This document shows positions 1 to 34,322 of a stretch of 34,322 nucleotides of DNA, piece by piece. Each line of letters opens with the position of its first letter. Position 1 is the stretch's first letter. The position numbers and the translations under genes were made by a program. This DNA is from an uncultured Thermoplasmata archaeon. GTDB taxonomy: Archaea > Thermoplasmatota > Thermoplasmata > Thermoplasmatales > Aciduliprofundaceae. The DNA is taken from positions 1-34,322 of the forward strand of contig CAYXLB010000001.1 of NCBI GenBank assembly GCA_964465785.1, given 5' to 3'. The notes under the pieces were generated by a model. The model was not told the DNA's origin. It worked only from the letters and a program-made list of their open reading frames with translations, and made no database searches.

Positions 1-20
1 TTCAAATCCCGCCCGGTCCA
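1..20 (+). tRNA. 3' end of a tRNA, probably tRNA-Ala (truncated by the window edge)
   Basis: TTCAAAT (T-loop) + CCCGC (T-stem 3' side) + CCGGTCC (acceptor 66-72) + A73. U70 and discriminator A fit the G3.U70 Ala identity element. CCA is not encoded and the anticodon is not visible. Confidence 0.8.
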
Positions 21-33
21 TTTCTCGCTTTTT

Positions 34-139
34 GCTCGAAATGTTTCGGGCTAAGCGCATCAAAGATGCTCCCCGGAGGGGTTGCTCGCAACTTCGTTGC
101 TCATTTCCCCTTTCAAAACCCCTCCCTTAAAAGGGTTTT
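34..139. repeat. Cluster of short hairpins downstream of the tRNA (REP/MITE-like or structured RNA)
   Basis: Stems: GCTCGAAA/TTTCGGGC (34-51), GCATC/GATGC (57-69), AGGGG...CCCCT (77-111) enclosing GCAAC/GTTGC (88-100), AAAACCC/GGGTTTT (115-139). Confidence 0.45.
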
Positions 140-155
140 ATCCGAAAGATTATGG

Positions 156-187
156 TTTTCGTATTTCTTCATGAAGAAGGGCGAAAA
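156..187. promoter_or_regulatory. 32-bp imperfect palindrome upstream of the kor operon
   Basis: TTTTCG-tat-TTCTTCATGAAGAA-ggg-CGAAAA, with a perfect 14-bp core at 165-178. Confidence 0.45.
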
Positions 188-262
188 TATATCTATTTCG
201 TACCCAGAGAATTGTGTTTCGAATTTCAATATTTATATCCTTTTAGGCTAACCGCAAGTTTT

Positions 263-270
263 TTTATATA
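263..270 (+). promoter_or_regulatory. TATA box of the kor operon
   Basis: TTTATATA about 40 bp upstream of the TTG start at 312. GGAGG RBS at 299-303. Confidence 0.6.
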
Positions 271-311
271 TCTCGCTATACCTACACAAAACCCCATAGG
301 AGGATGTAAAA

Positions 312-563
312 TTGAGTTCACAAAACCCGAAGCCTCCGAAAAAAAGAGGCACTGTCATAATTGATGAGAACAGATGCAAGGGATGCTGGTACTGCATTGA
401 GTACTGCCCCACAAAGGTACTGGAAGTTTCTGAAAAACTAAATGAGAAGGGCTACCATCCCCCAAAACTGGTGGAGGAGCCACCCAATAAAGTATGCATT
501 GCCTGTCACCTATGCGAGATATTCTGTCCAGATTTTGCAATTGTTGTGGAGGAGATAAAATGA
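312..563 (+). CDS. korD: 2-oxoacid:ferredoxin oxidoreductase delta subunit (2x[4Fe-4S] ferredoxin)
   Basis: Two CxxCxxCxxxCP motifs (CKGCWYCIEYCP, CIACHLCEIFCP). TTG start with RBS. First gene of the operon. Confidence 0.88.
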   Translation: MSSQNPKPPKKRGTVIIDENRCKGCWYCIEYCPTKVLEVSEKLNEKGYHPPKLVEEPPNKVCIACHLCEIFCPDFAIVVEEIK

Positions 564-1678
564 AGCCCGGATATTATTTCTGGAGTGGTGATATTGCAGC
601 AGCCGAAGGTGCGATAGCTGCAGGTTGTAGATTCTATGCAGGATATCCCATTACACCAAGCAGTGAAATAGCTGAAAGAATGGCCTTAAGATTACCCCAA
701 GTAGGGGGGAAGTTTATAGAAATGGAGGATGAAATTGGCTCCATAGCAGCCATAATAGGGGCATCATGGACTGGGGAGAAGGTGATGACCGCAACTGCAG
801 GTCCAGGGGTATCCCTTATGAACGAAAACATAGGTCTTGCAGCTATGACCGAAGTGCCCCTTGTGATCGTAAATGCTATGCGAGGAGCCCCCTCCACAGG
901 TTTGCCGACCCTCATAGGCCAAGGGGATTTAATGCAGGCAAAATGGGGCTCCCATGGAAGCTATGAAATCATATCCCTTTATCCCGATAGCGTTCAAGAG
1001 ACCTTCGATTTAATGATCGACGCATTTAACTATGCTGAAAGATATAGAGTTCCTGTTATTTTCCTAATTGATGCAATGCTTGCCCACATGTATGAGAAGA
1101 TCTATGTTCCTCCAGAGGATGAAATTGTAAGAATTGAGAGAAAGAGGCCAACGACACCTCCAGAGGAGACTCTCATATACAAGGCAGATGAAGACCTCGT
1201 TCCTCCAATGCCCAGGATTGGTGATGGGTATAGAATCCATGCCTCTGGATTGACACATAATGAGAAGGGCTATCCAGAGCTTACGGCTGAAGCGCAGGAA
1301 AAACTTGTTAAGAGGCTTAACGACAAAATAAGAAAACATGCCGAGGAAATATGGAAGGTTGAGGAGTACAAGACTGAGGATGCCGACGTTATCGTTGTAG
1401 CCATGGGAAGTGAATCTAGGAGCGTTAGATTTGCTGTTGAACTTGCAAGAAGGGAGGGAATAAAGGCAGGTATGCTGCGCCTCATAACAATATGGCCCTT
1501 CCCCTATAAATTCATAGAGAAGTATGATGTTCCCTACATAGTGGCCGAGATCAATTATGGCCAGATATATCATAAGGTTAGGGAATATAGCAGAAAAGTA
1601 GAGCTCCTACCAAAGATGGGGGGAGAAATCCACAAGCCCGAGGAAATCCTCAGAGCCATAAGGAGGAATGCCCCATGA
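560..1678 (+). CDS. korA: 2-oxoacid (probably 2-oxoglutarate):ferredoxin oxidoreductase alpha subunit
   Basis: YAGYPITPSSE, MEDEIGS and TATAGPG motifs. Start moved to ATG 560 (ATGA overlap with korD stop). Confidence 0.9.
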   Translation: MKPGYYFWSGDIAAAEGAIAAGCRFYAGYPITPSSEIAERMALRLPQVGGKFIEMEDEIGSIAAIIGASWTGEKVMTATAGPGVSLMNENIGLAAMTEVPLVIVNAMRGAPSTGLPTLIGQGDLMQAKWGSHGSYEIISLYPDSVQETFDLMIDAFNYAERYRVPVIFLIDAMLAHMYEKIYVPPEDEIVRIERKRPTTPPEETLIYKADEDLVPPMPRIGDGYRIHASGLTHNEKGYPELTAEAQEKLVKRLNDKIRKHAEEIWKVEEYKTEDADVIVVAMGSESRSVRFAVELARREGIKAGMLRLITIWPFPYKFIEKYDVPYIVAEINYGQIYHKVREYSRKVELLPKMGGEIHKPEEILRAIRRNAP

Positions 1679-2511
1679 ATCCGATGGAGCTTATGAGAAT
1701 GGAAGAAGAAAAACTTCTGAGAACAGATAGGCTACCCCATGTATGGTGTCCTGGCTGCGGTATAGGTATAGTTTTGAATGCATTTCTTAGGGCAGTTATA
1801 AAATCCAAGATGGATCCAAATAAACTTGTGGTAGTTTCTGGGATCGGTTGTACAGGTAGAACTGCTGGATATGTAAATGTCGATTCCTTCCATACAACCC
1901 ACGGCCGCGCGATACCCTTTGCTGTGGGGGTGAAATTTGCCAGGCCTGATTTGAATGTGGTTGTGTTCAGCGGTGATGGTGACCTCTTCGCCATTGGTGG
2001 CAATCACTTTGTAAATGCAGCTAGAAGAAATCATGATTTGCTTATAATCGCTGTGAATAACTATACCTATGGTATGACTGGGGGACAGCATGGACCAACA
2101 ACTCCCACCGGGGCATTCACCACAACAACACCCTACGGTAATCCAGATAGACCCTTCAACATACCTCATCTAGCCATATCCCTAGGAGCCCCTTATGTGG
2201 CAAGATGGACAACCTATCATGTGATGCAACTACAAAACTCTATTTATCATGCCTTGCATCGCAAGGGTTTCAGAGTCATAGAAATAATTTCCCAGTGCCC
2301 AACGGTGTATGGGAGGAGAAATGATATGAAGACACCATTGGAAATGATGCACTATTTCCAGAAGGCCTCCTATAGAAAGGACGATGCGAGCTTTGAAGAA
2401 ATGGAGCTTACCTACAACGGCAAAATTGTAGTTGGGGTGTTTAGGGATGTTCAAGGGATACCTACCTACGAGGAGAGATATGATGATATAATAAGGAGGG
2501 CTCAGAAATGA
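1675..2511 (+). CDS. korB: 2-oxoacid:ferredoxin oxidoreductase beta subunit (TPP-binding)
   Basis: WCPGCG, SGIGC, GDGD...NN TPP motif, YGMTGGQ. ATGA overlap. Confidence 0.92.
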   Translation: MNPMELMRMEEEKLLRTDRLPHVWCPGCGIGIVLNAFLRAVIKSKMDPNKLVVVSGIGCTGRTAGYVNVDSFHTTHGRAIPFAVGVKFARPDLNVVVFSGDGDLFAIGGNHFVNAARRNHDLLIIAVNNYTYGMTGGQHGPTTPTGAFTTTTPYGNPDRPFNIPHLAISLGAPYVARWTTYHVMQLQNSIYHALHRKGFRVIEIISQCPTVYGRRNDMKTPLEMMHYFQKASYRKDDASFEEMELTYNGKIVVGVFRDVQGIPTYEERYDDIIRRAQK

Positions 2512-3053
2512 GGGTTGAGATAAAATTTGGAGGCTTGGGTGGCCAAGGAATCATAACAGCAGGTTACATAACCGCCAAGGCCGCGGCCATATATGACGGG
2601 AAGGAAAGTGCCTTTACCCAAGATTACAGTGCTGAGGCAAGGGGTGGAGCAAGCACCAGTGAGGTTATAATCTCAGATGAAAAAATAACATATCCTCAAG
2701 TTCTGGAGGCAGATTACCTCATTCTTATGAGTCAAAGTGCCTATCGGGACTATCTCCATAAATTGAAAAAGGGAGGAACTATGCTCATAGATGAGGATTT
2801 GGTAAAACCAGATGAGAGAGCAAAGGACTACACGGTATATAAGATTCCTGCAACGAGATTTGCAGAGGAAATAGGAAATCCTATAGTTGCCAATATTGTG
2901 ATGCTTGGGTTTTTCACGGCCATAACGGAGGTTGTTTCAAGGGATGCCATGTGGAAATCAATAGAAGAGCGCATACCAAAGAGATTCTTAGAATTGAATG
3001 AAAGGGCCTTCCTAAAAGGATACGAATACGGGCAAAAAATAAAGGAAGAGTGA
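2508..3053 (+). CDS. korC: 2-oxoacid:ferredoxin oxidoreductase gamma subunit
   Basis: GGLGGQG, EARGG and NIVMLG motifs. ATGA overlap. Confidence 0.9.
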   Translation: MRVEIKFGGLGGQGIITAGYITAKAAAIYDGKESAFTQDYSAEARGGASTSEVIISDEKITYPQVLEADYLILMSQSAYRDYLHKLKKGGTMLIDEDLVKPDERAKDYTVYKIPATRFAEEIGNPIVANIVMLGFFTAITEVVSRDAMWKSIEERIPKRFLELNERAFLKGYEYGQKIKEE

Positions 3054-3054
3054 G

Positions 3055-4359
3055 CTATTTCACCAATTCTATATATTTATATGCTTCCGCCCCTTCATTG
3101 AAGCAATAGTGGATTTTGTTGAACTCCTTCTTTAGTTCCTTCACCTCTTTCTTTACACCTTCAATATCGTTATCCATGGCCACCCTTTTTATCAATTCTG
3201 CCACATACTTCATCTCGCCCTCCTTCATTCCCAAGCGTGTTAGCTCCTGCACGCCAAGGCGAATTCCACTGGGATTCCTAGGCTTCTTGGGGTCATCGTA
3301 GGGTAAAAGATTGTAATTGCATATGATATTAGCCTTCTCCAAATCCTCGGCAACTCTTCTACCACCACCCTGGGCAACCACATCCACAAGCACCGTATGG
3401 CTCTTTGTAAAGCCATTCTTCTCCCCAAGCACCTTGAATCCAAGCTCATAAAGCTCCTGGGCTAAACTCTGTGCATTCCTCACTATTTGCTCCGCATATT
3501 TCTTTCCGAATTCAATATGTTCGGCAAGGGTGATTGCAAGGGCAGCCATATGGTGCAGATGATGATTGCTTATAACCCCTGGAAATACTCCACGCTGAAT
3601 CTTTTTCCAAAATTTCTCACGCTTTTCCTCATCTCCCGCAGGATTTGCAAGGATTATGCCGCGCTGTGGTCCCGGCAGGGTTTTATGGGTACTCCCAGTC
3701 ATAACATGGGCACCTTCCCGCAGTGGATCCTGGAACTGTCCGCCTGCTATTAAGCCCAGCACATGGGCACCATCGTACCATACCGTGGTGCCCGCCTCCT
3801 GAAAGGCATCCTGTAATTCCCTTAGGGGGGCGGGAAATAGGAATACGCTCATTCCAAAGAGAGCTACCTTTGGCTTTACTATCTTTATCAGCTTTGCACT
3901 CAAATCCACATCAATATTCATCTCCTCCACATCGAAGGGATACTCTATCTTATGCACTCCCCTCATTCCAACCGCTCCAAACTTTGCACTGCTTATATGG
4001 GCACCACCTTGAAGGGGAGGACCTGTTATTACATCTCCAGGTTTTGTTAATGCGAAGAGTACAGCCTGATTGGCATTTGTTCCACTTATTGGACGTACAT
4101 CTGCATAGTCCACATTGAATAGCTTTTTAGCAAGCTCTGTTGTGAGTTCCTCAATCTGATCCACATATATATTTCCTTGATAGTATCTCTTACCAGGCAA
4201 ACCTTCAGCATACCTGTTATGGAGGTCAGAAATTAAGAGTTCCATTGCCATTGGACTTATTAGATTTTCAGATGCGATCATGGGAAGAGAATCACGAAAC
4301 CATTGGGTATGCTCCTTAACAAGTTCCCTAATTTTATTTGCCTCATCTAGAGCGCTCAT
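3055..4359 (-). CDS. glyA: Serine hydroxymethyltransferase
   Basis: IASEN, RYAEGLPGKRYYQG, PLP-lysine motif STHKTLPGP, SGIRLG. Confidence 0.96.
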   Translation of the reverse strand: MSALDEANKIRELVKEHTQWFRDSLPMIASENLISPMAMELLISDLHNRYAEGLPGKRYYQGNIYVDQIEELTTELAKKLFNVDYADVRPISGTNANQAVLFALTKPGDVITGPPLQGGAHISSAKFGAVGMRGVHKIEYPFDVEEMNIDVDLSAKLIKIVKPKVALFGMSVFLFPAPLRELQDAFQEAGTTVWYDGAHVLGLIAGGQFQDPLREGAHVMTGSTHKTLPGPQRGIILANPAGDEEKREKFWKKIQRGVFPGVISNHHLHHMAALAITLAEHIEFGKKYAEQIVRNAQSLAQELYELGFKVLGEKNGFTKSHTVLVDVVAQGGGRRVAEDLEKANIICNYNLLPYDDPKKPRNPSGIRLGVQELTRLGMKEGEMKYVAELIKRVAMDNDIEGVKKEVKELKKEFNKIHYCFNEGAEAYKYIELVK

Positions 4360-4387
4360 ATCATCACCGAGGGGATATTGCAGGGAA

Positions 4388-4897
4388 TTATAATAACTTT
4401 TTATCCTTGAGTAACACGATGAATTTCTTCATCCACTCTGCCAGGTCTCCAGGATGCCTTGCAGAGACAATATTTCCATCCACTGCAACCCCATCCACAA
4501 ACTCTCCACCGGCTGCAATCAAATCATCCTTAACCCCATACCAACAGGCAATTTTGCGATTCTTTACAACCCCTGCGGAGATTAAAACCTGCACCCCATG
4601 GCATATTATTGCCACTGGCTTGTTCTTCTCAAAGAAGTGCTTTACAATTTCCACAGCACGGGGCTGCAATCTCACCCTCTCTGGGGATTTGCCCCCGGGA
4701 ATTACAAGAATTTGGAACTCCTCAGGATCCACCTCATCATATTGCAAATCTGTCTTGAGAGGATAGCCTCTTTTTCCCCTTAGCTCTTTCTGTGAAGAAG
4801 CCACCAAAACATCTATGCCTTCTTCTTTGAGCCTGTGGTAGGGATAAAAGAGTTCCAGATCCTCAAAATCGTTTTCCGCCAAGATTAGGGCCTTCAT
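4388..4897 (-). CDS. pfpI: PfpI/DJ-1 family protease/deglycase
   Basis: FEDLEL, IPGGKSPE, nucleophile elbow ICHG, VDGNIVSAR.PGDL. Confidence 0.9.
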   Translation of the reverse strand: MKALILAENDFEDLELFYPYHRLKEEGIDVLVASSQKELRGKRGYPLKTDLQYDEVDPEEFQILVIPGGKSPERVRLQPRAVEIVKHFFEKNKPVAIICHGVQVLISAGVVKNRKIACWYGVKDDLIAAGGEFVDGVAVDGNIVSARHPGDLAEWMKKFIVLLKDKKLL

Positions 4898-4969
4898 AGA
4901 TGAATATATTCTCCCACATATTTAAATTCTGCCACAAATTTTTATAGGTTGAAGAGATAATAAGTTTGA

Positions 4970-6877
4970 ATGTTTAGAAATGTGTGCATGCGAGACTGCT
5001 ACGATACCTGCTCTCTTTTAACGGAGATAAGGGGTGGAAGAATAAGGGTCAAGGCGAATCCAAAAAACAGGGTTACTTCCACCTTCCTATGTCCAAAGGG
5101 TGCGCTTCTTCCAAAATGGGTTCATAGTGATGATAGGATATCAACTCCCCTTTTGAGGATAGGAGATAGGCCATCGGAGGATTTCCAAAGAATCTCTTGG
5201 AATGTAGCAATTTCCATCATTGCAAAAAAGATGAAGGAAATTATAAGGGATTATGGTCCCAAGGCAATCCTACTCTACTATTACTATGGAGATAGGGGAT
5301 TGGTAAATGCCCAGTTCCCCCATAGGCTTTTCAATTATTTGAATGCGAGTATAGTGGAGGATGTCATATGCGATAGGAGCGGTGAGGAGGCATTGAAGGA
5401 CACATACGGTACTGCCCAAGGTATGGATCCTGAAGAATTGGAGAATGAGAATCTTCTGGTATTCTGGGGTATTAATTCTGCCTGGACCAATATGCATGGA
5501 TTTTTCCTTGCCAAAAGACTTGGATTGGAGATATGGAGTGTGGATATTGTTAAAAACGCAACATCCAAAAAAGCAGATAGATTTTTCATGCTAAAACCTG
5601 AAACTGATACACTATTTGCCTTGGGAGTTGCAAAGATAATAGTGGAAGAGAAGTTATACGATGAAAGATTTCTGAGGGAAAATACCCTGGGTTTTGAGGA
5701 GCTTAAGAAGTATGTTGAATCATTGGATATGGATTACATCTCAAATGAAACAGGTGTGGATGAAGAGGATATAAGATACTTTGCCGAAAATTATGCAGAA
5801 AAGAGGGGAGTAATACACATAGGCTATGGATTTCAGAGAACCTCCCAGGGTGGGGAGGCTGTGAGGGCAATTTCCATTCTCCCCGCCCTGGTGGGAAGGA
5901 TGAGGGGGTTTATTTACAGCAATAGAATCTTGCCAAGGGATTATGTTCGTGGCGATTTTTTAAGGGAATCTCCAGGATACAAAATAACCCATTTGGAACT
6001 CGCAGATTACATTGAGGATGGGAGAATAAAATTCATATTTATCTACGGAACAAATCCACTGGCAACTCTACCGGATCAAAAAAGGCTCAGGAGAGTTATT
6101 TTAGAGGCACAACCCTTCATTGTTCTCCACGATTTATTCTTGACAGATACAGCATTATTCTCGGATGTTGTTCTCCCGGCAAACACATTCTTTGAAAGAG
6201 ATGACATAGCTGATTCCTACTACCACAGATACCTCGCCTACAACGAGAAGATTCTTGAAATCTCGGGAAAGAGTAATTCGGAGGTTGCCAGGTTAATCGC
6301 CAAGGAATTGAATCTTGATAATCCATACCTTTATGAGGAGGATGAGAAAGTAATGAGGCATGTGCTCGAAGAAATTGGAATATCCTATGATGAACTTAAG
6401 GAAAAAGGGGTTTTGAAGATACCCCTTGACTCATACTCGCCTAACACGGAAAGTGAGAAAATAGAACTGTATTCCAGAAGAGCAATTAGGAGAGGGTTAA
6501 ATCCATTCCCGACCTACGAGAAGATTAAGGGCAAGGGGATTAAACTTATAAGCGCCACCTATCTTTTCACAATATCCTCCCAGTACCACAACACATACGG
6601 CTACGAGGATACATCTATATATCTCAATCCACAGGATGCCTTGGAGAGGGGGATAGAGGATGGTACCAGTGTAAGGGTTTTCAACGAATATGGAGAGATA
6701 AGAACCTTTGCTAAGATAAGCGAGGATGTTCAAAAAGGCGTAGCCATTATGTACAAGGCCTTCTGGCCAAAGAAAATTGGATGGAATGTTAATTTCCTCA
6801 CACCACCGAAGGGTAACGAGAAATATGGTAATGGAACAATCCTTCACACCGTATGGGTAGAGGTGGAGAGAGTTTAA
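4970..6877 (+). CDS. Molybdopterin (DMSO reductase family) oxidoreductase, cytoplasmic, substrate unknown
   Basis: N-terminal CMRDCYDTC...CPKG Fe-S motif, DLFLTDTALFSDVVLPA..FE, C-terminal LNPQDA.ERGIEDG..VRVFNEYG domain. No Tat signal. Confidence 0.88.
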   Translation: MFRNVCMRDCYDTCSLLTEIRGGRIRVKANPKNRVTSTFLCPKGALLPKWVHSDDRISTPLLRIGDRPSEDFQRISWNVAISIIAKKMKEIIRDYGPKAILLYYYYGDRGLVNAQFPHRLFNYLNASIVEDVICDRSGEEALKDTYGTAQGMDPEELENENLLVFWGINSAWTNMHGFFLAKRLGLEIWSVDIVKNATSKKADRFFMLKPETDTLFALGVAKIIVEEKLYDERFLRENTLGFEELKKYVESLDMDYISNETGVDEEDIRYFAENYAEKRGVIHIGYGFQRTSQGGEAVRAISILPALVGRMRGFIYSNRILPRDYVRGDFLRESPGYKITHLELADYIEDGRIKFIFIYGTNPLATLPDQKRLRRVILEAQPFIVLHDLFLTDTALFSDVVLPANTFFERDDIADSYYHRYLAYNEKILEISGKSNSEVARLIAKELNLDNPYLYEEDEKVMRHVLEEIGISYDELKEKGVLKIPLDSYSPNTESEKIELYSRRAIRRGLNPFPTYEKIKGKGIKLISATYLFTISSQYHNTYGYEDTSIYLNPQDALERGIEDGTSVRVFNEYGEIRTFAKISEDVQKGVAIMYKAFWPKKIGWNVNFLTPPKGNEKYGNGTILHTVWVEVERV

Positions 6878-8445
6878 ATTTCAATTTCCTCAATCTTTAA
6901 ATCCATTGGCTCTAGGGGCTTATCCACATCTATTCCATGGCGGAGCGCCCATTTTCTTATGCTTTCCACCAGTAATTTTGAACCCAACTTTGCAAGGGGT
7001 GCAAAAACAAGGAATGCGGGATTTCCCTTAGTTACAAGACTCAATCCATGGTCTACCTCCCAGGCAAGATGGCGCCATGCATGGTATATATGTAGCACTC
7101 TTCCAGGAGTGAGTTGCTCAGCCACATCGAATCCTTCCCTATCCTTAAAGGCGGCCATGGGAACAAAGGAGAGAGGCGTAACGGTGAAATGGGCTCTCTC
7201 GCCCAATTTTTCCCTCAACTTCTTTTCCATTGTAATTATCAATCTGGCCGTTTCTATATTATCCTCATCCGTTTCCCAAGGAAGTCCTACAATAGAGGTG
7301 TAGGCAGGGAACCAGAAAAATTTATTAAAGGCATAGGTTGCATTAAGGAGTACCCAGGGCCATTCCTCAGGGCTGAAGGGCTTCATCTTATTATTGGCTA
7401 TCTTCTTAATCAACTCCGATGATGCAGTTTCAAAGCCAACCTGAATACCTATCCACCTTGTTATAGAAGCATGATTTAACTCGGCAACCCTCTTTAGGAC
7501 TCTTGGAGCTGCTAAAGCCCCTGCTGCAGTACCATGGGTGGGATTTGCAAATTCAACCTTCTTCAAAACTTCTTCAAATAAGCTTATTATGGCATCCTCA
7601 TTAGGATAGAAATTCCTCCTATCCTCCACCATATAATTGAATATGTCTTCACTTTGTAGCCAGGCTGTTTTCTGCCCAGCCCTTAAATTCACATCAATCT
7701 CTGCCAGAATCTTCTCCAAAGGATAAAATCTGGCAGTTCTTATGTTGGGAGCGCAAAATCTGCAGCCTCTGCCGCAGCCCCTCATGACCTCAACCATACC
7801 CTTAAATGTTGGATTCACTATATTGGGTATCTCTTCTATTGTGGGCCAGGTTTTAATCTTAATAAATTTATCCTCACTTCCCCCCTCAATCCTATGGAAT
7901 ATTTCAGCTATAACATGCTCCGTTTCCCCCATAACCACATGGTCTATCTTTAACTCTTCCGTTAATTCTTCCCTTGCCTCCAACTGCCAAGCACCTGGAC
8001 CTCCCACCTCTATCTTAAAATCATATCCCTTCCTCTCCCTTAGGTCCCTAATTCTCCTCACCAGGGATAGAAATTTATACTTTGTATATGATGTGAGCCT
8101 GCCACCATCGGTGAACATCATAGTTACTGGCCCCAATCCATAGGGGTCCATGGTATTAATTCCCACAATCGTGGTATGCTCATCTATGAATTTTTCCACA
8201 TGCCTTGGATGAGCCACCACAACATCCTGAGGTGAGAATCCATCCTTCAAAAGGGCCGCCTCAACCTTCCTCAGTCCATAGGGTGCAAAGGTTAACCTCC
8301 CATTCTCATGGGGAACCTGGGAATCCAATAATGTGTATATAGGCCTAGGTACCCTTTCTAAAGGGGCGCATCCCAGAAAATCCAGGAGGGGGATATTTCT
8401 ATATGTACTGGTTAGAGTCTCATCGGCGGTGAGCACTATCCTCAT
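6874..8445 (-). CDS. Radical SAM protein with N-terminal B12-binding-like domain, GDGT ring synthase (Grs)-like family
   Basis: CGRGCRFC radical SAM motif. IVLTAD, APYGLRKVEA, DPYGLGP and VGGPGAWQ match my recollection of GrsA/GrsB-family motifs. Confidence 0.72.
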   Translation of the reverse strand: MRIVLTADETLTSTYRNIPLLDFLGCAPLERVPRPIYTLLDSQVPHENGRLTFAPYGLRKVEAALLKDGFSPQDVVVAHPRHVEKFIDEHTTIVGINTMDPYGLGPVTMMFTDGGRLTSYTKYKFLSLVRRIRDLRERKGYDFKIEVGGPGAWQLEAREELTEELKIDHVVMGETEHVIAEIFHRIEGGSEDKFIKIKTWPTIEEIPNIVNPTFKGMVEVMRGCGRGCRFCAPNIRTARFYPLEKILAEIDVNLRAGQKTAWLQSEDIFNYMVEDRRNFYPNEDAIISLFEEVLKKVEFANPTHGTAAGALAAPRVLKRVAELNHASITRWIGIQVGFETASSELIKKIANNKMKPFSPEEWPWVLLNATYAFNKFFWFPAYTSIVGLPWETDEDNIETARLIITMEKKLREKLGERAHFTVTPLSFVPMAAFKDREGFDVAEQLTPGRVLHIYHAWRHLAWEVDHGLSLVTKGNPAFLVFAPLAKLGSKLLVESIRKWALRHGIDVDKPLEPMDLKIEEIEI

Positions 8446-8910
8446 TTAAATCACCTCTGAATACTCCTTGATTATATCTATGAGGGAGCTTATGTATTCC
8501 TCTGCCTTTTCGATCTTCCTTTTAAGCTCTATTATGTTTTTTGCCTCCTCACCTTTAATGTTCTTAATCTCTTCTTCTATAAGTCTCCTAACCCGTGGTA
8601 AATCATGCTGGTATATATCCTCCAAAAGCCGGAGGAGTATGGAAAGAACATTGCTTTCCGATGAATACATATACTTCTTTCCCTCCTTTCTCCTCACTAT
8701 CAGATGAAGGCGCATCAATCTATGCAGACTCCCCGTAACCCCAGATAGGCTGCACCTCAAATTATCCGCTATCTCCTGGGCGCTCATAGACCTATCTCTC
8801 ATAATCAATTCCGAAAGTACAGAGGCATCAATATCCCTAAGTCCTGCCTTTATGAAGATCTTGGCAATCGCCTCCCGAATTCTCTGGAAAGATATATTCT
8901 CATTTTTCAC
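8446..8910 (-). CDS. wHTH transcriptional regulator (MarR/GbsR-like)
   Basis: MSAQEIADNLRCSLSGVTGSLHRLMRLHLIVRRKEGKKYMY HTH-wing followed by a coiled coil. Start reassigned to GTG 8910 because the longer ORF runs into rpl10e. Confidence 0.85.
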   Translation of the reverse strand: MKNENISFQRIREAIAKIFIKAGLRDIDASVLSELIMRDRSMSAQEIADNLRCSLSGVTGSLHRLMRLHLIVRRKEGKKYMYSSESNVLSILLRLLEDIYQHDLPRVRRLIEEEIKNIKGEEAKNIIELKRKIEKAEEYISSLIDIIKEYSEVI

Positions 8911-8922
8911 AATTTTGTGAAA
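8905..8922. promoter_or_regulatory. Putative operator, perfect inverted repeat
   Basis: TTTCACAA-TT-TTGTGAAA lies between the TATA box and the regulator start codon, and overlaps that codon. Confidence 0.65.
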
Positions 8923-8931
8923 GTTTTGAAA

Positions 8932-8950
8932 TATATAAATCTTTCTTTCT
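8932..8950 (-). promoter_or_regulatory. BRE/TATA promoter of the regulator-radical SAM operon
   Basis: Minus strand reads AGAAAGAAAGA-TTTATATA, ending 21 nt before GTG 8910 (leaderless spacing). Confidence 0.65.
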
Positions 8951-8999
8951 GGCAAAAATATAAATACAAATTCCATAATCACGCCTAAAGGTGATTTGA

Positions 9000-9512
9000 A
9001 TGGTGAGAAAACCAGGGAGGATGTATCACAATATCGATGGTCCCGCATATACGAGAAGGGAATATATGGGAGGAGTTCCAAATCCGAAGATTGTTCACTT
9101 TGAGATGGGTAATGTTGATGCAAAGGAGGATTTCCCTGTGGAGCTAAATCTCGTTATAAATGAGGCTTGCCAGATCAGGCATAATGCCCTGGAGGCTGCC
9201 CGTATCATAGCCAACAAGTATCTAGGTAGGATAGGCTCTGCCAATTACTATCTATGGATTAGGGTGTATCCCCACCATGTTCTCAGGGAGCACAAAATGG
9301 CTACTGGGGCTGGAGCAGATAGAATCTCATCTGGAATGAGCAAGGCCTTTGGCAAACCGGTTGGTACCGCCGCAAGGGTTCGCGAGGGACAAGTTATAAT
9401 GACCGCCAGGGTCTATCCACAGCATATAGAGAGGGCAAAGAGGGCTCTTAAACAGGCTGCATATAAGCTTCCAGCACCCTGCAGCATAGTCGTGAAGAGA
9501 AGGGAGAACTAA
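9000..9512 (+). CDS. rpl10e: 50S ribosomal protein uL16 (L10e)
   Basis: [51 protein letters not shown]. Confidence 0.96.
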
Positions 9513-10102
9513 GCCTTTTTTATAGGTATCTCATTTATTATTTCCTTTTTCAGTAAGGCCTTTTCCTTCGAATTTAGGATATCCATATCTATTGATATTA
9601 TGAGAATCCCATGATTCTCACTTACCACATCCCTTATCCTCTGCAAGAAACGCAGCACCTTCAGAAAATCTGTATTTGTAATCATACTTTCCGTTCCCTC
9701 AATAACCACAACCCCCTTGGAATGCTTAGTTATGAAGGACGATATTATGGTTTGAATCTTTGGTAAATCCCCCGGATTCACCCTCCCCTCGCCCTTAACA
9801 GATGTTAGCCAGTACACTATGGCATTATCATAACTTGAAAAATCTAAATTATCAGGATTTTCACGGCTTATATACAATCCTTCAAATCCCCTGTCTAGAA
9901 TCTGCTGGAATATCTTCCTTGCATATTTTGATGCCTTCTCGTTCACAAGATAGGCATGCCCAGCCTTTATCTCAAAATCTCCTTTTCTCTTCTTTTTCCT
10001 TCCATACTTCTTAACTATCCTCTCCACCTCCTTCCTAAGGGTGGCATCATCCTTCTTGAGGGCGATTTTGAGTTCTCTGAGCAGATCCTCCACAGTGGGC
10101 AT
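9509..10102 (-). CDS. DUF835 domain protein
   Basis: [42 protein letters not shown] pattern, with a basic helical N-terminus. Confidence 0.78.
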
Positions 10103-10136
10103 ATAATTGCATTCTAATGATGATATAAATAGATTG

Positions 10137-11204
10137 CTATTCTATCCGCTTTAATATGGAGAGGTAGAATATATCCCCAGCAAGAATGTAGGAACCAAAC
10201 TTCCCACTCCTTAAATATTCTTGGTATTTGCAATTGAAATCGGCAACTTCAAAATTCCCATCTTTCAAAAATTTCTCTATTATCCCCTCCGTCTCTATGG
10301 AGGTGTAGGAGCATACCACATAAACCAAAAAACCATCTTTTTTAACATAATTTTTTGCCTGACCCAAAATTTCCAATTGCATTTGGGCATATTTTTCAAA
10401 TCCCTCCTGATACTTTGCCTCAGGATTCCTGGCTGCGGCACCCACACCACTGCATGGTGCATCTACCAAAACAACATCAAATTCGCCCTGAGGTCTATCT
10501 TGAAATATATGCACCTGCATACCCCATTTCTCAGCCCTTCTTTGCAGGGATCTTAGTTTCCCAGAATTAATATCATAGGCATAAAACTCATTTTCCGAGC
10601 CCAAGGAATGCATGGCCAAGCTCTTCCCACCACTTCCTGCACAATAATCCAAGATTCTTTTCCCAAGGGATGATGTTATTTTTGCCACTATCTGACTTGA
10701 AGCATCCTGTACAATGGCATATCCATCATTAATAAGCGAAGAATACCTTGCAGCAGGATCTGTAATAACTGCACTCTCTGGAATGTATTCCCTAGTCCAA
10801 TATCCCTCCTCCCAGAGTTTTTCCATCGCCTCTTTTCTGCTTATCCTCTTCAGATTTATGCAAAGTGTCGTATCCGGTTCCCTATTTATAATGGGTATGA
10901 ATTCCTCGGGACTCAGAGTTGCAAGCTCCTCGCTCATAGAATACTTTATATGCCTTGGAGCGCCTAAATCGGGCTTTTCCTTAGATAAAAGAATATAATT
11001 TTCCGGGGTTTTTTTCATTCCCCTCTTCTCAAGGATGTAATCATAGTATTTTTTGAAACGCACAACATCGTGCACAATCTCGGCGACCTTGTTTCTCTCA
11101 TTAAAATCCAATCCCGATTTTGGTAATATATCCCTCATTGCCCTAGCCATATTCCCCTTGCGAAGCCATTTTGCAATAACCCTGGCCGCAGTTCTCTCAA
11201 TCAT
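10137..11204 (-). CDS. RsmB/NOP family RNA cytosine-C5 methyltransferase
   Basis: VQDASSQ, LDYCAGSGGKS, VDAPCSGVG (motif IV Cys), YVVCS (motif VI Cys). Confidence 0.9.
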   Translation of the reverse strand: MIERTAARVIAKWLRKGNMARAMRDILPKSGLDFNERNKVAEIVHDVVRFKKYYDYILEKRGMKKTPENYILLSKEKPDLGAPRHIKYSMSEELATLSPEEFIPIINREPDTTLCINLKRISRKEAMEKLWEEGYWTREYIPESAVITDPAARYSSLINDGYAIVQDASSQIVAKITSSLGKRILDYCAGSGGKSLAMHSLGSENEFYAYDINSGKLRSLQRRAEKWGMQVHIFQDRPQGEFDVVLVDAPCSGVGAAARNPEAKYQEGFEKYAQMQLEILGQAKNYVKKDGFLVYVVCSYTSIETEGIIEKFLKDGNFEVADFNCKYQEYLRSGKFGSYILAGDIFYLSILKRIE

Positions 11205-11282
11205 CTTTGTTAGAAAGATGAAGTAAGGTAAAAAACTTTCTCAAAGGGGAAGTTTTAATTACTCATAGGAATTTAGCATCCC

Positions 11283-12329
11283 ATGGGCGAGAGCAGATAT
11301 CAGAAGTTACTCTTTGTGATTCTCTTCAAACCATCCGGAATCATTGCCTTCTTCTCCATATTACTCGGCTTCTTAGGGATATCCCTCTACACATTAATGA
11401 TTGCCTACAATCCATCCCTCTTCTTTGAAATAAGACCATGGTTCATCCCGATTCTTCTTTTATCAATTGGGGCAATTTTTCTATATCTGTCTATCAAATC
11501 CATTGAAAGTGATTCACAGAAGTTCGTGAAAGATATAAAGGAGGAGAAAAAAAGGATTGAAAGGATAATAGAAAGCCTTGAAAATTCAGATATGGAAAAA
11601 TCCCCACTTCCAGATAGCTCCGAGGTTGGCATAAATGACCTCGATATAGAGATCATAGAGCTGGTAAAGGAAAACGGGGGATTCATCCCAATTTTAAAGA
11701 AGGATATTGATGAATCCTCCATATCCTATAAGCAAGCTGTAAAAAGTTTGGCGAAGCTGGAGGTTATGGGGTATTTAAGAATATCACAGGAGGGAAAAAA
11801 TAGGGGGGAGAAGAAGATAATCATAACGGTAAAAGGACTGGAGCTTCTTGAAATGCCGAGGGTTACCTTCATCACAGTTATTCCTGAGGACATCACCCTT
11901 ATGCTAGTCTATGCAAACATCCTTTACAGAAAGGGAGAGTTTGAGACGAGTATAGGAAAATGCTATAATACCATTGAGAGAGCCCTAAAAACCCACCTCA
12001 TCCCAAGCATCGATGATTATATTGAAAAGTGGAACAAGAAGCACAGCGATAGGAAATGGAAGGGAAATAAAACGATGGTCTCGCTCAATTCCCTCTTTAA
12101 TTTTTACAGGGAGAATGTGAATATGGATAAAAATGTTGCAAAATTTGTAAAAAATGCAATAGATTACATAGCGGAGGTGCGCTCCAGATATTCCCATGAC
12201 AAGCCTTCTGAAAAGTATCAGAAGGATGCATATCGTGTTCTAAAACTCACGGAGCTCATACTGGGGATGATGTTTGAGAATCTCAAGGAGCAGGTGGGTT
12301 TGAAATCTGAAAAAATCGCAAACCTTTAG
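11283..12329 (+). CDS. Membrane-anchored protein with coiled coil, wHTH and C-terminal HEPN-like domain
   Basis: Two hydrophobic N-terminal helices, wHTH (SYKQAVKSLAKLEVMGYL...ITVKGLELL), HEPN-like IERALK and RSRYSH (RxxxxH, nt 12180-12197). Confidence 0.7.
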   Translation: MGESRYQKLLFVILFKPSGIIAFFSILLGFLGISLYTLMIAYNPSLFFEIRPWFIPILLLSIGAIFLYLSIKSIESDSQKFVKDIKEEKKRIERIIESLENSDMEKSPLPDSSEVGINDLDIEIIELVKENGGFIPILKKDIDESSISYKQAVKSLAKLEVMGYLRISQEGKNRGEKKIIITVKGLELLEMPRVTFITVIPEDITLMLVYANILYRKGEFETSIGKCYNTIERALKTHLIPSIDDYIEKWNKKHSDRKWKGNKTMVSLNSLFNFYRENVNMDKNVAKFVKNAIDYIAEVRSRYSHDKPSEKYQKDAYRVLKLTELILGMMFENLKEQVGLKSEKIANL

Positions 12330-12347
12330 AGTTTTAGAGATAAATTT

Positions 12348-12355
12348 TTTATATA
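12348..12355 (+). promoter_or_regulatory. TATA box of the rps12 operon
   Basis: TTTATATA upstream of ATG 12393. AGGTGA RBS at 12381-12386. Confidence 0.65.
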
Positions 12356-12392
12356 GGCATCCGTTTAGGTGCCATACTCAAGGTGATGCAAA

Positions 12393-12821
12393 ATGGCCAA
12401 TGGATTGTACACAGCAAGAAAATTAAAGGACGATCGTAAAAAGTTCCGCTGGAGCGATAGGTATTATAAGAGGAGAGTCTTGAGACTCAAGGAAAAGAGC
12501 GACCCCCTAGAGGGCTCTCCCCAGGCAAGGGGAATTGTTATTGAGAAGGTGGGTATAGAGGCAAAGCAGCCCAACTCAGCCATTAGGAAATGCGTTAAGG
12601 TTCAGCTTATTAAGAATGGACGCGTTGTCACGGCATTTGCACCTGGCAATGGGGCCATAAATTTCATAGATGAGCACGATGAAGTGGTTATAGAAGGAAT
12701 AGGAGGAAGATTGGGGAGGTCGAAGGGAGATATTCCTGGAGTCCGTTACAAGGTAATCAAGGTAAATGGCATATCCCTCCTGGAGCTTGTACGCGGAAGA
12801 AAGGAGAAGCCCGTGAGGTGA
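12393..12821 (+). CDS. rps12: 30S ribosomal protein uS12
   Basis: [22 protein letters not shown]. Confidence 0.98.
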
Positions 12822-12826
12822 TTTGA

Positions 12827-13390
12827 ATGGATTTCCTCATTTTTGGCAAGTACGATCCAAAGGAGGTCGTTGTTAAGGACCCTGGTTTGGCAAGGTACAT
12901 AAATCTGGAGGCAAGATTCGTTCTCCATACCCATGGGAGGCATGCGAAGAAGCATCTAGGGAAGACCAATGTGAATATCGTTGAGAGGCTAATAAACAAT
13001 CTTATGAGGACTGAGAAGTACACGGGAAAGAAGATGAGTGCCTACAATGTGGTGAAAAGAACTTTTGAAATCATAGAGCAGAGGACAAAGCAAAACCCGC
13101 TCCAGGTCCTTATTGATGCAATTCAAAATGCTGCTCCCCGGGAAGAGGTAACGAGATTGAAGATGGCTGGAATAGCCGTCCCAAAGGCAGTGGATGTTGC
13201 CCCTTCCCGCAGGCTTGATATTGCCCTGCGCAATATAGCCCTGGGGGCTGTGAATTCCACCTTCAAGAATTCAAAGAGCATTGAGGAATGCCTAGCTGAT
13301 GAGATAATAAAGGCTGCAAGAAATGACGTCAGCAGTTACGCCGTTTCCAAGAAGGAGGAAATTGAACGCGTTGCTGCCTCTGCAAGATAA
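12827..13390 (+). CDS. rps7: 30S ribosomal protein uS7
   Basis: [31 protein letters not shown]. Confidence 0.98.
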
Positions 13391-13400
13391 GGTGGTTTAG

Positions 13401-15605
13401 ATGGGTAGGAAGGAAGATAATATCAAAAAAGCTTTGAAAATAATGAAGAATGTTGATCTGATAAGAAACATAGGGACCGTTGCCCATATTGACCATGGCA
13501 AAACCACGCTCAGCGATAATCTTATTGCTGGAGCCGGAATGATGAGCGAGGAACTCGCTGGAAAACAGCTCGTGCTTGATTTCGATGAGCAGGAGCAGGC
13601 AAGGGGTATAACGATAAACACCGCAGCTGCAAGCATGGTTCACGAGTACGAGGGAAAGGAATACCTCATCAATCTTTTGGATACTCCTGGTCACGTAGAC
13701 TTCGGCGGAGATGTTACCCGTGCAATGCGTGCAGTGGATGGAGTTATCCTTGTAGTATGTGCCGTTGAAGGTGTTATGCCCCAAACTGAGACCGTGCTTA
13801 GGCAGGCCCTCAGGGAGAGGGTTAAGCCTGTACTCTTCATAAATAAAGTTGATAGGTTGATAAACGAGCTGAAACTTGATGGCCAGCAGATGATGGCTAG
13901 ATTCGAGAAGATAATTAGGGAGGTAAATAAGCTTATAAAAAGATATGCCCCTGAAGAATTCAAGAGTGAGTGGATGGTGAGGGTGGAGGATGGAAGCGTT
14001 GCCTTCGGCTCTGCATATCACAACTGGGCAATCAGTGTGCCATATATGAAGAGGACTGGCATATCATTCAAGGATGTATTTGAGCATTTGGAAAGGGGTG
14101 AGAGCAAGGATCTTGCAAAGAAGGCACCCCTTCACAAGATCGTTCTGGATATGGTCATTCAGCACCTTCCAAATCCAAAGGAGGCCCAAAAATACAGGAT
14201 TCCAAAGATATGGAAGGGGGATATTAACAGTCCCCTTGGTCAGGCAATGATTAATTGCGATCCAAATGGACCTGTTGGAATGATGGTAACCAAGATAGTT
14301 ATGGATCCCCATGCTGGAGAAGTTGCCGTAGGTCGCCTATTCAGCGGAACCCTGAGAAAGGGACAGGAATTGTACATTGCAGGTATGGGAAATCGCAAAT
14401 ATAGGATTCAGCAGCTCTCCATGATGGTGGGACCCGATAGGATTCAGGTGGATGAACTGGATGCAGGAAATATTCCCGCTATAATCGGACTTAAGGATGC
14501 AATAGCTGGTTCCACCGTATCGAGCATCCCTGATGTTGAGCCCTTTGAACCAATGAAGCATTATAGCGAACCAGTAGTTACCGTTGCTATAGAGGCAAAA
14601 CATACCAAGGATTTGCCACGTTTAATTGATGTTCTACGTTCAATATCCAAGGCAGACCCCAGCTTAAGGGTTGAAATAAATCAAGAGACGGGAGAGCATC
14701 TTCTTAGTGGAATGGGTGAACTTCATCTTGAGGTCACGATTTATCGCATAACCCATGAGTATAAGGTGGAAGTTATAACTTCACCCCCAATAGTGGTTTA
14801 TCGCGAAACTGTGGACCATCAGGGTGGGCCCTTCGAGGGTAAGAGTCCCAACAAGCACAACAAATTCTACATTGTGGTAGAGCCACTGGAGGAAAGTGTT
14901 GTACGGGCCATAGTTGAGGGTGAGATTGAGGAGATGGATAGGATAAAGAATAGGAAGGATCTCGCAAAGAAGCTGGAAGAATTGGGAATGAATAGGGATG
15001 AGGCAAAGAAGGTTGAGGCAATTCGCGGTCCAAATATCCTGCTGGATATGACTTGGGGTGTGCAGTACCTGAATGAAACCATGGAGCTTGTTAAGCAGGC
15101 ATTCTTTGAGGCTGTTGAAAAGGGCCCCTTGGCCAATGAGAAGGTCTATGGAGTGAAGGTAAAGCTTGTGGATGCAAAATTGCATGAGGATAGCATACAT
15201 AGAGGGCCCGCTCAGGTTATACCTGCCGTTAGGAATGCAATATATGGTGCAATGTGTCAAGGTACCCGGGTTCTTCTGGAGCCTGTGCAGAAGATATACA
15301 TCAACGTACCCATGGAACTTGTTGGTGCTGTGACAAGAGAGATACAGCAGAGAAGAGGAGTTATCGTTGATATGGAGCAGGAAGGAGAGCAGACAATAGT
15401 GCACGCTAAGGCTCCGGTGGCAGAGATGTTCGGATTTGCCTCCGCAATTCGTAGCGCCACAGGAGGACGCGTGTTGTGGAGCACTGAAAATGCAGGATAC
15501 GAAAGAGTTCCAAGAGATCTGCAACCCCAGATAGTAAGGCAGATAAGGGAGAGAAAGGGACTCAAACCCGAGCCCTATGATGAGAAGTATTATGCGGAGT
15601 TGTGA
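13401..15605 (+). CDS. fusA: Translation elongation factor aEF-2
   Basis: [26 protein letters not shown], diphthamide loop [11 protein letters not shown]. Confidence 0.98.
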
Positions 15606-15614
15606 GGAAAAGGA

Positions 15615-15622
15615 TTTATATA
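15615..15622 (+). promoter_or_regulatory. Internal TATA box for tuf
   Basis: TTTATATA preceded by purine-rich GAAAAGGA in the fusA-tuf gap. GGAGGT RBS follows. Confidence 0.65.
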
Positions 15623-15658
15623 TAATGCATATATGGGAAAAAGAAGGAGGTATGAAAA

Positions 15659-16933
15659 ATGGCAGATAAAAAACCGCACCTGAATATCGTGTTCATCGGA
15701 CACGTTGACCACGGTAAATCTACAACAGTGGGTAGATTACTCTACGAGCATGGAGAGATAGATCAGAGGGTCATTGACCAGTACAGGCAGGAGGCAGAGA
15801 AGCTTGGCAAAGCTACCTTCGAGTTCGCCTTCGTCATGGATAGGCTCAAGGAAGAGAGAGAAAGGGGCTTGACAATTGATGTGGCTCACAGAAAATTCGA
15901 GACTGATAAGTATTACTTCACAATCATCGATGCTCCTGGTCACAGGGACTTCGTCAAGAATATGATTACTGGAACTTCCCAGGCAGATGCAGCCATCCTG
16001 ATTGTTGCAGCCCCTGAGGGAGTTATGGAGCAGACAAAGGAACACATATTCCTGGCAAGAACCCTCGGTGTCCCACAGATGATAGTGGCTGTTAATAAGA
16101 TGGATGCCACAAAGCCACCCTACGATGAGAAGAGATTCAATGAAGTTAAAGCTGAAGTGGAGAAGCTCCTGGCAGCTGTGGGCTGGAAGGATGTTCCCTT
16201 CGTACCAATATCCGCCTACAATGGAGATAACATAATGAAGAAGAGCGATAAGATGCCCTGGTGGAAGGGACCTACTCTTCTTGAATTGCTCAATAATCTC
16301 AAGGTTCCACCCAAGCCAACAGATAAGCCTCTGCGCATACCAGTCCAGGATGTTTACAGCATTACTGGTATAGGTACTGTGCCTGTGGGTCGTGTTGAGA
16401 CTGGAGTCCTAAAGGTTGGAGACAAGGTCGTATTCATGCCAGCCAACAAGAGCGGTGAGGTAAAGAGCATTGAGATGCACCATGAGCCTATGAAGGAGGC
16501 ATATCCTGGAGACAACATAGGATTCAACGTTAGAGGCATAGGGAAGAAGGATATCAAGAGAGGAGATGTTTGCGGTCATACAACCAATCCACCAACAGTG
16601 GCAAAGAGCTTTACTGCCCAGATAGTGGTTCTCAACCACCCAAGCGTTATAGCTCCTGGATACACACCGGTGTTCCACGCACACACAGCACAGGTGGCTT
16701 GCAGGTTTGAGGAACTCATAAAGACCCTTGATCCTCGCACAGGACAAACCAAGCAGGACCATCCAGACTTCCTCAAGACCGGTGACATTGCAGTGGTGAA
16801 GATAGTGCCCACAAGGCCTATGGTAATAGAGCCCGTTAAGGAGATACCTCAGCTTGGAAGGTTTGCCGTGAGAGATATGGGCCAGACCGTTGCGGCTGGT
16901 CAGTGCATTGAAGTGGAGAAGAAACAACTCTAA
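15659..16933 (+). CDS. tuf: Translation elongation factor aEF-1 alpha
   Basis: [30 protein letters not shown]. Confidence 0.98.
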
Positions 16934-16936
16934 TCC

Positions 16937-16949
16937 CTTTTTTATTTTT
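16937..16949 (+). terminator. T-tract (partial) terminator after tuf
   Basis: CTTTTTTATTTTT directly after the tuf stop codon. Confidence 0.45.
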
Positions 16950-16959
16950 GGTGAGATAT

Positions 16960-17274
16960 ATGGCTGTCTATAGGGCCAGGATAAGACTAAGCGGCACGGA
17001 CCATAAAAAGGTAGATGAAGTATGCAATCAGATTAAGAGGATTGCTGAAAGAACAGGAGTGGAAATGCACGGACCTATTCCATTGCCCACCAAGAGATTG
17101 GTTGTACCCATTAGGAAGGCTCCCGATGGTGAAGGAAGCGAAACATGGGAGCGCTGGGAGATGCGTATACACAAAAGGCTCATAGATATAGATGCCGATG
17201 AAAGGGCCCTGAGACAGCTTATGCGCATCCAAATTCCAGATGGAATACATATTGAAATCGAGCTCAAATCCTAA
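16960..17274 (+). CDS. rps10: 30S ribosomal protein uS10
   Basis: [32 protein letters not shown]. Start set to ATG 16960 after the GGTGA RBS. Confidence 0.97.
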
Positions 17275-18068
17275 AAATCTTTTAACTCATAGATTTCCTT
17301 TCCATCCTTGTAAACTCTTATTATTCCCTCTGTGGATACGGCAAAACTGATTGCCCTTGTGAGTTTTGTTATTGATCTTGCGGCAAGATGTCTTCCCCCA
17401 TGACCATCCAGAATCCATTCATCAACCAAGAGATTTTTCACATATACACCCGTGGATACCACATACCCATCCTCGTCTATTAGGGTTGCACCATCCATAA
17501 TTGCAAATTCCTTTATGGTGTCAAAATTCTCCTCATTCAAAACATTCCTCATTTCCCTATCAATTCCATTCACGGGATTTGCTATCTTTTGCACAACATA
17601 TTTCATAACATTTTGAGTGTCTCCTACTATGAACAGGGCCCCTGCAGGCGTGCCCTCTCTGCCCTTTTTCACTATTGACATGGATAGCTTTAGCACATTC
17701 TCAACAATCTCCCTATCCACCCTGTCTCCAATCATATCGAGTAGTATGGGGAGCTTCATGAGGGACAAATCAAAAAATAATCTGTGTTCCTCACCCCTTT
17801 TAGAAAATATAACGAGAACCCTATCCTTGGATGCAAGGTAGGAGGCATTGAGGAGATAAAAAATCGTATCCCTTATGAGGGTTAAATCCTCTATATCGGG
17901 ATAGGAGGCATAATCTGAGAATACCTTGATTACATTCCTCTTAAGCAGCATCTGGGCGGTGGGTCTTTTGTTCCTTGGATAAACAACTATAAGGGGCTTA
18001 TCTAAATACTCCCCAACCAATTTCTCTGGATCTTCGCCCATCAATACAACTTTATCAGGCTCTACCAC
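17271..18068 (-). CDS. dacZ: Diadenylate cyclase (DAC/DisA_N domain), archaeal DacZ-like
   Basis: [15 protein letters not shown] motif (IMDGATLI), [15 protein letters not shown]. Confidence 0.82.
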
Positions 18069-18092
18069 ATCCTATCAAATTAATCAATCTAT

Positions 18093-18713
18093 TTAATTTT
18101 TCTTATTCTCCATCTTGCTTGCTATTTTCGCAGTCATAAGGGCCATGGTTATCTCACTTCTAGTCTTTTCAATAAGTGCCCGCGCAGTGTCCTGTTTAGG
18201 TTTAAGGGGCACCAGGCCTGAAGGGTAGTTAAAACGCATGAGCATCTCATATATCATCTCCATTATGCCTAATATTTCCTCGGCCCTATCAAAATCCTCA
18301 GCCCTTAGGGATTCCACCGCTTCCCTTCTCAGCTCTCCTACAACATCCCCCATACCCATAAGGTATGCCTCTGGATTTATCCCCAGGGTCTTGTGGGATG
18401 GAATGTCCTCTCCTGCCATTATGGCCCTGAAAATCAAGGATTCACAATACTCCTGAAAGGCATTCTGGACAAATCCGGCATATAGAAGATCTGGATACTG
18501 ATTCGCCAGGAGACTTTTAAGATGCCATACCTCCTCCTTGAGCTTCCGTAAAATTTCTGTGGTATCCTCGCCCCTGTGCATCATCATAATTGATTGGGAA
18601 GCAAGTCTTATTATTACGCGAGAGGATTTTATGGCAATTTCCCTAACAGAATCCTTTTCGTCCATCTCTTCCTCTATGATATCCCCTATCTCCTTGAGAT
18701 TCATAATTTCCAT
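18093..18713 (-). CDS. Translin/Trax family protein (archaeal C3PO-like RNase)
   Basis: REIAIKSSR, QEYCE and YLMGMGDVVGELRR with the acidic catalytic-type residues. Confidence 0.85.
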   Translation of the reverse strand: MEIMNLKEIGDIIEEEMDEKDSVREIAIKSSRVIIRLASQSIMMMHRGEDTTEILRKLKEEVWHLKSLLANQYPDLLYAGFVQNAFQEYCESLIFRAIMAGEDIPSHKTLGINPEAYLMGMGDVVGELRREAVESLRAEDFDRAEEILGIMEMIYEMLMRFNYPSGLVPLKPKQDTARALIEKTRSEITMALMTAKIASKMENKKN

Positions 18714-18729
18714 ATTTCATTCCAATATT

Positions 18730-19092
18730 TCAAATTACCCTTACCTCTATTTCTTCCCCCCTTCGATTATAGGCCTTCCAAGAATCCATGGTGAAGGGAT
18801 AGGCAACGATTATATGTACATCTCCCGTTCTAGAGAACATTTGTATATCTGCCTCTGAAGGTAGGGGAACCCCAGAGGGATGGGAATGGACAGACCCCAC
18901 TATGGTAAAATCAATTGGTTTCATAAGGAGATTGTAGAGAACGCTCCTACCACCAGATATGGTGCCCGGTAGAAGGATTATTTCGTAAATAATATTATGC
19001 TTGGCCCTTAAAAAGGCCCCAAACTCATCAGGATATGATGACTTGGAGGATTCCATTATAAGCCTAAGCACATCCCTCTTTATTTTCCACAT
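18730..19092 (-). CDS. JAMM/MPN+ metalloprotease (desampylase-like)
   Basis: N-terminal E (YPDEF) plus the HSHPSGVPLPSEAD JAMM motif. Confidence 0.9.
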   Translation of the reverse strand: MWKIKRDVLRLIMESSKSSYPDEFGAFLRAKHNIIYEIILLPGTISGGRSVLYNLLMKPIDFTIVGSVHSHPSGVPLPSEADIQMFSRTGDVHIIVAYPFTMDSWKAYNRRGEEIEVRVI

Positions 19093-19096
19093 GCTA

Positions 19097-19885
19097 TCAC
19101 GCCAGAAGCCTCTCCCTAATCTTTTTAATGGGAGAACCTTTGAACCTTATGAAGGATGCATAATTCTCAGATTTTTCAATTTCAACAATATCTCCTCCTC
19201 CAATTTCCACACTGTACTGGCCATCAAGCACAAGGAGATTCATCTTTCCATCCCTGAGAGTGATTTTCATCTTCCCCATGGGAAGCACAAAGGAGCGGGG
19301 ATACCTCTTGAATGGAGCTATTGGTGTAAGAACCATCGCCTCCATATACGGATGGAGAATTGGACCCCCTGCACTTAGGGCATAAGAAGTGGAACCGGTG
19401 GGGGTTGCAACTATCAAGCCATCGGCCCGAAATTCATCTATCAAATCGTCTCCATAGTATATGGAATAGCTCCTGAGCTTTGCAATCTCATTAGTATGTA
19501 TGACTGCCTCGTTTGTACAGTCATATAAACGCTTTCCATTTAACTTGACCTTGAGTCGCATGCGTCTATCAACGAAATACTCTCCCCTTTCTATTCTCTC
19601 TATGGCCTCGTCAAATTCTTCCGGTGTTATTTCCGTCAAGAATCCAAGCAAACCCATATTAATTCCAAGAATCATCCCCTTGGCCCTCTGCAGGGCTAGG
19701 AGTATCGTTCCATCCCCTCCCACAGTTATTATGATGTCCACATCCATCTTCTCCAGGGGAACGCCAACCATACTCAATTCTTCAGCAGTCTTCTCCTCTA
19801 TGACAGGATCAAGTTTATCAACAACATATTTGGCAAATTCCAAACACTCCTTCTTCTCTGGATTTGCAAGCAATCCATATTTCAT
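19097..19885 (-). CDS. nadK: NAD kinase
   Basis: GGDGT, NE motif, DGLIVATPTGSTSYALSAGGP. Start set to ATG 19885 (MKYGLL). Confidence 0.94.
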   Translation of the reverse strand: MKYGLLANPEKKECLEFAKYVVDKLDPVIEEKTAEELSMVGVPLEKMDVDIIITVGGDGTILLALQRAKGMILGINMGLLGFLTEITPEEFDEAIERIERGEYFVDRRMRLKVKLNGKRLYDCTNEAVIHTNEIAKLRSYSIYYGDDLIDEFRADGLIVATPTGSTSYALSAGGPILHPYMEAMVLTPIAPFKRYPRSFVLPMGKMKITLRDGKMNLLVLDGQYSVEIGGGDIVEIEKSENYASFIRFKGSPIKKIRERLLA

Positions 19886-19963
19886 GGGCGCACCCCCAGA
19901 AATCTGCATGTTTCATATCCCATGGGGAGGGAATAACTTCCATAATATTTGGTTTTTGTTGAA

Positions 19964-20767
19964 TTATCGGAGCCATGGCTCTATGGATTTTATGTTCTCC
20001 ATACCAGCTGCAGCAATGATGTTTTTCCTATCATTGACATCCATACCCATCTCAAGGGGTTTCAGGGAGTTATCAACCACAATCCCTCCCGCTTCCTTTA
20101 CCATTAGGTATGAGGCTGCTATGTCAACTATCCTCAATACACCCTTGCCTTTAAAGAGATAGATGAAAAGGTCTGCTATTCCCTCGGCTACCATGCACAT
20201 TTCTAGGGATGCGGAGCCCATGGTCCTTACCCTTCTTACATTCCTGGCTATCTCAAAGGCCCTCTCATGGGCACGGTTGCCAAGGTAAACCACATAGAGA
20301 TTTTTCTTACCGTTCACCTTCAACCTCTTCCCATTTTTGTGTGCACCCCTTCCTTTGATGGCATGATATTCATCTCCAGTAGACACATTCCTAACTATGC
20401 CATATTCCACATCCCTTAACCCTGTTCTTGCAATGGCTATTGATACTGCAAAATATGGAATTCCATGCTCCGCATTATAGGAGCCATCCAAGGGATCAAC
20501 TATTATTGTTCTCTCATATCCTCTATCAATATATCCAGCCTCCTCTGTGAAAATATTATAGGGCATATCCTCCTCCTTTACCATCTCCACGATGGAGTTT
20601 TCAGCCCTTATGTCCACAAGAGAAGAGGGGGCTCCATATGCACCCATTCTTATTTTCTTGGCAGATTCCTCTCCATACTCTTGAAGCGTTTCAAGAATTA
20701 CCTTGGATGCTTCCCGCACAAGTTTCCTTATATTCTCCAAATCATTCATTAGCGGATAATACCCCAT
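19964..20767 (-). CDS. Inositol monophosphatase/FBPase family protein (possible NADP phosphatase)
   Basis: TEE, DPLDGS, RTMGSASLE and DIAAS motifs. Alternative start at 20749. Confidence 0.88.
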   Translation of the reverse strand: MGYYPLMNDLENIRKLVREASKVILETLQEYGEESAKKIRMGAYGAPSSLVDIRAENSIVEMVKEEDMPYNIFTEEAGYIDRGYERTIIVDPLDGSYNAEHGIPYFAVSIAIARTGLRDVEYGIVRNVSTGDEYHAIKGRGAHKNGKRLKVNGKKNLYVVYLGNRAHERAFEIARNVRRVRTMGSASLEMCMVAEGIADLFIYLFKGKGVLRIVDIAASYLMVKEAGGIVVDNSLKPLEMGMDVNDRKNIIAAAGMENIKSIEPWLR

Positions 20768-20770
20768 CCC

Positions 20771-22045
20771 CTATTTGGTTTTTCTTATCCTAGTGACATG
20801 TACGGAGCAGGATATACAGGGATCGTAGGCGCGAATTATCTTCTCCGCCTCCATTTTTATGAAGTCATCATCCCTATCCAGAATCTGTGAGATATAGCCC
20901 TTCAAATTCCTTTCTATGTTTTCCGTGTTCATCGCTGTGGGTGTGATTATGTTAACATGGGTGCATTTTCCCTTCTTTATTCTATAATGATGTATGAGTA
21001 ATCCTCTTGGAGCCTCTATGGCACCAACTCCCTCTCCATCCATTCTTTGAGCCTCTACTCTCTCGGGCTCGTATCCTTTTATATTTTCTGCTATTTCCAG
21101 AGCCTCCAAGGCATAATGCACATTTTCAAGGGCTTGGGCTGCGTTTATCCATGCAACCCTATTGGAAGGGAATCCTACACCATATTTCTCTGCCAATTCC
21201 TTTGCTTCATCCCTTAAATTTCTGTTTATGTTCAATCTTGCCAGCGCACCCACCATGTAATCCCTTCCATCCACCAGGGAGCGTTTTGCGGATGAGTATT
21301 CAACGGTCCATTCCTTCAAATGCTCCCCATATTCATGGGCATCGAAAACGTTGTGCATGGTGGATATTTTGCCCTTATAGAGCGGAATACCAACTCCGTC
21401 CCAGAGCGCCACATATTCGCTCTCCCTTTCATATTGGGGATAATCCAATGAGAGAAATAGCTCTGCAGTTTCAACAAGGAATGGATAAATCTCCCTCATT
21501 TTCTTCCTGTACTTCTCCAAGGTATTCCCATCTATTCTCTTTGAGACCCTACCTGGAGCGATTGTACAGGGCTGCACTGCTCTTCCACCTATTAGGGCGG
21601 TCATATAATTGCTGGCCTCCTTGAGCTCAAAGGCCTTTTTTACAAGCTCCATATCCTTTCCAGCCAATTCTATTATACTCTCCACTCCCCTGTAATCTGG
21701 TAACGCTAAGAAATAGAGATGTAGAATATGACTTTGAATATGGGAACTTATGAGCATTAGCCTTCTAATATCTTCCACCGTTTCCGAGACTTCTATTCCC
21801 ATGGCATCCTCAACTGCCCTCACACTGGATATCTCATGGGCAACGGTACATATACCACATATCCTTCCTGCCAATCCTGGAAGATATTTATAACTCCTTC
21901 CCTTCATAAAGGCTTCAAAATATCTGGAGCCTTCATGGACCCCAAATATAACCCTCTTAAGCTCATCATCCTCTATCTCGATTGTTAGATTGGCATGTCC
22001 TTCTATCTTGGTTATCTCATCAATCTTTATTCTTCTTTCAACCAT
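20771..22045 (-). CDS. hydA: Group 3b [NiFe] hydrogenase (sulfhydrogenase) alpha/large subunit
   Basis: IEGH, RICGIC..AH, EAPRG, DPCISCSVH followed by an 8-residue tail. Confidence 0.93.
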   Translation of the reverse strand: MVERRIKIDEITKIEGHANLTIEIEDDELKRVIFGVHEGSRYFEAFMKGRSYKYLPGLAGRICGICTVAHEISSVRAVEDAMGIEVSETVEDIRRLMLISSHIQSHILHLYFLALPDYRGVESIIELAGKDMELVKKAFELKEASNYMTALIGGRAVQPCTIAPGRVSKRIDGNTLEKYRKKMREIYPFLVETAELFLSLDYPQYERESEYVALWDGVGIPLYKGKISTMHNVFDAHEYGEHLKEWTVEYSSAKRSLVDGRDYMVGALARLNINRNLRDEAKELAEKYGVGFPSNRVAWINAAQALENVHYALEALEIAENIKGYEPERVEAQRMDGEGVGAIEAPRGLLIHHYRIKKGKCTHVNIITPTAMNTENIERNLKGYISQILDRDDDFIKMEAEKIIRAYDPCISCSVHVTRIRKTK

Positions 22046-22773
22046 GCTATTACCTCCTTCAGTTCCTCATAGGAAAAGATTGAATACGCCTCAATTATCT
22101 CATCCTTAGAAAATCCCATATCTCGAAGAATCTTTATGTGGCCCTTGAGATTTGCATCCTCATAGGGTCCTCTACATCCCAAGCAGGGGGTATTATTTGT
22201 GGGACATATGGCATTGCATCCAGCCCTAGTTATAGGCCCCATACACAATTGACCCTCCTCCAACAGGCAACCATTTTCTCGGAGGGAACACTCCACACAC
22301 ACACTGTACCTCTTATTTCTAAACTCCTTTCCCATAATGATTGAGGTGATGAGCTCCTTCAACTCATCCCTTGAGAATGGACATCCGTGGAGAGAATAAT
22401 CCACGTTCACATAGTATTTCAGCGACTTTGCATCCACCGGCATTTCTGGAGGCATACCCCCGTAAACCTTCAATGCTTCCTTCTTTTGTATGGTATTGAC
22501 CAAGCCAGGTACCCCGCCTATGGATGCACAGGCACCTAGAGCAACTAAAATCTTTGAATCTCTCCTTATCTTTAGTAGCTTCATTATCTCATCCCTATTG
22601 GTGGGTGTACCCTCTACAAAGGCTATATCCACTGGCCATTCATTTATTTCCTTAGCCAGTCTAAAATTTTTTATGTCCATGTATCTTAGAATTTCTAGAA
22701 TTTCCTTCTCCATATTCAAAAATTGTACAGAGCACCCCTCGCAGCAGGATAGGGAAAATATTCCTATGTTCAA
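22027..22773 (-). CDS. hydD: Group 3b hydrogenase delta/small subunit
   Basis: CCEGC, GACA..GG, GCP, C..C...CMGPITRAGC.A.CP.....C.GCRG. Confidence 0.92.
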   Translation of the reverse strand: MNIGIFSLSCCEGCSVQFLNMEKEILEILRYMDIKNFRLAKEINEWPVDIAFVEGTPTNRDEIMKLLKIRRDSKILVALGACASIGGVPGLVNTIQKKEALKVYGGMPPEMPVDAKSLKYYVNVDYSLHGCPFSRDELKELITSIIMGKEFRNKRYSVCVECSLRENGCLLEEGQLCMGPITRAGCNAICPTNNTPCLGCRGPYEDANLKGHIKILRDMGFSKDEIIEAYSIFSYEELKEVIAWLKEE

Positions 22774-23582
22774 TCTAACACCCCCTGCACCTCATGCGGT
22801 TTCTCTATGAATCTCAGGGCCTTATTTAGAGAGAAAACAGGCCCATCCCGGCAAACATAGACACCTCCAACTCCACAGTGGCCACATATCCCTATACCAC
22901 ATTTCATATTTCTCTCAAGGGAAAGATACATTTCACTGGGAGGAAAACCGAGTTCAATTAGAACCATGGATGTATATTTCATCATTATGGGTGGACCGCA
23001 CATATAGGTAATGGTATCTGCCACATGCCTTATCTTGTCGCATAATGTAGTAACAACACCCACATGCCCTTCCCATCCAGGCTCTGCCTCATCCACTGTT
23101 AAGAGGACATCCATATATTTTTTCCACTCTTCAAACTTGTATTTGAAAAGCATAAGAGAAGGTCTTCTGGCGCCATAGAGAAGTGTAGCGTCTTTGAAAT
23201 GATCCCTATTTTTGCATACATACTCCACCACAGGCTTCAATGGTGCAAGGCCTATGCCCCCTGCAACGATCAATATGTTTTTTCCTTCGGCCTTTTCTAT
23301 GGGCCAGCCATTTCCAAATGGCCCACGAATACCAACATAATCGCCTTCCTTCATCCTATGTATTTTCCTTGTAACATTACCCACAGCTCTTATACTGAGT
23401 TCTATTTCTCCATCTTCTCCCCCGGAAATGGAGATCGGCGCTTCCCCATAACCAAAGACACTTAGCTCTACAAATTGTCCCGGCTTGAAATTTATATTTG
23501 CACCTATTTTGAAGGTCTTTGTATCTGGGGTTTCATCTATGATCTCAACAATTTGTGCCACAGAGGGTATGTAGGGATTCAT
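22770..23582 (-). CDS. hydG: Group 3b hydrogenase gamma subunit (FAD/NAD(P)-binding, 2Fe-2S)
   Basis: RGPFGNGW, AGGIGLAP, CGPPIM, MKCGIGICGHC...VC.DGPVF. Start 23582 by ATGA overlap. Confidence 0.92.
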   Translation of the reverse strand: MNPYIPSVAQIVEIIDETPDTKTFKIGANINFKPGQFVELSVFGYGEAPISISGGEDGEIELSIRAVGNVTRKIHRMKEGDYVGIRGPFGNGWPIEKAEGKNILIVAGGIGLAPLKPVVEYVCKNRDHFKDATLLYGARRPSLMLFKYKFEEWKKYMDVLLTVDEAEPGWEGHVGVVTTLCDKIRHVADTITYMCGPPIMMKYTSMVLIELGFPPSEMYLSLERNMKCGIGICGHCGVGGVYVCRDGPVFSLNKALRFIEKPHEVQGVLD

Positions 23583-24595
23583 TCCACCAGCCTCCTTAAA
23601 ACCTCGCGTATATTTATTCCGGCATGACAGGCATCGGTACATCTTCCACAACCTGTACAGGCATAAACCCCATATCTCATAACAGGAAATACGAATTTGT
23701 CGTATACCCTATATCTTACCCTGGCATGACGTTCCTTCCTAAAATTCTCCGCAGAGGTACGGGCATATTCGTAGAGATGGCAGGAATCCCATACCCTTAT
23801 CCTCTCACCCTCGCTTCCATCAAGATTCGTTAAGTCACGAACATCAAAACAATGGCAGGTGGGGCATATGAAGTTGCACCTTCCACAGGATACACAAATC
23901 TTTCCAAGCTCGTTCCAAATATCGTCATTTATCTTTTTCTTTATTTCCTGGGAGCATCTCTTTATCTCGCACAAATTTATTTTAGTTCTTTTCTCAACTT
24001 CATACTCCACCCTCTCAATCTTCTTCCTCTTTCTCATTTCATCCTCATCGTTGGCTTCCTCAAATAAATCGGTAGAGATTAATTTCCTCCCATTTTCACT
24101 ACCTATGTCCACAAAATAGTGGGTACCTATATCCGTTAGCCATAGATCATAATCCTCAGGCACCATACCCCCAAAGGCTGTACAGAAACAGGAATCACGG
24201 GGATAATCACAGGTAATTCCAATTATTATAGTTTCTTCCCTCCTTCTAGAATAATAAGGGTCTGAAAATTCACCACTCATGTACATATCAAGAATTTTCA
24301 AGGAACGAATATCGCATCCCCTGGCGCCAAATATTACCTTCTTCTCCTTCCCATCTAGATAATCTTCTATCTCATACCCCTTCTCTTTTTTCCATCTGAA
24401 AAATTTCTGTTCAGGCGGAAAGAATATGGGTTTTAGCGATACATCAGTACGATTAGGGAAAAAGCAGATCTGCGAAATATCCTCTATCTTCTCAAATTTT
24501 GTAACACCATCTTCCACCGGGGCATAGAGTGCATAATCTTCCATGAGAGCTCTTAGAAATTCTCCGATTTTATTTTTCGCAATCTTTATTCCCAT
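23579..24595 (-). CDS. hydB: Group 3b hydrogenase beta subunit (4Fe-4S, AsrA-like)
   Basis: CVSCGRCNFICPTCHCF, WDSC, CTGCGRCTDAC. Start 24595 with AGGTGA RBS. Confidence 0.92.
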   Translation of the reverse strand: MGIKIAKNKIGEFLRALMEDYALYAPVEDGVTKFEKIEDISQICFFPNRTDVSLKPIFFPPEQKFFRWKKEKGYEIEDYLDGKEKKVIFGARGCDIRSLKILDMYMSGEFSDPYYSRRREETIIIGITCDYPRDSCFCTAFGGMVPEDYDLWLTDIGTHYFVDIGSENGRKLISTDLFEEANDEDEMRKRKKIERVEYEVEKRTKINLCEIKRCSQEIKKKINDDIWNELGKICVSCGRCNFICPTCHCFDVRDLTNLDGSEGERIRVWDSCHLYEYARTSAENFRKERHARVRYRVYDKFVFPVMRYGVYACTGCGRCTDACHAGINIREVLRRLVE

Positions 24596-24650
24596 AATCG
24601 TCACCTTTTTCACTAATTTCAATAGGATAATTGATTTTTTCATACATAAA

Positions 24651-24669
24651 TGTTTCTAAATTAGTAACA
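24651..24669. promoter_or_regulatory. Imperfect palindrome in the divergent hyd/mobA intergenic region
   Basis: TGTTTCTAA-A-TTAGTAACA, 8 of 9 positions complementary. Confidence 0.45.
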
Positions 24670-24706
24670 CGGCAAACCTCTAAATTCTCAAAACCCATTA
24701 CCCATT

Positions 24707-25270
24707 GTGGAATTAACTGCGGTTGTTCTTGTGGGAAAATCCAAGCGATTTCCAAATAAACATTTGAGATACATTGGGGGTAAAAGATTAATAGACCTGG
24801 TCGTGGAAAATCTAAAAAATATTGGATTCGACGTCTTGGTATATTCCAAATATCCCTTCCCAATATCTGCCCCATTGATACTTGACGAACACGATTGGCT
24901 TTTGCCCTCTTTAATATCCCTTATTAAAAAATTGAGGCGTGGAATTTTCGTGTTTGGTGGCGATATGCCCCTGGTTCAAATGGAGGCCGTTGAAAGAATG
25001 ATAAGCCATTTGAATCACACTATCGTTGTTCCAAGATGGAAAAATGGTTATCTTGAGCCCCTCCATGCCTACTATACTCCTAAAATCATCCCTGCCTTCG
25101 AAGAAGAGATGACCAGCAAGAATCCATCCCTCCATGGGGCGATTAAAAGATGCAGAGATGTTCATTACATACCTGCAGAGGAACTGCCTTCCCTCACATT
25201 CTTCAATGTCAATACCCCCCAAGATTTTGCACATCTAAAAGAATTGTTGAAGAATACCAAAATATTTTAA
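24707..25270 (+). CDS. mobA: Molybdenum cofactor guanylyltransferase (divergent)
   Basis: GKSKRF..K, GGDMP, EPLHAYY, FFNVNTPQD. GTG start. Confidence 0.8.
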   Translation: MELTAVVLVGKSKRFPNKHLRYIGGKRLIDLVVENLKNIGFDVLVYSKYPFPISAPLILDEHDWLLPSLISLIKKLRRGIFVFGGDMPLVQMEAVERMISHLNHTIVVPRWKNGYLEPLHAYYTPKIIPAFEEEMTSKNPSLHGAIKRCRDVHYIPAEELPSLTFFNVNTPQDFAHLKELLKNTKIF

Positions 25271-25291
25271 TCCAATTTCCTTACCCTCTCC

Positions 25292-26023
25292 GTGAACTAT
25301 TGGTGGGTAATTTCAATTGTTCTCATTCTGAGCTTTGTCTTTTCCCTTGCAGGAGTTGGATCGGCCACTGCCATAGTTCCAATTCTAGTTTTCTTGGGAG
25401 AAGGATTCAACACGGCAAAGAATGCAGGTTTATTCATCAATGTGTTATCCTCCTCGGCATCCACCATGCATCATCATAGCAGGGGAAAAATGGAATGGAA
25501 AATGGCCTTGATAATCGCAATACCTGCATTCATCCTCGCCCCCTTGGGCGCGATTTTTTCCCAGTTTTTAAGTCATGAGGCTCTCCTGCTAATCTTCTCA
25601 ATTTTCCTTATCTATTCTGCCACTGTGATAATATTCCTAAAGAAAGTTGAGCACAATGAAGACCCTAAAATCATAGTTCTTATTTTGATAGGCTCCTTGG
25701 CAGGATTCTTTGCAGGGCTTCTTGGAATTGGAGGTGGTGCCTTGATCTCTCCACTTTTAGCCCTAGTTGGGATGAATGCAAAGAGGATAGCCAGAATAAC
25801 TCCCTTTGCCGTGCTGCTATCTTCCCTCAGTGGATTCACCACCTACACGCTTATGGGCCATATAGATTTAATTCTCCTAGCCACGGTGGCAGTACCTGCA
25901 GTCATAGGGGGATATCTTGGGGCCCACATGATGCATCATAAGCTTTCATCTAGGCATCTTAAAATAATAATTGGGATTATCTTCTATCTCCTGGCCGCCA
26001 AGGCTCTGATTTCCATAATATAA
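25292..26023 (+). CDS. TauE/SafE (TSUP) family sulfite exporter-like membrane protein
   Basis: About 8 TM helices with an internal repeat (SLAGVGSA..VP / GLLGIGGG..SP). Confidence 0.88.
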   Translation: MNYWWVISIVLILSFVFSLAGVGSATAIVPILVFLGEGFNTAKNAGLFINVLSSSASTMHHHSRGKMEWKMALIIAIPAFILAPLGAIFSQFLSHEALLLIFSIFLIYSATVIIFLKKVEHNEDPKIIVLILIGSLAGFFAGLLGIGGGALISPLLALVGMNAKRIARITPFAVLLSSLSGFTTYTLMGHIDLILLATVAVPAVIGGYLGAHMMHHKLSSRHLKIIIGIIFYLLAAKALISII

Positions 26024-26025
26024 CC

Positions 26026-27456
<1,431 letters not shown>

Positions 27457-28287
27457 TTAATGCACCCCCTTAACATATCTATCCAAGGCAATCTTCTCCT
27501 CCTTTCTATACTCAGTTAATCTCATAAGAAGCTCGTCAAAATCAACCTCATGGGCATCGAAATCAGGACCATCGACACAGGCAAATCTTATCTCGCCACC
27601 AACTGTTACACGGCAGGCTCCGCACATTCCAGTACCATCCACCATTATGGGGTTTAGGCTTGCATCTGTCCTTATTCCGTACTCCTTGGTTATCTTGGCG
27701 ATCAATTTCATCATTATAACAGGACCAACTGTGAACACATAATCTGCCTTACCTCCTCCCTCAAGATATTCCTTCAGAACATCCGTTGTAAATCCCTTGC
27801 GAACATAGCTCCCATCATCGGTTGTGATAAGAAGCTCATCTGTAACCTTCTTAAACTCATCCTCAAGAATTACATACTGTTTGTTTCTAAAACCAATGAT
27901 GCCTACAACATGGTTTCCTGCCTCTTTGAGAGCCCGAGTAACAGCGTATCCAATGGGTGCACCAACTCCCCCACTTACAATAACTGCTGTACCATAATTC
28001 TCAATATGCGTTGGCTTTCCCAAGGGACCGACGATATCCCTTATCTTATCTCCCGGTTCGTAGGAACCTAGCTCATATGTGGTTTTACCCACCTCTTGAA
28101 AAACAAGTTCTATGGTTCCATCTTCCCTATGCCACTTAAAAAGCGTTAAGGGTATTCTTTCTCCCCTCTCATGAAGACGGAGTACTATGAACTGTCCTGC
28201 CTTGGCATTCTCCGCAACCAAGGGGGCCTTGACCTTTATCCACTTTATATTTGGAGCCAGTACCTTCTTATCCAGTATCTCAAACAT
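27457..28287 (-). CDS. sudB: Sulfide dehydrogenase beta / Nfn small subunit
   Basis: GERIPLT, GPLG, SLNPIMVDGTGMCGACRV...CVDGPDF. Confidence 0.92.
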   Translation of the reverse strand: MFEILDKKVLAPNIKWIKVKAPLVAENAKAGQFIVLRLHERGERIPLTLFKWHREDGTIELVFQEVGKTTYELGSYEPGDKIRDIVGPLGKPTHIENYGTAVIVSGGVGAPIGYAVTRALKEAGNHVVGIIGFRNKQYVILEDEFKKVTDELLITTDDGSYVRKGFTTDVLKEYLEGGGKADYVFTVGPVIMMKLIAKITKEYGIRTDASLNPIMVDGTGMCGACRVTVGGEIRFACVDGPDFDAHEVDFDELLMRLTEYRKEEKIALDRYVKGVH

Positions 28288-28379
28288 AGGGCATCGTTGG
28301 TGAATTGCAATGGGGGATTTAATAATTTCCTAACTTCTCGAAAAGAGAGAATGAAGGGTGGAGATGGGACGAATTTCCT

Positions 28380-29531
28380 TTATCCCATCTGAACTGCCTG
28401 CTCCCTAAGTTCACCCCTCTCAAATCTGTAGGGGTCGTAGAAATCAAAGGGTAGCGATGTATGACCCTTGGTCATTAGGTCCGCCATACCCTCTGCCACT
28501 GCAGGGGCAAGCATGAACCCATGGCCGGAGAAGCCTGCAGCTATGTAGTATCCTTCAATTTCCCTTATCTTTCCTATGGCAGCGTTATGATCTGGGGTTT
28601 CAGCATAGTATCCTCCCCACTGCCTTATGATGGAGACATATTTCAGTGCGGGAATTATCCTCGTGAAATTCTTGGAAACTTCCCTTAGGAATTCGTAGGT
28701 AGGTGTGAGATCCCAAGTGGGTCCATACTTGAGTGCAATTCCCCCTATTAAACCGCCATTGGCCTTCTGGGTTAAATATGCACCCCCATATTTGAAGGAT
28801 ACAACCATGGGCTTTATCTCCCCAAGCTTGAAGGGCTCCGTTACTATTCCCTGATGCTTGTAGGGCTCAATTGGAATGTTTATGCCCAATTTTTCATTGA
28901 GAATCTTAGCCCAGGCATTGGCGGCATTAAGAACCATGTCTGCCTTCACAAATCCCTTGGAGGTCTTAACACCCTCAACCTGGGAATCCTTAACAACAAT
29001 ATCATCAACCTTTGTGTACTCATTTATTTCCACGCCCATTCTCCTTAACTTCCTCGCCAAACCATACACGGCAAGGAATGGATTTGCCTTTCCATCGGTA
29101 TGGTTGAAACTTGCTGCTATTACCTCACTTATATCCAGGCCTGGAACTATTTCCTTGGCTTCCTCTGGAGTTATGATTCTTGAAGGAATACCGAAGGAGT
29201 TCTGTAACTGCACATTCCTGGTAAAGGTCTTAACCTCCTTTTCATCGTAGAGGAGGAATAGATAGCCCGTTTGTGCAAATTTGAATTTTGGAAATTCCAT
29301 CTCCTCTGGAAATGCCACCCATTTCTCAACACTTCTCTTCATCATCCTTATGTTGGTTTCATCCCCAAACTGTTGCCTTATCCCAGAGCCACAGCGGAAT
29401 GTGGAGCCTGAGCCAATATACCATTTCTCATAAACTGCAATATTTTCCACACCTCTCTTGGCAAGTTCATAGGCGGTGTAGAGACCTATTATTCCCCCTC
29501 CTATTATGGCCACATCAACCTTACTCTTCAT
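28380..29531 (-). CDS. pdhB: Dye-linked L-proline dehydrogenase beta subunit (DAO/SoxB-like FAD oxidoreductase)
   Basis: GGGIIG, GSTFRCGSGIRQQF, TPDH, GFSGHGFMLAP. Start 29531 chosen from AGGTGA spacing. Confidence 0.82.
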   Translation of the reverse strand: MKSKVDVAIIGGGIIGLYTAYELAKRGVENIAVYEKWYIGSGSTFRCGSGIRQQFGDETNIRMMKRSVEKWVAFPEEMEFPKFKFAQTGYLFLLYDEKEVKTFTRNVQLQNSFGIPSRIITPEEAKEIVPGLDISEVIAASFNHTDGKANPFLAVYGLARKLRRMGVEINEYTKVDDIVVKDSQVEGVKTSKGFVKADMVLNAANAWAKILNEKLGINIPIEPYKHQGIVTEPFKLGEIKPMVVSFKYGGAYLTQKANGGLIGGIALKYGPTWDLTPTYEFLREVSKNFTRIIPALKYVSIIRQWGGYYAETPDHNAAIGKIREIEGYYIAAGFSGHGFMLAPAVAEGMADLMTKGHTSLPFDFYDPYRFERGELREQAVQMG

Positions 29532-29802
29532 CTTCATCACCTACCAGAACCGCAAGGGGTACAGGTCTAACAGGTATTCTGGTGGCAGGTATGCCTATCT
29601 CATCGTAACTCTTCCCCGTTTTCCTGGCTATGATTGCAGCCACGAGGGGTACGCATGTTCTCCCCTGGCATGGGCCCATTCCTATGTGAGTTATCCTCTT
29701 TATGAGCTCTATATCCGTAATTCCCTGATCAATTAGGTCCTCAATATCCTTCTGGGTTACATCATTACACCTGCAAATTATAACCTTGCTCTTATCGGTC
29801 AT
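29521..29802 (-). CDS. pdhX: Proline dehydrogenase small subunit, BFD-like [2Fe-2S]
   Basis: ICRCNDVT, GMGPCQGRTC, R.PVRP. Confidence 0.8.
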   Translation of the reverse strand: MTDKSKVIICRCNDVTQKDIEDLIDQGITDIELIKRITHIGMGPCQGRTCVPLVAAIIARKTGKSYDEIGIPATRIPVRPVPLAVLVGDEDEE

Positions 29803-30302
29803 TCCACCACCACCTTCACGGCACGAACTTCCCAGGCAAGCTCCCTGGGCATCTCCACAGTTATAACGGGTGTATCTCCCACACTCCTCTCGCGGGGTAT
29901 TACAAGAACAACCTTACCCTTTCCAACCTCTTCACCAACACGATTCAGGAGGATAACCTCATCACCCCTCTTTGGCACAGGAAGGAGTTCGTGGGGCATG
30001 GTAACCCTTGCCTTATCACCCCTGTAATGGATCATAAAGAACGCCAAACCGGGACATATCTGCACGCATAGGGTGCATCCAATGCATTTATCATAGTTTA
30101 CTATTGGGATATCATTAGGATTGTCCATCTTTATGGCATTTACTGGACATATTTCCTTGCATGGGGTGCATGGTATCCTCTGGGGGCATTCGGGCACAGC
30201 AACCGGGTGCTTTCCCTCAAGCCTTTCCTCAGTGGGCAGCTCTATTTTCTCCTTCAATTCCTCCAGGGTTAAGTATCCCCTCTCCAGGTACTTCTCACTC
30301 AT
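29799..30302 (-). CDS. pdhF: Proline dehydrogenase ferredoxin subunit
   Basis: ECPQRIPCTPCKEICP, CIGCTLCVQICPGLA. Confidence 0.8.
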   Translation of the reverse strand: MSEKYLERGYLTLEELKEKIELPTEERLEGKHPVAVPECPQRIPCTPCKEICPVNAIKMDNPNDIPIVNYDKCIGCTLCVQICPGLAFFMIHYRGDKARVTMPHELLPVPKRGDEVILLNRVGEEVGKGKVVLVIPRERSVGDTPVITVEMPRELAWEVRAVKVVVE

Positions 30303-31731
30303 TTATCATCACCTTCTTCAATCCTTCAATTATATGCTTTCCAAATGGCCCGCTCCTGAACTCATCAAGATCCCGCTGAGCCTTCTTTATCTCCTCATAA
30401 ACATCAGGCTTGGCCTTACCCACAAGTAATGCGGCTGATAAACCGGCAATTTTTCCCTCCAGCATTGCAGTGGTGGCCTCCTCTATACCGGAGGAATCTC
30501 CAGCGACGAATAAGCCACGAACCGTTGTTTCCATTCTCTCATCATGGCGGACAACATAACCACCAAGCTCTCTTGCATATGTTATCTGGGCCCCAGCCTG
30601 ATGCAAAAGCTCTATGCTGGGCCTCAATCCAACGGATAGGGCTATAACATCAACATCCAAGGTTCTCTCCGTGCCAGGTATGGGCTGCCAGTTCTCATCA
30701 ATTTGGGCAATAACTGCACGTTCAACCTTTTCATTTCCTTCGGCACGGAGAATTGTATGTCTGGTGTAAATAGGTATGCCCAATCTCCTTACCTTTGCAG
30801 CATGAACAAAATATGCCCCTATTCTGGGCAGGGCCTCAACTATGGCAACAACATCCACGCCTGCCTGCTTGAGCTGATAAGCAAGGATTACACCTACGTT
30901 CCCGGCACCTACAATTAGAACCCGTTTACCGGGCTCTATGCCATAGGTATTCATAAGGGTTTGAATGGCTCCAGCCCCATAGATTCCCGGGAGATCATTA
31001 TTCTCAAAGGGTATCATCTTCTCCATGGCTCCCGTTGCAACTATAATCGCCTTACCATGGAACTCCACCAGTTTCTTATTCTTTCTGATGGCCACAACTA
31101 ACTTTTCATCCTTATTATGGAATATTCCTACCGCCGATGTTTCAAGATGGATCTCAACTCCCTTGCTCTTCGCCTCTTCCTCCAGAATCTCGGCAATCTT
31201 TATACCTCTCACTCCAGCGAATTGTTCTCTCTTTCCAAAGAATTTGTGGGTCTGCTTAACGAGCTGCCCCCCAAGAATTGGGTTTTCATCCATGAGCAGG
31301 ACCTTGGCCCCCTTCTCGGCAGCCTTTATTGCAGCCATCAGTCCTGCAGGACCCCCACCTATTATGATTACATCCCCATAATGCTTCTCAGCCTCCTTCC
31401 ATTCAGGTGGTTTATAATCCCTAGGAAGTGGCTGGGCCCCACGCTGTCTCTCAACCTTCATACCATCCTCCACAAGGGTTATGCAAGTGCGCGTGTTTGG
31501 TATGCCATTCACCACCATCAAGCAGGAGGAGCATTTGCCTATGGCACAGAAGAGACCGCGGGGTCTCTGGGTTTCGTTGCTGTAATTTAGAACCCTTATA
31601 CCTGCAGCATGGAGCGCCTCTGCAATTGGCTCGCCCTCGTAGGCTTCAATGGGTTTCCCTTCAAAATAAATTGTAACTCTCTTGCCTCTTCTCTTGCTAA
31701 AATCTATTACAGGATGCTCTTCGAGCCTCAT
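30295..31731 (-). CDS. pdhA: Proline dehydrogenase alpha subunit (2Fe-2S + FAD/NAD domains)
   Basis: RGLFCAIGKCSSC...C, GGGPAG, ATGAME, GAGNVG. The A-F-X-B gene order matches the Thermococcales four-subunit enzyme. Confidence 0.82.
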   Translation of the reverse strand: MRLEEHPVIDFSKRRGKRVTIYFEGKPIEAYEGEPIAEALHAAGIRVLNYSNETQRPRGLFCAIGKCSSCLMVVNGIPNTRTCITLVEDGMKVERQRGAQPLPRDYKPPEWKEAEKHYGDVIIIGGGPAGLMAAIKAAEKGAKVLLMDENPILGGQLVKQTHKFFGKREQFAGVRGIKIAEILEEEAKSKGVEIHLETSAVGIFHNKDEKLVVAIRKNKKLVEFHGKAIIVATGAMEKMIPFENNDLPGIYGAGAIQTLMNTYGIEPGKRVLIVGAGNVGVILAYQLKQAGVDVVAIVEALPRIGAYFVHAAKVRRLGIPIYTRHTILRAEGNEKVERAVIAQIDENWQPIPGTERTLDVDVIALSVGLRPSIELLHQAGAQITYARELGGYVVRHDERMETTVRGLFVAGDSSGIEEATTAMLEGKIAGLSAALLVGKAKPDVYEEIKKAQRDLDEFRSGPFGKHIIEGLKKVMINE

Positions 31732-31920
31732 TTAATCACCTATGGGAAGGGATATCACATCTCACTATTTATTTTTTTGTTTACCTGCTCATTTTTTGCC
31801 ACAATCATGAAAAATTTTACCATCCAATTCAAATGGATGAAGGAATGCGCCTCCAATTCCCCAAAGAAAACCTTAGAGAAGATTTAAATAATAGCAAGAT
31901 AATACTCCTTAGGGATTAAA

Positions 31921-32166
31921 ATGATGACGGAGACAACTGAACTTATAGGGCTTGAAATATACACGGATAAGGGTTATCTTCTTGGCACCATAAAGGATGT
32001 TCTCATCGATGTGAACGAGCAAATAATATACGGCCTGTATGTTGAGAAGACGAACCCTCTACTGGTGGAGGATGGAGTGCCTGTGGTGGTGCCATATCGC
32101 TGGGTTAAGGCAGTGGGTGATGTTATTCTCTTAAAGAAGTTCCCATCCTATGTGACCATAAGCTAA
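31921..32166 (+). CDS. PRC-barrel protein, CdpB1-like archaeal cell division protein
   Basis: LIGLEIYTDKG..LG.I.DV and VPYRWVKAVGDVILL. TATA-like TTTAAATA at 31883-31890. Confidence 0.82.
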   Translation: MMTETTELIGLEIYTDKGYLLGTIKDVLIDVNEQIIYGLYVEKTNPLLVEDGVPVVVPYRWVKAVGDVILLKKFPSYVTIS

Positions 32167-33843
32167 TCATCTGTGGGCGAAATAGCCTACGATCTTTCCA
32201 TTTTCTTCATATATTTTTGTAAATCCAAATCTTTCAAACTGCACTATTTCCCCTACACTATTCCTAGCGTATTTCTCAGCATAGCCCTCCCTTATTTCCC
32301 CATCTGGCATATAAACCCTGCATCCTATGGCATCGTTGGGAACCCAGTGAATGATCTTTGCCCCGGCTTTTACAATGGATAAATCGTTGCCTGCGTATTC
32401 CAAATAGGTACCCCTGCGAATCACATTGCACAGGTCCTTAAGGCGGAATATTTCCCCCTCCCCTATCTTTTCCCAATCTTCTGTGGTTATGAAAATTTTA
32501 ATCGGTTGAGTTAGGGAGTATTCTCTGAAGCCCATATCTATGTTGGGATGCAGTGGTACCCTTCCCTCCAGCTTTTCCACTCCCCTTATCTCCACCTCCT
32601 TGGGATCCCAGACGAAGAAGTACCTTTTTGCTATTGAATCCACAATTTCCCTATTGTACGCGTATAGCGTGTCCCAAGAAAACTCTATATCAACTTCCTT
32701 CAAGCCCACCTGAATCCAGTACTTGCGAATTGCCTCTGGCCTTATTCCCCTCTTTGCCAAAGCCCGCAGAGTTCCGAGGCGAGGATCATCCCAGCCAATA
32801 TACTCTCCCTTCCTTATTCCTTCTTTTATTATGGATGTCTTCAGCACAGTATTTCGCATGGTTACCCATCCATAATGGATATAAACAGGCTTCTTCCATC
32901 CAAAATAATCGTAGAGGTACATCTGCCTGTAGGTGTTGTTAAGATGGTCTTTTCCACGTAGCACATGCGTCAATTTCAATTCGTGATCATCCACGGCCAC
33001 AGAGAAATTCATCAGGGGATAAACAATATACCTATCCCCTATGCGGGGATGCTCCACATCCTTTATTATCCTGAATGCTGCCCAGTCGCGGATTGCAGGA
33101 TTCGGATGCTGCAAATCAGTTTTTACGACATAAACAGCCTCACCTTCATCATAATAGCCCGATAGCATCTTCTCCCATCTTTCAAGCTGCTCCTCCGGAG
33201 GTAATTCGCGATCCTTCGTCGCTTTCCCCTCTGCCTTTAATTTTCTCCATTCCTCCGCTGGCACCGTGGTTATGTAAGCTTTTCCCATCTCCAGAAGCTT
33301 GCGAGCGTAATCATAGTAAATTTCGAATCTATCGCTCTGAATCACAATCTCATGAATCTTCACGCCTAACCATTCCAAGTCCTCGGGAATCATATCATAG
33401 GCCTCGGGAAGAATGTTGTGGGGATTTGTATCCTCTATCCTTAGAAATAGCTTGCCACCGTATCTCTTCACATACTCATCATTCAAAATTGCCATTCTCG
33501 ATTGGCCAAGATGCATTGGGCCCGACGGACTGGGGGCGAGGCGCATTCTTACCTCGCCATGCACCTCTGGCAAATCTTCCAGTTCCTTTTTCTCCTCCCG
33601 TTTCTTTCTCTCTAAGAGCTCGGGTGCAATCTCCTCAAGCATCCTGCGCTGCTCTTCCACCCTGAGAGAATTGACCTCCTCAACGATTTTCTTTACCTCA
33701 TCAATCAACTCCTTGGCTTTGCTCCTTAAATTTGGATTCTCAGCCATGATTTTCCCCATCACAGCTTTATAATTTGCCTTACCATCGTGCAGAATCGCAT
33801 TCTGGAGCGCGTACTTGAGTATGATGCCTCGCAGCTCTTCCAT
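32167..33843 (-). CDS. gltX: Glutamate--tRNA ligase (archaeal type)
   Basis: RLAPSPSGPMHLG, LRIEDTNP, THVLRGKDH, GWDDPRLGT, QFERFGF. Confidence 0.96.
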   Translation of the reverse strand: MEELRGIILKYALQNAILHDGKANYKAVMGKIMAENPNLRSKAKELIDEVKKIVEEVNSLRVEEQRRMLEEIAPELLERKKREEKKELEDLPEVHGEVRMRLAPSPSGPMHLGQSRMAILNDEYVKRYGGKLFLRIEDTNPHNILPEAYDMIPEDLEWLGVKIHEIVIQSDRFEIYYDYARKLLEMGKAYITTVPAEEWRKLKAEGKATKDRELPPEEQLERWEKMLSGYYDEGEAVYVVKTDLQHPNPAIRDWAAFRIIKDVEHPRIGDRYIVYPLMNFSVAVDDHELKLTHVLRGKDHLNNTYRQMYLYDYFGWKKPVYIHYGWVTMRNTVLKTSIIKEGIRKGEYIGWDDPRLGTLRALAKRGIRPEAIRKYWIQVGLKEVDIEFSWDTLYAYNREIVDSIAKRYFFVWDPKEVEIRGVEKLEGRVPLHPNIDMGFREYSLTQPIKIFITTEDWEKIGEGEIFRLKDLCNVIRRGTYLEYAGNDLSIVKAGAKIIHWVPNDAIGCRVYMPDGEIREGYAEKYARNSVGEIVQFERFGFTKIYEENGKIVGYFAHR

Positions 33844-33941
33844 AACCGGGGATATGGCGGGCAGTTGATAAAGTTTTTTGGCGTGTTTAGTCAGTTATTT
33901 GAAACAAAACATTCATTAATCATAATATTTAATGGGAGGAT

Positions 33942-34250
33942 ATGGGCATTATCAAAAGCTTCTTTGGTCCCACATGGGAAGGTGCAATTATCAAGGTGGG
34001 ATTTGGTATTATTCTTTTTATTATTGCAACCTATATTAACGATATTACCTGGACCGTAGCAGATTATTGGGCACACGGTTGGCCCTTAGCTTTTTATGAA
34101 ACATGGGGACCGTGTATTCACAGTGGAGCTTGTCAGAGTACCAATATATTTGCATTGATATTGGATATCTTCTTCTGGTATTTGATAGCATGTATTATTG
34201 CTTTGCCATTTACCACAATAATAGGGAAATCAATTAAGAGTTCAAAATAG
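33942..34250 (+). CDS. Small hypothetical membrane protein (2 TM)
   Basis: GGAGG RBS. Two hydrophobic segments flank a loop containing GWPLAFY and a Cys pair. Confidence 0.7.
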   Translation: MGIIKSFFGPTWEGAIIKVGFGIILFIIATYINDITWTVADYWAHGWPLAFYETWGPCIHSGACQSTNIFALILDIFFWYLIACIIALPFTTIIGKSIKSSK

Positions 34251-34322
34251 AAAGCACCTTCTCCACCAGCTCCTCCACGCCCTCACCAGTCTTCGCCGAG
34301 ATCTTGAGGCGGGAGGAGTCGG
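34234..34322 (-). CDS. C-terminal end of a TRAFAC GTPase (partial, not in the ORF track)
   Basis: Manual translation gives DSSRLKISAKTGEGVEELVEKVLSILNS*, containing the G5 motif SAKTGEG. TAA at 34234-34236. Confidence 0.75.
   Translation of the reverse strand, partial: DSSRLKISAKTGEGVEELVEKVLSILNS

What the first reader, a model, noticed from the sequence alone, without database searches (positions are those of the whole stretch)
11283..12329. Membrane-tethered wHTH-HEPN protein with an intact RxxxxH motif: candidate novel stress or defence RNase
Seen: two TM helices (about aa 10-72), a coiled coil (KDIKEEKKRIERIIESL), a MarR-like winged helix (about aa 117-190) and an all-helical C-terminal domain with E232-RALK and R300-SRYS-H305. 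No nucleotidyltransferase (MNT) antitoxin, CARF domain or cas gene is nearby. Established: HEPN RNases need dimerisation of Rx4-6H motifs and act in toxin-antitoxin, abortive infection and CRISPR-linked systems, and the Ire1/RNase L KEN domain is a HEPN derivative. Inference: a one-component system in which membrane perturbation or nucleic acid binding by the wHTH controls dimerisation and RNA cleavage, conceptually Ire1-like. I do not recognise this architecture from described systems.
Basis: partly seen in the sequence, partly recalled or inferred. Interest (0 to 1): 0.8.

Follow-up and report, generated by a model that had tools for sequence, protein, structure and literature searches.

The report
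Membrane-anchored HEPN RNase family in archaea
This archaeal gene encodes a protein with predicted membrane anchors, a winged helix and a HEPN-fold domain whose RNA-cutting motif is kept across distant relatives, including Asgard archaea, and it likely works as a stand-alone switch that would cut RNA when a virus or envelope damage is sensed at the membrane.

Summary
ORF 11283-12329 (348 aa) has two predicted membrane helices, a helical stalk, a winged helix and a HEPN fold (top structural matches are HEPN domains, Z up to 11.2). H305, R300 and E232 are kept in 75, 73 and 73 of 75 relatives, most of them about 20% identical. The family has no Pfam, NCBIfam or PADLOC model. It is patchy: 10 of 21 genomes of the window's own family, 3 of 7 of another family, 15 of 301 of an Asgard phylum sample. 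It fills variable gene slots that are empty in relatives, and the wHTH-HEPN core carries swappable N-termini (1-4 membrane helices or a soluble domain). Best reading: a single-gene, trigger-activated HEPN RNase, more likely antiviral (0.5) than a housekeeping stress RNase (0.3). Defence-island enrichment is weak (4/7 vs 2/13, p=0.08). No activity was tested. Look-ups in the scan's earlier notes found no report of this family.

The parts
11249..11259 (+). TATA/BRE-like element; the T-run starts 30 nt before the ATG (own promoter, leaderless mRNA inferred)
   Evidence: Same motif upstream of the orthologs in L111 and L112; function inferred
11283..12329 (+). Gene for a 348-aa TM-TM-stalk-wHTH-HEPN protein, single match in G000
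11331..11402 (+). Predicted membrane helix 1 (aa about 17-40), after a short N-terminal helix (aa 5-15)
11430..11582 (+). Predicted membrane helix 2 (aa about 50-72) continuing as a heptad-patterned stalk to aa 100
11619..11858 (+). Winged helix-turn-helix (aa 113-192), MarR/PadR-like fold, net charge -1 to -2
   Evidence: VIA Z 8.2 to E. coli MarR 5h3r (rmsd 2.5, 74 aligned)
11874..12290 (+). HEPN domain (aa 198-336)
   Evidence: VIA Z 11.2 sacsin HEPN (rmsd 3.2, 119 aligned), Z 11.1 AF0298 (rmsd 3.3, 117 aligned)
11976..11990 (+). E232-x3-K236 acidic motif in HEPN helix 2
   Evidence: E 73/75; K or R 64/75
12180..12197 (+). R300-S-x3-H305 predicted catalytic motif at the end of helix 283-302
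   Evidence: H 75/75, R 73/75; helix boundary
10137..11204 (-). RsmB/F methyltransferase gene, left flank of the variable slot
   Evidence: Pfam PF01189 E 9e-26; slot comparison
12337..12821 (+). Conserved upstream segment and rps12 gene, right flank; the ribosomal cluster keeps its own upstream element
   Evidence: gene name recalled from the sequence

Best explanation
The gene encodes a membrane-anchored protein with a winged helix and a HEPN-fold domain bearing a conserved R-x4-H motif, which likely acts as a single-gene RNase that stays off until a trigger at the membrane, most likely a viral protein or envelope damage, would realign two HEPN domains and so would cut host tRNA or mRNA and stop growth. 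Shown by calls: the ORF, the predicted fold, motif conservation, the patchy distribution, variable slots and swappable N-termini. Inferred from HEPN biology: RNase activity, a two-domain active site, tRNA/mRNA targets. Inferred from anatomy: N- and C-termini inside, the membrane hairpin and stalk as sensor and lever, the acidic winged helix as relay or brake rather than DNA reader. Least certain: that the trigger is viral.
For: Fold: 12 or 13 of the top 13 VIA rows are HEPN or HEPN-containing chains (one is an unannotated protein), over model residues about 194-340. A distant member, P0037, independently matches HEPN. Motif: H305 38/38, R300 36/38, E232 36/38 among representatives under 50% identical; only 4 invariant columns in a 41-row alignment, two of them E232 and H305. 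Purifying selection: HEPN pN 0.07 against saturated pS 0.88 versus L111. Accessory behaviour: 10 of 21 family genomes, not found in the one-contig genome G002; the rsmB-rps12 slot is empty in G002, G003, G004 and holds an unrelated gene in G001; the MFS slot used in G001/G003/G004 is empty in G002 and G007; all 3 copies in family f16 sit at the 3' end of tRNA-Leu yet their HEPN domains are not one clade (AU p=0.0001, group named after seeing the tree). Modular N-terminus: 2 TM in 50, 1 in 7, 3 in 3, 4 in 2, soluble in 5, truncated in 8 of 75. Some Asgard copies lie near pAgo, AbiTii, Old/GajA and TnpB genes. Precedent for non-toxic single-gene HEPN systems switched on by phage proteins: RAZR and HepS (passages of review PMC13434031), DS-11.
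Against: The window holds no other defence gene, and the close clade sits among housekeeping genes. Defence or mobile neighbours in Asgard loci: 4 of 7 against 2 of 13 control regions, one-sided p=0.08; 5 or 6 of 13 for all Asgard loci, p=0.19 or 0.10; not significant, and hand-filtered. The gene has stayed in its slot long enough to saturate synonymous sites, has ordinary GC3 (74th percentile), and its HEPN domain (87-94% identity in the slot clade) is more conserved than neighbouring RsmB (70-73%), which suits a settled cellular role. No copy was found in viral contigs, phage or plasmid records with the queries used. Domain packing is not resolved (pTM 0.47). Z of 11 for a helical bundle is under the tool's caution mark of about 13; the HEPN call rests on family consistency plus the motif.
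Confidence: 0.5

Rival explanations
1. An envelope-stress RNase without a defence role: the membrane hairpin senses lipid, pH or heat stress and turns on decay of membrane-associated mRNA or tRNA, as proposed in 2013 for bacterial membrane HEPNs.
For: Housekeeping neighbourhoods, long residence and strong HEPN conservation; a fixed neighbourhood in the 4 Hermodarchaeota-titled loci L040-L042, L044; PMC3710099 section 15.
Against: Not found in several near-complete close relatives; at least four different slots; HEPN moved between lineages; defence neighbours in some Asgard loci.
Confidence: 0.3
2. A membrane-anchored transcription regulator: the winged helix binds DNA, and the HEPN fold serves as a dimerisation or nucleotide-binding domain.
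For: MarR/PadR-like fold, Z about 8; membrane-anchored winged-helix regulators occur in archaea (scan note e1-980740, unchecked).
Against: H305 is the most conserved residue of the soluble part; the wHTH is acidic while the HEPN is basic (medians -2 and +4); no conserved neighbour gene that it could regulate; no DUF7343 hit.
Confidence: 0.08
3. An orphan effector of a multi-part system encoded elsewhere (MNT antitoxin, type III CRISPR messenger, or a helicase as in CoCoNuTs).
For: Sensor-wHTH-HEPN resembles CARF effectors and CnuE; a HepT-MNT pair lies about 3 kb from one Asgard copy.
Against: No partner gene recurs across clades among 22 neighbourhoods examined; no CARF match in Pfam or PADLOC.
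Confidence: 0.12

Closest known systems
Membrane-associated HEPN groups of Anantharaman et al. 2013 (DUF4145-TM with WP signature; Abi2/SWT1-TM; HEPN-2TM-Zn ribbon)
   Same: Membrane anchor plus cytoplasmic HEPN with the Rx4-6H motif; the same Ire1-like proposal
   Different: Those are bacterial, have one TM or a different domain order and no wHTH between TM and HEPN; no Pfam DUF4145 hit here
CARF-wHTH-HEPN effectors (Csx1/Csm6 kind)
   Same: Sensor, then wHTH, then HEPN; Csm6 HEPN matches at Z 8.9 (rmsd 4.5, 128 aligned)
   Different: A membrane hairpin and stalk replace CARF; no cas genes nearby
CoCoNuT CnuE (wHTH-coiled coil-HEPN; PMC11090510)
   Same: wHTH fused to HEPN, with the wHTH proposed as a protein-protein coupler
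   Different: CnuE is soluble, has an elongated wHTH and lies in McrBC-helicase operons; none seen here
Single-gene phage-activated HEPN systems RAZR, HepS, Tha, DS-11
   Same: One protein with a sensor module and a HEPN RNase; HepS matches at Z 8.4 (rmsd 3.5, 123 aligned)
   Different: Their sensors are soluble (zinc finger, CBS and others); bacterial; no sequence-level match in PADLOC 2.0, which predates some of them
Ire1 / RNase L KEN RNases
   Same: Membrane tether (Ire1) and a HEPN-derived RNase
   Different: No kinase and no luminal domain here; analogy only, no homology shown outside the HEPN fold

Membership tests
HEPN superfamily | All-helical HEPN fold | tested here: met
   VIA Z 11.2 (rmsd 3.2, 119 aligned) to sacsin HEPN, top rows nearly all HEPN; Foldseek TM 0.61-0.68 by target to 1ufb, 2q00, 1o3u but E>0.2; Pfam HEPN E 0.011, below cut-off
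HEPN superfamily | Rx4-6H at the end of helix 3, polar residue after R | tested here: met
   R300-S301...H305 after helix 283-302; spacing x4 in 48, x3 in 25, x5 in 2 of 75; definition from PMC3710099 passages
HEPN superfamily | Ex3[KR] acidic motif in helix 2 | tested here: met
   E232 73/75; position 236 K or R 64/75
HEPN superfamily | Composite active site at a dimer interface | tested here: inconclusive
   See Tried and rejected
HEPN superfamily | Metal-independent RNase activity | not testable with these tools
   Needs biochemistry
MNT-HEPN toxin-antitoxin | Adjacent MNT gene | tested here: not met
   Flanks are RsmB and rps12; no adjacent MNT seen in 22 neighbourhoods (only selected ORFs were scanned)
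Csx1/Csm6 CARF-HEPN | N-terminal CARF domain | tested here: not met
   The N-terminus is two membrane helices; no CARF hit
CoCoNuT CnuE | Operon with McrBC and CnuH helicase | tested here: not met
   None in the window or among scanned neighbours
DUF4145-TM membrane HEPN (2013 group 1) | Single TM with strict WP signature fused to a DUF4145-type HEPN | tested here: not met
   Mostly two TMs; a W-x-x-P pattern only in the close clade; no DUF4145 hit
Ire1 | Luminal sensor and kinase domain | tested here: not met
   About 10-aa outer loop, no kinase
Anti-viral defence system | Enrichment in defence islands | tested here: inconclusive
   4/7 vs 2/13, p=0.08; none in the window
Anti-viral defence system | Protection against viruses | not testable with these tools
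   Needs virus challenge

The most novel reading that the evidence does not exclude
An undescribed archaeal family, reaching Asgard archaea, in which one wHTH-HEPN RNase core is plugged onto exchangeable sensors, and the two-helix membrane form turns the physical state of the membrane directly into RNA cleavage: a prokaryotic one-protein counterpart of Ire1-type signalling with no kinase or messenger.
Probability: 0.25. Interest if true: 0.85.

Novelty: new variant of a known kind. Interest (0 to 1): 0.57.

Why it matters
Membrane-triggered HEPN RNases in prokaryotes were proposed in 2013 (PMC3710099); my 8 library searches listed no paper on this architecture. This family gives a compact test case with clear mutants (R300A, H305A, E232A), natural sensor swaps (1-4 membrane helices or a soluble domain) and members in Asgard archaea. 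If antiviral, it adds a single-gene archaeal defence type that Pfam, NCBIfam and PADLOC 2.0 miss, often outside defence islands. If a stress RNase, it shows membrane-to-RNA-decay signalling in archaea.

Tried and rejected
Homodimer prediction of aa 110-348 with alignment A3: no answer, score 0.01 against a mark of 0.42, controls not folded; no evidence either way. Sequencing runs: 4 listed, no RNA holder listed, so expression is untested; DNA contigs of run X1 cover the gene without changes but may be this assembly's source. Sequence search of the PDB with A2: 0 hits at E<=1. Foldseek pdb and viral: no hit at E<=0.001. ESM Atlas: two hits at 0.75-0.76, under the lead mark, for P0001; none for P0037 1-290. 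No Ire1 or RNase L chain among the 50 VIA rows shown; this does not exclude kinship. Viral contigs (A2, A5), plasmids (P0001), phages (P0037): no match. Own phylum sample: 7 of 301 matched, only G000 and G004 strongly. Swap of the HEPN domain alone: suggested by identities (P0019: stalk+wHTH 62% to L025, HEPN 50% to L025 and 75% to P0018) but not established (AU p=0.07 and 0.20). Recent insertion was rejected: same slot in L111 and L112, filled-slot RsmB proteins group together (92/89), synonymous sites saturated. The second Rx4H (R233-H238) was rejected as catalytic: R 28/75, H 27/75. Source organisms and neighbourhoods of the RVPxxH clade and the soluble variants could not be obtained: pattern scans could not be built from those alignments and 10 cluster look-ups gave no names. 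Whether G000 has a second copy at the MFS slot is unresolved: it falls in a gap between contigs C47 and C135 and is probably empty. The wHTH charge argument has no proper control set of DNA-binding wHTHs (one search gave too few).

Full report
Observation. The ORF at 11283-12329 (+) encodes 348 aa. It lies between a divergent RsmB/F methyltransferase and the rps12-rps7-EF2-EF1a-rps10 cluster (names recalled from the sequences). A TATA/BRE-like element 30 nt before the ATG is conserved in two orthologous loci, and the rps12 upstream element starts 8 nt after the stop. The lineage, probably Thermoplasmatota, is my guess from gene content; no call names it. The AlphaFold2 model from a 14-row alignment (pLDDT 77.8, pTM 0.47) and hydropathy give two membrane helices with a loop of about 10 residues, TM2 running into a heptad-patterned stalk to residue 100, a winged helix and a helical C-terminal domain.

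Fold. Against 48,161 representative chains the top VIA rows are sacsin HEPN (Z 11.2, rmsd 3.2, 119 aligned), AF0298 (11.1), AbiA (10.2), Roquin (10.1), ST0689, 4nqf, SsR10, Csm6 and HEPN toxins; the winged helix matches MarR/PadR chains at Z about 8. These Z values are under the tool's caution mark for helical bundles, but the top rows agree on one superfamily, and the distant member P0037 gives the same result. Sequence libraries barely see the protein: Pfam HEPN E 0.011, below cut-off; PADLOC nothing and NCBIfam one chance-level hit; no Pfam family is shared by more than 2 of 35 members at E<=0.1.

Motif. An Rx4H appears in 12% of random 140-aa windows, so conservation is the test. A profile search of 1.84 billion representatives gave 48 hits. 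Pooled with genome loci, 83 distinct sequences passed E<=1e-20, of which 75 cover the HEPN domain (8 fragments dropped). H305 is kept in 75, R300 in 73, E232 in 73; among 38 representatives under 50% identity, 38, 36 and 36. Placement matches the HEPN definition: motif at the end of helix 3, polar residue after R, Ex3[KR] in helix 2 (PMC3710099 passages). Twenty-five of 75 have a shorter Rx3H. The HEPN part is basic (median +4); the winged helix is not (median -2, positive in 13 of 79) and usually has a short wing. I infer a relay or brake rather than a DNA reader, without a control set.

Distribution. 10 of 21 genomes of the window's family match, including G000; none was found in one-contig G002 or in four other genomes 91-99% complete. 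In a class sample 11 of 401 matched, 8 strongly, three of them in family f16 (3 of 7). A distant clade lies in records titled Thorarchaeota and Hermodarchaeota; in that phylum 27 of 301 genomes matched, 15 at E<1e-38, five of which were the seed genomes. N-termini vary: 2 membrane helices in 50, 1 in 7, 3 in 3, 4 in 2, a soluble region of about 300 aa in 5, truncated in 8. The soluble form is predicted to hold an Ig/FnIII-like sandwich at about 190-285 (Z about 8.5, model pLDDT 60), a lead only.

Slots and history. The rsmB-rps12 gap is empty in G002, G003 and G004 and holds an unrelated membrane gene in G001; it is filled by orthologs in L111 (69%) and L112 (58%; left flank only). Those hosts' RsmB proteins group together (92/89), synonymous sites are saturated and HEPN pN is 0.07, so this is an old, selected insertion. 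Genus-mates carry 42-44% identical copies between an MFS transporter gene and a small membrane-protein gene, a slot empty in G002 and G007. The three f16 copies sit at the 3' end of tRNA-Leu (five of the 15 loci scanned are these three sites). The window's HEPN groups with two f16 copies rather than with genus-mates (100/100), and the f16 trio is rejected as one HEPN clade (AU p=0.0001; group named after seeing the tree). A swap of the domain alone is not established. L027 is frameshifted and L079 split.

Neighbourhoods. The window has no other defence gene among 37 ORFs scanned. Near own-class copies only one HsdR-N gene (L084) was found among selected ORFs. Asgard loci differ: Schlafen-pAgo and PIN (L080), AbiTii and TnpB (L082), Old/GajA (L079), TnpB (L078), a PbeA-like helicase (L077), a HepT-MNT pair (L039); none at L040-L042, L075, L076, L081, L083. 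For 7 loci with controls 40-100 kb away on the same contigs, PADLOC E<=1e-10 after I removed generic hits by hand (methyltransferase, WD40, ABC ATPase, subtilase, aminotransferase, coiled coil, Csa3, oxidoreductase, homing endonuclease) gave 4 of 7 against 2 of 13, p=0.08. Counting the helicase as generic or the homing endonuclease as mobile weakens this further, and for six other Asgard loci only hand-picked ORFs were scanned. The signal is suggestive at best.

Mechanism. Most likely (0.5): a single-gene, trigger-activated HEPN RNase for abortive defence or dormancy, with the membrane hairpin and stalk as sensor and lever. Accessory behaviour, sensor exchange and cross-lineage movement favour defence; long residence, strong conservation and housekeeping neighbours favour a stress RNase (0.3). 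An orphan effector (0.12) or a transcription regulator (0.08) fit less well. That the HEPN domain is an active RNase I put near 0.85, by inference only.

Known and new. Papers seen: PMC3710099 (passages and all of section 15); passages of PMC9519451, bioRxiv 2025.01.08.631726, PMC13405049, PMC11090510, PMC11188069, PMC13434031 and PMC4012209; Tha only as a search listing with the start of its abstract. No supplements were read; those of PMC3710099 and PMC11188069 could list this architecture. Membrane HEPNs with an Ire1-like role were proposed in 2013 for three bacterial architectures, and sensor-wHTH-effector layouts are described for CARF proteins and CnuE. Eight searches listed no paper that I could tie to a TM-wHTH-HEPN family; the library lacks most subscription papers. 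Six look-ups in the scan's notes showed no earlier report of it.

Verdict. A real, apparently undescribed archaeal HEPN family and a new variant of a known kind.

Noticed in passing
L080:3-2552 (-), G728:C10: One ORF joins a Schlafen AlbA_2 domain, an Aga/PNTD-like middle part and a class I short-pAgo domain (PADLOC E 1e-92) in an Asgard-phylum genome, beside a PIN gene and a 1,316-aa STAND-like ATPase.
   Followed up: no
P0024, P0030, P0037, P0049, P0062: Five family members replace the membrane helices with a soluble region of about 300 aa with no Pfam hit and a predicted Ig/FnIII-like sandwich.
   Followed up: partly
L095:698-1366 (-), G001: An unrelated 223-aa multi-pass membrane protein with no Pfam hit fills the same rsmB-rps12 slot.
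   Followed up: partly
L115:1-720, G007:C3: Repeating peptides in chance ORFs suggest a CRISPR array next to the empty MFS slot; no repeat finder was run.
   Followed up: no
L110 (G656:C29:122500-135500): Type I-B cas operon and a type III-D Cas7 gene on the same contig as one Asgard copy, about 45 kb away.
   Followed up: no
L027:1361-2376 and L079:5933-6905: Two copies are broken (frameshift; split ORFs), in line with a dispensable gene.
   Followed up: partly
window 17271-18068 (-): 265-aa ORF right after rps10 that looks like a diadenylate-cyclase-type protein (recalled from motifs, not confirmed by a call).
   Followed up: no
window 11979-11996 (+): A second Rx4H (R233-ALKT-H238) is conserved only in the close clade (27-28 of 75).
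   Followed up: yes
L040:4531-5550 and L041, L042, L044: In Hermodarchaeota-titled loci the gene is always divergent from the same 330-aa gene with no Pfam hit; a possible lineage-specific partner.
   Followed up: no
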